Notes: generated by a model not told the origin, from the letters alone. A stretch of DNA of 64,000 bases from an uncultured Acidobacteriota bacterium (GCA_963777605.1 CAVZRV010000007.1:768001-832000), one strand, 5' to 3'; shown: positions 1-64,000, counted from the first letter of the stretch. Made by a program: numbers and translations.

Positions 1-84
1 AGCGTAATAAAGGTGAAGATGCAGTGTGCCCGCCGAGGGAGATCTGGCTCTTGCGGGCGGACAGAGCTCAAGGGATAGGAGTCA

Positions 85-714
85 ATGGCTAAATCGGATA
101 AAGGAAAGTCCCGGCAGAGTGATTCGGTGATCGGCCTGAACCTTCGGCAGGCGTCGGAGGACTCACAGGTGCTCGAGTCGGATAATACGCCGGTGGATTC
201 GCAGCCGGATGAAGCGGTCGTCACCCAGGCCGGTGAAAGTAACCCGCTGGCGACAATTGAAAGAGAACGAAACCAGTACTACGATCTGCTCCTTCGGAAG
301 CAGGCAGAGTTTGAGAACTTCAGGAAGAGAACCGCGCGCGAGCGCGAAGACACTCGGACGATGATTCGAGCGGAGATCCTTGGAGAGCTCTTGCCGATCG
401 TCGATGCCTCGGAAAAGGGCATGGAGGCAATGAAGGCTCAAAACGTCCCGGAGAGCTGTCTCGCCTTCCAGGACGGCTACGAACTCCTTTTGCGCCAGTT
501 GCAGAACTTGCTGGAAAAGTTCGAAGTGACCCCGGTCCCGGGAGTTGGGTCCACCTTTGATCCGAACGTGCATGAAGCTGTGTTGCGGGAAGTGACCAAG
601 GATTTCAGCGAAAACGAAATCGTCGAGGAATACCGCAAGGGATACCTGATCGGGGACCGCCTGCTTCGGCCTTCCCAGGTTAAAGTCGCTGTCTGGCCTG
701 AGGAGGCTGAGTAA
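85..714 (+). CDS. grpE: Nucleotide exchange factor GrpE
   Basis: Motifs AEFENFRKR, FDPNVHEAV, KGY..GDRLLRPSQVKV; AGGAG RBS upstream; directly precedes dnaJ. Confidence 0.96.
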   Translation: MAKSDKGKSRQSDSVIGLNLRQASEDSQVLESDNTPVDSQPDEAVVTQAGESNPLATIERERNQYYDLLLRKQAEFENFRKRTAREREDTRTMIRAEILGELLPIVDASEKGMEAMKAQNVPESCLAFQDGYELLLRQLQNLLEKFEVTPVPGVGSTFDPNVHEAVLREVTKDFSENEIVEEYRKGYLIGDRLLRPSQVKVAVWPEEAE

Positions 715-754
715 CGCGGGCCGGAGCCGGCCCCGACGTGAAGGAGTCTGACAT

Positions 755-1870
755 TTGAAGCGAGATTACTACGAAATTTTGGGAGTGGACCGTAATACTT
801 CACAACAGGAGATCAAGAGCTCCTACCGCAAGCTGGCGGTTCAATTCCATCCCGACCGGAACGGGGGCAACAAGGAGGCTGAAGAGCGCTTCAAGGAGGC
901 AGCCGAAGCTTACAGTGTGTTGAGCGATCCCGAGAAACGCGCGCAGTACGACCGTTTCGGACACGCCGGGATTGGTGGCGGAGGCTTCGGTGGATTCGAT
1001 CCGGACATCTTCTCCGACTTCAGCGATGTCCTTGGTGATTTCTTCGGCTTCGGGGACATCTTTGGTTCATCCCGCAGGCGGCGCAACCAGCCCCAGCGAG
1101 GTGTAGATCTCCGGTACGACCTGACCGTTGAATTCGAGGATGCAGTCTTTGGGAGTAAGGCCAAAATCCGGATCCCCAGGTCTCAGACCTGCGAACAGTG
1201 CAAAGGGACCGGCGCGGATCCGAACCATGGCACTTCGGGCTGCTCCACCTGCGGTGGTTCCGGCCAGGTCCGTTTCCAGCAGGGCTTTTTCACGATCAGC
1301 CGCACCTGCAGTACCTGCCGGGGCACCGGCCAGATTATCAAGGAGCCCTGTTCAGCATGCCATGGAAACGGGCGGATCCAAAAGGAGAAGATCCTCGAAC
1401 TGAGGATCCCCGCCGGGGTCGAATCCGGTTCCCGTTTGAGGGTCAACGGCGAGGGTGAATCAGGCTTCAATGGAGGGCCTCCCGGGGACCTCTACGTCGT
1501 CATCACCGTCAAGGAGCATCCCATCTTCAAGCGGCAAGGTGACGACATCTACTGCGAGACCCCTCTGACCATTACCCAGGCCGCCCTGGGCACCGACGTG
1601 AAGGTCTCCACACTCGAAGGAGAGCAAAATCTGCGTATTCCCGAGGGCACACAGACCGGTGCAATCTTCCGGTTGAAGGGGAAAGGAGTGGTCAACATCA
1701 ACGGCATGGGGCGGGGCGATCAGCACGTCCGCGTTGTGGTCCGTACTCCTACCAAGCTGAGCCGGCGCCAGCGCGAACTCCTTCAGGAACTCGACAACGA
1801 ACTTCCTGCCGTGAATCAGGTTGAAGCCAGTGAAGGCTTCTTTGATCGCGTCAGAGAAATCTTTGGTTAG
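755..1870 (+). CDS. dnaJ: Chaperone DnaJ
   Basis: J-domain with HPD, G/F-rich region, four CxxCxGxG zinc repeats; TTG start. Confidence 0.98.
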   Translation: MKRDYYEILGVDRNTSQQEIKSSYRKLAVQFHPDRNGGNKEAEERFKEAAEAYSVLSDPEKRAQYDRFGHAGIGGGGFGGFDPDIFSDFSDVLGDFFGFGDIFGSSRRRRNQPQRGVDLRYDLTVEFEDAVFGSKAKIRIPRSQTCEQCKGTGADPNHGTSGCSTCGGSGQVRFQQGFFTISRTCSTCRGTGQIIKEPCSACHGNGRIQKEKILELRIPAGVESGSRLRVNGEGESGFNGGPPGDLYVVITVKEHPIFKRQGDDIYCETPLTITQAALGTDVKVSTLEGEQNLRIPEGTQTGAIFRLKGKGVVNINGMGRGDQHVRVVVRTPTKLSRRQRELLQELDNELPAVNQVEASEGFFDRVREIFG

Positions 1871-1872
1871 CA

Positions 1873-2757
1873 TTGGCCCAGGAAGACTCTCCTCGACAAC
1901 CCGATCAGTACTGCTGTGTGGAAGCAGAGCTCCCACTTTCGTTTCGGGAACTGTTCGTCGAATGTCTATGGGACCTCGGCACTCTCGGAATTGAGGAATT
2001 GGAGTCGGATACCGGGGGCCGTTTTCTCGCCTATTTTGAGGCGGGGCAATCATTGAAAGTGCTGCAGTCCCAGATCGAATCCAGCCTTCTCGAGATGGGC
2101 TGTAGCCAGGGGAAGATCTGGTACCACCGTCTCAAGTATGACGAATCGGCGTGGATCGAGAAATTCAATGCCTCCTTTGTCGGATTCGAAGTCAATCCGA
2201 CCTTTTGGGTTTACCCCCCGTGGGATCATCCCTCCAAGAATCACCTCGTCAACATACTCCTGGAACCGGGGCACGGCTTCGGCACCGGGACTCACGAATC
2301 GACCCAACTTGGGATGGGCGCCATTGAAGGCTGCGTTGAATCCTGTTCGACTCTGCTCGACTTTGGCACGGGAAGCGGCATCCTCACCGTAGCGGCAAGT
2401 AAACTGAAGCCTGAACTGCGCACGCTATCATTTGATATTGATCCCAATGCAGTCAATGCCGCCGCCCGTACCCTGGAACTCAATGGCCTCGACCAGTCTC
2501 CCCTCTTCGTCGGCGAAGGTTGCTCGGTGACTCGGCAGTTCGACGTGGTCGTGGCCAACCTCACCGCGGCAATCATCTTCACCGTGGCAGCTGACCTGGA
2601 GCGCCTCGCCTCCCACTATCTGATCGTTTCCGGGTTTACTGCTTCGGAGATTGAATTCGTCAGCAGCTTTCTGCTCCAGTCAGGTACCTTCGCTGAAAAG
2701 GAACGTTGGGTAAAGAACGACTGGATATGCCTTCTCCTTGAGCGATGCGAAGAGTAA
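1873..2757 (+). CDS. prmA: Ribosomal protein L11 methyltransferase
   Basis: PGHGFGTGTHEST and LDFGTGSGIL SAM-binding motifs; conserved dnaJ-prmA-rsmE order. Confidence 0.92.
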   Translation: MAQEDSPRQPDQYCCVEAELPLSFRELFVECLWDLGTLGIEELESDTGGRFLAYFEAGQSLKVLQSQIESSLLEMGCSQGKIWYHRLKYDESAWIEKFNASFVGFEVNPTFWVYPPWDHPSKNHLVNILLEPGHGFGTGTHESTQLGMGAIEGCVESCSTLLDFGTGSGILTVAASKLKPELRTLSFDIDPNAVNAAARTLELNGLDQSPLFVGEGCSVTRQFDVVVANLTAAIIFTVAADLERLASHYLIVSGFTASEIEFVSSFLLQSGTFAEKERWVKNDWICLLLERCEE

Positions 2758-3515
2758 TTGCCCAGTCTGTCAGCGAAAGCCAGGTCATCCTGGATCCCGA
2801 AGAGCAACAGCACCTCGTACGAGTGCTTCGCTTGAGAACCGGGGATCTCTTCGAGGCGATCGACTCGCAGGGTCGCCGATTCAGGTGTCAGCTCGCCAAC
2901 GATCGCGGCAGTTGGTACGGGATAATCTCCGAAATGTCCGTTGCTACATGGGAATCCCCTTCGTCCATCATCCTGGCACAGGCACTGATCAAACGGGACA
3001 AGTTCGAGTGGGTGGTTCAAAAGGCCGTCGAACTCGGCGTGACCGGGATTCATCCCCTGATCACGACCCGAACCGAAATCGAATTGAACGAGCGTCGCAC
3101 TGATCGCAAGATGGAGCGTTGGAACCGCATCCTGTCCGAAGCGGTCAAGCAGTGCGGAAGGACCCGGGTCCCGGCGCTTTACGAACCCGCCTCTCTACGA
3201 GAGGTGCTCCCGGAGATGACGGGGATCGCCCTGCTGGCACCCGATGAAGAGGGCACCAGGACGCTGGCGAACTGGATTTCGACAGTGCATCGCCCCTGCT
3301 CGTGTTGTCTCTTCATCGGGCCGGAAGGCGGATGGGATGAGGAGGACCGGGCCCTCTTTCAGGAATTCAATGTCACCCGGGTCCGCATCGGCCCGCGGAT
3401 CCTGCGGGCGGAGACCGCGGCAATCTGCAGCCTGTCCCTCCTCCAGTACGAGTTGGGCGACTTGAATGCTGCTCCCGAGTCGTTTCAAATTGACTACCAG
3501 CCCTTCAATCAATAG
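2745..3515 (+). CDS. rsmE: 16S rRNA m3U1498 methyltransferase
   Basis: HLVRVLRL, QKAVELGV, IGPEGG and GPRILRAETA SPOUT motifs. Confidence 0.95.
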   Translation: MRRVIAQSVSESQVILDPEEQQHLVRVLRLRTGDLFEAIDSQGRRFRCQLANDRGSWYGIISEMSVATWESPSSIILAQALIKRDKFEWVVQKAVELGVTGIHPLITTRTEIELNERRTDRKMERWNRILSEAVKQCGRTRVPALYEPASLREVLPEMTGIALLAPDEEGTRTLANWISTVHRPCSCCLFIGPEGGWDEEDRALFQEFNVTRVRIGPRILRAETAAICSLSLLQYELGDLNAAPESFQIDYQPFNQ

Positions 3516-3529
3516 ACTCCGCATCGGCC

Positions 3530-4366
3530 ATGAATTCTAACCGCTTCTTCCTTCTTGTCGGGATGCTCCTTCTCGGGACCAGCTTCGCTACCGCGCAGAA
3601 TCGCCCGCTCTTGACAGAGTGGACCGATACGGTTCCAGTCGGGAAACTTCGAACAGAACTCGGCTTCGAGTTCCTTCAAAATGTGCGCTTCAACCTTTCC
3701 GGGCTTGAAGGTGACCTGACCAACCTCGGGATCCTGGGTTTGCGTGCCGGTGTGGGAAAGCGGGCTGAAGTCTCGATAGCCTGGACGCCACAACAGTTCC
3801 TGAATGTAGATCGGCGATTCGATGCCCCTAACAGCTCCCTCCTGGACTTTTCCGGGAATTCGACCAGCGACTTCGGGAATATCCTCCTCGGTACCAAGCT
3901 TAGATTTGCCGACGAAAGTGGCTCCCGCCCGGCAATCGGGTTCGCTTTCGGTGTCGAGTTGCCGAACGGCGCTACTGAAAAAGGGATCAGCACGGACGAG
4001 ACAAACTTCTCTTCCCGTCTCCTCCTCCAGAAGAAGATTGGGAAGCTACAACTCCTTTCTAATCTGGGCCTTGGTATCCTGGGCGATCCGCTCTCGGCAG
4101 GATCCCAGGACGACTTGTTCCTTTACGGGCTGGCCTGTGTCTATGCTCTCCAGGATGACCTCAACATAATCGCTGACTGGAACGGACGGGCGGGAGCGGG
4201 CGGGATTGGAACGGAGGAGCGTTCGAGCCTGCGACTCGGCGCGCAGGTCAACGCGGCTGGACTTTACTGGGATGCCGCCTTCATTCTCGGCTTCAAGGAT
4301 ACGGATCCCGAGACCGGACTCACAGTGGGACTGTCGAAAGACTTCAGCATTTCCTGGTTCAAATAG
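3530..4366 (+). CDS. Secreted/outer-membrane beta-barrel-like hypothetical protein
   Basis: Signal peptide ending ATA-Q, alternating hydrophobic beta-strand pattern, aromatic-rich C-terminus (FSISWFK). Confidence 0.65.
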   Translation: MNSNRFFLLVGMLLLGTSFATAQNRPLLTEWTDTVPVGKLRTELGFEFLQNVRFNLSGLEGDLTNLGILGLRAGVGKRAEVSIAWTPQQFLNVDRRFDAPNSSLLDFSGNSTSDFGNILLGTKLRFADESGSRPAIGFAFGVELPNGATEKGISTDETNFSSRLLLQKKIGKLQLLSNLGLGILGDPLSAGSQDDLFLYGLACVYALQDDLNIIADWNGRAGAGGIGTEERSSLRLGAQVNAAGLYWDAAFILGFKDTDPETGLTVGLSKDFSISWFK

Positions 4367-4476
4367 CCACCCCTCGACCGATGCGATCCTCGGGACGATT
4401 TGCCCGCCAGTCTGCAGGAAGGCGGCAAGTGGCCGACCGTCCCGGCCACCTGCTTTGCTGCCTTATCGCCGGATGC

Positions 4477-4546
4477 CTGGTGTCCCGTTGCAGGGGTCGG
4501 CCAAGGGGGTGCGAGCCATTCCCTGCGATCTGTGACGGGACACTAG
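4477..4546. repeat. Miniature inverted-repeat element (IS630-like ends), degenerate copy
   Basis: CTGGTGTCCCGT...GTGACGGGACACTAG; the right end is the exact reverse complement of the left end of the 56766 element; its CTAG contains the nrdJ stop. Confidence 0.65.
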
Positions 4547-7260
4547 CTGCAGCCTGAGGTGCTTCCGCAGCCCGTGCAAACGTAACAGGCCCCATTGCGC
4601 TGCATCAGATTGCCACACTGTAGGCAGGTCGGTGAATCCGCTTTCTTGGCCTCGGAAAGGAGCCGCTCGGTGAGGGCACCTTTCTGTTGGGTCCCTTCGG
4701 GGAACTTAACCTGAACTCCCTCTTGTAGCGAGCCGTTCCCATTCGCCTTGACATTGTGAATCCCGAGGGCTTCCTGCGCCTCGACCGGAAGGTACCTCGA
4801 CGCCAGGTACCGGACAACGTAATCCGGAATTGAACTCGCGAACGGGATCTGCGGATTGTCGGTGAATCCGCCGGGCTCGAAACTCATGTGCGAGAACATG
4901 CGGACATAGTCTTCCAGGGGAACTCCCCGCTGCAGTCCCATGGAGATGGCAATCGCCCAGGCCATTGCCATCCCCTGGAGGGTTGAGCCCTGCTTGGCGA
5001 AATTCACGAAGATCTCACCCAGTTCCCCGTCTTCGGGGAACATTCCCATGGTCAGGAACCCCTTGAATCCCTTGATCCGGAATTCATGCTGGTAGGCCGG
5101 GTGATCCTTGGGCATGTTCCGATGGATCGGAGAAGCCGCCGTCGTCTTGACCTGCTTTTCCTTGTTGGACAGCGGCTGCACCATCTTGCAGCCGTCCCGG
5201 TAGATCGAGACGGCCTTCATTCCGGCTTTCCAGGCTGCGATGTAGGCCTCCGCAATGTCATCCACGGTTGCTTCTCCGGGCAGGTTGACGGTCTTCGAGA
5301 TGGCACCGGACAGGAAAGGCTGAACAGCTCCGCACATGCGAATGTGCCCCGAATAGTGGATGGAACGAGTTCCATTTACCGAGCGGTCGGCACAATCGAA
5401 GATCACCAGATGTTCGGGCTTGAGATCGGGAGCACCTTCGATCGTCTCCTCGGTCTCTACGTAGCGGAGAATATTCCGGACGGCCTGCTCGTCATAATTG
5501 AGCCGTTTGAGGGCCAGAGGAATCGTGTTGTTGACGATCTTGAGCGAGCCGCCGCCGACCAGCTTCTTGAATTTGACCAGAGAGAAGTCGGGCTCGATTC
5601 CGGTAGTGTCGCAGTCCATCATGAAAGCGATCGTCCCGGTGGGAGCCAGCAGGCTGACCTGCGCGTTCCGGTAACCGCTGTCCGAACCCTTTTCAATCGC
5701 CTGATCCCAGGATTCCATGGCGGCATGCAGCAGATCCATCGGAACCAGCGCCGAATCGATCTTGGAAAGCGCATCCCGATGCTTGTGCATCACCCGCATC
5801 ATGGGAATCCGGTTGCTGGAAAAACCCTCGAACGGCTCGACCTTCTCCGCGAGCTCGGCACTCGTCTTGTAGGCTTCGCCGGTCATGAGCGCGGTAATGG
5901 CCGCAGCGAGGTTGCGGGCTCGGTCACTGTCGTACGGCAAGCCGCGCGCCATCAGAAGCGCCCCCAGGTTCGCATACCCCAGGCCGAGCGTCCGGTACTC
6001 GTGGCTGATCCGGGAAATTTCCGGTGTGGGATAGCTGGAGTTGTCGACAATGATCTCCTGTGCCGTGATCATGACCCTCACCGCGTGCCGGAACGACTCG
6101 ATGTCGAAAGTCCCTTCGTCATTGACGAACTTCATGAGGTTCAGGGACGAGAGGTTGCAGGCCGAATTGTCGAGAAAGACGTATTCGGAGCACGGGTTGG
6201 AGGCGTCGATCGGTCCCGTGTTCGAACAAGTGTGCCAGTCATTGATGGTGGTGTGATACTGCAGGCCGGGATCGCCGCAAATCCAGGTCGACTCGGCAAT
6301 CCACTGCATCATCTCACGAGCTTTGTAGGTGTCGATCGGGTTTCCGCCCGTCACGGTGCGCGTCTGCCAGTCCTTGTCATCGACGACTGCTTTCATGAAA
6401 TCGTCGGTCACGCTGACGCTGTTATTTGCGTTCTGGAACTGAACGCTCTGGTAGGCCTCTCCATCAATCGAATCGTCATAACCCAACTCGATCAATTTAT
6501 GAGCCTTCTCCTCTTCCCTGGACTTGCACCAGATGAACTCCCTGATGTCGGGGTGGTCCGCATTGAGAATGACCATCTTGGCAGCACGACGGGTCGCTCC
6601 GCCCGATTTAATCGCACCAGCGAAGGAATCGAACCCGCGCATGAAGGAAACCGGTCCCGAAGCCACTCCGCCGGCGGAAAGATGTTCCCGAGAGGATCGA
6701 ATCTTGGAGAGGTTGACGCCGGAACCCGATCCGCCCTTGAAGATCATGGCCTCGGTCCTGGCAAGGTGCATGATCGAATCCATCGAATCGCCCACCGAGT
6801 TAATAAAACAGGCGGAACACTGGGGTTTTTCCTGGATTCCTACGTTGAACTGGACCGGGGAATTAAAGGCGGCCATCTGGTTAACCAGAAGGTGGGTCAG
6901 TTCGTGGTTGAATGTCCCCGCATCACTCTTATCGGCGAAGTAGTGCATGGTTTCGCCCCACTTCGAGATCGTGTTAACGATTCTGCCAATCAGTTGACGA
7001 ACACTGTGTTCCCGCTTGGGCGTCCCCAACTGGCCCCTGAAGTACTTGCTCGCAACGATGTCGGTTGCCCGCTGGGACCAGAACTTGGGAAATTCGATGT
7101 TCTCCTGTCGAAACGCGATCTTTCCCGTCTGCCAGTCCTTGATTTCGGCCGACCGGAGCTCCCACTCGACGGCGTCCAATGGGTGAATGTCCGGATTCGT
7201 GAAATAGCGTTCAAATCGCAATCCGTTGGCCGCCTGTGCCTTTCGTTGTGCCTTATTCAT
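4543..7260 (-). CDS. nrdJ: Adenosylcobalamin-dependent (class II) ribonucleotide reductase
   Basis: FNSP, CSACFI, ASNPCSE (radical Cys), APTGTI, ISKTVN motifs; C-terminal TSCPD-like domain with CxxC...CxxCGSTSGCS; no ATP-cone. Confidence 0.96.
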   Translation of the reverse strand: MNKAQRKAQAANGLRFERYFTNPDIHPLDAVEWELRSAEIKDWQTGKIAFRQENIEFPKFWSQRATDIVASKYFRGQLGTPKREHSVRQLIGRIVNTISKWGETMHYFADKSDAGTFNHELTHLLVNQMAAFNSPVQFNVGIQEKPQCSACFINSVGDSMDSIMHLARTEAMIFKGGSGSGVNLSKIRSSREHLSAGGVASGPVSFMRGFDSFAGAIKSGGATRRAAKMVILNADHPDIREFIWCKSREEEKAHKLIELGYDDSIDGEAYQSVQFQNANNSVSVTDDFMKAVVDDKDWQTRTVTGGNPIDTYKAREMMQWIAESTWICGDPGLQYHTTINDWHTCSNTGPIDASNPCSEYVFLDNSACNLSSLNLMKFVNDEGTFDIESFRHAVRVMITAQEIIVDNSSYPTPEISRISHEYRTLGLGYANLGALLMARGLPYDSDRARNLAAAITALMTGEAYKTSAELAEKVEPFEGFSSNRIPMMRVMHKHRDALSKIDSALVPMDLLHAAMESWDQAIEKGSDSGYRNAQVSLLAPTGTIAFMMDCDTTGIEPDFSLVKFKKLVGGGSLKIVNNTIPLALKRLNYDEQAVRNILRYVETEETIEGAPDLKPEHLVIFDCADRSVNGTRSIHYSGHIRMCGAVQPFLSGAISKTVNLPGEATVDDIAEAYIAAWKAGMKAVSIYRDGCKMVQPLSNKEKQVKTTAASPIHRNMPKDHPAYQHEFRIKGFKGFLTMGMFPEDGELGEIFVNFAKQGSTLQGMAMAWAIAISMGLQRGVPLEDYVRMFSHMSFEPGGFTDNPQIPFASSIPDYVVRYLASRYLPVEAQEALGIHNVKANGNGSLQEGVQVKFPEGTQQKGALTERLLSEAKKADSPTCLQCGNLMQRNGACYVCTGCGSTSGCS

Positions 7261-7346
7261 GCCCCCTCCAAATCTGATGCCTCGTCTCTGCCACTGAAAG
7301 TGAGCGCTATTGTAGAGACGCCTCCTGACATTCCATAACCCGACAA

Positions 7347-7393
7347 CAACAAGATGTTGAGCTTGAGTAAGATCATCCTACCAGATATTGGGT
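7347..7393. promoter_or_regulatory. Tandem NrdR boxes upstream of nrdJ
   Basis: caaCAAGATGTTGagc (7347-7362) and ctaCCAGATATTGggt (7378-7393) resemble the consensus acaCwAtATaTwGtgt; 31 bp periodicity. Confidence 0.8.
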
Positions 7394-7681
7394 CAACCGA
7401 TCGAGGACTTGTTCGACTGAAAAGCCACTGGCAGCAACGACTTTGTGCTTAGATTTGGAACCTGAAGCAATCTCAATCGACCGCTTTGGGCAACCCAGGA
7501 TATCGGACAGAAACTTCTGCAAGTGCCGGTTTGCACGATTCTCAATCGGGGGGGAGGTCAGACGAATCTTCAACGAGTCCCCTTGAAGTCCGGCAACTTC
7601 GTCAGCGGAGGCCCGGGGCTGCAGAAGCACCTTGAAACGGACAGTAGCGCCCTGCTCCCAGATGGCCAGACCTGTCGTCAC
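7373..7681 (-). CDS. DUF167/YggU family protein (start uncertain)
   Basis: QPRAS...LKIRLTSPPIENRAN...SGSKSKHK pattern; follows yggS as usual. Confidence 0.85.
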   Translation of the reverse strand: MTTGLAIWEQGATVRFKVLLQPRASADEVAGLQGDSLKIRLTSPPIENRANRHLQKFLSDILGCPKRSIEIASGSKSKHKVVAASGFSVEQVLDRLTQYLVG

Positions 7682-7703
7682 TGTTGTCGCATCCCGAACG
7701 TTG

Positions 7704-8387
7704 TCAAGGTCGGTGTCCAAAGATGGCGGTCCCGACCCGGACAATGGTGGCACCTTCTTCGATTGCGACCCGAAAGTCAGACGACATCCCCATCGAGAGT
7801 TCCCGCAACCCGGGGGCCTGCTCTTTCAGTTGAGAGGACAACACCGCCAAGCGGCGAAAATGCGGTCGGCTGACCTCGGGGTCATCGAAGAACGGGGGGA
7901 TCGCCATCAACCCAACGGGGTCGAGATTCTTCAGGCCGCCCAGCAAACTGAGCAGTTCACCGACATCGGAAGGCGCAACTCCGGCTTTCTGGGGTTCTTC
8001 AGCGATGTTCACCTCGACCAGGACCGGCATCACTTTGCCGAACTCTTCGCAAACACGATCGAGGCGACGCGCAATCCTCGCTGAATCGACAGTCTGGATC
8101 ATGTCGAACAGCTCGACCGCCAGGCGGACCTTGTTGCTCTGCAGATGTCCAATCAGGTGCCACCTCAGGCCGGGCCGAGCGACCCCGGGGACCTTGTCTC
8201 GCGCCTCCTGGACCCGATTCTCTCCAAAATCGAGCTGTCCGGCATTGGCGGCTTCGGTCACGGCCTCCGGCGGGAAGGTCTTCGAAACGGCCACGAGCCG
8301 GACCTCAGACGAGTCCCGCCCACACGTCCGGCAGGCTTCCACAACTTCGGCCTGCACTCGCTGAAGATTCTCCTGGATCTGGTTCAC
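7704..8387 (-). CDS. yggS: PLP homeostasis protein YggS/PLPBP
   Basis: LVAVSKT, FGENRVQE, WHLIGHLQSNK, LSMGMSSD, VRVGTAIFG; start revised to GTG at 8387. Confidence 0.95.
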   Translation of the reverse strand: MNQIQENLQRVQAEVVEACRTCGRDSSEVRLVAVSKTFPPEAVTEAANAGQLDFGENRVQEARDKVPGVARPGLRWHLIGHLQSNKVRLAVELFDMIQTVDSARIARRLDRVCEEFGKVMPVLVEVNIAEEPQKAGVAPSDVGELLSLLGGLKNLDPVGLMAIPPFFDDPEVSRPHFRRLAVLSSQLKEQAPGLRELSMGMSSDFRVAIEEGATIVRVGTAIFGHRP

Positions 8388-8498
8388 AACTCCTAAGTAT
8401 AGCCGAACCAGACTCATGCAGGGTTCCCTGCCGTGGCCCAACACCCTGCCGCCCACCCCTTCGCGCTGTGCTACCATGAGCGGGAAATCAGATCCGGA

Positions 8499-9140
8499 AT
8501 GGGAAACAGAGGCAAATTCATTACCTTTGAAGGTATCGAGGGTTCCGGCAAGAGCCTCCAGTTGAAGAGGGTTGCGCAGGCTTTCCAGGAGCAGCGAATT
8601 CCGTATCTGCTTACACTTGAGCCAGGCGGGACCGAACTCGGGCGGGAACTGCGCGCCGTGCTGCTCAAGACCGACGGTGCCCCGCGGGCTCCTGTAGCCG
8701 AACTGCTTCTCTACCTTGCCGATCGTTACCAGCACATCCATGAGGTCGTCACGCCCGCCTTGGACTCCGGCCGCAACGTACTGAGCGACCGCTACCACGA
8801 CGCTACGCTAGCCTATCAGGGATACGCCCGTGGACTCGGAATTGAGTGGACCGACGGCCTGGCACGCTATCTTTGCCTTCCGCGGCCCGACCTGACGATT
8901 CTCTTCGACGTTCCGGTTGCGGTCGGATTGAGCCGGGCGCGATCGCGTGAAGCACTGAACAACTCTGAGATGGGTCGGTTTGAAGCCGAGGCTCTGGACT
9001 TTCACGAGAAAGTTCGCTTTGGCTACCTCCAGCTCGCCGAACGGGAGGGCGACCGCATTGTCGTTATTGATGGGACCGGTACACCCGACGCGGTCTTTGA
9101 AAGGGTCAGCCATTGCCTGATTCAGCGACTGCAGCACTGA
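8499..9140 (+). CDS. tmk: Thymidylate kinase
   Basis: FITFEGIEGSGKS P-loop, EPGGT, LSDRY, AYQG; start revised to ATG at 8499. Confidence 0.96.
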   Translation: MGNRGKFITFEGIEGSGKSLQLKRVAQAFQEQRIPYLLTLEPGGTELGRELRAVLLKTDGAPRAPVAELLLYLADRYQHIHEVVTPALDSGRNVLSDRYHDATLAYQGYARGLGIEWTDGLARYLCLPRPDLTILFDVPVAVGLSRARSREALNNSEMGRFEAEALDFHEKVRFGYLQLAEREGDRIVVIDGTGTPDAVFERVSHCLIQRLQH

Positions 9141-10153
9141 AGGCCAGGACCCTCCGCGAGATTGTGGGGAATCGCCACCTAGTGGACCTTCTGGTTCGGA
9201 GCGGCCTACCCCAGTCGGCGCTCTTCGAAGGACCTGAAGGAATCGGCAAGCGTACCATCGCAGCCCTGCTGGCCACGCGCGAAAACTGCCGGGACCCAAA
9301 ATCGGACGATTTGTGTGGGCGTTGCCCTTCCTGCACCAAGGCTTTTTCCGGTTTCCATCCCGACATCCGTTTTTACCCCGAGGTTGAGCCGGCCAATACG
9401 ATTGGGATCGATGACGTCCGCGGGCTCAGCCAGGAGGCCCAGTATCGCCCGTTCGAAGGCAGCCGGCGCGTGTTCATCATCGACCGTGCCGAACGGATGA
9501 CGCCGCAGGCGCAGAATGCGTTGCTGAAGACTCTTGAGGAACCGCCCGAGACATCTCACCTGGTCCTGGTTACGGGCTATCCCCAGCGGCTCCTCTCAAC
9601 CATTCGCTCCCGCTGCCAGCTAATCAGCTTCCGCCCACTGCATCGCAGAGAGATCGAGAACTTCTTGCGCGAGAAGAGTGAACTTCCCCACCCGGGGTTG
9701 CGCGCTTCCTTCGCAGGGGGGAGCCTGGGGACGGCTCTCGAGCTTGATCTGGATGCCCTCCTCTCGCGCCGTGACCGCGTCCTGAAGTTGCTGCAGGCGT
9801 GGTTTGCCGATGGAACTTTCGAAACCGTTTTCGCCCACACCGAGAGCCGGGAATGGTCGGGGTTGTTGAAGAAACGGGACGAAGTAACCTACCTGCTCGA
9901 CCTGTTGCAATCGGTTTGCTACGACGTCCATTTCCAGCTCGAAGGGACCCCCGGTCGAATCGTGAGTACCGACCGCACTTCCGACATTGAGGCCCTGGCT
10001 AATGAGGTTGACGATATCCGGCAGTTGCGTGCGCTGCTCGATGCCGTCGTCGAAGCCCGCCGGGATATTGACCGCTACGTCAACCCTCAAATGTGCTTTG
10101 AGACTCTCTGGCTTTCGGCCGCCCGAAAGCTCCAGGACTCTATCCTGCTCTGA
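9113..10153 (+). CDS. holB: DNA polymerase III delta' subunit
   Basis: GPEGIGK, Cys zinc cluster, HPD, QNALLKTLEEP, TIRSRC; tmk-holB synteny. Confidence 0.93.
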   Translation: MPDSATAALKARTLREIVGNRHLVDLLVRSGLPQSALFEGPEGIGKRTIAALLATRENCRDPKSDDLCGRCPSCTKAFSGFHPDIRFYPEVEPANTIGIDDVRGLSQEAQYRPFEGSRRVFIIDRAERMTPQAQNALLKTLEEPPETSHLVLVTGYPQRLLSTIRSRCQLISFRPLHRREIENFLREKSELPHPGLRASFAGGSLGTALELDLDALLSRRDRVLKLLQAWFADGTFETVFAHTESREWSGLLKKRDEVTYLLDLLQSVCYDVHFQLEGTPGRIVSTDRTSDIEALANEVDDIRQLRALLDAVVEARRDIDRYVNPQMCFETLWLSAARKLQDSILL

Positions 10154-10243
10154 CCAGGGCAGGAACCCGTTCTGAAAAGTCGCGGGTTCAAGGGCCAATG
10201 TGCGACGATCGTTTATACTGTGGTTTAAAGGCCCGAACAAGCG

Positions 10244-10924
10244 ATGCTCGAGATCATTACAGTTAAGTTACCCCAGGATAAGCGCCTCCTCGAATTCCTG
10301 GCTCACGACATTCCGCTTCGAGTCGGCGACCAGTGTGTTGTCACCACCGATCGCGGCGTCGAACTGGGGATCGTGACCAGGGGCAGACAAGCCGAAAACC
10401 TGGGCGAGTACAAGCTTCAAAAAGTTCTGCGCAAGGCTACCGAGCGCGACCTCTATCTCAACGAGAAAAAGCAGGAAAATGAGGAGTCCGCCTATCGACT
10501 CTGCCGCAAGCAGATCAAGGTGCGCGATCTCCCGATGAAGCTCTCCAAGGTAGAATACCTCTTCGACGGAAGCCGTGTCATTTTCTACTTTACGGCAGAC
10601 CACCGCGTCGATTTTCGCAACCTGGTGAAGGACTTGGCCCGGGAACTTAGAACCCGCATTGAGATGCGTCAGGTCGGCGCCCGGGATGAAGCACGCCTGA
10701 TCGGGGGATTGGGCAGCTGCGGTCGGGGCGAGAATTGTTCCAAACTCTTTCTACGTGAACTGGAGTCGGTCAGCGTTCGCACGGTCAAGAAACAGGGCCT
10801 TGGATTGAACCTGAATCGTCTCTCGGGGATGTGCGGACGCCTGAAGTGCTGCCTCAACTTTGCGGGTCCCAACGACCGTGAGGACGCTCACTGTTCTGAC
10901 GGTTGTTGTGACAGCGGGAACTGA
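10244..10924 (+). CDS. PSP1/RicT (YaaT-like) Fe-S regulatory protein
   Basis: FYFTADHRVDFR, RIEMRQVGARDEA, SGMCGRLKCCL motifs; follows holB. Confidence 0.88.
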   Translation: MLEIITVKLPQDKRLLEFLAHDIPLRVGDQCVVTTDRGVELGIVTRGRQAENLGEYKLQKVLRKATERDLYLNEKKQENEESAYRLCRKQIKVRDLPMKLSKVEYLFDGSRVIFYFTADHRVDFRNLVKDLARELRTRIEMRQVGARDEARLIGGLGSCGRGENCSKLFLRELESVSVRTVKKQGLGLNLNRLSGMCGRLKCCLNFAGPNDREDAHCSDGCCDSGN

Positions 10925-11380
10925 TCAGGGTGCTTCCGGACCAACTGGTTTTTCGGCAGCGCCTTTGTCAATCATTCGTCGCCGCAGTTTCTGGAACTTC
11001 TTCGTGTCGTTCGAGCCTGGATTGGCAGTCAGGAAGAGATCGCAGATGTGCAGTCCGTCCTGGTAACGATCCTGCTTTTCGTAAAGCTTGACCAGTTTCT
11101 CATATGAATCTCCCCACATCACATTAAAGTCAATCGCTTCCAGGTAGCGTGCTTCCGCCGCCTGGAAATTGCCCCGATTCGCGTAGTAGTCACCAATTTT
11201 GACGCTCTTCTTGGCCTGTTCCGGATCGTGCACCTTGATCTTCGCTTCGACCTCGTCGTCTTTTTTGTTCACCTCATCGCGAACGAGGACCGGTTTCCGG
11301 GACCTCGGGAGTTCCTGCGCCAATAATGCTGAGGGACTCAAAGCCAAAGCCGCCAATAGCACACACAAGTAAACATACAT
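10925..11380 (-). CDS. Secreted TPR-like protein (start uncertain)
   Basis: Signal peptide, helical TPR-like segment IGDYYANRGNFQAAEARYLEA. Confidence 0.65.
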   Translation of the reverse strand: MYVYLCVLLAALALSPSALLAQELPRSRKPVLVRDEVNKKDDEVEAKIKVHDPEQAKKSVKIGDYYANRGNFQAAEARYLEAIDFNVMWGDSYEKLVKLYEKQDRYQDGLHICDLFLTANPGSNDTKKFQKLRRRMIDKGAAEKPVGPEAP

Positions 11381-11413
11381 CTCAACCTGCCGAGCACTCA
11401 AGCTTATTTCCAG

Positions 11414-11442
11414 TTGTCAAATTCGGGTCCAAATGCTAGCAT
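11414..11442 (+). promoter_or_regulatory. Sigma70-type promoter for the hfq-like gene
   Basis: TTGTCA-17 bp-TAGCAT with TG extended -10. Confidence 0.55.
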
Positions 11443-11519
11443 AACAAATCAAAAGCAGCATCTCCTCGACTTCGCAGGTCGTATCAAATGTCAAGTTCGA
11501 ATTCAGGACAGATTCTCGT

Positions 11520-11873
11520 ATGGTAAATCGCAAGCTCATCCGCCCATCCCTGTCCGATTTGCGTGAGCAGGAACAGGCCAAATTTTCCCGAACTCAACGA
11601 AAACGTGTTCCTCCAGAACAGACCAGTGCCGAGGAATATTACTACCTCAAGCAGATGGCCAACAAAACCCCGATGGTCGTCTTCCTCCTCGACGGCGAAG
11701 TGATCCATGGCGTGATCGAGTGGTACGATCGGAACTGCATCAAGGTGAACCGCGAGACAGGCCCGAACATCCTGTTGCCAAAGCACTCGATCAAGTACAT
11801 GTACAAGGAGAATGAGGTCAAGGAATCCGACGATCAGGATCTCGGCTACGGGATCGATGATCCGGACGAGTGA
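11520..11873 (+). CDS. Hfq-family (Sm-fold) RNA chaperone paralog
   Basis: VFLLDGEVIHGVIEWYD (Sm1) and LLPKHSI (Sm2-like); basic N-terminal extension and acidic tail. Confidence 0.8.
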   Translation: MVNRKLIRPSLSDLREQEQAKFSRTQRKRVPPEQTSAEEYYYLKQMANKTPMVVFLLDGEVIHGVIEWYDRNCIKVNRETGPNILLPKHSIKYMYKENEVKESDDQDLGYGIDDPDE

Positions 11874-11896
11874 CCCGCCGGTTCTTTCCCTAAACG

Positions 11897-13369
11897 TTAA
11901 CCCAGCGCAAGCTCTGCGAGAGTCATGGCTCCGAAACCTCTCGGTCCGGGGCAGTCTTTTGCCGGGTCGAAAAGATCCATGCCAGCCATGTCGATGTGGC
12001 ACCAGGGCGTGTCTTCCACGAACGCCTCCAGGAACTTGGCGGCCGTCACAGCACCTCCCCAGCGCGATCCGACGTTCTTGATGTCTGCGATGAAGCTCTT
12101 GAGTTCATCGCCGTACTCGTCGTCAAGCGGAAGCCGCCAGAGCTTTTCACCTCCTCGAGTGGAGGCCTCTTCCAGCCTCCTGGCCAAGGCTTCATCGTTG
12201 CTGAAATAGCCGGCCCGAACGTGTCCAAGCGCCACCACGCAGGCTCCGGTAAGGGTCGCGAGATCGACGATCGCGCCGGGGGAGTAACGGTTCTTGGCGT
12301 AGGCGATTGCGTCCGCCAGAATCAGGCGGCCTTCCGCGTCGGTGTTGATAACCTCAATGGTCTTGCCGCTCAAGCTCTTTACTACGTCCCCCGGTCGTTG
12401 GGCACGCCCTCCCGGGAGGTTCTCAACCAAAGGCAGGATCCCCACCACCGGGTGTTCTGCACCCAGGCGGGAAACTGCGGAAACTGCCGCCAGCACTGCG
12501 CAGGCTCCTGCCTTGTCGCCCTTCATTTCCTCCATCGACTGCGAGGGCTTCAACGAAATGCCTCCGCTGTCGAACGTGACTCCTTTCCCGATCAGACAGA
12601 GTGGCTGATCGGGAACCTCTGCGCAAGCCGGTGTTTCAATGAGTGCAAGCCTTGGCGGTCGGCTGCTTCCCGAGCCTACCGCCAGAAGAGCTCCCATCTT
12701 CAACCGGCTGAGCTCCGCTTCATCCATGATGTGGACCCGACAGCCCGCCGCACCGGCAACGCGTGCTACTTCTTCCGCGAGTTCCGGGGGGCCGAGGAGA
12801 TTTCCCGGTTCGTTGCTCAGTCGCCGGGCCAGGTTCACCGCTTCCGCCAGCGCGAGGCCTCGACCGAGAGCCGGCTCGAGCCGGGCAGCGGACCCGTTCA
12901 GTCCAAACAACCGGACTTTCCCGACAGACGGGATTTCGGCATCCCGGGTCTTGTATGGGGAACTGTCGTAGCAGCCGAGAACAATTCCCTGCAGTACCCG
13001 GGCAGCAAACTCTTCCCCGGCCTGCAGGCCATCGAGGGCGACGCCCACCCTGTCGAGCCTGGCCGATCTGCAAGTCCTTACCAGGCGAATCACGGTCCTG
13101 CGCAGGCGGTCCGGATCGAGCGGTCCACTTCCGATACCTACAAGGATCGTTCGCTGCGCCGCGACCCCATCGAATCGGTGCAGGGTGAGAAATTCCGAAC
13201 CCGATCCCTTCCACTCTCCTGTCACCCTCAGGCGAGCCAGCAATTCGAGGATCTCAGCCGGAGTGCGGTCCGGTCCCCGCCTCTTTTCGTTGCCCAGTTC
13301 CAGGACCGGGAGGATCAGGAGATCACCGTCGAAATGCTCCCACCTGCCCGAATCGAGTGAATAATCCAT
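11897..13369 (-). CDS. pepA: Leucyl aminopeptidase (M17)
   Basis: GKGVTFDSGG, MKGDKAG, NTDAEGRL, DLATLTGA. Confidence 0.95.
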   Translation of the reverse strand: MDYSLDSGRWEHFDGDLLILPVLELGNEKRRGPDRTPAEILELLARLRVTGEWKGSGSEFLTLHRFDGVAAQRTILVGIGSGPLDPDRLRRTVIRLVRTCRSARLDRVGVALDGLQAGEEFAARVLQGIVLGCYDSSPYKTRDAEIPSVGKVRLFGLNGSAARLEPALGRGLALAEAVNLARRLSNEPGNLLGPPELAEEVARVAGAAGCRVHIMDEAELSRLKMGALLAVGSGSSRPPRLALIETPACAEVPDQPLCLIGKGVTFDSGGISLKPSQSMEEMKGDKAGACAVLAAVSAVSRLGAEHPVVGILPLVENLPGGRAQRPGDVVKSLSGKTIEVINTDAEGRLILADAIAYAKNRYSPGAIVDLATLTGACVVALGHVRAGYFSNDEALARRLEEASTRGGEKLWRLPLDDEYGDELKSFIADIKNVGSRWGGAVTAAKFLEAFVEDTPWCHIDMAGMDLFDPAKDCPGPRGFGAMTLAELALG

Positions 13370-13373
13370 GGTG

Positions 13374-13832
13374 TCAGCGTCTCCGCTTCATTTCCGCTTC
13401 AATTTCCCGTTCAACGACCTTGCGGCGAGCCGTCTCTCTCTTGTCGTAGAGCTTCTTGCCCTTGGCCAGGCCAATCTCCACCTTCACCTTGCCCTTGCTG
13501 AAGTAGAGTTTGAGAGGAACGATAGTCAGGCCTCCCTTGGTCACCTCTCCCATGAGCTTGTTGATCTCCCGCCGATTGAGGAGGAGCTTTCTCCGGCGTT
13601 CCGGATCATGGTTATGGATATTCCCGTGACTGTACGGACTTATGTGACAGCCCTCCAGCCAAACCTCCCCGTTCTCGACCCGGGCAAATCCATCCTTGAA
13701 ATTCACCCGATGCTCCCTGATTGACTTCACCTCGGTTCCAAGCAGTACTAGCCCTGCCTCGAACCGTTCCAGGATCTCGTAGTCGTGAAAGGCTTTCTTG
13801 TTTGTTGCCACTACTTGGACTGCCAACACCAC
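13374..13832 (-). CDS. smpB: SsrA-binding protein
   Basis: [30 protein letters not shown]. Confidence 0.97.
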
Positions 13833-13869
13833 ACCTCAGTCAATTGCTTTGCCAGGGTAAAGCTTCATG

Positions 13870-14994
13870 TTAGCCAACGCCCGGATCGCGAAGCAAACGC
13901 AGGTAGGCATCGCGTGTCGCCTGTAGTTTCTGGCACTGGGTGAACTGGGACTCAATTCGTCGATGCCCCGCTTCCCCGAATTCATGGCGCGCGTCGAGGT
14001 TGCAGAGCAGGGTTTCCAGAGCCTGGGCCAGGCTTTCAGGATCCTCCGGCTCGACAAGGTAGCCGGTTTCTCCATTCAAGACCAGTTCCGGGATTCCGCC
14101 GACGGTAGTCGAAACGACCGGCAGCCCAAAAGCCATGGCCGCCAGGATGGCCGAACTCAGCCCTTCCGAGAGGGAAGGCAGGCAGAAGATGTCGAATTGC
14201 TTCATCAAGGCGTCACTGTCCGGTCGAAAGCCAGTGAACATCACCTGTTCGGTCAACCCGAGTTCGCCCGCAAGGGTCTCCAACATTTCTCTCAACTCAC
14301 CGCCACCCACAATGACGAGCGAGAAGTCGAGCTTTTTCTCCTTCAGCATCCGTGCTGCCCGAAGAAGGGTGACATGTCCTTTCTCCATGCTGAGGTGGGC
14401 GACCGTGCCGATAATGGGCCCCTTCAGGGCAGGAGGAAGGCGATAGTCGGTCTGGAGTGCGTCAACCGTTGCCAGATCTACCCCTTCGTAAATGACTTCC
14501 ACCAGTTCCGCGTGCACTCCCAGGTTCACCAGCGTTGCCCTGATACTGGCCGAGACGGTAAAGACGCGATCGAGCAGAAGGTTGTACTTGAGAACGCTGA
14601 GTCGTGTCTTGAGCGGGAAATTGACTCGGCGCGAGGCCACCATCACCTTGACTCCGACCAATCGCCCAGCCAGGCATCCCACCAGGATTGGCTTGGGAGT
14701 ATTGAAGTGGAGAATTCCGCAGCCGGTCCGGCGAAGCAGCCCGAGAAATCGGAAGAACGCGGATATGCTCAGTTCGAATCGCTGGGGGAAATCAACGACT
14801 TCTATGCCCTCGTCCCTGGACCGCCGGCCGAGCGGAGAACCGGCTGGCGTAGCCAGGGCGATCCGGATTCCCAGCCGCTGCATGCCCAGCATCAAGCCAA
14901 GAAGCTGCTCCTGACCGCCTCGCCAAACCGTTTCAGTATCGACATAGAGGATCTTGACCTTGGGAAATGGGTCGGTCACACCTTCAACGCTCAA
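13870..14994 (-). CDS. Glycosyltransferase family 4 (start approximate)
   Basis: WRGGQEQ, KGH, PSLSEGLSSAILAAMAFG, GGIPELV GT-B motifs. Confidence 0.9.
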   Translation of the reverse strand: MSVEGVTDPFPKVKILYVDTETVWRGGQEQLLGLMLGMQRLGIRIALATPAGSPLGRRSRDEGIEVVDFPQRFELSISAFFRFLGLLRRTGCGILHFNTPKPILVGCLAGRLVGVKVMVASRRVNFPLKTRLSVLKYNLLLDRVFTVSASIRATLVNLGVHAELVEVIYEGVDLATVDALQTDYRLPPALKGPIIGTVAHLSMEKGHVTLLRAARMLKEKKLDFSLVIVGGGELREMLETLAGELGLTEQVMFTGFRPDSDALMKQFDIFCLPSLSEGLSSAILAAMAFGLPVVSTTVGGIPELVLNGETGYLVEPEDPESLAQALETLLCNLDARHEFGEAGHRRIESQFTQCQKLQATRDAYLRLLRDPGVG

Positions 14995-15787
14995 GCCTGG
15001 ATCCCCTTTCCCGGCTCCATTCAGGCGGACCTGCGACTCCGCCTGACTGAAGCTCACGCAGCCGCATCAACCGGAAAAAGACCGAGGCCGCTGCCATGAT
15101 CGAAACGACAAAGCCCGGGAAACCGTCGAGAAAGCCTGCCCGCAAGAGATAGTTCTTCAGAAAAATCAACGGGGGGCTCAGGACAATCCGGCCAAGCCCA
15201 GCCTGCCGCCCCCGCTCCTGCTGATCGGCTGCCGCCAGGCTGGTAAACCGGGCCAACTGCTGCAGGTATTCTGAGATCGTCGAGTAGGTGAAATGATGAA
15301 TGTGGTTTCGAAATTGCCCCACCGGACCACTTGCCCGGAAGCCCTCATGAACCCGTCCCCCGGACCACTCCCCGCCATCCTTCCGAAACAGACGAACCTG
15401 CCAGTCGGGATACCACGTGGTGTGCCGGATCCAGCGGCCCATGAACCAGGTCAACCTGGGTATCCGGTAGGCGTCGCACTCCGGCTGGCGACTTTTCCAC
15501 TGCCTGATCTCATCCTTTAGTTCTTCACTCAGGCACTCGTCAGCATCCAGGCTGAGAACCCAGTTGTGCTGAGCAAGAGTCGTGGCATACGCTTTCTGAT
15601 CGCGATAGCCCAACCACGGTTGTGGGATAACCCGGGCCCCAAACCGGAGGCAGATTTCGGAAGTTCGGTCTTCACTGCCGGAATCGACGACTACGATCTC
15701 GTCACAAACCTCGGCCAGACTCGCCAGTGCTGCGGCGACCTTTTCTTCCTCATTAAATGTAATCACGACCCCGGAGAGCTTTCTCAC
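14984..15787 (-). CDS. Glycosyltransferase family 2 (WaaE/KdtX-like)
   Basis: ITFNEE, VDSGSEDRT, LDADE, YPDWQVRLF, VHE, GFLDG. Confidence 0.9.
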   Translation of the reverse strand: MRKLSGVVITFNEEEKVAAALASLAEVCDEIVVVDSGSEDRTSEICLRFGARVIPQPWLGYRDQKAYATTLAQHNWVLSLDADECLSEELKDEIRQWKSRQPECDAYRIPRLTWFMGRWIRHTTWYPDWQVRLFRKDGGEWSGGRVHEGFRASGPVGQFRNHIHHFTYSTISEYLQQLARFTSLAAADQQERGRQAGLGRIVLSPPLIFLKNYLLRAGFLDGFPGFVVSIMAAASVFFRLMRLRELQSGGVAGPPEWSRERGSRLER

Positions 15788-16840
15788 CGATATTCCGGAT
15801 GGTTTTCGATTACTTCACGCTGATTATAGTAGACACGAATCGGCGCTTTTGAATAGAAATCGTCCAGCAACTTCCGCACTTCCTGATCGGTTCTCCGGGA
15901 CGCGGCCCGTTCCGACCGCCTCAACCGGATTGCTTCACTCCAGTGCCCGAGCGCCGAAGCCAGGGCGCGGTAGAAATCAAAATCGAGTAGCCAGGAATCG
16001 GGTACCGGACAAAACCACCAGCATCAGGATGTGCCGGAGCAGAAAACTTGGACTGTGCAGGTTCACCCAATGGAAAAGCAACCGGTTGCGCAGCGACAAT
16101 CGCTCCACGGTCCGATTGCGGTAATGCCTGTCGATGGTGGTACTCGTCCGGTGACGGGCCCGGCTTCGCGGTTCATAGAGGATGAGCCATCCCCGCTTCC
16201 ATCCTCGATAGGAGAGATCGACGTCCTCCCAGTGGAAGGGCGACAGAAGTTCCAGGAATCCGCCCAACTGGGCAAGTTTCTCCCGGTCGAACGTGGCGAA
16301 CCCGCCGATTGCGTAGAACGAAAACAGGCGGTTGCCTTCGCGAGAGGGATCCAACTCGGACTCGGTCAAGTCGTAATTAAAATAGACACTCCAAAAGCCC
16401 CTGCGGAACCGCCCGTAGCGCCCTCCAGTCGTGAAGATCGGGGCGTCCCACTCGAAGACCTTTGCCGTTACGGCGAACACCTCGGGATCACTGAAATGCT
16501 CGGCCATGTAGACGAGGTAGTCCGGCTCAACCTGGACGTCGTTGTTGAGAAGAGCAACCAGTTGATGGCGAGCTTGGGCAAAACCGAGGTTGCAGGCTCC
16601 CGCAAACCCCCGGTTGGTCCCTCCGCGCACCAGAATGGCGGAGGGGAATTCATTGGGGAATGAGTCGGCCGTGCCGTCGGTACTTCCGTCGTCCACCACG
16701 ATCAATTCGGTTTCCGCTCCGAATTGATCCCGGTAGCGCTGCATCGCCTCCAGGACCGAGGGCAGGCTCTCCCGAAGGAGATCGAGTCCATTCCAGGATG
16801 GGACCACGACGCTGATCGAAGGGCCGGGTACCTTTGGCAC
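15784..16840 (-). pseudogene. Glycosyltransferase family 2 with a +1 frameshift near 15990 (real or assembly error)
   Basis: VVDDGSTD, GFAGACN, LLNND, EDVDLSYR; the ORF stops at 15977 but the next frame continues LLDFDFYRALASALG...HPEYR* to a TGA overlapping the next gene's GTG start. Confidence 0.8.
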
Positions 16841-16889
16841 CCGGCCCGTGGTTTGGTTAACGATAGTCTTGTCCGTGGAGAGAGATCGA

Positions 16890-19173
<2,284 letters not shown>

Positions 19174-19369
19174 GGATCTGAATGTTGACAGAGGCGGCCT
19201 CGGCTGTCAACAAAGGAGACCCCTCTGCGCTCTTCAATCAGGATGGTCTAAACATCTAATAAAAATAGACTTGAGCGTATTGCAATCAGGAGTTCGGAAG
19301 GCCTGGTCCAGCCGCTCGGTGAAGGTCCGTCGCCCCCCTTTGGAAAGGGTTCTGATTCGCCCCGGTGGA

Positions 19370-20326
19370 CTACTGATTCTGCCGCTTTATGCGCTCCTGG
19401 ACCCTGCTCACACTCTGCTTGAGCGACGGATCCGGGTGGAGGCGTAATGCCTCCTGGTAGTTCTTGAGGGAATCGGCATAGCGCTTGTCGAGTTCGTAGA
19501 TATATCCCAGCCGGTTGAAGGTCTCCCATTTGGAGGGAAGCAACTGGGCGCTCTTGTGAAAAGCCTCTTCGGCTTTCGCCCGATCGTCCGCGAAGAGCCG
19601 GGCCAGGCCAAGGTTATACCATGCCTCTCCGTCGTCCGGATGGGCACGCACGAACTGGGCCAGGGCCGTCGCGGCTTCCCTGTAACGTTTCTCTCCGAGA
19701 GCCACTAGAGCTTCCTGGTATCCAACCCTGTCCAGATACAGTTTCGCCTGCTGGTTTGACGGCTGAAGAGCAACCGCCTGTTCCAGGTACTTCCGGGCCT
19801 CGGAGAACTTGCCGATGTTCAGGTAGGCCAAGCCCAACTGGAGCACGTCAGTGTACTCACCCCGTTGGATCGTTACGGCCTTCTCCAGATCGGCGAGAGC
19901 CTCCGCATAACGCTGGGCATTGTAATTAGCCGAGCCCCGCAGGTGATACAACTGGTATCGTTCTTTCGGGGAACGAGCCAGGTGTTCTGCACGAAGAAGC
20001 GTCGCGACGCAGTCCTGATAGCGGCCCAGGTTGAATTCCGCTATTGCAGCTCCCATTAAATCAACCAGGCTCTCAGGATCGAGTTCGGCCGCTTTGTGAA
20101 AGGCTTTTGACGCCTTGTCGAACTCTTTCAGCTTCAGGTAGCTGTCGCCCAGTACCCGGTACCCGGCTTCGTACTCGGGGTTGCTCTTGACCAGTTCCTC
20201 AAACTCCTCGATCGCCTTGGCAAACTGTCCCTGCTTGTAGTACGAGAAACCCTTCTGGAAATCCCCTTGCGCCCACACCGATCCCGGGAAGAGGAGAATT
20301 GCCAGGACTGGGAGTAATCGCCTCAT
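19370..20326 (-). CDS. Periplasmic multi-TPR protein
   Basis: Signal peptide (VWA-Q) followed by repeated TPR units. Confidence 0.85.
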   Translation of the reverse strand: MRRLLPVLAILLFPGSVWAQGDFQKGFSYYKQGQFAKAIEEFEELVKSNPEYEAGYRVLGDSYLKLKEFDKASKAFHKAAELDPESLVDLMGAAIAEFNLGRYQDCVATLLRAEHLARSPKERYQLYHLRGSANYNAQRYAEALADLEKAVTIQRGEYTDVLQLGLAYLNIGKFSEARKYLEQAVALQPSNQQAKLYLDRVGYQEALVALGEKRYREAATALAQFVRAHPDDGEAWYNLGLARLFADDRAKAEEAFHKSAQLLPSKWETFNRLGYIYELDKRYADSLKNYQEALRLHPDPSLKQSVSRVQERIKRQNQ

Positions 20327-20331
20327 GTCGG

Positions 20332-20772
20332 TTACTGAAAGTAGCCCAGCGCCTTCCACCGGGCAATTTCGGATTCCGTGGGGATTGACACGTTATTCAC
20401 TTGAAGCTGCCGGAGGAGGTCGAAGACATCGATCATGACGAAGTAGGGCACGTCCGGCATCGTCTGGATGATCACCGGCTTCTCGGGATTCTGTTCCATC
20501 TTTGACTGCACGTAGCCACCCATCTCCGCGAGCGTCATCGGCACTCGGTCAACCTGAAACTGGCCGTCCCCGACGATCTTGATGTGAATGGCCTCTTCCG
20601 GCTGCACGTTCAGCTCGGTCGGGTCGTCTTTCGGGAACTGAAATCGAAGTCCTTGATTGGTCGTGTATACGGCCGTCAGCATGAAGAAAACAATCAGCAG
20701 AAATGCAATATCCGCCATCGAGGAGGTCGGCACTTCGGCAGTCCGTCGCAAACGTGATCTTCGCGCCGCCAT
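20332..20772 (-). CDS. ExbD/TolR family protein
   Basis: SMADIAFLLIVFFM transmembrane segment with conserved Asp. Confidence 0.9.
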   Translation of the reverse strand: MAARRSRLRRTAEVPTSSMADIAFLLIVFFMLTAVYTTNQGLRFQFPKDDPTELNVQPEEAIHIKIVGDGQFQVDRVPMTLAEMGGYVQSKMEQNPEKPVIIQTMPDVPYFVMIDVFDLLRQLQVNNVSIPTESEIARWKALGYFQ

Positions 20773-20773
20773 G

Positions 20774-21214
20774 CTAGCCTCCGTTTTCCTTCTTGATCGG
20801 CTCGGGCCTGGTCAGCAACCCGATCCGCTTGGCTCCATTCTTCCTGAGGGCGTCCAGAACCTGATCGATTGACTGGTAGCGCGCCTCTCGATCAGCCTTC
20901 ACGACAAACTCCTTGCTCGGGACCAGAGCGATAATCTCCTTCACAAGGTTGCCCAGCTCTTCCGGCCCCGAAAGAGCAACCGATTCCTCTTCTCCGGTCG
21001 TGAACTTGATCTGGCCGTCCTTGGTGACGGCAATAATCGCGGCTTCCTTGTTCACTTCAGCCTGCGTGATCGATCTGGGCAGTTGAACGCTGGTACGTTC
21101 CGGCGAGAAAGAGGTCGTCAGCATGAAGAAGATGATCAGAAGGAACGCAATATCAGCCATCGACGCCGTCGGCACCGTCGGTTGAATTGTCGAAACCTGC
21201 TCCCTCAGCTTCAT
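20774..21214 (-). CDS. ExbD/TolR family protein
   Basis: SMADIAFLLIIFFM; KADREARY. Confidence 0.9.
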   Translation of the reverse strand: MKLREQVSTIQPTVPTASMADIAFLLIIFFMLTTSFSPERTSVQLPRSITQAEVNKEAAIIAVTKDGQIKFTTGEEESVALSGPEELGNLVKEIIALVPSKEFVVKADREARYQSIDQVLDALRKNGAKRIGLLTRPEPIKKENGG

Positions 21215-21867
21215 GCGGCTTCCGTCGTGTCCCCTTCGACCTCGATCTCGTTGAAGGTCTCGAGCAGCACCGAGGAGCTGATTTCCATATCCAGGGCAAA
21301 CTGCGAAACCCTATTGTTAAAGTAGTTGTAGGCCGCCTGGACGGGCAGAGCGATCATGAGACCGGTTGCAGTCGTGATCAGTGCTTCCGAAATACCACCT
21401 GCAACCGCCTCCGGGTTGCCGAGACCGACTTCCGCCAAGGCCTCGAAGGACCCGATCATACCGGTTACGGTGCCGAGAAAGCCGAAAAGAGGAGCGATGT
21501 TTGCAACGGTAGCCAGTATCCAGAGCCCTTTTTCGAGCTTGGACACCTCGTGCAGGGCAACACTCTCCATCGCCTTCTCTATTTCCTCGTGAGATTTTCC
21601 GAACCGAAGCAGCCCGGACTTCAACGTAATCGCGACCGGGTGCTCAAAGCCTTCACAAATCTCGATGGCACGTCGGAGTTGACGATCCAGAAGGGACTCA
21701 CGAACTTCGGACACGATTTCCGCTGTTTCGCCCTTGATTCGGTAGTAGGCAATGACCCTCTCAACGATAAAGACCACACCCAAAATCGAGCAGGCGAGCA
21801 ACGGCCACATCATAAAACCGCCCTGCGAAAAATATCTCCAGAGCGGCCCGCCAATAGCTATCAACAA
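21211..21867 (-). CDS. MotA/TolQ/ExbB proton-channel protein
   Basis: APLFGFLGTVTGMI, GISEALITTATGL. Confidence 0.93.
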   Translation of the reverse strand: MLIAIGGPLWRYFSQGGFMMWPLLACSILGVVFIVERVIAYYRIKGETAEIVSEVRESLLDRQLRRAIEICEGFEHPVAITLKSGLLRFGKSHEEIEKAMESVALHEVSKLEKGLWILATVANIAPLFGFLGTVTGMIGSFEALAEVGLGNPEAVAGGISEALITTATGLMIALPVQAAYNYFNNRVSQFALDMEISSSVLLETFNEIEVEGDTTEAA

Positions 21868-22006
21868 ATTGCTACCCTCCAGCTGACGTTCAACACGACC
21901 AGTTCAGCGCCTTTGACTCGGCACTTGTTATCTTAGACGGCGAAAAGGCTTCAAAGTGATCAAATTAACAGAAAATCCGAAATGAGTGCAAAAACGGGCG
22001 GGCGGG

Positions 22007-23386
22007 TTAGGGGATCGAAATGTTGAGCCGCTTGAGCTTCTCGTTCAAGGTAGTGGGATTGACCTTGAGCAGGCTCGCCGCTTTCTTCTGATTCCAGTCG
22101 GTCTTCTTCAGCGCGGTGACGATCAGGTTCCGTTCGAACTCCAAAACCAGATCGCGCAGCGAGGCACCATTGTCGTTCAACTGGAGCCGCTCAATTGAGA
22201 GAGACGTCGATTCGAAGATCTCGTGAGGGAAGAGTTGGCGAGTGATGACCCCGTCTTCGGGGGCGAGCACGACGGCTCGCTCGATGGCGTTCTCCAGCTC
22301 CCGAACGTTCCCGGGCCAGTCGTACTCCATGAGCAGTTTCAGTGCCCCCTGGTCCATCGTGCAGGGCGGGCGGCCATTGATCTCAGAGAACTGCTTTACG
22401 AAGTGTTCCACCAACAGACTGATATCGTCCTTGCGGTCGCGCAGGGGAGGCAACGGAACGGTGATAACGTTCAGTCGGTAGTAGAGATCGTCCCGAAAAG
22501 TTCCCGCGGCGACGGCTTCTCGCAGATCGACGTTGGTAGCCGCCACGATTCGAACATCGACCTTGATGTTCTCGATTCCCCCAATGCGACGAAATTCCCG
22601 CTCCTGGATAACTCTGAGGAGCTTGGCTTGAGTCTCATGCGGCAAAGTCCCGACTTCATCGAGGAAAATAGTTCCTTCGTCGGCAACCTCAAATAGACCT
22701 TTCTTGGTCGCAACCGCTCCCGTGAACGCGCCTTTGACGTGCCCAAAGAGCTCACTTTCGAGCAAGTCCTGGGGGATGCTTCCACTGTTGACCGCCACAA
22801 AGGGCTTGTCTTTTCGCGGGCTGGTATTGTGCAGAGCTTTGGCGACCAGCTCTTTTCCGGTGCCACTCTCCCCAGCGATCAGTATCGTGCTCCGGCTGGG
22901 CCCGACGTGAGAGATGAGCTCGAAAACGCGCTGCATCGGCTCGCTCTTTCCGATGATGTTCTGAAAGGCGTATCGCTTTTCGAACGACTTCTTGAGGCGT
23001 CGGTTCTCCAGTTCGAGGCTCCGCTGCCGCAACCCATTGCGGATGAGGTGCAGGAGTTCCTCGTTCTTGAAGGGCTTAGTGACAAAGTCGAAAGCCCCCG
23101 CCTTGGTCGCCTGGACGGCGTTCTCGACTGAAGCGTATGCCGAAATCATCACAACGACGATATCCGGATCGAATTCGAGGATTTCCTCAAGGGCCTGCAG
23201 CCCGCTCTTGCCCGGCAGCATCAGGTCGAGGAGAACCAGGTCGAAGGGCTCATCCCTGAGCTTGGCCAGCCCCTCGTCCGCGGTCGGAGCGGTCTGGACG
23301 GCGTAACCCTCTCTGCTCAGAAGCCTCGAGATGACTTCTCGCATGATTTCCTCGTCATCGATGAGGAGAATTGCAGGGTTCGCCAT
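22007..23386 (-). CDS. Sigma54-dependent response regulator (NtrC family)
   Basis: Receiver domain, GESGTGKE, GAFTGA, WPGNVREL, C-terminal Fis-type HTH. Confidence 0.96.
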   Translation of the reverse strand: MANPAILLIDDEEIMREVISRLLSREGYAVQTAPTADEGLAKLRDEPFDLVLLDLMLPGKSGLQALEEILEFDPDIVVVMISAYASVENAVQATKAGAFDFVTKPFKNEELLHLIRNGLRQRSLELENRRLKKSFEKRYAFQNIIGKSEPMQRVFELISHVGPSRSTILIAGESGTGKELVAKALHNTSPRKDKPFVAVNSGSIPQDLLESELFGHVKGAFTGAVATKKGLFEVADEGTIFLDEVGTLPHETQAKLLRVIQEREFRRIGGIENIKVDVRIVAATNVDLREAVAAGTFRDDLYYRLNVITVPLPPLRDRKDDISLLVEHFVKQFSEINGRPPCTMDQGALKLLMEYDWPGNVRELENAIERAVVLAPEDGVITRQLFPHEIFESTSLSIERLQLNDNGASLRDLVLEFERNLIVTALKKTDWNQKKAASLLKVNPTTLNEKLKRLNISIP

Positions 23387-23400
23387 GAAGCGGGCTCGAA

Positions 23401-26250
23401 CTAATTGACTCGCTTGACCGGGATGAAAACGGAGAAGGTCGTTCCTTTTCCAGGCAGGCTGTCTACCTTGATCCGGCCCGAGTGTTCCTGAATAATACCA
23501 TACGAAACGGCGAGGCCCAGGCCGGTGCCCCGACCTACCGGCTTGGTCGTAAAGAACGGATCGTAGATCCGCTTGATGTCGTCCGGAGCGATGCCTGTCC
23601 CCGAGTCTTCCACCAGGACCACCAGTTCAGAATTGACCTGCCGGGTCGAAAGTCGAAGCCGCCCCCCCTTGGGCATGGAATCACGCGCATTCAGGAAGAG
23701 ATTCATGAACACCTGCTGGAGCTTGCCGGAATTCCCGATCGTTGAAGGAAGTGTCGGTTCGAAGTCCATGTCGATCTCGATGGCGCTCTTCTTGAACTGG
23801 TGAGCCAAAAGGGACAGGGTGTCCAGCATCAGAGAGTTGAGATTGAGTTCTTCGAAATCGCGATCCGAAAAGCGCGCGAAGTTGAGCAGATTGTTCAGGA
23901 TATCGGAGGCCCGAAAACTCTGCTTCTCAATCTTCTCCAAAAGTTCTCGCTGCGGATCACCCTTCGGAGCATCCCCTAACAGCATCTGGGCATAACTGGA
24001 AATCGCCGCCAGCGGAGTGTTCACTTCGTGGGCGATTCCGGCGGCAAAGAGACCGATTGAGCTGAGGCGCTCGGCCTGCTGCAACTGGTTCTCCAACCGT
24101 ACCCGCTCGGTGATGTCATTAAATATCAGCAGGGTACCCGTATTGACATCCTCGTGGGAAATGAAGGGCGCGAGAGTGATGTTCAGCAGTCTCAAGTTAT
24201 CGTCGGCAAGTTCCAGGTGCGCCTTGTAGATCTGGTGAGATTCCTTCAGAACCCAGTCCGGCCCATCCACAATCTGGGCCAACACTTCGCGGAGATTCGC
24301 AGGCAATACGTCCTGGATCGGTCGACCGATTGCCGCATCCCTCGAGATTCCGGTCACAGCTGCCATGGAGCTGTTCCACACCGTTACGGTCCCGGAATCG
24401 GACACGACGGCAACTCCGAGGCTGATCGACTCGATCACATTTTCACTGTAGATCTGGAGTTCCAGAAGCTCGTTCGCCTTCTTCTCCAGGGATCGGTAAA
24501 GGAGGGCATTGTCGATGGCAATTGCCGCATAACCGGCCAGGCTGGAGACCAAGTCCAGGTCTTCGCTGGAAAGAAAGTCTCCGCCCCGGCGCCGGCCCAG
24601 GGCGATAAATCCGACCAGGCGGCCCCTCACCAAGAGAGGTTCCACGTAGCGCAGCCCACAACGGTGGAGCGACTCCCGCATCGGCGACAGCCTTTCCTCG
24701 CTCCCACCCATCTCCAAGGATGCTCCCTCGGAAGCCAATCGAAACAGTGCCGGTTCGGGAATTTCGAGAGAAGTGAGCCGGTCCACAGACTCCAGCCCGA
24801 CGCCGGTCTGGAGACGAAACGTCGCGCTCGTCCGATCGTCGCGCAGGAACACCGCTACTGCGGTCACATCGAGAGTCTGGTAAATCCGATTGGACACCTG
24901 TTCGGTCAATTTCCCCAATTGAATTTCGGAGCCGAGGGTTTTCCCGAAATCAAGAAAAGACTGGCGATACCCGTAGCGGTCTCGATAGAAATATCGATCA
25001 AGCTGTTCCTGGATCCGGTCGCGCAGCGGAGCAAAGAAAAACCCAACGGCCAGCGCGGACACGGCCAAAAGGAAAAAGCTGCTCTCGGGAGAGAGATCCT
25101 GGACCGCGCGTCCGATCAGGAGAGCGATCCCGACGTAGAAGGCAAGCAGGGTCGAGCTGGCCACAACGTAAGCCGCTCCCCGCTTGAAGATCACATCCAC
25201 GTCCTTCAGCCGGAACTTGGCAATCGCGTACCCGAAACTCAGCGGAACGAGGCAAAGCGAAATGACCGAGAACTCCATCCAGCGGGCAATCCGCAGATCG
25301 AGCAGGTAGGGGATCGCATACAGGACTGTGAATGGGAGCACCCCCAACAGACACCCAGAGGCAATCCACTGCATCTGCTTGCGCTGGACAGGGCGGTTCG
25401 TGCTCCGCTGGGCGCTCACAATGGCATAGCTCGCCAGAGCCAGGTAAATCACGAAATGCGCCAGTTCCAGTTTGTCGAGCACCAGGCCCGAGCGGCCGGA
25501 ACGGCCCCACCCGACAAAGCGCAACTGGCCAAAAAACCAGGCGGTGTGGATGACACCGAGCAGAATTGCCGGCGTGTACAGAATGAACTTCCGATGGGCT
25601 AGGCGCCCGAGAGCTTCCACCGGTTCCGGAAAGTAGAGGCAGAAATGCAGGATGATGGGAGGCAACAGCAGAAACGCCCCCGCTGAGAGCCAGTAGACTG
25701 CCACATCGAAAGCATCTGCTCTCCCTGAGTATCGGAACATCAGCAGCGCGAAGGCTACCAGGGAAAGTACGGCGAAATGAAAAGCCCCCGGTGCCCGGGA
25801 GTTCTTCATGAACGTCAGCACTCCTAAGATCAGGAACGCGAACGCCACCAGAATCAGGGGAAAATCCGAGGCCCCGAGTTGAGCCCTGCCTTCGAGCGTA
25901 ACCGGAACCGTAACCTCTGCTCCCGAACCAGGACGACGAAAGGTGTAGTCGGCCAAGGCTGCGGAATCGCGGCTCTCCACGAGGACTTCGGTGATCTCGG
26001 CATAATCATCGAGCGAGCGGACACGCAGCCCGTTGATGTCAACGAGGAGATCGCCCGGCTTGATGATCGCTTCAAGAGGCGAATTTGAGACCTCCGTGAC
26101 CACCACGCCCTGGTCCGACTGCTCCCACTGGATCCCGTCGATGGGACTTTTCCACTGGATGCGATCGGCAAGATTCAGCACGCCCAGGTAAACTAGTACC
26201 GGAGCCAAAGTGAGAATCAGAAGTGATCTTAGCCGACCGGACAAAAACAT
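23401..26250 (-). CDS. Membrane sensor histidine kinase (PDZ-like + multi-TM + GAF + PAS + HisKA/HATPase)
   Basis: H-box AHEVNTPL, NLFLNA, DSGTGI, GRGTGLGL; IKPGDLLVDING PDZ-like segment; start revised to ATG at 26250. Confidence 0.92.
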   Translation of the reverse strand: MFLSGRLRSLLILTLAPVLVYLGVLNLADRIQWKSPIDGIQWEQSDQGVVVTEVSNSPLEAIIKPGDLLVDINGLRVRSLDDYAEITEVLVESRDSAALADYTFRRPGSGAEVTVPVTLEGRAQLGASDFPLILVAFAFLILGVLTFMKNSRAPGAFHFAVLSLVAFALLMFRYSGRADAFDVAVYWLSAGAFLLLPPIILHFCLYFPEPVEALGRLAHRKFILYTPAILLGVIHTAWFFGQLRFVGWGRSGRSGLVLDKLELAHFVIYLALASYAIVSAQRSTNRPVQRKQMQWIASGCLLGVLPFTVLYAIPYLLDLRIARWMEFSVISLCLVPLSFGYAIAKFRLKDVDVIFKRGAAYVVASSTLLAFYVGIALLIGRAVQDLSPESSFFLLAVSALAVGFFFAPLRDRIQEQLDRYFYRDRYGYRQSFLDFGKTLGSEIQLGKLTEQVSNRIYQTLDVTAVAVFLRDDRTSATFRLQTGVGLESVDRLTSLEIPEPALFRLASEGASLEMGGSEERLSPMRESLHRCGLRYVEPLLVRGRLVGFIALGRRRGGDFLSSEDLDLVSSLAGYAAIAIDNALLYRSLEKKANELLELQIYSENVIESISLGVAVVSDSGTVTVWNSSMAAVTGISRDAAIGRPIQDVLPANLREVLAQIVDGPDWVLKESHQIYKAHLELADDNLRLLNITLAPFISHEDVNTGTLLIFNDITERVRLENQLQQAERLSSIGLFAAGIAHEVNTPLAAISSYAQMLLGDAPKGDPQRELLEKIEKQSFRASDILNNLLNFARFSDRDFEELNLNSLMLDTLSLLAHQFKKSAIEIDMDFEPTLPSTIGNSGKLQQVFMNLFLNARDSMPKGGRLRLSTRQVNSELVVLVEDSGTGIAPDDIKRIYDPFFTTKPVGRGTGLGLAVSYGIIQEHSGRIKVDSLPGKGTTFSVFIPVKRVN

Positions 26251-26313
26251 TCTCTCATCGCCGAAACAGCACTCTCCAGAGAGCGCACAATTACACTCTC
26301 CTTCACTAAACAA

Positions 26314-26329
26314 AGCACGTTGGGTGCCA
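26314..26329 (-). promoter_or_regulatory. Putative sigma54 (-24/-12) promoter of the kinase/regulator operon
   Basis: Minus strand TGGCAC-CCAAC-GTGCT with exact GG-N10-GC spacing, about 65 bp upstream of the ATG. Confidence 0.65.
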
Positions 26330-26423
26330 CTCTGAGGATTCCCGGGCCGATCCGCAAGAACTACGGACACCGACACGTTTTCCGCATTCTCGGAGACGGC
26401 ACGGCGCAATCTCCACGACAATA

Positions 26424-26465
26424 CTGATTCAATAATCTGAATCAGGGTTCACAATATTGAATCAG
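26424..26465. promoter_or_regulatory. Tandem palindromic operator/enhancer-like sites
   Basis: CTGATTCA-N6-TGAATCAG (perfect) followed by aggGTTCA-N6-TGAATCAG, 20 bp period. Confidence 0.55.
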
Positions 26466-26558
26466 CCGGCTTCCCGGGCTTCATTCAAAACGAACAAAAC
26501 GGGTCATTTCCGGCCAGATGAAGATGAGTACGGCAAGATGAGACTTCGGTGCGAAGCG

Positions 26559-28331
26559 CTAGAATTTGAAGGAAACCCCACCCCGAATCGACCTCACGTT
26601 GTGCAGCAAAGTCACCGAACCGGACGGGGTGTCGAGGGTACCCAGATCGTCATTCATGAGATTGCGGATGTCTAACAGGGCTTCCACGCGCTGGGGGGAG
26701 AGGAAATCGAGTCCGAAGAACTTGAGGACTTCTTCAGGAAGGGGTACGACCTGGCGAACAAAGAGATTCACCCCTTCATTCCCCGTGTCATAAACGTCCG
26801 AATACGAGTCAATTGTAACCAGGGGATCCGCATTCGGCACAAACTTCAGCACGGCCGCAAGATGGGTCCCGGTGACCGGGATATAAGCTTCCCACTTCGT
26901 CATGACACCATGAAAGGTACCCGCCCGAACGAACTGAGGAAACGATTCCAACGCGCCGACCTGCCCGAAGACTCCCGGAGCGCGTCCCTGCACGTACGAG
27001 ACTTCCGCCTGAAGGAGGTCTCCGAATGCTCTCCGCAGCGAGATCCTGCAACCACGGGTGTCCGCCTGGCCCGCTCCCAGCGGGAGCGCTTCGGTCTCGT
27101 GGGTCGGTTCCAGAATAGCCACCACCGGGATCGCCGGACTGAATGCCTGGTTACGGAAAACCGCAAACTCCAACTCGGTGCCCAGGGTAACTTCCTGCGT
27201 CACGCTGCCGACATAATGACGGCCGACTCCGAACACCGTGTCCCCACCGTACCGGGCAATGTTCAAAGGAGTCGACACGCTGACCCGCTCGCCCTCCGGA
27301 AGGAGAACCGTGTTCGCGACCGTCGATCGCTTGGAGGTCATCTCCAGGCGTACCCTGGTCTTCTCCATCGGTGAGTATTGGATTGCCGCGGAGGGGCTCA
27401 CAAAGGAATCCCGCGCTTCCCCTCGAACCTGATCTACGTCAACACCCCACGTGAACGTCAGAGCAGGACCCAGCACCACGTTGTCTTCAAACCCGACATT
27501 AAGCAACCTTGAGGTACCCGAGAGCGCAGCAAACTGTCCGTGCTCAGGAGCAACGTTCGGGTCGTTCATCAGTGCAATGCTCGGCTGCTCGAAACTCACC
27601 CGGCCATAACCCAGAAAGAGATTCAAACGGTGGTTGTCGGCCAATTGATAGCCGATGATGTTTTTGATCCGCCAGAGAGAGTCTTCACCCGAGTTGAGTT
27701 GCCCGGCGACGATCTGCCGAGTCTGCCCCAGCGAGGGCAACACCGCCGCAAAGCTCGTGGTGGTGCCACCGGCGACATCCCCCGGCACAACAACGTAATC
27801 GCTGCCGGGACCGCCACTGCCGTAGACCTGTACAACGGCTTCCTCTACCGGGTTGGCGCCGCGTCGGTCGTCCGGAAGTTGACCAGGATTCTCTCGGAAA
27901 ATCAGTCTTCGGGACTGAGAGGTGCGGAAAAGCGCCTTCAAGCCGACGTTCTCATTGTCGGTACCGAGGCTGAACATCTGCTGCAGGATCAGGGTAACAA
28001 CAGAGGTCTCGTCGGGAGCAATCTCAACCAGGCGGCTCACCGGAGTTCGGTAGTCGACACTCTTGACCGCCAATCGGTAGGTTCCGGCGACAAGCCCATC
28101 GATCAGGATCCGTCCCGAATCGTCGGTTCGGGCCAGGATGGGCAAGACAGCATCATCGCTGCGCCCCAAAAGGGACACAAACACATCAGAGAGCGGTCGC
28201 CCGCCTTCATCAACGACTAATCCACTGAGTCGCCCAAACGGCGTTCCGGCGGCAACGGTCTGAACCGACGCCAGCACGGCAACTGCCAGGATAAGGCCCC
28301 AGTATCTCCAGCTTCGCAGGGATTTTGCCAT
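26559..28331 (-). CDS. Carboxypeptidase-regulatory-like domain protein with a probable outer-membrane beta-barrel
   Basis: Signal peptide, GRLSGLVVDEGGRPL...TDDSG...GTYRLAV beta-sandwich, C-terminal GGVSFKF. Confidence 0.75.
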   Translation of the reverse strand: MAKSLRSWRYWGLILAVAVLASVQTVAAGTPFGRLSGLVVDEGGRPLSDVFVSLLGRSDDAVLPILARTDDSGRILIDGLVAGTYRLAVKSVDYRTPVSRLVEIAPDETSVVTLILQQMFSLGTDNENVGLKALFRTSQSRRLIFRENPGQLPDDRRGANPVEEAVVQVYGSGGPGSDYVVVPGDVAGGTTTSFAAVLPSLGQTRQIVAGQLNSGEDSLWRIKNIIGYQLADNHRLNLFLGYGRVSFEQPSIALMNDPNVAPEHGQFAALSGTSRLLNVGFEDNVVLGPALTFTWGVDVDQVRGEARDSFVSPSAAIQYSPMEKTRVRLEMTSKRSTVANTVLLPEGERVSVSTPLNIARYGGDTVFGVGRHYVGSVTQEVTLGTELEFAVFRNQAFSPAIPVVAILEPTHETEALPLGAGQADTRGCRISLRRAFGDLLQAEVSYVQGRAPGVFGQVGALESFPQFVRAGTFHGVMTKWEAYIPVTGTHLAAVLKFVPNADPLVTIDSYSDVYDTGNEGVNLFVRQVVPLPEEVLKFFGLDFLSPQRVEALLDIRNLMNDDLGTLDTPSGSVTLLHNVRSIRGGVSFKF

Positions 28332-28536
28332 CTTGCTACTCGGATCGGTGATCAAGGCTAGATTTTAAGACCTGATTCGCCCTTTCGTCAATCACCACAA
28401 TTTTACTCGAGTCCAGCGACAGGTTTGGAACACCCACCCACGATACCTTTATCGACGGGTTTGACGGGCCAATGGTTCACTCCAATTGGCGGCTTCGTCA
28501 AATCCGTTTTCAAGAAGCAGGTTTATACTGGCTCGG

Positions 28537-30060
28537 ATGAGTATTCGAGTCAGGTTCGCACCCAGTCCTACCGGTTTCCTCCACGTCGGCAACGTCCGCA
28601 CCGCCCTTTTCAACTGGTTGCTGGCAAGGAAACTGGGAGGGCAATTCATACTCAGGATTGAAGATACCGACGCGGAACGGTCGGAAGCCCGCTTCGAAGA
28701 CCAGCTTCTGGAAGACCTGCGGTGGCTCGGCCTGGAATGGGACGAGGGATTCCGCATCGGGGGTGACTACGGGCCCTACCGTCAAACGGAACGGACCCAC
28801 CTGTATCAACAGAAAGTCGATGAGTTGCTCAATGGCGGGAGGGCATACCACTGTTTCTGTACCCAGGAACAGCTGGAACAGGATCGTATGGAGCAGCATG
28901 AAAAGCAGGCCCCTGTTCGTTACGTTGGCCGCTGTGCATCCCTCTCCCGAGAAGAGGCCGAATCGAGGCTCCGGCGGGGTGAACCGGCTACCGTCCGACT
29001 CAAGGTCCGGCCGGGCAGTGTCACCTTCAAAGACGAGGTGTTCGGCCGCATTGAGGTGGACACTTCGACGATCGGCGACTTCATCCTCCTCCGTTCCGAC
29101 GGATCGGCACAGTACAACCTCGCCTGTGTGATCGACGACGCGTCCATGGAAATATCCCACGTCATCCGCGGAGAAGGACATCTCTCCAACACGCCGCGCC
29201 AGGTGTTGCTATATGAGAGTCTCGGCTGGCCTGCTCCAAATTTCGCGCACCTTTCGACCATCCTGGGGCCGGACGGCAGCAAGCTCAGCAAACGGCACGG
29301 AGCCACTTCGATCCCCGAGTTCCGGCGGGAAGGATACCTTCCGGAGGCCCTCCTCAACTACCTCAGTCTCCTGGGCTGGTCTCCTCCCGAGGGAATGTCC
29401 GAAATCCTCACTGCCTCGGAAGTTGTTCAGGCCTTCGACCTCTCGAGAGTGCAACTGAGCCCTGCGGTCTTCGATCAGGACAAGTTGAAATGGGTCAACC
29501 GTTCACACCTGAAAACGCTCGACCCTTCCAGGCTCGTCGAACTCTCCCGGCCCTACGTCGCCGGCGCGGGCTACCTCCCGCCGCTCGAGTCACCGGCCAA
29601 CCAGGCCTGGCTGGAGTCGCTGACCTCCCTGCTGCTCAACTACATTGACACGCTGGGCGATATATCCACGGAAGCCTCTGCCATGCTTTCGTTCGACCCG
29701 TCGTCCTCATTCGGAGATCCCGAAGTTGCCTCCATCATCGACGATCCCGCTTCGCTTCACGTCATCTCGGCACTCGACCAACTGTTGAATCAGGTTGGGA
29801 CCGAGCCTCTGACATGGGAGAGTTATCGGGACGTCGCGCTCAAGGTCAAGGAACAGACACACGTCAAAGGCAAGGCACTGTTTCATCCTCTTCGCGTCTC
29901 CATCACGGGGAAGGCCTCAGGGCCTGAACTGGATCGGCTGGTTCCCTTGATCGAGGCGGGCTCTCAATTGGGTACTCCCCAACCGATCCCCGGAATTCGG
30001 GAACGGGTCTCCGAGTTTCACCGGCTCTTGGAGGAGCGTCATGGTCATCTACGGGATTAA
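28537..30060 (+). CDS. gltX: Glutamate--tRNA ligase
   Basis: RVRFAPSPTGFLHVGN, RIEDTD, KLSKR; start revised to ATG at 28537. Confidence 0.97.
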   Translation: MSIRVRFAPSPTGFLHVGNVRTALFNWLLARKLGGQFILRIEDTDAERSEARFEDQLLEDLRWLGLEWDEGFRIGGDYGPYRQTERTHLYQQKVDELLNGGRAYHCFCTQEQLEQDRMEQHEKQAPVRYVGRCASLSREEAESRLRRGEPATVRLKVRPGSVTFKDEVFGRIEVDTSTIGDFILLRSDGSAQYNLACVIDDASMEISHVIRGEGHLSNTPRQVLLYESLGWPAPNFAHLSTILGPDGSKLSKRHGATSIPEFRREGYLPEALLNYLSLLGWSPPEGMSEILTASEVVQAFDLSRVQLSPAVFDQDKLKWVNRSHLKTLDPSRLVELSRPYVAGAGYLPPLESPANQAWLESLTSLLLNYIDTLGDISTEASAMLSFDPSSSFGDPEVASIIDDPASLHVISALDQLLNQVGTEPLTWESYRDVALKVKEQTHVKGKALFHPLRVSITGKASGPELDRLVPLIEAGSQLGTPQPIPGIRERVSEFHRLLEERHGHLRD

Positions 30061-30784
30061 TCCGGTTCTCGAAGCCCTGCAGTCGTCAACGTCCCGGGTC
30101 GAGCGAATCGTCGTTGCACGAGGAAAACACAGCGGCCGCATCCAGGACGTGATAGATCAGGCCCGCAGCGTCGGCATTGCGGTCCATTTCGAGCCGATCG
30201 AGAGCCTTCACCGCCGGGCCGGCGGCAAAGGCCATCAGATGGTCCTTGCGGAGATCGCGGAGATCACGTTTCGCTCCCTTGATTCGATTCTCGCCGAAAA
30301 GCCCGACCGGTTGCTGGTCCTTGACGGGGTGGAAGACCCCCGCAACCTGGGGGCCGTTTTGCGCACCGCCGAAGCGGCCGGGATTCACTCCATTCTGCTC
30401 CCCCAGCGACATACGTCAGGGGTCACTCCGACCGTTGTCAAGACGAGCGCCGGGGCCGCCCTGCACGTGAAGATCGCCAAGATCGGAAATGTCGCCGAGA
30501 CCCTCAAGAGGCTCAAGGAAGAGGGTTTCTGGACGGTCGGCCTGGATATGCAGGGGACGGAAGGCCTCGGGCATGTCGATCCAACGTCCAAACTGGTGCT
30601 GGTGGTCGGGGGTGAGGATCGGGGACTCCGGCGGCTGGTTCGGGAAAACTGCGACTTCCTCGTTCGGCTGCCGATGAAAGGACAGGTTTCTTCCCTGAAT
30701 CTCTCGGTTGCAGCCGGGATCCTCTTCTACCTGTTGATTGAGCGGGAAAGCGAAGTCACTTCCGCGGTTCAATCACCAGATTAA
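30041..30784 (+). CDS. rlmB: 23S rRNA Gm2251 methyltransferase
   Basis: IYGINPV, DPRNLGAVLRTA, GGEDRGL, SLNLSVAAG. Confidence 0.93.
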   Translation: MVIYGINPVLEALQSSTSRVERIVVARGKHSGRIQDVIDQARSVGIAVHFEPIESLHRRAGGKGHQMVLAEIAEITFRSLDSILAEKPDRLLVLDGVEDPRNLGAVLRTAEAAGIHSILLPQRHTSGVTPTVVKTSAGAALHVKIAKIGNVAETLKRLKEEGFWTVGLDMQGTEGLGHVDPTSKLVLVVGGEDRGLRRLVRENCDFLVRLPMKGQVSSLNLSVAAGILFYLLIERESEVTSAVQSPD

Positions 30785-32759
30785 GCCACTTGTCGACATA
30801 AACCGAGAAGTCCTCGGGAACCCAGGTGGTCGCGCTGTACTCTACGACGACCGCTGGTCCCTCAAAGCGGTTCCCTGCTGTCAGCTTGCTCCGGATATAG
30901 AACTTGACCGGCTTTTCGGTTCTCTGTCCCTCGATTACCTTTTCCTGGAGCAGCGCCTCCTTGACCGGTTCCGCATCGGCGAGTTCGAATTCGGGTATCG
31001 CGGGCATCGGATAGCGGGCCCTGGCCCTCACCCTGAGATTGACCACTTCCACGGTTAACCCGTCGTTGCTGTAGCCGTAGACTTGTGCGTGACGCGCGTG
31101 AAAGCGCGCCACCAGGTCGTCGGAAAAGGGTATGTTGAGCTCGTAGGATTGCCCAAGGTAACGGGTATCGACCGATCGTTCCAATTCGATCGCGGCCTGC
31201 TCAAACCCCTGCTCGGCCAGCCGTGCCGCTACTTCGCCTTCGAGAGCGACAAGCTTCTCTCCGAGGGTGGGGATCAAGGCCTCGTCTTCCGAGTTCAAAA
31301 CCAGGGTCCGTGAAATATCGTGCACAACATCGGCCCGAAGGATACCCATCGCGGAAAGTGCGCCGGGATGGACCGGCACGAGCACCCGAGGAATCAGCAA
31401 GGCCCGCGCCAGCTCGCAGGCGTGAAGGGCACCGGCACCGCCGAAGGTCACCAGGGTAAAGTCCCGCGTATCGTAACCGCGCTGCAGGGAGATCACCCGG
31501 AGGGCACGTTCCATCTGTGTGTTGACAATCCGGATGATGCCTTCCGCGATCTCAGAAGTTGCCCGGTTACGCCCTTCCACCTGGGTGAGAGAAGCGGACA
31601 GCTGATCGAGTGCTTCAACAATCTTCTCGGGGAACAGCTTCATTTCGCCGCCCAGGAAAAAGTCTGGATCGATCCGCCCCAAAAAGACATTGGCGTCGGT
31701 GACGGTCGGATCCGTGCCCCGCCCGTAGCAAAGCGGCCCCGGGTCGGCCCCGGCACTGCGCGGCCCCACCTTGAGGAGACCTCCCTCGTCAACCCAGGCG
31801 ATCGAACCCCCGCCCGCACCCACGGAATGGATCCCAATCGACTGTATGGAAACGGGGTGATGCCCGATGACGTTCTCGTTCGTCGTCTCAATGCGGCCGT
31901 CGCACAGGCAAACATCGGTGGAGGTTCCCCCCATGTCCAGCGTGATGATCTTCTCGTAGCCGGCCGCTCGGGCAACTTCAAAAGCCCCCACGACTCCACC
32001 TGCAGGACCGGAAAAGAGGGTCCGGACCGGTTCCTGCTCCGCCCATGAGGGGGAGATGGAGCCGCCGTTCGACTGCATGATAGTCAGCGAACCTCTCTGC
32101 ACCAGCTCATTCTCACGAAGGGCGGCCAGGTAACGCGACATGATCGGCTGGACATAGGCATTGATGACCGTGGTCGATGTTCGTTCGAATTCCCTGAACT
32201 CGGGAATGATGCGGTGAGACAGGGAGATCGGCAGACCAAAGTCGGCCAGGCTCTGTTCGATCCGGTTCTCGCTGTCCGGATTAAGGTAGCTGTACAGCAA
32301 GGCGACCGCTATCGCTTCGGGCTTGAGCTGCTGAATCTTCGTCTTGAGCCACTCAAGGCTCTTCTGTTCGAGGGGGATCAATGAACTGCCATCCCAGAGA
32401 GTTCTTTCCTTGATCCCGATTCGCTGGCGCTCCGGAACCAGCGGTTCGGGCCGGGAACTGCCCAAGTAATACAGCTCCGGGCGATTCTGCCGACCGATCT
32501 CGAGGATGTCCTCAAAGCCCTGGTTGGTGACAAGCACGCACTTGGCCCCCTTTCGCTCGAGAAAGGCGTTGGTTGCGACCGTTGAACCGTGCTGCAGGAG
32601 AAATCCTTCGCTGTCACCCACCGATCGGACCACTCCCTCCAACACGGCAAGATGGGGTTGGTTCGGGGTTGACGGGAGCTTGAAGACAGAGAGGGATTCG
32701 CCGTCGAAAACTACGAAGTCAGTAAAGGTTCCACCCGTATCTATGCCAATCCTGAGCAT
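30756..32759 (-). CDS. Hydantoinase/oxoprolinase A-type (ATP-binding) subunit
   Basis: GIDTGGTFTD, HGSTVATNA, SGPAGG, DMGGTSTD, GAGGGS, FGGAGALHA; start revised to ATG at 32759. Confidence 0.92.
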   Translation of the reverse strand: MLRIGIDTGGTFTDFVVFDGESLSVFKLPSTPNQPHLAVLEGVVRSVGDSEGFLLQHGSTVATNAFLERKGAKCVLVTNQGFEDILEIGRQNRPELYYLGSSRPEPLVPERQRIGIKERTLWDGSSLIPLEQKSLEWLKTKIQQLKPEAIAVALLYSYLNPDSENRIEQSLADFGLPISLSHRIIPEFREFERTSTTVINAYVQPIMSRYLAALRENELVQRGSLTIMQSNGGSISPSWAEQEPVRTLFSGPAGGVVGAFEVARAAGYEKIITLDMGGTSTDVCLCDGRIETTNENVIGHHPVSIQSIGIHSVGAGGGSIAWVDEGGLLKVGPRSAGADPGPLCYGRGTDPTVTDANVFLGRIDPDFFLGGEMKLFPEKIVEALDQLSASLTQVEGRNRATSEIAEGIIRIVNTQMERALRVISLQRGYDTRDFTLVTFGGAGALHACELARALLIPRVLVPVHPGALSAMGILRADVVHDISRTLVLNSEDEALIPTLGEKLVALEGEVAARLAEQGFEQAAIELERSVDTRYLGQSYELNIPFSDDLVARFHARHAQVYGYSNDGLTVEVVNLRVRARARYPMPAIPEFELADAEPVKEALLQEKVIEGQRTEKPVKFYIRSKLTAGNRFEGPAVVVEYSATTWVPEDFSVYVDKWLNLVIEPRK

Positions 32760-32899
32760 AAGGACCCTGCGCTTTCCTTTGTGAATGTTAGAATACGAGA
32801 ACATAACATGAAGCGCTGTGTAAATTCACAGTCAGCCGCGGTAGCGGACCTTATGGTCGAGCGCCTGTTGGCGATCTCTATGAGCCTGACAGGACGAAA

Positions 32900-35129
32900 A
32901 TGACACGCCACAAACTCCTCGGAAGGATCATCTGGACTTCTGCCGCACTGCTTGCCCTGGTGCTCGCATTCCTGGTGAGTGTCATCTTCCTGAACCCTTC
33001 GTCGGTGGGAAACCGTGACTTCCTGTGGAACTTCAACTTCTGGGCATCGATGTGGGCGATGCTGTTCGTGCTGGTCCTGGTCCTGGCCGTAGTGCTCGCA
33101 CGCTATCTGATCCGGCTCTTCTTTGAATACCAGGCCGGTTATCCCGGTTCGCGCATCAAGACGAAGCTGGTCCTGACCTTCGTCATCTTTGCTCTCTTTC
33201 CCGCACTGATCATGGCGTTCCTGGCTTTCGGACTGATCAACCAGAACTTGACGACCTGGGTCAGCGCCCCTTCCGAGCAACTACTCTCGGCTTCCGGAAC
33301 CATCTCCCAGGACTACTATGCCGAGAAAGAGCGACGCCTGCTGGCCGAAGCCCGCGATCTGAGCAAGGCGGTTCGGGACGGAAGCCAGTCCCTCGAGCAA
33401 GTCTTCAGTCGCGCTCACTCTCTTGGCTTTGAGGGTATGGCCCTGATCGAACCGTCCGGCAAGGCCCAGGGTACGTTCGGCCGGTTCCCGACCCCTTCGC
33501 CACCCGAAGTGGATCGACAGGTCGAACAGGGCGCTGTCCTTCTACCACCTCGATCCGGGCGTGAACACCGGCTCTCTGATCGAAGACCGGATCTGGCTTT
33601 CCGTTGCGCTCGACCCGGGCTCGACGGACCGGGGAGAGATGCTGCTGCTCTACTCCCAGATTCCCAACAGCGTCGCTTTTCAGCTCAGCAACGTAGCTGA
33701 GGCCAACCGGGTCTACTCGGGGCTCAAGGGGACCCTGGTCTCGCTTCGCTTCACCTACATCCTGATCCTGACCGTCACCACCCTGGCCGTCGTTTTCGGC
33801 TTCGTCTGGCTCGGCAACTACATTGCTCGCAAGCTGACTGTTCCTCTTGAAGCCCTCGCCAAGGGCTCCATGGAACTGGCCGAAGGTAACCTGGACCACC
33901 GGGTCGAGGTTGCGGCGGTGGACGAACTGCGCATCGTGGTGGATTCATTCAACACGATGGCCGACGAGCTACGGGAGAATCGGCGACAGGTCGAGGCAAC
34001 CAACGATGAGTTGCGCCGAACCAACATTCACCTCGACGAACGTCGGCGCTACATCGAGACGGTCCTTCAGAACATTGCAACGGGAGTCATCACGCTCGAC
34101 CAGTACGACATGGTCCGAACAGCCAATAACTCCGCCTTGAAGATGCTCCAGCGCGCGGCCCGGGACACGGTCAACCAGCCCCTGACGAAGGTGGTCAGCG
34201 AAGTGATGTGCCAGGAACTGCTCGACATGAAACAGCGGGCAGGCCTCTATGGGACCTATCGCAAGCAGCTAACGATCGAACGGCCCGTCGGCCAGCTCTA
34301 CGTTGCCGCCACGATGACCATCAACGCCCTCGATGCGGGAGTCGAGTACCTGGTGGTTCTCGACGACCTGACCGAGTTGATCCGGGCCGAGAAGTTCGCC
34401 GCCTGGCAGGAAGTCGCCCGCCGCCTGGCGCATGAGATCAAGAATCCACTGACCCCGATTCAACTGTCGACCGAACGCATCGAACGTCGATTCTCCCGCT
34501 TGGCGCCACTGCTGCCTGATATCGTGGAGGTCGAGGGATTTCAGCAGGTTCTCTCTGAGGCTTCCCGGATCATTTCAATGGAATCGCGAATCCTCAAGAA
34601 CCTCCTCTCCGAGTTCTCCCGCTTTGCCCGGCTGCCCATGTTCAAACCGGAGCGGGTGGACCTGCACTTCCTGTTGGACGAAGCCATAAAACGCTACGAC
34701 GACAGCCTCTCCTCGGTCCGGATGACCAAGACCCTCGATCCCGGGATCTCCGCAATCTGGGCCGACCCGGAGCAACTCCAGCGGGTCTTCGTGAATCTGA
34801 TCGACAATTCCCTCGATGCACTGGTCGATGAACCAGACCGTGCAATCGACATTCGCACCACCTTGAACTCGACCAGGAAGTCCGTAAGCATTGAGTTTTC
34901 GGACACGGGGCACGGCATTGCGGCGGAAGATTTTGAACACCTGTTCCTCCCCTATTTCTCGACCAAGAAGAAGGGTACCGGGTTGGGTTTAGCCATAGTT
35001 CGCCAGATTGTCTCCGAACACGGCGGTTTCATAAGGGCCGAGCGCAACCTGCCCAGAGGCACGCGGATCACCATGGAAATTCCAATTGACGGACAAGCAG
35101 CACATGCGATCCAGGATTCTGATAGTTGA
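32900..35129 (+). pseudogene. NtrY-like sensor kinase split by a +1 frameshift near 33530 (real or assembly error)
   Basis: N-terminal TM part (GSRIKTKLVLTF) in one frame; HAMP-PAS-HisKA (AWQEVARRLAHEIKNPLTPIQLS) in the next; both frames open over 33447-33700. Confidence 0.85.
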
Positions 35130-36447
35130 CGACGAACCGAACGTAAGAGCATCGATGGAAGCCATCCTGCGGGATGAAGGCTTTGCGGTGGACTCGGTTC
35201 CCACGGGGGAGGAGTGCCTCAGGGTCGTTGAGAAACGTGCCTACGACGTCGCATTTCTGGACGTCTGGCTTCCCGGCAAGGACGGAATCGAGATCCTCTC
35301 GGAGCTCAAAGCCAAGTGCCCGGGACTGTACGTCATCATGATTTCTGGCCACGCATCGATCGAGACGGCAGTAAAATCGACCAAGCTGGGAGCTTTCGAT
35401 TTCATTGAGAAACCGCTCTCACTCGAGAAAATCTACCTCGTCCTGGAACACGCCCTCGAACAGATTCGATTGGAGAATGAGAACGAGAACCTCAAGGAGA
35501 TCCTCCGGCGCGATAACCTCATGATCGGCACCTCGGTTCCGATGCAGGCGCTCCGGCAGCAGATTCGTTATGCAGCGCCCACCGAGGGAAGGATCCTGAT
35601 CTTCGGTGAGAACGGGACCGGAAAAGAGCTGGTAGCTCGCCTCGTTCACCTGCAAAGCCAGCGACGGGACCGGCCGTTCATCGAGGTCAACTGTGCCGCT
35701 ATCCCGGAAGAACTGATCGAAAGCGAACTGCTGGGCAGCGTCAAGGGCGCTTACACCGGCGCGACGGAAACCCGCAAGGGGAAATTTGAGTTGGCCGACC
35801 AGGGCACCCTGTTCCTCGACGAAATTGGGGACATGAGCCTGAAAACCCAGGCCAAGGTCCTCCGTGTCCTCGAGGAACAGCGCTTCTCTCCGGTTGGCAG
35901 CAACCAGATCGTCGAAGTAGACGTGCGGGTCATTGCGGCCACCAATCAGAACCTCGAACAGAAGATAGAAGAAGGAACTTTCCGCGAGGACCTCTTTTTT
36001 CGCCTGAACGTCATCCCATTTGAAGTTCCTCCCCTGCGGCAGCGCAGGGAGGACGTGCCGCTGCTGGTCGACTACTTCATGGAGCACTTCTCTCGACAAT
36101 ACGGCCGGGAACCCAAGGCGGTCGAATCTGATGCCTTGGAGTATCTGAAGAACTACGCCTGGCCCGGCAATGTCCGGGAGCTCAAGAACATCGTCGAACG
36201 GCTGGTGATCATGCTCCCGCGGGAGGAAATTCGCCTGATCGACTTGCCGGTTTCGTTGCTCAAGGCAGGTCCGGACGAGGGAGACGGCGGGCGGGCCAAC
36301 TGGCAGCGCGCCCGGGAGGGATTCGAGCGCGACTTCCTCCTGAGGAGCCTCCAGGACAATGACGGCAACATCTCCAAGACTGCCGCGGCGATCGGGATGG
36401 AACGCAGCCACCTTTACCGAAAACTCAAGAATTTCAACCTGAAGTAG
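35104..36447 (+). CDS. NtrX-like sigma54-type response regulator
   Basis: Receiver domain, GENGTGKE, GAYTGA, WPGNVREL, HTH ERSHLYRKL; follows the NtrY-like gene. Confidence 0.93.
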   Translation: MRSRILIVDDEPNVRASMEAILRDEGFAVDSVPTGEECLRVVEKRAYDVAFLDVWLPGKDGIEILSELKAKCPGLYVIMISGHASIETAVKSTKLGAFDFIEKPLSLEKIYLVLEHALEQIRLENENENLKEILRRDNLMIGTSVPMQALRQQIRYAAPTEGRILIFGENGTGKELVARLVHLQSQRRDRPFIEVNCAAIPEELIESELLGSVKGAYTGATETRKGKFELADQGTLFLDEIGDMSLKTQAKVLRVLEEQRFSPVGSNQIVEVDVRVIAATNQNLEQKIEEGTFREDLFFRLNVIPFEVPPLRQRREDVPLLVDYFMEHFSRQYGREPKAVESDALEYLKNYAWPGNVRELKNIVERLVIMLPREEIRLIDLPVSLLKAGPDEGDGGRANWQRAREGFERDFLLRSLQDNDGNISKTAAAIGMERSHLYRKLKNFNLK

Positions 36448-36484
36448 TCACAAGAGACGCCGTCACCCCGGGGTTGATAAGCTG

Positions 36485-37396
36485 GTGAGCGTGCAACGCC
36501 TCGTCAACGAGTTCCTTGACTACGTAAAGTACGGGCGCAATTACTCGGCCCGGACGGTCTCTGCCTACCGCCGAGACTTGTCCGAGTTTCTCGCTCACCT
36601 TGGACAGGGGGCCGAGAACATCTCTCCGAGCCAACTCGACCACATCACGATCCGGGACTTCCTCGCCGAGTTGCAGGCACGTGGCAACTGCCGCTCTTCT
36701 GCGGCCCGCAAGCTCGCGGCCGTTCGTTCATTTTTCAAGTTCCTCCATCGGGAGGGGTACATCGCCCGGAATCCGGCCCGACTGGTGCGCACCCCTCGCC
36801 AACCTTCGCGCGATCCCCAGTTGCTGACGGAGAAGCAGATCGTAATGATCCTCGAACTGCCCGACTCCAAAACCCCCTTGGGACGGCGCGACCGTGCCAT
36901 GTTGGAACTCCTCTACGCAACAGGCATTCGGGTTTCTGAGATGACTTCCCTGAACCTGGCCGATTGCTCCCTTGGCGACCGACTGCTCAAGGTGCGAGGA
37001 AAAGGGGCCAAGGAACGCATCGTCCCGTTCGGCGAGCCTGCCCGATTGACCCTGGACGATTACCTTCCCGCCCGATCCGGCATCCTTTTGAAGGCCCGCT
37101 CGGCCACGGAACCTGAGGCGCTCTTTCTCAACGCTCGGGGAGGACGCATCACAGCCCGATCGGTTGAGCGAATCCTGCGGGATTATGCTCTACGCGGCGC
37201 CACGCTGCTTCACGTCCACCCACACCTGTTTCGGCACTCCTTCGCAACCCATCTCCTTAACCGGGGTGCCGACCTCCGTGCCATCCAGGAACTCCTCGGG
37301 CACGAAAGTCTGTCCACAACCCAGAAGTACACCCACTTGGCCCTCGACGAACTCCTGCGTGCTTACCGGAGTGCCCACCCCCGGGCTGGACGGTAA
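36485..37396 (+). CDS. xerC: Tyrosine recombinase XerC-like
   Basis: RDRAMLELLYATGIRVSE, GKGAKER, HPHLFRHSFATHLL, LLGH..LSTTQKYT; housekeeping context. Confidence 0.88.
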   Translation: MSVQRLVNEFLDYVKYGRNYSARTVSAYRRDLSEFLAHLGQGAENISPSQLDHITIRDFLAELQARGNCRSSAARKLAAVRSFFKFLHREGYIARNPARLVRTPRQPSRDPQLLTEKQIVMILELPDSKTPLGRRDRAMLELLYATGIRVSEMTSLNLADCSLGDRLLKVRGKGAKERIVPFGEPARLTLDDYLPARSGILLKARSATEPEALFLNARGGRITARSVERILRDYALRGATLLHVHPHLFRHSFATHLLNRGADLRAIQELLGHESLSTTQKYTHLALDELLRAYRSAHPRAGR

Positions 37397-37543
37397 GCCG
37401 ACAAACTGATAAGCTCCCGTCTTAGTACGGAGCGAAGCCACCCCCCGGGCTCGGTAACTTGAGCTCTGGCTAGACTTCCCTTTTCATTTCTGCTAGATTT
37501 ACGTTTTTTGCACGAGCTGAAACAGGAGCGTTTGTAGATAGAG

Positions 37544-37810
37544 ATGCTGACGAAAGACAAGAAAATCGAAATCGTAGGTGAGTTTCGACAGCACGATTCG
37601 GACACCGGGTCCCCCGAAGTTCAGGTCGCGTTGCTCAGCGAGCGGATTCGGGAGTTGACTGAGCACTTCAAGGTGCACAAAAAGGACTACCACTCCCGGC
37701 GGGGTCTGCTGAAACTGGTTGGTCGTCGGAGACGGTTACTCGATTACTTGAAGAAGCACGATTTCGCCCGTTACAAGGAAGTGATCGAGCGGCTCGGCAT
37801 CCGTAAGTAA
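37544..37810 (+). CDS. rpsO: 30S ribosomal protein S15
   Basis: [34 protein letters not shown]. Confidence 0.99.
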
Positions 37811-37950
37811 CCGGTTCCCTATTTCGGGCTCGTGATGAACCGGTTTCATCATAAGGAAGCCTGGCTAGCGTTGAATATGCCGTGACGTCTACATCTGTCA
37901 GATATCCTTCCCCTTCCGAGTCACCACGCTTCAGCTTTCTTTCAAACAGT

Positions 37951-38039
37951 TATTCGAGGTTCTCCATGTTAGAAGAGGCCGGTATCGATACCAGTCTCTC
38001 TCCAATTCAACTCGGAGACCCATCCATAATCAGTGAATA
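37951..38039 (+). promoter_or_regulatory. Structured pnp 5' leader (long imperfect stem)
   Basis: Nested pairings TATTC/GAATA, GGTTCTCC/GGAGACC, AGAGGCcGGTAT/ATACCaGTCTCT upstream of the pnp RBS. Confidence 0.5.
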
Positions 38040-38054
38040 GTCGGAGGTATATCA

Positions 38055-40253
38055 ATGGTTCACAGAATTAGCGTCACCGTCGGGTCTCGCGAGCTTTCAA
38101 TCGAGACCGGCAGGCTGGCCAAGCAGGCTCACGGTTCGGCATTGGTTCAATGCGGGGATACCGTGGTCCTGGCCACAGCCTGTGCAGACAAGAAACCCAG
38201 GCCCGATTGCGATTTTCTCCCTTTGACCTGTGATTACAGGGAGTACACTTACGCGGCCGGCAAAATCCCCGGCGGCTTTTTCAAGCGGGAAGGGCGCCCC
38301 TCGGAACGAGAGATTCTGGTGTGCCGCCTGATCGACAGGCCTATCCGGCCGCTGTTCCCGTCCAACTATCACCAGGAATCGCAGGTTATCGCGGCCGTAC
38401 TTTCCGCTGAGCCCGACGTCAATCCCGACGTTCTGGCGCTCAACGGGGCATCCGCCGCTCTCTATGCTTCTGAGATCCCGTTTCACAACCCGATCGGTGC
38501 CGTTCGGGTGGGACTCGTCAACGACGAACTGGTCCTGAACCCGGACGTCGAAGAAATGAGTTCGAGCCGTCTTGATCTCGTCGTTGTCGGCACGAAGAAA
38601 GCGATCGTGATGGTGGAGGCCGGAGCCCAGGAAGTCTCCGAAGACAAGGTCCTCGAGGCCCTCGAACTCGCCCACGACGCGATCAAGTCGATCGTTGCCG
38701 CAATCGAGGAACTTGCCGCCAAGGTCGGCAAAGTGAAGTGGGACGTCCCCGAGCTGGTTTTCGACGCGGAAGTCGAAAAGATCGTAAGCGAGAAGGCGCC
38801 GGCCGGGATCAAAGAAGCCCTGGCCATTCAGGACAAGCTCTCCAGCTACCAGAAGATGGATGCCCACAAGGAAGCGATCCTGTCGCTCTTTTCCGAAGAA
38901 GAACCCGAGAAGCGGAGCCAGGCCGGAATGATTTTCGGCCGGATTAAGGAACAGGTGTTCCGGTCGAATCTTCTCAATGACAGGGTCCGGCCGGACCAGC
39001 GCAAGTTCGATGAGATCCGACCGATCTCCTCGGAGGTCGGCATCCTTCCCCGAACTCACGGGTCGGCAATCTTCACTCGAGGTGAAACCCAGGCGCTCGT
39101 AACCGTGACACTCGGGACGGGAGAAGACGAGCAACGGCTCGACAATCTGTCCGGTGAGTCCACCAAGCGCTTCATGCTGCATTACAATTTTCCTCCCTTC
39201 AGCGTGGGAGAGGTCCGGTTCCTGAGAGGGCCCGGACGGCGGGAAATCGGCCACGGCGCCCTGGCGGAGCGGGCGATTCTTCCGGTCCTTCCCGGAGACG
39301 AAGAGTTCCCCTACACTGTCCGGATCGTCTCCGACATCCTGGAGTCCAACGGCTCCTCTTCGATGGCTTCCGTCTGCGGCGGCATCATGGCACTGCAGGA
39401 TGCCGGTGTTACCATCCGCCGTCCAATCGCCGGCATCGCGATGGGCCTGGTGAAGGAGGATGAGAAGTACGCGATCCTTTCCGACATCGCCGGATTTGAA
39501 GACCATTACGGCGACATGGATTTCAAGGTCGCCGGCTCTTCTGAAGGAATCACCGCGCTTCAGATGGATATCAAGATTGAAGGCGTTACCCGTGAAATCA
39601 TGGGGCAGGCACTCGAGCAGGCCCGGGTCGGACGGCTGTTCATTCTCGATCGGATGGCGGCAACAATCGCCGAGTCCCGCACGGCTCTGTCGCCTTTCGC
39701 CCCGCAGGTCTACACCATCATGATCCCGACCGACAAGATCGGTGCGGTGATCGGACCAGGCGGGAAGGTTATCCGGGCTCTCGTCGAAGAGACCGGGACC
39801 AAGATCGACATCGAAGACGACGGACGGGTTCGAATTGCCGCGACGGACGAGGCTTCGGCGCAAAAAGCAATTGCCCGGATCGAAGAGATCACTGCGGTTC
39901 CCCAGGTTGACAAAACCTATCTCGGGAAGGTGGTCAAGGTGGTCGATTTCGGTGCCTTCGTGGAGATTTTCCCCGGCACCGAGGGACTGCTCCACATCTC
40001 GGAAATCGCAGAGCGGAGAATTCAGGACATTCGACAGGAAGTCCATCCCGGCGACAAGATCCTGGTCAAGGTCATTGGAATTGACAATAACAACAAGATC
40101 CGACTGAGTCGCAAGGCGGTGCTGGCAGAGCAGCGGGGCGAAGGTTCGCTTGAGTTGCAGGAAGAAAGGCATCGTTCCGACGATTCAGATCAGGATCAGC
40201 CTCGGGGGGAGCGTCCTCGTTCCCATCGGGATCGACGCCCGACGCGGTCATGA
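38055..40253 (+). CDS. pnp: Polynucleotide phosphorylase
   Basis: [44 protein letters not shown] and S1 domains. Confidence 0.99.
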
Positions 40254-41008
40254 TTCCAGAACGGCTGCGGCAGGCACTCGAGGACTTCCGAAGCGGTCAA
40301 CTGCCGCTCGAGGAGTTGGAGTGCCTGCTCGAGGCAATGCCCTTTCAGGACTTGGGCTTCGCCAGGGTTGACCACCATCGTGCGTTGCGCCATGGATTTC
40401 CCGAGGTGATTTTCGGAAAAGGAAAGACCCTCGAACAGATCGTCCGCATCGCCGATGCAATTCTCGACCGCAGCCCCAATCTCCTGATCACCCGGGCAAG
40501 TCAGGAGGTCTCCTCCGCAATTCAGGGGAAGTACCCTGAAGCCTCTTTCCACAAGAATTGCCTTGCTATCACGGTGATCCGGAGCCCCCAAATCGTGGGT
40601 CGGGGCCCGATCGGCGTGGTCTCCGCCGGCACCGCCGATATTCCCGTCGCCGAAGAGGCGATGGTGACGGCGTCCGCGATGGGCAATGAGCTGCTCTCCT
40701 GGTATGACGTCGGCGTGGCAGGGATTCATCGTATTCTGAGCGAAGTGGAACGGCTGCGGAAGTGCAGTGTCGTCATTGCCGTTGCCGGGATGGAAGGCGC
40801 TCTCCCGAGCGTAATCGGAGGGCTGGTGGAAGTTCCAGTCATTGCGGTTCCTACCAGTGTCGGCTACGGCGCCTCCTTCGGAGGACTGGCTGCACTGCTC
40901 GGGATGCTCAACAGCTGCTCCTCAAACGTGACTGTGGTCAATATCGACAACGGATTCGGGGCGGGCTACGTGGCCAGTCTGATCAACCGCCGCCGGTCCG
41001 GCGAATAG
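40250..41008 (+). CDS. larB: LarB-like (PurE-related) nickel-pincer cofactor biosynthesis protein
   Basis: [42 protein letters not shown]. Confidence 0.9.
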
Positions 41009-41040
41009 TCTCCTTTCCCCCTGGAGGCCAGGTTCGCCCA

Positions 41041-43368
41041 ATGGATGACAAGAGTCTCGAATTCCTAGAGTTCCCTTCAGTACTGGAGATCATCGCGGAG
41101 ACTGCGGTGACGCCCCAGGGTAAGACTGAGATTGGTCGTTTACGGCCGCTTTCGGACCTGCCTTCGATCTGTCGAATGCAGGATGAACTCAAGGAAGCAT
41201 TCCGTCTGAATTCGGGTGGAAGTGAGATCCGGTTCGATCTTCCCGAAGGTGGGCCACTGCTCGATTCGCTGGCGGACCGCGGAGCGGTTCTCGACCGCGA
41301 AGCCCTCCTCGAACTACTGATCTACCTGCGATTTGCCGAACTGCTCCGCCAGGTTCTCCCGCGGGATGATTTTCCTAACCTGTGGCGAATCTGCGCGGCG
41401 ACCTCGGTCCCCGCGGCTCTCCTCGGCCGGCTGGAAAATTCTCTCGACGAAAAAGGCCGTATCTCTGACTCGGCACACCCCGAGTTGGGGACCGTCCGTC
41501 GCAGACAGGAGGTCTCCCGCAAGCGGATTCAAGATCACCTGCGCCGGTTCCTGCAGGGCAAGCGTGCCAGGTTTCTCATCGACGAGCCCTACATCACCCA
41601 GCGAGCCAACCGATACGTGATCCCCGTTCGGGTGGAAAACCAGCGTGATCTCCCGGGAATTGTCCACGGGACAAGTTCCTCCGGGGCCACCGTCTTCATG
41701 GAACCGTTCAGCGCGGTCGAATTTAACAACGAGCACATCTTCTACCAGGACCGTGAGTTGGAAATTGTCCGGCAGGTCCTTCGCTCCCTCACAGACGAGG
41801 CGCGCAAATGCCGTGACCAAATCGAGGCCATCTACCGTGCCAGCGGAGAACTCGAAGCCCGTTTCGCCTGCGCCGAGTACTGGACTCGCTACCAGTGCAC
41901 CCTGCCCGACGTGGTGGACTCGGGGTTGCTCGAGCTGAAAGGGGCCCGCCACCCTCTTCTCTTGAAGACGCTGGGGAACGACGACACCGTACCAATCGAA
42001 ATCGGCCTGGGAGGGGAGGATCACGTGCTCGTGATCAGCGGCCCCAACACCGGGGGAAAGACTGCCGCTTTGAAAACGGTCGGGCTGCTTTCCCTGATGG
42101 CCCACTGCGGCCTCCCGGTTCCGGCGACCGGAGCCCAGGTTCCTTTGCTCTGCGGAATCCATGCCGATGTCGGGGACCACCAGTCGATCACCCATCAACA
42201 AAGTACTTTTTCAGCGCACATTGAGCGGATCAAAGAGTTGACTGGAGTGAGCCCGGGCCCCAGCCTGATCCTGCTCGATGAATTGGGCCGCGGTACCGAC
42301 CCGGCGTACGGCTCGGCCCTTGCAATCGCAGTGCTCGAGCACTTTCGCCGGCTTCAGCACCTGGTTTTTGCCACAACCCACCACCGCGCAGTGAAATCCT
42401 ATGCGGCGTTGACCGAGGGAGTGCTCAACGCAAGTGTCCGCCTGGACTCAAGTTCCCTGCGCCCAACCTACCAACTCGAATACGGAGTCGCCGGCGGATC
42501 GAGCGGGCTCGAAATTGCTGCCCAACTCGGTCTCCCGTCGGAGGTGGTCAACTATGCAAGGAGTCTACTCGACGACAAAGATTCTCTGGCTGAAGGGTAT
42601 CTCGGGGAATTGCGGACCCGAATCGAGCAACTTCATGCACGGGAAGAGGAGTACGACGAGAAACTCCGCGACCTGGACCGGGAGCACCTCGAACAGCGGC
42701 GACAAGCAGAGATCGAGCGCCGTGAACAGGAACAGTTGATGGAACGGACTCTTGAACGCCTGGCGGAGGAGTTTCGCAAGGAGGGTCGCCTGTTCGTCAA
42801 ACGGCTCACTGATCGAACGGAAGCACAAGCCGCACAGAAACGGCTTCAGCTCCGCGAAGCCGCCCTCAAAGAGTGGTTCCGTCGTCACGCTGCAGAGCGG
42901 CGGCGTGGGGAGTCTAAACAGGAGTCGGCGCAGGCGCCTCGGGGACTCCAGCCAGGTGATCTGGTCTATCATCGCTTCTTTCGATCCAAGGGACGGGTTG
43001 TTTCGGTTGACGGGGACTCAGCGGTTGTCGATATCGCGGGCAAGAACGTTTCGGCCCGGGATGCCGATCTGCAACGGGTGGAGCGAACCGAAAAAGTCCT
43101 CAAACCCGCGCCGCAGGTTACCGTCCGGGTTGTGGAGGATACCGACCCGGAATTGAACCTGATCGGAAAGACCGTCGAAGAGGCATCGTTTGAACTCGAC
43201 AAGTACCTGGACCGGGCGTTTGTTTCCTGCCTGCCGGAAGTGAGAATCGTCCATGGATTCGGCACCGGAAGGTTGCGGAGTTTTGTAGAAGGTTTCCTCT
43301 CCAAGCACTGCCACGTTTCTTCATTCGAGGTTGAAGGCGGTTCGACGAGAGTTCATTTGAAGGTGTGA
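41041..43368 (+). CDS. mutS2: Endonuclease MutS2 (RqcU)
   Basis: SSSGATVFMEP, SGPNTGGKT, STFSAH, LDELG, TTH, C-terminal Smr domain (VHGFGTG); start revised to ATG at 41041. Confidence 0.95.
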   Translation: MDDKSLEFLEFPSVLEIIAETAVTPQGKTEIGRLRPLSDLPSICRMQDELKEAFRLNSGGSEIRFDLPEGGPLLDSLADRGAVLDREALLELLIYLRFAELLRQVLPRDDFPNLWRICAATSVPAALLGRLENSLDEKGRISDSAHPELGTVRRRQEVSRKRIQDHLRRFLQGKRARFLIDEPYITQRANRYVIPVRVENQRDLPGIVHGTSSSGATVFMEPFSAVEFNNEHIFYQDRELEIVRQVLRSLTDEARKCRDQIEAIYRASGELEARFACAEYWTRYQCTLPDVVDSGLLELKGARHPLLLKTLGNDDTVPIEIGLGGEDHVLVISGPNTGGKTAALKTVGLLSLMAHCGLPVPATGAQVPLLCGIHADVGDHQSITHQQSTFSAHIERIKELTGVSPGPSLILLDELGRGTDPAYGSALAIAVLEHFRRLQHLVFATTHHRAVKSYAALTEGVLNASVRLDSSSLRPTYQLEYGVAGGSSGLEIAAQLGLPSEVVNYARSLLDDKDSLAEGYLGELRTRIEQLHAREEEYDEKLRDLDREHLEQRRQAEIERREQEQLMERTLERLAEEFRKEGRLFVKRLTDRTEAQAAQKRLQLREAALKEWFRRHAAERRRGESKQESAQAPRGLQPGDLVYHRFFRSKGRVVSVDGDSAVVDIAGKNVSARDADLQRVERTEKVLKPAPQVTVRVVEDTDPELNLIGKTVEEASFELDKYLDRAFVSCLPEVRIVHGFGTGRLRSFVEGFLSKHCHVSSFEVEGGSTRVHLKV

Positions 43369-43402
43369 TCCGCCCACTGCCGGCGGCCGGGAAGAACCGA
43401 CT

Positions 43403-45163
43403 TTGAAGAAGCTTGATTCCGACTTTGTTGAACGTGTCCGGTTCGCCGTGAACATCGTGGACCTGGTGGGAAGCTACGTCAATCTGCGCAAGCGGGGCCA
43501 AAACTACGTGGCGTTGTGCCCGTTTCACCAGGAGAAGACCCCCTCCTTTTCGGTCAATGAGAGCCGTCAGATCTTCAAGTGTTTCGGCTGCGGCGAGGGT
43601 GGGGACGCATTCGCATTCATTCAGAAGGTCGAGAACCTGACCTTTCCAGAGTCGATTCGTTTCCTGGCGGAGCGGCAGGGCATTCCTCTTCCCGATTCCG
43701 GGTCGGAGACAACCCAGGAGGGAAAGGACCGGGAGCGGTACCTGGAGATAATGCAGAAGGCCGCAGCCTTCTTTCGCGAGCAATTGGCGCGCAGCCGGGA
43801 GGGCCTCAGCTATCTTGATGGAAGGCAGATCGACCAGGAAACACGTGCAACGTTTGGAATCGGCTTCGCTCAATCGGGAAGCGCCTTGCTCCGGCAATTC
43901 CGCTCCGATGGAATCTCTCTTGCCGACCTGGAAGCATGCGGGCTGGTCTCTCGCAGCGAATCGGGGGAGCCCTATGACAAGTTCCGCAGCAGGGTAATCT
44001 TTCCCATCAAGAACCTCTCGGGAAAGACCATCGCCTTCGGCGGCAGAATTCTTGGTGACGGGCAACCAAAATACCTAAACTCCCCTGAAACCCTTCTCTA
44101 TTCCAAGGGCCATAATCTCTTCGGCCTTCACGCCGGGAAAGACGCCATCCGCAAGCAGGGGTTTGCCGTTCTGGTGGAAGGGTATTTCGACTGCATCGTT
44201 CCTTATCAGCACGGGGTACGGAACATCATCGCATCGTTGGGCACGAGTCTGACCGAGGGCCAGGTCCGCCTCATCTCTCGCTACACTCGTCGGGTTGTGG
44301 TGAATTTCGACCCTGATTCAGCCGGAATCTCCGCAGCGTTGCGGTCCATCGACCTCTTCCTTGAACAAGGTTTCCAGGTCAACGTGCTGCGCCTTCCCTC
44401 GGGAGAAGATCCCGACTCTTTCATTGTCAACCACGGAGTCGAGGAGTACCTGAGGGTGCTCAAGGAATCTTCTCCCTTCGTCGACTTTCTGCTGGCCCAT
44501 TTTCTCTCCCAACAACGCGATCCGCAGAGCCCCAATGGGAAACAGGAGGTAATTGACAAGCTCCTTCCCTTTATAGCCAAACTGCCCCACCGGGTGGAGC
44601 GGGCGGAGTACGTTTCCAGGGTGTCATCGCGCCTCCTGGTGGATGAGGAAGTCCTGGTCGGGGAACTGCGCAAGTATTCACGCGCACCACAGAGGCAGAG
44701 GCAGAAGCAGTTGACGATTAGCGCGGTGCGCACGGTCGCAGTGGAGCCGACCCTGGCGGAGAAATCGCTCTTCGCGGCCTGCCTTGACGAAAATACCTGG
44801 GAATTGGTGCTGGCTCTGGCCGAAGCATCCATGTTCGAAGGGCTGGCGACCGGGACCCTCTTCCGGGAGATTTTCGCGATCCGGAAACAAAACGAACATT
44901 TCGACATCTTTAAATTGAGAGAGCGGTTGGAGGGCGACGACCTTGATCTCTTCGATCGACTTTCTGTAACTTCGTCAGAGCTTCAGGTGTCGGACGAAGA
45001 GATCAGGCAGTGTGTCGAGGCCATTGGCGATTTGGCACTCAATCGCGTGAGCCGACAAATCCAACAGGAGATCGCTCAGGAAGAGAAGAGCGGGCAGACT
45101 TCAGAACGGCTCGAAGAACTGCTTCGGAACAAGGAACTTATTCAGCGTCGGCGACGTCGGTGA
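43403..45163 (+). CDS. dnaG: DNA primase
   Basis: [11 protein letters not shown]...CFGC zinc domain, [20 protein letters not shown]. Confidence 0.98.
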
Positions 45164-45245
45164 CTGCTTCCGGGATCTCCTGAACCACCCGAATTGTGTC
45201 CTCCCTCGTGAGAGGCTTGAATTTTGTATAATTAGAGGTCTGCGC

Positions 45246-46979
45246 ATGGACCAGGATAACGAAGATCTGCTTTCAGAAATTGAAGACAAGTACGACGGCG
45301 TAAAGGAACTCCTGTCTGCGGGGAAAGAAAAAGGCTACCTCCTCTACGACGAGGTGAACGATTTTCTGCCCGACGACATTCAGTCCTCTGAAGATCTGGA
45401 CCAGATCTTCAACCTCTTTGGGGACGCCGGCATCGAAGTCATCGACTCCGAAGACGACTTCGAGGTCATCAAGAAGCGCGCCCGGTCGCGCACCACCTCG
45501 GACGATGACGATGGAGATGAGCCCAGCACCCCGTCGGAGGATTTGGAGAAGACCAACGATCCCGTCAGGATGTACCTCCGGGAAATGGGTACCGTTCCAT
45601 TGCTCACCCGGGAAGGTGAGGTCGAGATCGCCAAACGTATTGAGCGGGGAAAGAAGACCGTTCTCAAGGCGATTTCCCGCTCCCCACTCGTGGTCAACGA
45701 AATTCGCCAATCCGTCAACCTGCTTTCCGATCCGGATTTCAACCTCAAGAACCTGGTGAATTTCTCGGAAGAGGAAATCACCGAAAAGGTTATTGAGAAT
45801 CGTCGCAAAGAGCATCGGACCCAGATTTCGAAAATCTCCGAACTGGAAGAGCAGTCGAACAAGCTGCGTTCTCAACTCCGCAAGGCCCGGCGCGGTTCGT
45901 CCGAGCACGGAGCCTTGACCACGAAGCTGGCTCGGTACCGGATTCCAACCGCCCGCTTGATTCGTGACCTCGATCTTACGGCGGAAGTGCACGAACAATT
46001 GGTCGGCAAGATCAAGAGCGTAGTCGAAAACGTCATGACCCTGGAACGGGAGGCAAAGCGACTGCGCAAGCTGCAGGAGTCCCCCCTGAAGCTCGAAGAG
46101 TCGAAAAAGATTAAGCTTCGACTCAGGGAGATCGAGAAAGAAGTCAAGGAACTGGAGGACAACGCGATCGCGTCGTCCGGCGAGCTGAAAAGGACCCTCG
46201 CTACGATCAAGCAAGGGGAACTGGAAGCCGACATTGCAAAGAAGGAACTGGTTGAGGCCAATCTCCGGCTGGTCGTATCGATTGCCAAGAAGTACACGAA
46301 TCGGGGACTTCAGTTCCTGGACCTGATCCAGGAAGGCAACATCGGGTTGATGAAGGCCGTCGACAAGTTCGAGTATCGGCGTGGTTACAAGTTCTCCACT
46401 TACGCTACCTGGTGGATTCGGCAGGCAATCACCCGGGCCATTGCCGATCAGGCCCGCACGATCCGTATCCCGGTACACATGATCGAAACGATCAACAAGC
46501 TGATCCGGACCTCGCGAGCGCTGGTTCAGGAACTCGGGCGTGAGCCGACCGCCGAGGAAATTGGCGAGAAGATGGACATGCCCGCCAGCAAAGTGCGGAA
46601 GATTCTGAAGATTGCGCAGGAGCCGATCTCGCTCGAGACCCCGATTGGCGAGGAAGAAGACAGCCATCTGGGCGACTTTATTGAGGACCGGGGAGTCGTG
46701 TCCCCGTCGGAGTCGGTAATCAACCTTAACCTGAAGGAGCAAACCGCAGCTGTACTCCAGAGCTTGACCCAGCGGGAGGAGCAGGTCATTCGCATGCGTT
46801 TCGGGATTGGCGACGGCAGCGAGCACACGCTCGAAGAAGTCGGCCAGCGCTTCTCTGTGACGCGGGAACGGATTCGGCAGATCGAAGCCAAGGCGCTTAG
46901 AAAACTGCGCCATCCTTCCCGGAGCCGAAAGTTGAAAGCTTTCCTAGAGGCGAACGGCAAGGAAGGCAACATGCAGTAG
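45246..46979 (+). CDS. rpoD: RNA polymerase primary sigma factor
   Basis: Acidic region 1.1, [45 protein letters not shown]. Confidence 0.99.
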
Positions 46980-47018
46980 AACAACAGGGGGTGAGAAATC
47001 ACCCCCTGTTGTTGTTTT
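46980..47018 (+). terminator. Perfect 15-bp hairpin with GAAA loop and U-rich tail after rpoD
   Basis: AACAACAGGGGGTGA-GAAA-TCACCCCCTGTTGTT then GTTTT. Confidence 0.8.
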
Positions 47019-47095
47019 GGGCCCATAGCTCAGTCGGTTAGAGCATCTGACTCATAATCAGACGGTCGTAGGTTCGAGTCCTACTGGGCCCACCA
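47019..47095 (+). tRNA. tRNA with CAT anticodon, most likely tRNA-Ile2 (lysidine-modified)
   Basis: Acceptor stem GGGCCCA/TGGGCCC, anticodon arm TCTGA-CTCATAA-TCAGA, GGTTCGAGTCC T-arm, encoded CCA; G1-C72 excludes fMet; C4-G69/C5-G68 and the position after rpoD fit Ile2. Confidence 0.93.
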
Positions 47096-47164
47096 AAGGC
47101 TCGGTCCTGAAAGGACGGATCAAGCCCTTACGGGAGTTCCGTAACCACATGCTGGTGGAGACTG

Positions 47165-47893
47165 ATGGAAAAGACAAGCGACTATGCTGAGTTGTTGCGC
47201 CAGTTGGTGCACTTGCAGGAATACCATTGCCGCATATCGGAACTGCAGGGAAAAGTTGAACGCGCACCCGCCCAGATTGCCCAGTTGGATGCCGCCCTGG
47301 AGGGGCAGACCTCAGAAGTAAACTCAGCTCAGCAGCGCATCGAAGAGGCTACCAGGGAACGGCGGGCGCTGGAGCACGAAGTCGAGACGCTTCGAGGCAA
47401 ACTGTCCCACTACAAAGACCAGCTGATGTCGGTCAAGACGAACACCGAATATCAGGCGATGCTGCATGAAATCAGCTTCGTTGAGACTCAGATCGGTGAC
47501 AAGGAAGACCGCATCCTCGAGTGCATGCTGGAAGCCGATGAATTGGAGTCAAATCTCGCTGATGCCACGACCTCTTTCGAAGAGAAACGACGGACGATAG
47601 AGGTTCAGAAGAAAGAGATCGAGGATTTTGTCTCCAATTCCGAGAAGGAGCTGGTGCAGCTCCGGGCTGAGATGGGACAGCTTGAGAACGACCTCCCAGC
47701 AGGTTTTCTCGAGCGCTACCAGCGGATCGCAGCAGTTCGCGGTGGGGTGGCCCTGGCAGCAGTTTCGAACTCTTCCTGCGAAGCTTGCCACGTCCGGCTC
47801 CGTCCCCAGCTGGTCGCGGAAATTCGCACAAATCGCGAGATTATGGTTTGCGAAAACTGCAATCGCATCCTTTACTATCCCCACACAAATTGA
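47165..47893 (+). CDS. Coiled-coil protein with a C4-type zinc ribbon
   Basis: Long coiled coil then CEACHVRL...CENCNRILY. Confidence 0.88.
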   Translation: MEKTSDYAELLRQLVHLQEYHCRISELQGKVERAPAQIAQLDAALEGQTSEVNSAQQRIEEATRERRALEHEVETLRGKLSHYKDQLMSVKTNTEYQAMLHEISFVETQIGDKEDRILECMLEADELESNLADATTSFEEKRRTIEVQKKEIEDFVSNSEKELVQLRAEMGQLENDLPAGFLERYQRIAAVRGGVALAAVSNSSCEACHVRLRPQLVAEIRTNREIMVCENCNRILYYPHTN

Positions 47894-47895
47894 AC

Positions 47896-48672
47896 ATGTT
47901 GCGAGACTTTCCCCGCCAACTCTACCTGGCGGTGACCGATTTCGAATTCTATAGCCGCGTCTTCCAGCAGCCGTTCCGGCGCACTCTCGTCTTCCTGCTC
48001 TACGTCGCCGCGGTTGTCGCCGCCTTGCAGACCCTGATTTACGCCTGGTTCTTTTTCCCGGAAATCGACCGCTTCGTCGACTGGGGGCGCTCCTCACTTC
48101 CAGCCTTCTCTGTGAGCAGCGGGGAACTGTCGGTAGATGCCGACCAGCCGCTCGTCACCAAGTATGATCCCGGGGACCGGTCCGACGACTGGACCTTTGT
48201 CTTTGACACGACTGGCGCCTACAACGACCCCTACGGACTGGAAGAGCCGGCTTTTGTTTTCGGCACCAAGGATCTTTCGGTCCAGATGGAGGGCCAGTCG
48301 CAGGCCTACCCCTGGAACGATTTTGGAGACTTCAAGTTTTCCCCTGACCAGATCGGGGTTTACGGAAGTGTCGTGAAGTGGGGGTACTTCCCCACCGCCT
48401 ATTCGCTCCTGCTGTTCTGGAACCTGCTAGCCAAGGCGCTCACCGCCGCCTTCCTGAGTCCGATGGCCTACTCGATCGGACTCAGGTACGGAGTGCGATT
48501 GCCCTATTCCAACTGCTTCACGATCACGGCCTACAGCCTCGTCCCGGCTATCTGCATCGATTTGGCTGTTAGAATGACAGGAGTGGAAATTAGTTACTTC
48601 AGCTTGATTTATCTCGGCGTGGTGGCACTTTATACCTTCTTTGCCACTCAACGCTGCGTGGTGGCCCACTAA
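47896..48672 (+). CDS. Membrane protein (DUF1189-like)
   Basis: One N-terminal TM, a soluble loop and about three C-terminal TMs; start revised to ATG at 47896. Confidence 0.65.
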   Translation: MLRDFPRQLYLAVTDFEFYSRVFQQPFRRTLVFLLYVAAVVAALQTLIYAWFFFPEIDRFVDWGRSSLPAFSVSSGELSVDADQPLVTKYDPGDRSDDWTFVFDTTGAYNDPYGLEEPAFVFGTKDLSVQMEGQSQAYPWNDFGDFKFSPDQIGVYGSVVKWGYFPTAYSLLLFWNLLAKALTAAFLSPMAYSIGLRYGVRLPYSNCFTITAYSLVPAICIDLAVRMTGVEISYFSLIYLGVVALYTFFATQRCVVAH

Positions 48673-48677
48673 CCCAA

Positions 48678-49649
48678 ATGTCCCCAAAACCAACTGTTCG
48701 CCTGGTTTTTGTGCTTCTGTTAACCGTGGTCGGCACGCTCTTCACGGTAGCCTCCCCGGCTGTACAATCGGGAGCGGAAGAAGCCGGGAAGCAGACCCAG
48801 GAAGACGAGTCGGCTGTCTTTCGGACATCCGTCGAAGTAGTCAACCTCCTCTGTACCGTTCGGCGCAAAGATCGCTACGTCCAGAACTTGACCCGGGATG
48901 ACTTTGAGATCTTTGAAGACGGGACCCGCCAGCAGATACAATACTTTTCCCTCGAGGCGGGGGACGACGCCCAGCCATTGAACGTTATCCTGCTCGTCGA
49001 TACGAGTGGAAGCGTCAAGGACAAGCTGATGTTCGAGCAGGATGCCGCGAACGCCTTTCTCGAAGAGACCTTGCGGCCTGACAAGGACATGGCGGCGGTG
49101 GTCCAGTTCGACAGTGAAATCAACCTGGTTCAGGATTTTACCTTCAGTCTTGATGCCTTGCAGAACTCCATCGTGGACATCCGTGCCGGGGGAGCCACCA
49201 AACTCTACGATGCTATCTGGGTATCGGTTCAGGAGCTGCTCCGCCATGAAGTCGGCCGTCGGGTCCTCGTGATTCTTAGCGACGGGGACGATACCCAGAG
49301 CGTAAAAAAGGACGACGACGCAATCAAGGCCGCCCAGGATTTCGACGCGGTGATCTTTGGAATTGGTGTCAGGGGCGGGCGATTCCGTTCCAATTTCGGC
49401 AAGCTGAAGCAGTTTTCCCGAGAGACGGGCGGCCTCTTTTTCAACTCCAAAGCCAGCATTGAAGACCTGCGCGAGGCCTTCAGCGAGATCAACACTGCCA
49501 TCAAGAGTCAGTACAGCATCGGATACGTCTCAACCAACCAGGCTCATGACGGATCGTTTCGCGAAATCGAGGTGCGGGTCAAAGGCCGAGACTTGAAGGT
49601 AAGCAACCGGAAAGGTTATTATGCCCCCAAGCCGGACAATGGGTCGTGA
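48678..49649 (+). CDS. Secreted VWA-domain protein (acidobacterial VWFA type)
   Basis: Signal peptide, DFEIFEDG, MIDAS DTSGS, TKLYDAI, SDGDD, QYSIGY, RKGYYAP. Confidence 0.9.
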   Translation: MSPKPTVRLVFVLLLTVVGTLFTVASPAVQSGAEEAGKQTQEDESAVFRTSVEVVNLLCTVRRKDRYVQNLTRDDFEIFEDGTRQQIQYFSLEAGDDAQPLNVILLVDTSGSVKDKLMFEQDAANAFLEETLRPDKDMAAVVQFDSEINLVQDFTFSLDALQNSIVDIRAGGATKLYDAIWVSVQELLRHEVGRRVLVILSDGDDTQSVKKDDDAIKAAQDFDAVIFGIGVRGGRFRSNFGKLKQFSRETGGLFFNSKASIEDLREAFSEINTAIKSQYSIGYVSTNQAHDGSFREIEVRVKGRDLKVSNRKGYYAPKPDNGS

Positions 49650-49842
49650 CAAAGAACCGCCTCTCGAAGAACTGCTTCCAATTGAGTTGAGACTGCTCAT
49701 TCTGGAATCCGAACTGGAACGCCTGGAATCAGATGCTCGCTGGGTGGAGCAGAGACGCCGGGAAGTCCTCGAAGAAATCGAGGCCTGCAATTCCGTTCTC
49801 GCCAAGAGACGTCGAACTTCGGTCCTTCGACGGGTCAAGTAA
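49639..49842 (+). CDS. Small charged coiled-coil hypothetical protein
   Basis: 67 aa; overlaps the VWA stop and fills the gap to the convergent pfkB; heptad-like Leu/Glu pattern. Confidence 0.5.
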   Translation: MGRDKEPPLEELLPIELRLLILESELERLESDARWVEQRRREVLEEIEACNSVLAKRRRTSVLRRVK

Positions 49843-49844
49843 TC

Positions 49845-50729
49845 CTATCCCGAACTCCGGTAAAACGAGGGTTCGGCGGGTGTGGCTCCGCGAATTCCAC
49901 AGATTCTCCCTGCGAATGCAACGGCCGAATTGAGCATCTCCGGCATGGCCTGATTCTGCATGATCCCTCGGATCACCGCCGCCGTGAACCCGTCTCCGGC
50001 ACCGACCGTATCGACCAGGGGCGTGTTCCTGTGAGATGGGGAAAAGTGGGTGGCTTCCCGGGTGGCCAGAACCGCCCCTGCACTTCCAAATGTAACCGCC
50101 AGAAGGTCGATGTCCAGTTCCCGGCAGGTCTCGCAGGCCTCTTCCGTAAACTCGTCCGAGCTCCGCCGGCCACGCCCGGTCACCGTTTCCAGTTCCTCGT
50201 CGTTCAACTTCAACCAGCGGGCCCGTTCGATCTGGGCGGCGACCAGCTCCGGCGTCCACCACGGCGGCCTCAAGTTGAGGTCAAGGAGAAGGTCACGAGA
50301 ACGGTTCCGGCAGAGCCGATCGAACGCCGCCCGGGATACTTCGCTTCTCAGGGCCAGCGTGCCGGCGCAGACCAGCCCCGCTTCGGTTTCCGGTCCCAAG
50401 CTGCGCTCCAATACGCCCCAGTCGATGAAGTCCCAGGCCGCGCCCGGCTTGATTTCATAGCGGGGCAGACCCTGCTCAAGGGTGACTCCCACAACTCCGG
50501 TTGGGTGATCCGGGTCAACCTGTATCGCGATGGTGTCCATCCCCACTGAGCACAGACTCCGCATGATCTTGTCGCCCCGGACATCAGCCCCCACTCGACT
50601 GATCATCAGCGGATTGAGGCCCCATCCCTGGAGGTGACGCGCCACGTTCAGGGGCGCCCCACCCAGCACTTCAGAGCCATCTTCGAACACGTCGAACAAG
50701 ATCTCGCCGAATACCAGAGGGCGGTTCAT
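49845..50729 (-). CDS. PfkB-family carbohydrate kinase (fructokinase-like)
   Basis: GEILFD, GGAPLNVA, DLNLR, KLNDEE, DTVGAGDGF. Confidence 0.92.
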   Translation of the reverse strand: MNRPLVFGEILFDVFEDGSEVLGGAPLNVARHLQGWGLNPLMISRVGADVRGDKIMRSLCSVGMDTIAIQVDPDHPTGVVGVTLEQGLPRYEIKPGAAWDFIDWGVLERSLGPETEAGLVCAGTLALRSEVSRAAFDRLCRNRSRDLLLDLNLRPPWWTPELVAAQIERARWLKLNDEELETVTGRGRRSSDEFTEEACETCRELDIDLLAVTFGSAGAVLATREATHFSPSHRNTPLVDTVGAGDGFTAAVIRGIMQNQAMPEMLNSAVAFAGRICGIRGATPAEPSFYRSSG

Positions 50730-50737
50730 CCACATCG

Positions 50738-52063
50738 CTAACGGACCTTCGAAAGAAAGTGATTCTCGACCCAAGAGGGATCCCACCATTCTACCGGGTT
50801 CACCTGGACTCCCTGTACGAGCATCGAGAAGTGAAGGTGGTCTCCCCCGGCCAGTCCCGTCTGTCCGGTCCTCCCCAGGGTTTCTCCACGCCCGACCATC
50901 TGATCGTTCTGAACCGCGATCGAACTGAGGTGCCCGTAGAGCGAAAAGAGGCCGAGTCCGTGGTCCACGATCACCGCATTTCCGTAGATTCCCAGATAAT
51001 CCGCCCAGACGATCCTGCCTGCATTGGACGCTTCCACGTCCGCCTGTGCCAACGAGGCAAGGTCATAGCCAAGATGGACCTGTTCATCCACTTTCTCACC
51101 CTTGAAATAGTAGGATCGATGATCGGCAAAGACAGCCTCCACCTTTGAGTTGGTCAGCTGGAGGAAGGGCTCTTTCCAGTAAAGTTCCGGGCTTGGTTCC
51201 CGGGTGATATCGGAAATCTGCCGGTTGTTCAACACCCGAAGATCGCGGTTGATAGCCAGAAAATCCTTGAGGGGATCCCCGGTTGCCTGGACGCTGTCCG
51301 ATCGAGAGAAGATCTCGGGGGTGACCGTCGCAACGAAAGTCTCGCTGATGTTCAAGTTCCGGTGGCGAAACTGCTGCGCGAAGGTCTTGCAGGGAACTCG
51401 GGTCTCGCTCCGATTACCCGCTTGGTCCGTTGCCCAGAGCTGTGCCGGCAGGTCGGTCGACTGGTCGTACCCGAGCGCGAAAATGCACACCATCATCCCG
51501 TCCGACTTGCCCGGAACCGGGTAGCCGACGAACTCGTTGTCTCCGACCCTGACTCCCGACTTGCCCGGTTCGTCGACACGGTAGAGCACGACCTCCGAGC
51601 CTCCCTGACGCAGGTAGTGCTGTCCCGAGATGACTTCAAGCCGCGGCGGATGCGAGTCATACACCCGGTCAAGCTTGAGTTCGCTGGTCCGGCTCAACAA
51701 CCAGAGGTTGGGCTGGTCCTCAGCCCGGATGGTGATAGTAAAGGGTCCCTGGTTCAGTCCCAGCCCTTTCCAGTCCGAGATCGAGGCCGCTCGCGCTGAT
51801 TCCGAACGCTCCCAGGGCCACCAGTCAAACGGAAACGACTCCTGGTCAACGGTGTGCTCATTGTCCTGCTGGCGGACGGTGATCTGAACGCCTCGCAGTC
51901 CCTTCCCGGTGTCTTCGACGTGGATTTGCAGGGTCGCATTCGGTCCGATCGATTCCGGGCCGTCCACGGTAATCACGGGCGAATCGGCATCCCAAAACCA
52001 GACCACTGCGCCGATACCCGCCAATACGGCAAGCGCCAGGATCATTCCGATGGTTCGCTTCAT
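50738..52063 (-). CDS. M23 family metallopeptidase
   Basis: N-terminal TM anchor; HLGYD (HxxxD) and HLH zinc motifs. Confidence 0.9.
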   Translation of the reverse strand: MKRTIGMILALAVLAGIGAVVWFWDADSPVITVDGPESIGPNATLQIHVEDTGKGLRGVQITVRQQDNEHTVDQESFPFDWWPWERSESARAASISDWKGLGLNQGPFTITIRAEDQPNLWLLSRTSELKLDRVYDSHPPRLEVISGQHYLRQGGSEVVLYRVDEPGKSGVRVGDNEFVGYPVPGKSDGMMVCIFALGYDQSTDLPAQLWATDQAGNRSETRVPCKTFAQQFRHRNLNISETFVATVTPEIFSRSDSVQATGDPLKDFLAINRDLRVLNNRQISDITREPSPELYWKEPFLQLTNSKVEAVFADHRSYYFKGEKVDEQVHLGYDLASLAQADVEASNAGRIVWADYLGIYGNAVIVDHGLGLFSLYGHLSSIAVQNDQMVGRGETLGRTGQTGLAGGDHLHFSMLVQGVQVNPVEWWDPSWVENHFLSKVR

Positions 52064-52201
52064 TGGAATATGGTACGGGCTCGAGGTCTACGAGTTCAAA
52101 GTTGACCCGGTTCGATTAACATATATAGTTGGCTGATCGAAGTCGGCCTCGCGGCTCCTAAAAGCAGTCGATTCAGGGTTCGGATGGAGGATTGAGTAAG
52201 G

Positions 52202-53218
52202 ATGGAAAAAGCTGGAAAAGTAAGATGGGGAGTCCTTGGCGCGGCCAAGATCGCCCTCGAAAAAGTGATCCCCGCGATGCAGCAGGGGATGATGAGCGAA
52301 GTCGTTGCCATCGCTTCGCGTTCGATCGACAAGTCCCGCGCGGCCGCCGACCGCCTCGGGATCTCCCTGGCCTACGGCAGTTACGAGGAACTCCTGGCGG
52401 ACCCCGGGGTTGAGGCCGTCTACAATCCGCTCCCCAACCACCTCCACGTTCCCTGGACAGTCGCCGCCGCACGGGCCGGCAAGCACGTACTCTGCGAGAA
52501 GCCTCTGGCTCTTTCGGCAGAAGAGGCATGCGAGTTGATCCGGGTTCAGGAAGAGACCGGCGTCCTGATCGAAGAGGCCTTCATGGTGCGCACCCATCCT
52601 CAATGGCTCCGCGCTCGAGAACTGGTTCGCAGCGGCCGGATCGGCACGCTCCGGGCGATCCAGGGAGCCTTTTCCTACTACAACGTGGATCCTCTGAATG
52701 TTCGGAATGTTCCGGAATACGGGGGCGGAGGATTGATGGATATCGGTTGCTACCCCATCACCACTTCCCGATTCGTCACCGACCGGGAACCGACCAGAGT
52801 CCTGGGGATTATCGAGCGGGATCTCAAGTTCAAGGTCGATATCCTGGCTTCCGCGATTCTCGACTTCGGGGGCATTCAGTCATCGTTTGTCTGTTCCACC
52901 CAAATGGTCCCGTACCAACGAATGCATTTCTTCGGGACAAAAGGGCGGATCGAGATTGAAGTCCCGTTCAACGCTCCCCCAGATCGTCCCTGCAGGGTAA
53001 TGGTCAGCGAGGGCGACCTCTTCGGGCGCGACCTGGAGATCTTCGAATTGCCGGTCTGCGACCAGTACACGATTCAGGGAGACCGCTTCTCAGACTCCGT
53101 TCGCACCGGAACTCCCGTCGCAGTTTCGCTGAAAAATTCAATCCTGAACATGGCCGTCATCGACGCCCTGTTCAAGTCGGGAGAAACGGGCAATTGGGAG
53201 ATTCCGGCCCGTCCCTGA
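52202..53218 (+). CDS. Gfo/Idh/MocA oxidoreductase
   Basis: WGVLGAAKIA, PLPNHLH, HVLCEKP, GGLMDIGCY. Confidence 0.92.
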   Translation: MEKAGKVRWGVLGAAKIALEKVIPAMQQGMMSEVVAIASRSIDKSRAAADRLGISLAYGSYEELLADPGVEAVYNPLPNHLHVPWTVAAARAGKHVLCEKPLALSAEEACELIRVQEETGVLIEEAFMVRTHPQWLRARELVRSGRIGTLRAIQGAFSYYNVDPLNVRNVPEYGGGGLMDIGCYPITTSRFVTDREPTRVLGIIERDLKFKVDILASAILDFGGIQSSFVCSTQMVPYQRMHFFGTKGRIEIEVPFNAPPDRPCRVMVSEGDLFGRDLEIFELPVCDQYTIQGDRFSDSVRTGTPVAVSLKNSILNMAVIDALFKSGETGNWEIPARP

Positions 53219-53251
53219 GCCGGGCCCGCGGCGCTCCTACGGAGGTAACAC

Positions 53252-53959
53252 ATGGTTCTGATCTCAACTTTGATTCTGGCACTTTCAGCATTAGCGACTC
53301 CTCCCCCTTCCAGTTGTGAGGTCCTCCGGACCGGGGGGGCCATAAACGTGGACGGAGTGCTCAACGAAGCCTCCTGGAAGGCAGCCCAACCGCTTCACTT
53401 CGTCGACAGTGCCACCGGGCAGCCAAGCAACCTTAAGACCAGTGCCTGGGTCCTCTGGGACGACGAGTACCTCTACTTCGCCTTTGAAAGTTACGACGAG
53501 AACATTTGGGCCACGATGAAGAAGCGGGACGAGCACCTGTGGACCGAGGAAGTGGACGAAGTGTTCCTCCAGCCCGATCCCAGCCACCCGAACTACATCG
53601 AACTCGAGGTCAACCCCCTGGGCACCATGCTCGACATCTATCTGATCGATGTCCGGAAGCCCCTCCCTTATGAAAGCTGGAACCCTGCCGGGATCAAATG
53701 GGCAGTCAACGTCGAGGGGACAGTCGACGGCAAACCGGGAGACCGAAAATGGACCTGCGAAATCGCTTTTCCACTTGCCGATGCGGTCACCGCACCGCAC
53801 ATCCCACCCCAGGATGGCGACCGCTGGAAGATGAACCTCTACCGGGTTGAAAGCAAGCCGCAGCCGGCCGGGCTGGCCTGGTCACCGACGCTGAAAAGAG
53901 ATTTTCACGTGCCCCAGCGCTTCGGTGACATCATTTTTCGCAATCGAAAGGTGAACTAG
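53252..53959 (+). CDS. Secreted CBM9-like (DOMON-like) carbohydrate-binding protein
   Basis: Signal peptide, INVDGVLNEASW, LWDDEYLYFAF, EVNPLG, WKMNLYR, FHVPQRFG. Confidence 0.85.
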   Translation: MVLISTLILALSALATPPPSSCEVLRTGGAINVDGVLNEASWKAAQPLHFVDSATGQPSNLKTSAWVLWDDEYLYFAFESYDENIWATMKKRDEHLWTEEVDEVFLQPDPSHPNYIELEVNPLGTMLDIYLIDVRKPLPYESWNPAGIKWAVNVEGTVDGKPGDRKWTCEIAFPLADAVTAPHIPPQDGDRWKMNLYRVESKPQPAGLAWSPTLKRDFHVPQRFGDIIFRNRKVN

Positions 53960-53985
53960 TGGTCCGTTCCCGAAGTGACCACTAG
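53956..53985. repeat. 30-bp inverted repeat bounded by CTAG, carrying the stops of both convergent genes
   Basis: CTAGTGGTC-N12-GACCACTAG. Confidence 0.6.
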
Positions 53986-54491
53986 AGCGAAAGTCCAAGT
54001 CGGTTCAGCAGCTTGGGAGAGATGAGCCAGTTCAGTGTGCCGCAGCCCGGCCCGCAGTTCTCCCAACGATCAAGGGCGAGTTTGACCCAGGCGAGAGAGG
54101 AGGTGGGTAGTTTGAAGCTTCCGCCTCCGACTACCGCACTCAGAAAATCTTCCTGGCCAGGGTTGTGCCCGACCAGGATGACCCGGTCGAGGTCGTCCGG
54201 GAGCCTTCGGATGAATTCCTGGATGCCTTTTCGGTCGGCCAGGTAAAGCCGCTTCTCGAACTCGGACGGACACCCCCACTTGCCCGATTCCATGGCGAGC
54301 TCCAATGTATGCCGCGCGCGTTCGGCCGAACTGGAGTAGGCAGCCTCAGGGACTATTCCTGCCGCCGAGACAAACTTGCCCATCAGTCGCGCCGCTTCCA
54401 GACCCCGACTGGCCAGAGGCCGATCGTGGTCATCCTTGAGCGCACCTTTCCAGTCGGATTTCGCGTGTCTAAGAAGTCCCAATTCTTTCAA
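53982..54491 (-). CDS. sixA: SixA-type phosphohistidine phosphatase
   Basis: RHAKS, RPL..RG, SSAERA, VGHNP; GAGGAG RBS upstream of the TTG start. Confidence 0.88.
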   Translation of the reverse strand: MKELGLLRHAKSDWKGALKDDHDRPLASRGLEAARLMGKFVSAAGIVPEAAYSSSAERARHTLELAMESGKWGCPSEFEKRLYLADRKGIQEFIRRLPDDLDRVILVGHNPGQEDFLSAVVGGGSFKLPTSSLAWVKLALDRWENCGPGCGTLNWLISPKLLNRLGLSL

Positions 54492-54618
54492 AATGCGACT
54501 CTCCTCTCTGAATCTGAACCGAAAAACCAGGCCCCGTCTGCTAGACTATGAGCGTGTCAGCATTCGAGAACGCTGATTTTCCCGTTCCAAGTTCATCCAA
54601 CCGGAGGCTGCGACTGCC

Positions 54619-56769
54619 ATGCCGACCAAGAACCGGGCAAAAGAGGTGGCTGAAAACCACCGCAAGTCAAGCAGCCCTAATCTAAATCACCAAACCTATT
54701 ATTTCAATCGCGAGCTGAGCTGGTTGGAGTTCAACCGGCGGGTCCTTTCTGAGGCCCTGGACCCCAAGATTCCTCTCCTGGAACGAGTTAAGTTTCTCGC
54801 GATCTTTTTCAGCAACCTCGACGAGTTCTTCATGATCCGGGTCTCCGGGCTGAAACGGCAGTTGACGAGCGGAGCGCTGAAGCCCCCTCCCGACGGCCTG
54901 ACCCCGGCCCAGCAATTGAACCGGATTCGAGACGAGGTGCTCCCCCTGCTCGACACGGCGGAACGCTGCTGGCGCGAACAGTTGCAGCCGATGCTGTGCG
55001 AGCAAGGAATCCGCGTGGTGCCACACGCGTCACTGCGGAAGAACCAGATCCGACTCCTTCGAAGGCACTTCACTCGGGAGGTATTCCCAATCCTGACTCC
55101 CCTGGCTTTTGATCCGGGTCATCCCTTCCCCCACATATCGAGCCTCAGCGTCAATCTGGCCGTGATCGTCAAAGATCCGAAGCTCGGCAGACGGTTCGCG
55201 CGACTGAAGGTTCCCCACATCCTGCCTCGCCTGATTCGGGTTCCCAACGCCAAAGAGGAGGCTGACGGACAGAGAGAGGGGCTTGACGAAGCCGGCTCCA
55301 TCGAACTGGTCTGGCTCGAGGAACTGATTGCTGCCAATCTCGATCTGCTCTTTCCCGGGTTGGAGGTCGTCGCCGTACACCCGTTCCGGGTCACAAGAAA
55401 TGCCGACGTTGAGATCGAGGAAGACGAAGCGGCGGATCTCCTCGAGGCCGCCAAGGAGATGGTCGGACAGCGGCGCTTTGGATTCGCAATCCGACTTGAA
55501 GTCGATCCTCGCATGCCAAAAGAGTTCTTGAGCATCCTGGTAGGAAATCTTGACTTGGCATCCTATCAGATCTATCTCACCGAAGGTCCGGTCGGTCCGA
55601 CCGATCTCATGCAGTTGACCGGGCTCGACCGGCCCGATCTCAAAGATCCACCGTTTCAACCGGTTGTGCCCGCCCTACTGACGACCGAGAAGAACATCTT
55701 CTCGGTTATCCGCCGGCGGAATGTCCTTCTTTACCATCCCTACGACAGCTTCAGCCCGGTCGTTGATTTCATCCGGCAGGCCGCTCACGACCCGGACGTC
55801 CTGGCGATCAAGCAGACACTCTATCGGGTTGGTCCCAACTCGCCGATCGTTCGCGAGCTCAAAGAAGCCCGGGAAAACAACAAGCAGGTGGCCACACTCG
55901 TTGAACTTAAAGCTCGCTTTGATGAAGAGAACAACATCGAGTGGGCCAAGGAACTGGAAGATGTTGGGGTCCACGTAGTCTATGGGCTCCTCGGACTCAA
56001 GGTCCACTGCAAGATGTGCATGGTGGTGCGGAGGGAACGCGAAGGACTGGTCCGCTACGTCCATCTCGGAACCGGGAACTACAACCCGGTCACGGCCAGG
56101 ATCTACACTGATCTGGGTCTGTTCACGTGCGATCCGGAAATTGCTTCCGACGTGGCCGACCTGTTCAATGCCCTCACCGGGTATTCACGTCAAAGGAAGT
56201 ACCACAAGCTCCTGGTCGCTCCCGAGTTCATGCAGGAAGCGATGATCTCCAGGATTCACCGGGAGATTGAGACTCACAAGAAGCACGGCAACGGCCACCT
56301 GGCCTTCAAAATGAACGCCCTCGTGGACAAGTCCTGTATCCGGGCGCTGTACCAGGCATCGCAGGCCGGCGTCCGCGTAGACCTCCAGGTTCGCGGCATC
56401 TGTTGCCTGAAACCGGGCGTTCCCCGCGTGAGCGAAAACATCCGAGTCACATCAGTTGTGGGACGCTTCCTGGAGCACACTCGCATTTACTACTTCCACA
56501 ATGGAGGCAACGAGGAGATCCTCCTCGGCAGCGCCGACCTGATGCCCCGAAATTTGAAGGGCCGCGTGGAAGTTCTCTTTCCGCTCGAGGAAGCCACCAT
56601 CAAGCAGGCGCTCCGCGACGAAATCCTCCAGGTCCACCTGCGGGACAACCACAAGTGCTGGGAACTTGATCCCGACGGAACCTACCGCAAGATGTCACCC
56701 GGACCTTCCGAGGAGGGAGTTGACTCCCAGCAGCTTCGCATCGACCACCCGGGAAGCTGGCATGGCTAG
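54619..56769 (+). CDS. ppk1: Polyphosphate kinase 1
   Basis: NRELSWLEFN, NLDEFFMIRV, HPFPHI, HPYDSF, ELKARFDEE, KVHCK, GTGNYN, RFLEH, SADLMPRN. Confidence 0.98.
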   Translation: MPTKNRAKEVAENHRKSSSPNLNHQTYYFNRELSWLEFNRRVLSEALDPKIPLLERVKFLAIFFSNLDEFFMIRVSGLKRQLTSGALKPPPDGLTPAQQLNRIRDEVLPLLDTAERCWREQLQPMLCEQGIRVVPHASLRKNQIRLLRRHFTREVFPILTPLAFDPGHPFPHISSLSVNLAVIVKDPKLGRRFARLKVPHILPRLIRVPNAKEEADGQREGLDEAGSIELVWLEELIAANLDLLFPGLEVVAVHPFRVTRNADVEIEEDEAADLLEAAKEMVGQRRFGFAIRLEVDPRMPKEFLSILVGNLDLASYQIYLTEGPVGPTDLMQLTGLDRPDLKDPPFQPVVPALLTTEKNIFSVIRRRNVLLYHPYDSFSPVVDFIRQAAHDPDVLAIKQTLYRVGPNSPIVRELKEARENNKQVATLVELKARFDEENNIEWAKELEDVGVHVVYGLLGLKVHCKMCMVVRREREGLVRYVHLGTGNYNPVTARIYTDLGLFTCDPEIASDVADLFNALTGYSRQRKYHKLLVAPEFMQEAMISRIHREIETHKKHGNGHLAFKMNALVDKSCIRALYQASQAGVRVDLQVRGICCLKPGVPRVSENIRVTSVVGRFLEHTRIYYFHNGGNEEILLGSADLMPRNLKGRVEVLFPLEEATIKQALRDEILQVHLRDNHKCWELDPDGTYRKMSPGPSEEGVDSQQLRIDHPGSWHG

Positions 56770-56827
56770 TGTCCCGTCACGCATCATATGACGATTTCAG
56801 AGCCCCGGATGCGTGACAGGACACTAG
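56766..56827. mobile_element. 62-bp MITE-like element with IS630-like ends
   Basis: 20-bp terminal inverted repeats with one mismatch (CTAGTGTCCCGTCACGCATC / GATGCGTGACAGGACACTAG); 51/62 identical without gaps to 60683-60744. Confidence 0.75.
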
Positions 56828-57567
56828 CGGGCCTTCGACTGGATCTCCTTCCAGAGTGCCTCAAAGGCTTTTGAAGGCGGGCTCGAGGCCGCAAAAACGG
56901 GAAGCGGAGCCCGGTGGATGCCCATCTGTTCCACCTGGCTGGAGTAAGGGATCTTGCTCGTCAGGAATGGGAGCGGCCTGTCAGGAGGGTTGTCAACGGT
57001 TTCCCGATGCAGGGTCTTACGCCGGTCAACCATGCTGAAAAACGGCCATGCCTTCCCTGCGTTCAGGTTCTGTTTGTCCATGAAATCAGCAATCAGATCG
57101 AGCGACCTGAGGGAGAGAGGGGTCGGGATGGTGGGGATCACGACCAGGTCGACCGAGTGAAGAAGCGCCTCCGAGACGATTGAAAGACCCGGGGCGCAGT
57201 CGATGATGACGGTGTCATATTCGCGGCTCAACGTCTTCAGGATTCGCTGAATGCGTTTGAAGGCATCGTCTTTCTTGCTCAGCACCAGATCGAGCTTTCG
57301 GTAGGAGAAGTCGCCGGGAAGCAAATCAAACCCGGGAAAGTCGGTTCCGCGAATGTACTTGTCGAGGTCGGTCTTCTTCTTGACCAGCTGTTTGCCGCCA
57401 CCCGCGATCCGGGCCTGAATTCGGAGGTAGAAGGTAGCCGACGACTGCGGGTCCAGGTCCCACATCACGGTCCGGTTGCCCGCCGTAGAAGCCAGATAGG
57501 ACAGGTTGACCGCCGTTGCGGTCTTGCCCACGCCGCCCTTTATGCTGTATACCGCGATTGTCGCCAC
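56824..57567 (-). CDS. ParA/MinD-family ATPase (no ParB in the window)
   Basis: Deviant Walker A KGGVGKT, DLDPQSSAT, IIDCAPG; GTG start 10 nt after the CHAD stop with a GGGGAA RBS. Confidence 0.92.
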   Translation of the reverse strand: MATIAVYSIKGGVGKTATAVNLSYLASTAGNRTVMWDLDPQSSATFYLRIQARIAGGGKQLVKKKTDLDKYIRGTDFPGFDLLPGDFSYRKLDLVLSKKDDAFKRIQRILKTLSREYDTVIIDCAPGLSIVSEALLHSVDLVVIPTIPTPLSLRSLDLIADFMDKQNLNAGKAWPFFSMVDRRKTLHRETVDNPPDRPLPFLTSKIPYSSQVEQMGIHRAPLPVFAASSPPSKAFEALWKEIQSKAR

Positions 57568-57577
57568 CTTGTTCCCC

Positions 57578-59140
57578 CTAGTCGACGCGATTCCGCCGTC
57601 GCGTAAGCTCCTTCTTGAGTACCTTCTTCCTCGATCGGTTCGCGAACAGGTTGAATCTGTCGCTGAAGTACCGTCGCAGCGCCTGTTGACTCGTTTCCAT
57701 CTGCTCGAGGAGACGCCCCGCAACGAGGAAAGTCCGGGCGGGGATTTCCTTTTCAGCCCAGGCCTCATCGACGTAGGTCTTCAGGTTCTGGTACTGGACG
57801 TGACAGTCATTGAAGTCCCCCAGAATGTCCTGGAGTCCTTTCAAGTCGCTGATCAACCCACTCATGAGTGGCCGCGGGTACAGGCTCTTGAAGAACTCGA
57901 GCAGATACCGCAGCTTCTTGCAGTCGATTCGCAGCTGGTGAAGCAGCCGGGGCTCCGCCGATGCGCTCAGTCCGGCGCCCTCCCGGAGGATCCTTCTATA
58001 GATCTTCCAGATCTTCGGCGATGCCAGCTCGTAGACCGTCTCCCGGCCTCGATCGGCGCGAAACGATTCCTCCCGGTGCAACGCATTGTCCCAGTCCGAG
58101 ACAAGTTCCCGGTAGCGGGCGCCGCGAATGAGTGCCCCCAGCCGTTCCCCTTCCACCTGCTGCCGGTGTCGCAGCAGTTGGATCAGTGGCGCCAGATCTT
58201 CGGCTTCCTCGACAACGCGCCGTGCCTTCAACTGCTCCAGCTTGATCAGGAAGACATCCAGGTCTCGCTTCTTACCCGTTGACTGACCCAACCACCGAAA
58301 CTCTTCATTGAAGCTTTCCAGGAGCTGTGGGTCGAGGTGCTCTTTGGACCTACTCAAGAGCGCCCGGGTTCGTCGCACGGAAACTCGAAAATCATGAAGG
58401 AATTCCGGGTCCAGCTCCGAACAGACTCCCGCTTCGTTGATCCGCATGGTGCCGAGGAGCTGCAGGAAGAGCAACCTCAACGCTGCCGCAGCGGGCATTG
58501 CCGGCTCCAGCTGAAAGTTGAGCTTCGAGGAGTAGTCAAGCGGGGTTTCCCCCGAAACGTACAGCGCCGCCTCGAAAAATGGCGCCCGAACGGGTTCGCC
58601 AGAGAGGTCTCCGACCAGATCGGTCAATTCCCGGTGCACCGCTTCGAAACCCCGAACCGGGAGCACGCGCACCCACTGCGGCAACGCCCTCGACTTCTTG
58701 TTCCGGAACGTTGCCCGAACTCTTCCCTCCAGCAGGAGCAGAATGGCGGTGACCTTCTCTCGTTCATCCAGGATACGCACTTCCCAACCCGAGTAGTTCA
58801 AGGTCAGCCGGTGAAGCAGGCGACGCACACCCACCGCGTTCTCAATACGCTTGCTGAGTGGGGATGGCTCAAGATCCGAGCAGAACGAGGGGGGACGCGC
58901 CTGACTCACGGATGCAACGGTCTCGCCTCCGAGGCGGGCCAGGGAAAGCACCGCCCCAAGCTGAGAAGACTCCCACCTCAGGGCAAGCCCGTTGGAAAAA
59001 AGCCCCCAGTCGAAACTGTCCAGGTAGAGTTGGCGGCGCTCCGGAATGTGCGTGACCGCCACTTTGAACGATTGGGCGACGTGCGCAATCAGGCTTTCGG
59101 GATCTCTATCGATACTGAAAAGTCGTTCCTGGAAACTCAT
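57578..59140 (-). CDS. CHAD-domain polyphosphate-binding protein with a degenerate N-terminal CYTH-like domain
   Basis: LHDFRVSVRRTRALL, RDLDVF, LHQLRIDCKKLRYLLEFF, LQDILGDFND; N-terminal YLDSFDWGL...LALR. Confidence 0.9.
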   Translation of the reverse strand: MSFQERLFSIDRDPESLIAHVAQSFKVAVTHIPERRQLYLDSFDWGLFSNGLALRWESSQLGAVLSLARLGGETVASVSQARPPSFCSDLEPSPLSKRIENAVGVRRLLHRLTLNYSGWEVRILDEREKVTAILLLLEGRVRATFRNKKSRALPQWVRVLPVRGFEAVHRELTDLVGDLSGEPVRAPFFEAALYVSGETPLDYSSKLNFQLEPAMPAAAALRLLFLQLLGTMRINEAGVCSELDPEFLHDFRVSVRRTRALLSRSKEHLDPQLLESFNEEFRWLGQSTGKKRDLDVFLIKLEQLKARRVVEEAEDLAPLIQLLRHRQQVEGERLGALIRGARYRELVSDWDNALHREESFRADRGRETVYELASPKIWKIYRRILREGAGLSASAEPRLLHQLRIDCKKLRYLLEFFKSLYPRPLMSGLISDLKGLQDILGDFNDCHVQYQNLKTYVDEAWAEKEIPARTFLVAGRLLEQMETSQQALRRYFSDRFNLFANRSRKKVLKKELTRRRNRVD

Positions 59141-59405
59141 GAAGTCAGAAAGGATGACAGTTCATTCTCTCAAATGGCATTCAGCCTATACAGAACCTTG
59201 CCCCGTGTAAAGGTAACACCTTCGGGTCTACGGGCGGCGCCCTGGCCCTGATTACGCGGCAGTGACCGCAACTCAACCCGAAAATCCGGAATGTGATTCC
59301 ATTCCGCCGGTAATTGCCTTTCGAGCAGTGCGGAATTAGTATCAGACAGAATTCACCGACTCAGTAAATCAACAAGCCGATTCGATAAGGGAAAGGAGAG
59401 CTGAA

Positions 59406-60584
59406 ATGGCTGATCGCACACTGAACGTTGGACTGATTGGCGGTGGGGCGGGTGCCTTCATCGTTCATCCCCATCAGCGGGCAATCCACATGGACGGAAC
59501 ACGCAGAGTCGTCTGCGGGGCCCTTCACCCGGATCCGGAGACCGCCCTCCGGGAAGCAGACGCCTGGCCCTACGCGATCCGAGGATATCGCAGTTACTCG
59601 GAAATGATTGAGAAGGAGTCCCGGTTGCCCGAAGGGGAACGGATGGATTATGTCCTCATCGTGACCCCCAATCACGTCCACCACGGCCCCGCGGTCGAAT
59701 CCCTGAACGCCGGCTTCCCGGTCTTCTGTGAGAAACCACTGACCTTGACTCTGGACGAGTCGGACGACCTGGTCCGGATCGTGAACGAGCGGAAGATCCC
59801 TTTCTGTGTCGCTCACACCTACCTGGGACACTGGACCTCCCGGCTCTCTCGTCACATCATCCGCTCAGGTTTGCTCGGCAAAGTGCGTTGGGTGGACGCA
59901 CATTACATTCAGGGATGGCTGGCCAGTCGCGCGGAAGACAAGGGCGTAGTCCAGGCGGAGTGGCGAGTTGACCCGGCCCGCGCGGGCCTCAGTGGCTGCG
60001 GTGGCGATATCGGGACTCATGCCCTGATGCAGCTACGCTATGTGACGGGACTCGAGGTAACCCGAATTCAGGCCTTTCTGGAGAAGTTCGTGGCGGGTCG
60101 AAGGCTGGACGACCACTTCACCGCTTACGGCATTCTCAGCAACGGTGGGAAAGCCCTTATTCGCTGCTCCCAGATCAGCATTGGGCACAAGAACGACTGC
60201 GGTATCGAGGTCATTTGCGAGAAAGGAACCCTGGTCTGGAACCAGGAAGAAGCGGAATGCCTTCGGATCCATCTTCCCGGTCAACCCGATCGCGTCTACT
60301 GGCGGGGTGAGGTCCAGGCCAACGACGGATTCCTCGGCGACGTTCCGGCCAGTCTCCTCGCGGAACCCACCGTGCCTTCCGGGCACCCCGAAGGGTTCCA
60401 CGACGCCTTCGCCCGGTTGCACCGCTGTTTTGAAACGGACGTCAGGGCGTACCTCAAGAGGACCTTCTCGGGACAGGACGGGTCCCAATACGCGACAGTT
60501 GAAGACGGTCGCAAGGGCATCGCATTCCTAGTCGCTGCGGTCGAAAGCAACAACCAGGATCACTGCTGGGTAGACGTCCCCTAA
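59406..60584 (+). CDS. Gfo/Idh/MocA oxidoreductase
   Basis: GLIGGGAGAFI, VTPNHVH, CEKP, YIQGWL, GDIGTHA, PSGHPEG. Confidence 0.92.
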   Translation: MADRTLNVGLIGGGAGAFIVHPHQRAIHMDGTRRVVCGALHPDPETALREADAWPYAIRGYRSYSEMIEKESRLPEGERMDYVLIVTPNHVHHGPAVESLNAGFPVFCEKPLTLTLDESDDLVRIVNERKIPFCVAHTYLGHWTSRLSRHIIRSGLLGKVRWVDAHYIQGWLASRAEDKGVVQAEWRVDPARAGLSGCGGDIGTHALMQLRYVTGLEVTRIQAFLEKFVAGRRLDDHFTAYGILSNGGKALIRCSQISIGHKNDCGIEVICEKGTLVWNQEEAECLRIHLPGQPDRVYWRGEVQANDGFLGDVPASLLAEPTVPSGHPEGFHDAFARLHRCFETDVRAYLKRTFSGQDGSQYATVEDGRKGIAFLVAAVESNNQDHCWVDVP

Positions 60585-60587
60585 ACG

Positions 60588-60619
60588 AAAAAAGGCGGGC
60601 AGGTTCAACCCGCCCGCCT
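60588..60619 (-). terminator. Intrinsic terminator (minus strand)
   Basis: AGGCGGGC/GCCCGCCT stem preceded by an A6 run on the + strand; a second hairpin GACCGCGC/GCGCGGTC lies at 60632-60656. Confidence 0.7.
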
Positions 60620-60682
60620 CAACTCCTCCGGGACCGCGCCCATGAGATGCGCGGTCTTCTCACCGCTTGATCCGGTCGATAA

Positions 60683-60744
60683 TTAGTGTCCTGTCACACA
60701 AGGTATGGCGCTTTCAGAGCCCCGCATGCGTGTCAGGAGACTAG
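60683..60744. mobile_element. 62-bp MITE-like element, diverged copy
   Basis: TTAGTGTCCTGTCAC...GTGTCAGGAGACTAG, same length as and collinear with 56766-56827; the right CTAG holds the TPR gene stop. Confidence 0.72.
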
Positions 60745-61763
60745 ACGCCCAACTCGGCTTTTGCCTTTGCCAGCACCTGGTCCAATCCGTCGAGAGAATT
60801 GTTGTTTCGGGGCTTGTAGAGCTGTTCAAGGTACTGCCTGGCTTTGGCTGCGGTCGTCTTGTTCAAGACCACGGCCTTGGCAAACGCTGCCTGGGCCGCG
60901 TCCAATTCCTGCTGTTTCCAGTAGGCCAATCCCATGCCGAGATAGGCACCGTCATTCTGCGGATCGAGTTTCAGCACTTCCTGATAGGACTTGATCACGG
61001 CAGGCCAATTCTGCGCATTCCAGGCCGCGGTGGCACTCAACTGATAGGAGGCTTCCTTGACCGCGTTCCATTGCGCCGCCTTCCAGCCGTCCGGGGGAGT
61101 GGTCGGATAGGCCTGGAGGGCCATGTTGTAATACTTGCGCGCGTTTGCCGTGTCATTCTTCTGGCGATACTGGTCGCCCAGGAAGACAACGTAGTTGATC
61201 GCCTTCTTGGGCCCAAGAGCGTCAACCAGTTTCGGAGCCAGTTCCAGCACCTTGGCGTTATTGTTGGTGCTCTGGTAGGCCTGCGTCAGCATGGCCAGCA
61301 CCTGCACATCATTCGGCGCCGTGGCACGCATCTTCTCGCCCACCTCAATGACTTTGGACCAGTTCTTTCCATCGTAAGCAGTCTTCAGCTGCTGACCCAA
61401 AAGGGCATCGCTCTTGGGGAACCATTTCAGCATCTTCTGGGTCAAAGCGTTCGCCTGCGCCGTCATGCCTTTCTTCTGGTATTCCTCCAGGATCTGCCCA
61501 AAATAGGCCTCCATATATTCCCGGATCTTCGCCTCAGGTTGAAGCTTCTGATAGTAGGCCGTCAGCTTCTGCTCCCTCTGGGCCAAGTCGGGAGTCTTCA
61601 TGATTTCCTGGACCTGGTCATACTGCTTGCGGTAGACAAAGTCTGAACCCGCCGGGATACCTTCCGCCGAAAAGGGTTCCTGCCCATACAGAGGAGATCC
61701 GAGCACCACGGCACTGACTATCAGAGCCAGAATGATAAATTGCTTTCTCACGGTCATCGACAT
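60741..61763 (-). CDS. Secreted TPR protein
   Basis: Signal peptide and TPR-like helical repeats. Confidence 0.8.
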   Translation of the reverse strand: MSMTVRKQFIILALIVSAVVLGSPLYGQEPFSAEGIPAGSDFVYRKQYDQVQEIMKTPDLAQREQKLTAYYQKLQPEAKIREYMEAYFGQILEEYQKKGMTAQANALTQKMLKWFPKSDALLGQQLKTAYDGKNWSKVIEVGEKMRATAPNDVQVLAMLTQAYQSTNNNAKVLELAPKLVDALGPKKAINYVVFLGDQYRQKNDTANARKYYNMALQAYPTTPPDGWKAAQWNAVKEASYQLSATAAWNAQNWPAVIKSYQEVLKLDPQNDGAYLGMGLAYWKQQELDAAQAAFAKAVVLNKTTAAKARQYLEQLYKPRNNNSLDGLDQVLAKAKAELGV

Positions 61764-61857
61764 TTTCCGTCCTTATAAAGCTTTAAAATCTCGGTTTGCA
61801 CAGCGGCAAGAGGACAACTGGTCATTTTAAAGAGGGCCATTAGACTTGGCAAGTCAA

Positions 61858-62745
61858 TCAAGTCCAGCCTCCTTCACAAGCGCGATGGAGGGGGAGCGTC
61901 AAACAGGTCGGACCTCCTTCTGCTTTCAGGGAAATCTCTTTCCCTTGATAGGTTAGCACCTCACATCCTTCACTCTCGAGGGCAGCGCGCACCCGGTGGT
62001 TTCCAGCCAGCATCAGGCAGCGGCCTCCGCCCAGCGACAATATGTTGGTTCCCATCGACATGAACTCCTCTTCCACGACCGGAATGCAGCGAATTCCCCG
62101 GCTCGACAAAACCTGCCAAAGAGCCGTCGGCAAAAGAGGAAGGTACCCAACTGCAAGATCCTGACGGACCAGGCTGATCAGGGACAAAAGGTGCAGGCAG
62201 GCCTCGGGCCCCTGGAAACAGGGCAGGTCGAAGGACAGCACCCGAACTCCCCAAGCAGCCAACAGGCAGGTCAACTGGTCGATCCCGTGGCGATTGGTTC
62301 GAAACCCGATCCCGGCAGCCAGGGTCTGCGAGTCAAGCCAAAACAAGTCTCCCCCTTCGACGGTCCCGGGAGATTCGATTCTTCCCAAAGTCGGAATCCC
62401 CAGCGTCTCGAGTCGCCGGGCCAATGCCGGCTCTTCCCCACGGCGCAGGCTCTTGCCCATGCGGAGAATCACTGCACCAAAGTCGGTCACCAGCACGGGA
62501 TCGTAAACAAAAATTGAGTCGGAAAGTCCCGGCAGCGATTCGTCGTGGAAGACAACTTCGACACCCTGGTCCCGAAGGATTTCAGTCAGGTGGCCATGCT
62601 CCGCCGTGGCAACCTCCAGGCAAGGCTGGGACAGGTAATGCCAGCGGGTGGGGTCAGCCGACCCGAATGCTTCGTTCGGAGGACGCACCAGGACCCTCTC
62701 GAGAGCACAAGTCGAACTCTGTCCGCCAAATCGCGCCGGCGCCAA
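61858..62745 (-). CDS. Amidinotransferase/DDAH-arginine deiminase family protein
   Basis: DSIFVYD, RRGE, EGGD, HL, GGPTCLT with the catalytic Cys. Confidence 0.88.
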   Translation of the reverse strand: MAPARFGGQSSTCALERVLVRPPNEAFGSADPTRWHYLSQPCLEVATAEHGHLTEILRDQGVEVVFHDESLPGLSDSIFVYDPVLVTDFGAVILRMGKSLRRGEEPALARRLETLGIPTLGRIESPGTVEGGDLFWLDSQTLAAGIGFRTNRHGIDQLTCLLAAWGVRVLSFDLPCFQGPEACLHLLSLISLVRQDLAVGYLPLLPTALWQVLSSRGIRCIPVVEEEFMSMGTNILSLGGGRCLMLAGNHRVRAALESEGCEVLTYQGKEISLKAEGGPTCLTLPLHRACEGGWT

Positions 62746-62753
62746 GGGTATCT

Positions 62754-63644
62754 TCAGCCTCGCAACACTGAGTTCAGACGCGTGATCGTGTCGTCCACCT
62801 GATCGGGCTTCTCAAAGCCGATCGTCATCGCACTGACCAGGTTCTTGCCCCAGACATAACGAAGAGATTGCTCTCTCTGATCAGGTTCAACCAGTTGCCC
62901 GGCTCCGTAGATCTTCATCCCGACCACGGCCTTGCCGTTGTCCCGGGCCCGCTGCAGGACCTGGGCAACCCGGTTGGGATCACTGTGATCCATGACCTTC
63001 GCCTTGTTGTTGATCCGGGCAAAAATCACATCGACCCAAGGATGCTGCGAGGCAACCTCAAGCGCACCCAGGTCGTGACACGATACCCCGGTTGCCCGAA
63101 TGGCCCCTTTCTGCTTCAGTTCACTCAACTCGTCCCGCATGCGTTCCAGTTGCGTCGGCCAGTCGGATTTGGTGACGCAATGAATCAGGCAGATATCGAT
63201 CATGTCGACGCCCAACTCACGACGGAACCGGTCCACTGCCGGAATGGCGCGATCGGTGGGTTCCATGCCGGCTCCTTCGGCAAACCAGATCTTGGAAAGG
63301 AGGGTGAGCTTGTCGCGCCCGATCTCTTTAATGATCGGATTCATGAAGTGGTGGGATCCGTAGAGGTCGGCCATGTCGAAGAAGTTAAGGCCACTGTCGT
63401 AGCCGTGCCGGATGAGCCGGGTAAACTCGGCCTGCCCGAGGCGGACCTGCGCCGATGAATGGCCCGATCCGTTGAAGCCGGTTCCCATTGCCACACGGGA
63501 AGCCTTGATCCCGGTGGACCCGAGAGAGACGCGATCTGTGGAACTGGGGACGGAGCCGAGAACTTGCGTCCAGGGCAGCAGGCCTGCCGCCGTGGCACCC
63601 GCGACCGAGTTCCGTAAAAACGTTCGTCGATTCAGCTTTTCCAC
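62754..63644 (-). CDS. Aldo/keto reductase with a Tat signal
   Basis: NRRTFL twin-arginine signal; FFDMADLYG, SK, LIHC, GVSCH, GMKIYGAG. Confidence 0.88.
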   Translation of the reverse strand: MEKLNRRTFLRNSVAGATAAGLLPWTQVLGSVPSSTDRVSLGSTGIKASRVAMGTGFNGSGHSSAQVRLGQAEFTRLIRHGYDSGLNFFDMADLYGSHHFMNPIIKEIGRDKLTLLSKIWFAEGAGMEPTDRAIPAVDRFRRELGVDMIDICLIHCVTKSDWPTQLERMRDELSELKQKGAIRATGVSCHDLGALEVASQHPWVDVIFARINNKAKVMDHSDPNRVAQVLQRARDNGKAVVGMKIYGAGQLVEPDQREQSLRYVWGKNLVSAMTIGFEKPDQVDDTITRLNSVLRG

Positions 63645-63749
63645 GTTTTGATCTCCTGGAGGATTGGGGGGTTTGGATCACCTTAGCATGAGCGTGGAAT
63701 GGGTTTCAAACAGAACCTTTTCAGTCATTAAGCTAAACTAGGAGGAGCA

Positions 63750-64000
63750 ATGGTTCGTACTCCCGTCAAGGAAACGTGGCTTTCACGTGAACCGCAGGAC
63801 AACAGCGGTCTGGTCGCGGTGCTGGCAACGCTGGCGGTCCTCCTCGTATCGGTGATGTGTTGGCGGGACCCGCGTCTCTTCACTCTCCTCGCCGCCGATT
63901 CGATCAAAGTCTTCAAGGAGCACGAGTACTGGCGAGTGTTTTCCGCCCTGTTCGTCCACGCCGACATGCGCCACTTCCTGGCCAATGCCGTTTTGTTCTC
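63750..64000 (+). CDS. Rhomboid-family intramembrane protease (partial, runs off the window)
   Basis: AGGAGGAG RBS; translation includes EYWRVFSALFVHADMRHFLAN; not in the supplied ORF track. Confidence 0.8.
   Translation, partial: MVRTPVKETWLSREPQDNSGLVAVLATLAVLLVSVMCWRDPRLFTLLAADSIKVFKEHEYWRVFSALFVHADMRHFLANAVLF

Follow-up and report, generated by a model that had tools for sequence, protein, structure and literature searches.

In the window analysed here (the whole stretch of 64,000 nucleotides), the gene of a two-domain CHAD protein lies directly upstream of the gene of a small ParA/MinD-family ATPase, and the link between these two genes exceeds chance, recurring in 70 of the best 80 public loci compared. 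We lean, by a modest degree, towards the interpretation that CHAD-ParA is a ParA/adaptor system for the placement or partitioning of polyphosphate (polyP) granules. The observations on which this proposal is based are the gene anatomy, the ATPase motifs, the Soj-like fold of the ATPase, the CHAD and TTM-like folds of its partner, the linkage of the two genes, their co-occurrence in genomes and a series of domain fusions.

Organization of the locus

The locus comprises the following features, counted from the first letter of the window.

53982..54491, minus strand: SixA-like histidine phosphatase gene (169 aa), divergent from ppk1; His_Phos_1 3e-9
54619..56769, plus strand: ppk1, polyphosphate kinase 1 (716 aa), with four PPK1 Pfam domains
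56765..56828, no strand: inverted repeat over the ppk1 and ParA stop codons, from a repeat search (21-nt arms, 95% complementary, 22-nt loop)
56824..57567, minus strand: ParA/MinD-family ATPase gene of a distinct CHAD-linked family (247 aa, GTG start)
57364..57426, minus strand: family-specific basic-loop segment of the ParA gene (residues 48-68)
57568..57577, minus strand: CHAD-ParA spacer, 10 nt from the CHAD stop to the ParA GTG, with Shine-Dalgarno-like GGGGA
57578..59140, minus strand: CHAD gene, encoding a two-domain protein (520 aa), the proposed polyphosphate-granule adaptor
58526..59140, minus strand: TTM/CYTH-like domain segment of the CHAD gene (about residues 1-205)
59141..59405, no strand: intergenic region 5' of the CHAD gene (265 nt), common to a divergent GFO/IDH oxidoreductase gene

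The first-pass annotation had placed a CHAD gene and a 247-aa ParA gene 10 nt apart, converging on ppk1, with a sixA-like gene divergent from the latter, and this layout was borne out. Read directly from the sequence, the CHAD stop codon TAG is followed after 10 nt by the GTG start of ParA, and the spacer is Shine-Dalgarno-like (GGGGAACAAG). A two-gene operon is the best explanation of this arrangement. ParA and ppk1 are convergent, with stop codons 54 nt apart, and the sixA-like gene and ppk1 are divergent, with starts 127 nt apart. The inverted repeat at the ppk1/ParA junction is possibly a two-way terminator; there is no T-run after it, and it was missed in the terminator scan. The region 59141..59405 is presumed to contain the promoter of the operon. 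It showed no promoter-like match above shuffled sequences and no credible small ORF, and therefore no ParG-like gene lies 5' of the CHAD gene. No small gene was found 3' of ParA, where the convergent ppk1 comes next.

All four domains of PPK1 (PP_kinase_N, the middle domain, C_1 and C) were detected by Pfam, and the protein scored 988 bits against NCBIfam NF003921 (cut-off 701) and 864 bits against TIGR03705 (cut-off 466). The gene named sixA in the first-pass annotation encodes a branch 1 member of the histidine phosphatase superfamily, as judged from its Pfam match. However, its score against the SixA equivalog TIGR00249 was 42.2 bits, under the cut-off of 74.5, and "SixA-like" is therefore the safe name.

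The ParA ATPase

The ParA translation contains all four of the motifs that had been picked out from the sequence (KGGVGKT, DLDPQ, DCAPG and SMVDRRKTLH), and it matched AAA_31 (3e-29) and CbiA in Pfam. In an alignment of 40 homologues, the deviant Walker A motif (SIKGGVGKT) is invariant at K10, the signature lysine, and at G11, G12, V13, G14, K15 and T16. Equally invariant are the switch I/Walker A' aspartates D37 and D39 in WDLDPQ, the Walker B aspartate D123 in VIIDCAPG, and R183, which aligns with the D-x-R motif arginine of the ParA structure 8ray and which would correspond to the DNA-binding Arg189 of Soj. The deviant Walker A motif, the switch aspartates, Walker B and the invariant D-x-R arginine are features shared with Soj/ParA proteins.

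The AlphaFold model of ParA (pLDDT 85.3) had its top Foldseek matches among Soj/ParA structures (9a6n, 8ray, 2bej, 1wcv and 6iub, TM about 0.78), followed by MinD, FlhG, McdA (6nop) and ParF. The identity to solved ParAs is 21-25%. No NCBIfam equivalog was reached by the protein, the best, sub-threshold match being ParA_partition (80.8 bits, cut-off 180); the MinD model TIGR01968 gave 40 bits (cut-off 212.9). A MinD-type C-terminal amphipathic tail is absent, as had been supposed from the sequence, and the model stops at the last helix of the core (residues 230-246 of 247).

The ParA family is strongly basic, with a mean net charge of +7.2 compared with +0.8 in generic ParAs. A loop at residues 48-68, with the consensus R-I-K-x-K-V-K-G-G-G-K-K-L, is disordered in the model (pLDDT <50 at residues 54-65). 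This stretch carries a mean net charge of +5.9 in the 125 members linked to CHAD, +3.2 in the 27 without the link and -2.4 in 5 generic ParAs. The charge of ParA and the one aligned arginine suggest that it may bind DNA.

The CHAD partner protein

In the 520-aa protein, about residues 1-205 form a TTM/CYTH-like beta domain at the N terminus; a helical bundle of the CHAD type, C-terminal to it, takes up about residues 217-520. Pfam detected CHAD (PF05235) at residues 227-451 (4e-51, 174.6 bits, cut-off 25.6). Passages of PMC6537752, with Tumlirsch and Jendrossek 2017 cited in them, describe CHAD domains as binders of polyP and markers of granules. In the AlphaFold model (pLDDT 92.9) the N-domain is beta-rich. 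Foldseek matched the CHAD part to the C. tepidum CHAD protein with and without polyP (6qv7/6qva, E 1.6e-14, TMt 0.89) and the N-domain to TTM/CYTH structures including 6yp4, 2jmu, 7ns8 and 5a5y (E 3.5e-6 to 1e-3). The whole protein matched E. coli YgiF (5a60) over its full length, and has the same two-domain architecture as this and other TTM-CHAD proteins (phosins). YgiF is a triphosphatase, which is also what the title of 5a60 says. The N-terminal TTM/CYTH-like domain had been missed by the first-pass annotation; other members of the ParA family fuse such a domain to ParA.

Pfam CYTH (PF01928) was not detected in the 520-aa protein of the window, and the ExExK signature was found in the first 80 residues of none of 45 partner-family proteins. 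Therefore, the N-domain, although of TTM-like fold, probably does not belong to the TTM enzymes. By profile score, the ParA partners form a dedicated CHAD subfamily. Paired CHAD proteins scored 329-608 bits against the family profile, whereas TTM-CHAD proteins from five ParA-less genomes reached 213-272 bits with a comparable profile of the partner family, and loss of ExExK also sets the ParA-linked proteins apart from YgiF. Subfamily-specific residues occur in both domains, those of the N-domain being F43, W45, K129 and Y165. Paired and unpaired TTM-CHAD proteins alike conserve many Arg, Lys and His residues, and the CHAD core residues (H249, R252, R256, R257, R259, R292, H401, R404, K408 and R411) are kept in both.

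These results bear on the possibility that the CYTH-CHAD protein is a polyP-regulated class IV adenylate cyclase or triphosphatase, and that ParA merely links its signal to division or partitioning. Passages of PMC6416229 draw a CYTH-CHAD, parA, ppk and folD cluster and read it in this way, and the TTM/CYTH fold of the N-domain is consistent with such a role. We nevertheless judge it very improbable, given the undetected CYTH domain, the missing ExExK signature and the presence of a separate parAB operon in the genome. It would also leave a dedicated, translationally coupled CHAD subfamily and its ParA family unexplained.

Linkage of CHAD and ParA across bacteria

The 80 most similar public loci, from 581 relatives, were compared. 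A CHAD family gene was found directly upstream on the same strand in 70 of these loci and nearby in 3 more, and the pairing among these 80 spans many bacterial phyla. Of the 70 linked pairs, 58 have overlapping genes; the overlap is 4 nt long in 46 pairs and 1, 13 or 29 nt long in the other 12. Contigs bearing the pairing reach megabases.

Three even samples, of 201, 401 and 301 genomes, contained 94 ParA-carrier genomes in total. CHAD and ParA were adjacent in 63 of them: 10 of 12 carriers in the own-phylum sample (201 genomes), 45 of 64 in the gammaproteobacterial class sample and 8 of 18 in the Actinomycetota sample. A CHAD gene was present somewhere in the genome of 87 of the 94 carriers, the background frequency among own-phylum genomes being 110 of 201. 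In the remaining 31 carriers ParA lay away from CHAD. Seven gammaproteobacterial carrier genomes had no CHAD match whatsoever, and 10 Actinomycetota genomes had a class-V aminotransferase gene directly before ParA instead of CHAD. In the own-phylum sample the pair occurred in only 10 of the 110 CHAD-bearing genomes, and most CHAD carriers there thus do without it. Since most CHAD carriers lack the pair and roughly a third of the ParA carriers in the even samples are unlinked, the CHAD-ParA system cannot be universal.

The bit scores and the tree together delimit the ParA family sharply and mark it as distinct. In the own-phylum sample, matches reached 292 bits or more in 12 of 201 genomes, and the best score below these was 141 bits. 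The tree split the family from 5 generic ParAs with an SH-aLRT of 100. The ParA of the window belongs to a core clade of 122 rows, in which CHAD is upstream in 117, nearby in 1 and missing from the neighbourhood in 4; in a sister clade of 24 rows, CHAD is upstream in 5 members only. The linkage label changed 9 times on the tree, compared with a mean of 31.8 for shuffled labels, and none of 500 shuffles was as low. Enrichment of this ParA clade beside CHAD, which the first-pass annotation had set as a check, was therefore strong in the best 80 loci, the carrier genomes and the core clade alike.

Neighbouring genes and partition genes in the genome

The same check had named ppk and sixA genes, for which the enrichment was not general. 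At least 11 of the best 80 loci have PPK1, PPK2 or PPX no more than 6 kb from the pair. PPK1 alone was found in 8, where our own arithmetic gives about 0.2 by chance for a single-copy gene, and a SixA-like homologue in 12. The linkage to ppk1 and sixA is thus local and not a general part of the CHAD-ParA system. Phosphate-regulon genes recur near the pair.

No ParB gene was found within the 64-kb window (768001-832000), in agreement with what had been noted from the sequence. The two ParB_N matches of the genome, at contig positions 708156 and 932583, both lie outside it, and the stronger one adjoins another ParA-like gene, forming a parA-parB pair elsewhere in the genome. The ParA studied here has the fold and motifs of small ParA partition ATPases, with ParA_partition as its best NCBIfam match, albeit sub-threshold, and it might be an ordinary plasmid or chromosome partition ParA that sits beside CHAD by accident, its ParB or centromere partner having been lost or gone unrecognised. 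This seems to us extremely unlikely. An accidental neighbour would not be expected to recur upstream in 70 of the best 80 loci, in many phyla and often with overlapping genes; carrier contigs are as long as megabases; no small gene follows ParA and no small ORF precedes the CHAD gene; and a canonical parAB is present elsewhere. Membership of the chromosomal or plasmid ParA-ParB systems was also rejected on the lack of a flanking parB- or parG-type gene and on the sub-threshold ParA_partition score. The absence of an adjacent ParB, this score and the low identity separate ParA from its best structural matches.

Domain fusions and predicted contact

Among the 120 listed long forms of the ParA family, a CYTH-like domain follows ParA in 99 and an S6PP/HAD phosphatase is fused to ParA in 7. 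CHAD-ParA fusions number 8, two of them full length (762 and 765 aa). The fusions to CYTH-like and HAD-phosphatase domains hint at a role in polyP chemistry and not in position alone.

Possibly, though less probably in our view, ParA is an ATP-driven switch on the granule itself rather than a positioning device. It would bind polyP via its basic loop and, with the TTM-like/CHAD protein, control nucleation, size, fusion or the access of PPK, PPX, TTM or HAD phosphatases. Besides the fusions, the recurrence of polyP enzymes and phosphate-regulon genes nearby is consistent with such a switch. So is the disordered basic loop, which is specific to the family and most basic in its CHAD-linked members, polyP being a polyanion like DNA, and the loss of ExExK would be expected for a binding or regulatory module. 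However, the closest structural matches of ParA are DNA-binding Soj/ParA proteins. To our knowledge, all characterised ParA/MinD ATPases of Soj-like fold work by spatial patterning on a surface, and no ParA is known to bind polyP.

It is also conceivable, but unlikely, that ParA, TTM-like and CHAD domains make up a three-domain machine that exists in several permutations, in which ParA binds and leaves polyP, not DNA, and ATP hydrolysis actively divides, spaces or sizes a condensate of inorganic polymer. A ParA acting on a polyP surface would, if true, be the first ParA-type system with a matrix or cargo other than nucleic acid, membrane or protein shell.

The co-fold proposed by the first-pass annotation was carried out with two copies of ParA and CHAD residues 21-520. 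It used self-made alignments and three chains, both outside the calibration of the score, and reached the mark with 0.49 (runs 0.49, 0.47 and 0.50), the best of 3 controls giving 0.00. Of 157 solved complexes, 116 pass this mark, and of 215 mismatched pairs, 2 do. A passing score of 0.60 or less, as here, is shared by only 18 of the 157 solved complexes and by both passing mismatches; the pass is a weak one. The runs share at least 80% of contacts, with a partner pLDDT of at least 76; no interface was returned by the ParA-CHAD co-fold. The model thus weakly favours a ParA-CHAD contact.

Proposed mechanism and relation to known systems

CHAD is an established polyP-binding module and granule marker. 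In the granule-positioning system that we propose, the 520-aa protein would hold the granule surface through its CHAD domain and serve as the cargo adaptor. With ATP bound, the 247-aa ParA would dimerise and settle, through its highly basic surface, on a polyanionic matrix, for which the nucleoid is the likeliest choice. ATP hydrolysis by ParA would be stimulated by the adaptor, possibly via the TTM-like domain of the latter, and ParA would thereby be released locally. The resulting ParA gradient would keep granules apart, space them along the nucleoid and share them between daughters, as McdA/McdB does for carboxysomes. We infer the binding of CHAD to ParA, the identity of the matrix, the stimulation of the ATPase by the adaptor and the effect on granule position.

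The pair resembles McdA/McdB in that the gene of a small ParA-type ATPase adjoins that of an adaptor bound to its cargo, a non-DNA cytoplasmic body on the nucleoid. The expected logic, by analogy, would be ATP-bound ParA on the matrix and release stimulated by the adaptor. In contrast, a folded TTM-like/CHAD protein unrelated to McdB would take the place of the adaptor, the proposed cargo is a granule of inorganic polymer, and ParA differs from McdA in keeping the signature lysine K10 and having an extra basic loop. Membership of the McdA/McdB systems was rejected: the partner is a CHAD protein, and the flanking genes are unrelated to carboxysomes. No carboxysome genes were found in the annotated part of the window (47.8-64 kb).

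Passages of PMC13556221, a paper of August 2026, report that McdAB itself does not position polyP granules, and call the mechanism of granule distribution "yet-to-be-discovered". The same passages report that S. elongatus spaces its polyP granules independently of its only ParA-family ATPase, and therefore CHAD-ParA cannot be the general mechanism of granule spacing. In Pseudomonas aeruginosa, the same problem of spacing granules on the nucleoid involves AlgP, which according to passages of PMC9239181 aids even spacing, non-enzymatically and in this one species. In contrast to ParA, AlgP is a histone H1-like protein without ATPase, unrelated in sequence class, and those passages name no ParA.

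No characterised ParA-CHAD system was found in print, as the first-pass annotation had correctly supposed in substance; there is only a gene cluster of Acidithiobacillus, presented without a granule reading. This folD-ppk-parA-CHAD cluster has the same neighbours, CYTH-CHAD, parA and ppk1 (passages of PMC10892726 and PMC6416229), and includes PepN, which is also found in 7 of the best 80 loci here; the likeness is one of gene neighbours. In the passages of these papers, ParA is labelled a plasmid or chromosome partition protein and the cluster is read as copper resistance or cAMP signalling, the idea of granule positioning being absent from them.

Implications

In many bacteria, polyP granules lie at regular distances and are passed on to daughter cells. 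The widespread and sharply defined pair described here couples a positioning-type ATPase with the one known polyP-granule-binding domain. CHAD-ParA is therefore a strong candidate for granule-organising machinery, and one that is concrete, deletable and purifiable. If the proposal holds, an inorganic storage polymer would join the list of ParA cargos, and the pair may offer a handle on granule number and size in polyP-accumulating organisms.

Gene arrangement in the window and in the source genome

The CHAD-ParA pair is encoded on the minus strand beside ppk1 and a gene for a SixA-like phosphatase. The first-pass annotation had recognized these four genes, and the ORF list and translations confirmed each of them in its place.

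53982-54491, minus strand: SixA-like histidine phosphatase gene (ORF list and family search)
54619-56769, plus strand: ppk1 (matches the full set of four PPK1 domains, plus the PPK1 NCBIfam models)
56765-56828: inverted repeat (21 nt, 95% complementary) across the stop codons of the convergent ppk1 and ParA genes
56824-57567, minus strand: ParA gene, 247 aa, GTG start (matches AAA_31 and CbiA)
57578-59140, minus strand: CHAD gene, 520 aa (PF05235 match at residues 227-451)

The 10-nt spacer from the CHAD stop to the ParA start contains a Shine-Dalgarno-like GGGGA. ppk1 and the ParA gene are convergent, and the inverted repeat between them is not followed by a T-run. Scans of positions 53800-59600 gave two promoter-like sequences (shuffle mean 1.2) and five terminator-like sequences (shuffle mean 5.5), neither of which is an excess. 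A ParG-like small gene was looked for upstream of the pair in the window and none was present. The gene named sixA in the first-pass annotation exists at the position proposed, but the name itself was not upheld: its product is a branch-1 histidine phosphatase that scored 42 bits, below the SixA equivalog cut-off of 74.5. The outer neighbours, including GFO/IDH oxidoreductases, CBM9, an M23 peptidase, PfkB and a TPR protein, have no relation to phosphate.

The source genome (6.7 Mb, 53 contigs) contains a single CHAD gene, that of the window, according to a genome-wide search. It has six ParA-like matches, the other five being at most 34% identical to the window ParA. The stronger ParB_N match of the genome adjoins one of these five, about 107 kb away. 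Therefore, a canonical parAB operon exists apart from the window ParA.

The ParA-type ATPase

Across 40 homologues of the window ParA there was no variation in the deviant Walker A motif (signature lysine included), the switch aspartates or Walker B. Its predicted model was nearest to Soj/ParA structures, followed by MinD, FlhG, McdA and ParF, and none of the NCBIfam equivalogs was reached. The chain stops at the last core helix of the predicted model and thus has no MinD-type membrane helix. Members of the family are strongly basic, with a mean net charge of +7.2 versus +0.8 for five generic ParAs. Residues 48-68 constitute a family-specific Lys/Arg-rich loop, predicted to be disordered. In CHAD-linked members this loop carries a net charge of +5.9, compared with +3.2 in unlinked members and -2.4 in generic ParAs. 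R183, part of a stretch earlier described as a basic patch, does not vary and, in an alignment with a solved ParA, falls on the Arg of its D-x-R motif. It presumably corresponds to the DNA-binding Arg189 of Soj.

The CHAD protein

The CHAD protein was modelled with high confidence (pLDDT 92.9). Its C-terminal helical bundle resembles the CHAD domain of C. tepidum, including the polyphosphate (polyP) complex (6qv7/6qva; E 1.6e-14; TMt 0.89), and the full chain matches E. coli YgiF (5a60) in structure. The N-terminal 200 residues match triphosphate tunnel (TTM/CYTH) enzymes in structure. Pfam CYTH was not detected in the window protein, and the ExExK signature, the catalytic motif of these enzymes, was found in none of 45 CHAD proteins of the partner family; we therefore call the N-domain TTM-like and consider it probably non-catalytic. 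The adenylate-cyclase reading printed for the Acidithiobacillus cluster is unlikely.

Against a profile of the upstream family, the paired CHAD proteins scored 329-608 bits. With a like profile of the partner family, TTM-CHAD proteins from five genomes lacking the ParA scored 213-272 bits and an unlinked partner-type CHAD protein of the acidobacterial genome G093 scored 549 bits. Subfamily-specific residues were present in both domains. Judged by sequence, the CHAD partner of ParA thus forms a distinct, dedicated subfamily.

Linkage among the closest relatives

A profile built from the 40 ParA homologues and run on one genome per species retrieved 581 relatives, of which the best 80 loci (L001-L080) were analysed. 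Carriers named among the loci studied include the culturable Sedimenticola selenatireducens, Thalassobaculum litoreum DSM 18839 and Prauserella muralis DSM 45305. The 80 loci come from Gammaproteobacteria, Acidobacteriota, Actinomycetota, Gemmatimonadota, Planctomycetota, Bacteroidota, Zetaproteobacteria and others. Pfam CHAD was detected in the ORF just upstream of ParA in 60 of the 80. Greedy ORF calling had taken opposite-strand shadow ORFs in ten loci, and the upstream-family profile applied to six-frame ORFs regained these ten, so that by the two methods combined 70 of the best 80 loci have CHAD as the immediate upstream neighbour on the ParA strand. Three further loci have CHAD nearby (4.3 kb downstream in one, divergent in two), and in the remaining seven the upstream-family profile found no CHAD in the stretch covered. 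Of the 70 pairs, 46 show an overlap of 4 nt between the two genes and 12 more an overlap of 1, 13 or 29 nt.

Linkage in even samples of genomes

The best-80 list is skewed toward close relatives, and we therefore also drew even samples of genomes.

Table. Carriers of the ParA family and their CHAD genes in the even samples
Sample; genomes; ParA-family carriers; adjacent to CHAD; with CHAD anywhere
Own phylum (taken as Acidobacteriota); 201; 12; 10; 12
Gammaproteobacterial class; 401; 64; 45; 57
Actinomycetota; 301; 18; 8; 18
Total; 903; 94; 63; 87

The own phylum was taken to be Acidobacteriota, the best PPK1 matches being acidobacterial. Its 12 carriers were clearly delimited, with scores of at least 292 bits and a next best match of 141 bits; three unpublished genomes are included in the tallies of this phylum, none of them a carrier. 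CHAD was present in 12/12 ParA carriers versus 110/201 genomes overall; of those 110, only 10 have the pair. ParA is accessory, most CHAD carriers being without it. In the non-adjacent carriers, the genes are 1.2 Mb apart in one genome and on different contigs in one. The former is G093 (L041), whose partner-type CHAD gene and ParA gene lie at 2.64 and 3.86 Mb of the contig, indicating that both can be retained without linkage.

In the gammaproteobacterial class there were 66 matches in the 64 carriers. These counts include the unpublished genomes G346 and G513, without which 45/62 are adjacent and 55/62 have CHAD. By score, 36 of 38 matches at 320 bits or more were adjacent to CHAD, but only 6 of 15 between 280 and 320. 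No CHAD match was found in seven carriers whose completeness is not given (G256, G299, G431, G458, G486, G503 and G604). Their ParAs belong to a lower-scoring sister clade and may serve another cargo.

All ten unlinked Actinomycetota carriers have CHAD on another contig. At their loci (L169-L174, L176, L178, L179 and L181) there was no CHAD within 1.5 kb upstream of ParA. In eight of the Actinomycetota loci, long open frames preceding ParA contained no Pfam domain except ParA and were dismissed as chance frames, the DNA being GC-rich; the true neighbour there is a class-V aminotransferase gene. This gene stands directly before ParA in the four loci tested with Pfam, with a 4-nt overlap in L178, and is taken to hold this place in all ten unlinked carriers.

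Phylogeny of the ParA family

A maximum-likelihood tree was built from 157 rows (the window, the 80 loci, 10 carriers of the own phylum, 61 gammaproteobacterial matches and 5 generic ParAs), leaving out two duplicates, two unpublished genomes and two partial matches. The family separated from the generic ParAs with an SH-aLRT of 100. The window ParA belongs to a core clade (122 rows, support 84), and CHAD lies upstream in 117 of these rows, which bears out the enrichment next to CHAD that the first-pass annotation had proposed to look for in a ParA phylogeny. The sister clade (24 rows, support 86) has CHAD upstream in only five. In the even samples about two thirds of carriers have the pair adjacent, and the unlinked ParA genes group in certain clades. 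The linkage label changes nine times on the tree versus a shuffled mean of 31.8. The CHAD-ParA feature is real and strongly conserved, and a stray partition ParA standing beside a CHAD gene is an unlikely explanation.

Phosphate genes and other neighbours

Phosphate genes recur near the pair among the 80 best loci: SixA-like (12/80), PPK1 (8/80), PhoB-type regulator (5/80), PPX (4/80), PhoR (4/80), PPK2 (3/80) and Na/Pi-PhoU (3/80). An exact copy of the ppk1/sixA arrangement of the window was found in a Thermoanaerobaculia locus (L027). At these frequencies, ppk1 and the SixA-like gene are local companions of the pair and not general parts of the system. Apart from CHAD, clustering found no neighbour family in more than 7 of the 80 loci, and a larger conserved operon with ppk1 or sixA was rejected.

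The SixA-like histidine phosphatase is found near the pair or ppk1 in the window (53982-54491) as well as in the 12 loci. PPK1 acts via a phosphohistidine intermediate, and the SixA-like protein might for this reason be a phosphatase acting on PPK1. At 7/80 loci the CHAD gene has a gene for an M1 aminopeptidase (PepN-like) upstream of it, including L008, L013, L014 and L025 from Sedimenticola and its relatives. According to a figure 1 legend, PepN is drawn in the Acidithiobacillus cluster too (PMC10892726).

Fused forms

A search for longer ParA relatives gave 240 proteins at E <=1e-40, of which 120 were listed (long relatives numbered P0126-P0244). Among these 120, CHAD precedes ParA in one chain in eight, two of them full length (762 and 765 aa). 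A Pfam-detectable CYTH domain follows ParA in 16 of the 120, and a single-pass search with the CYTH part as query found a CYTH-like C-terminal region behind ParA in 99. One example is the ParA-CYTH gene at L031:5086-6828, located behind a TTM-like/CHAD gene. A search of the 301 Actinomycetota genomes with the ParA-CYTH-like fusion P0184 gave 18 matches, none of which extended beyond the ParA part. Frameshifts in the assembly of overlapping genes could account for the rare CHAD-ParA fusions, but not for the ParA-CYTH-like forms, of which there are too many. The fused forms suggest that ParA, TTM-like and CHAD domains travel together in several arrangements; on this view the TTM-like domain would be the one working with ParA.

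ParA is also fused to an S6PP/HAD phosphatase domain in seven of the 120 listed proteins (P0172, P0213, P0219, P0221, P0223, P0224 and P0231) and to a solute-binding SBP_bac_3 domain in four (P0194, P0208, P0220 and P0222). One cluster among the S6PP/HAD fusions has 28 members. Fusion of ParA to CYTH-like and to HAD phosphatase domains, like the extra basic loop, favours the main rival to a positioning role, namely that ParA acts on the granule itself by binding polyP and controlling nucleation, size, fusion or enzyme access. We regard this rival as possible though rather doubtful.

Predicted association of ParA and the CHAD protein

The first-pass annotation had proposed co-folding a ParA dimer with the CHAD protein. 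With CHAD residues 21-520, the complex scored 0.49 (runs 0.49, 0.47 and 0.50), the best of three controls scoring 0.00, in a set-up with custom alignments and three chains that is outside the calibration of the tool. This is a pass, but a weak one: 116 of 157 solved complexes attain the mark, as do 2 of 215 mismatched pairs, and passing scores of 0.60 or less include only 18 of the 157 solved complexes and both of the mismatches that passed. The runs shared at least 80% of contacts, the partner pLDDT was at least 76, and no interface was returned. The co-fold adds slightly to the case for a ParA-CHAD association.

A putative ParA/adaptor system for polyphosphate granules

The best-supported reading, which we consider on balance probable, is that the two proteins serve polyP granules as a ParA/adaptor system. 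The basis of this reading is gene anatomy, folds, intact motifs, linkage, co-occurrence and fusions. The CHAD domain would anchor the adaptor protein to the granule, and ATP-bound ParA dimers would occupy a polyanionic matrix, for which the nucleoid is the likeliest candidate. The adaptor would set off ATP hydrolysis and thereby release ParA, and the ParA gradient so formed would space and partition the granules. In this scheme we infer the binding of ParA to CHAD, the identity of the matrix, the stimulation of the ATPase and the effect on granule position.

A ppk-parA-CHAD cluster of Acidithiobacillus is drawn in two papers, whose passages on it label ParA as a partition protein without proposing a role at the granule (PMC10892726; PMC6416229). 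In its passages on ParA/MinD, a review of 2025 dealing with polyP and chromatin names these ATPases for carboxysomes and plasmids only (PMC11894788). A 2026 paper speaks of polyP granule distribution by a "yet-to-be-discovered" mechanism; it reports granule spacing in S. elongatus to be independent of McdA, according to the authors its only ParA-family ATPase (PMC13556221). No published ParA-CHAD system was found in the literature searched, which left most subscription journals outside its coverage. The CHAD-ParA pair is not universal among polyP-forming bacteria. In relation to known ParA/adaptor systems, both its adaptor and its proposed cargo would be new, the function being so far a predicted one.
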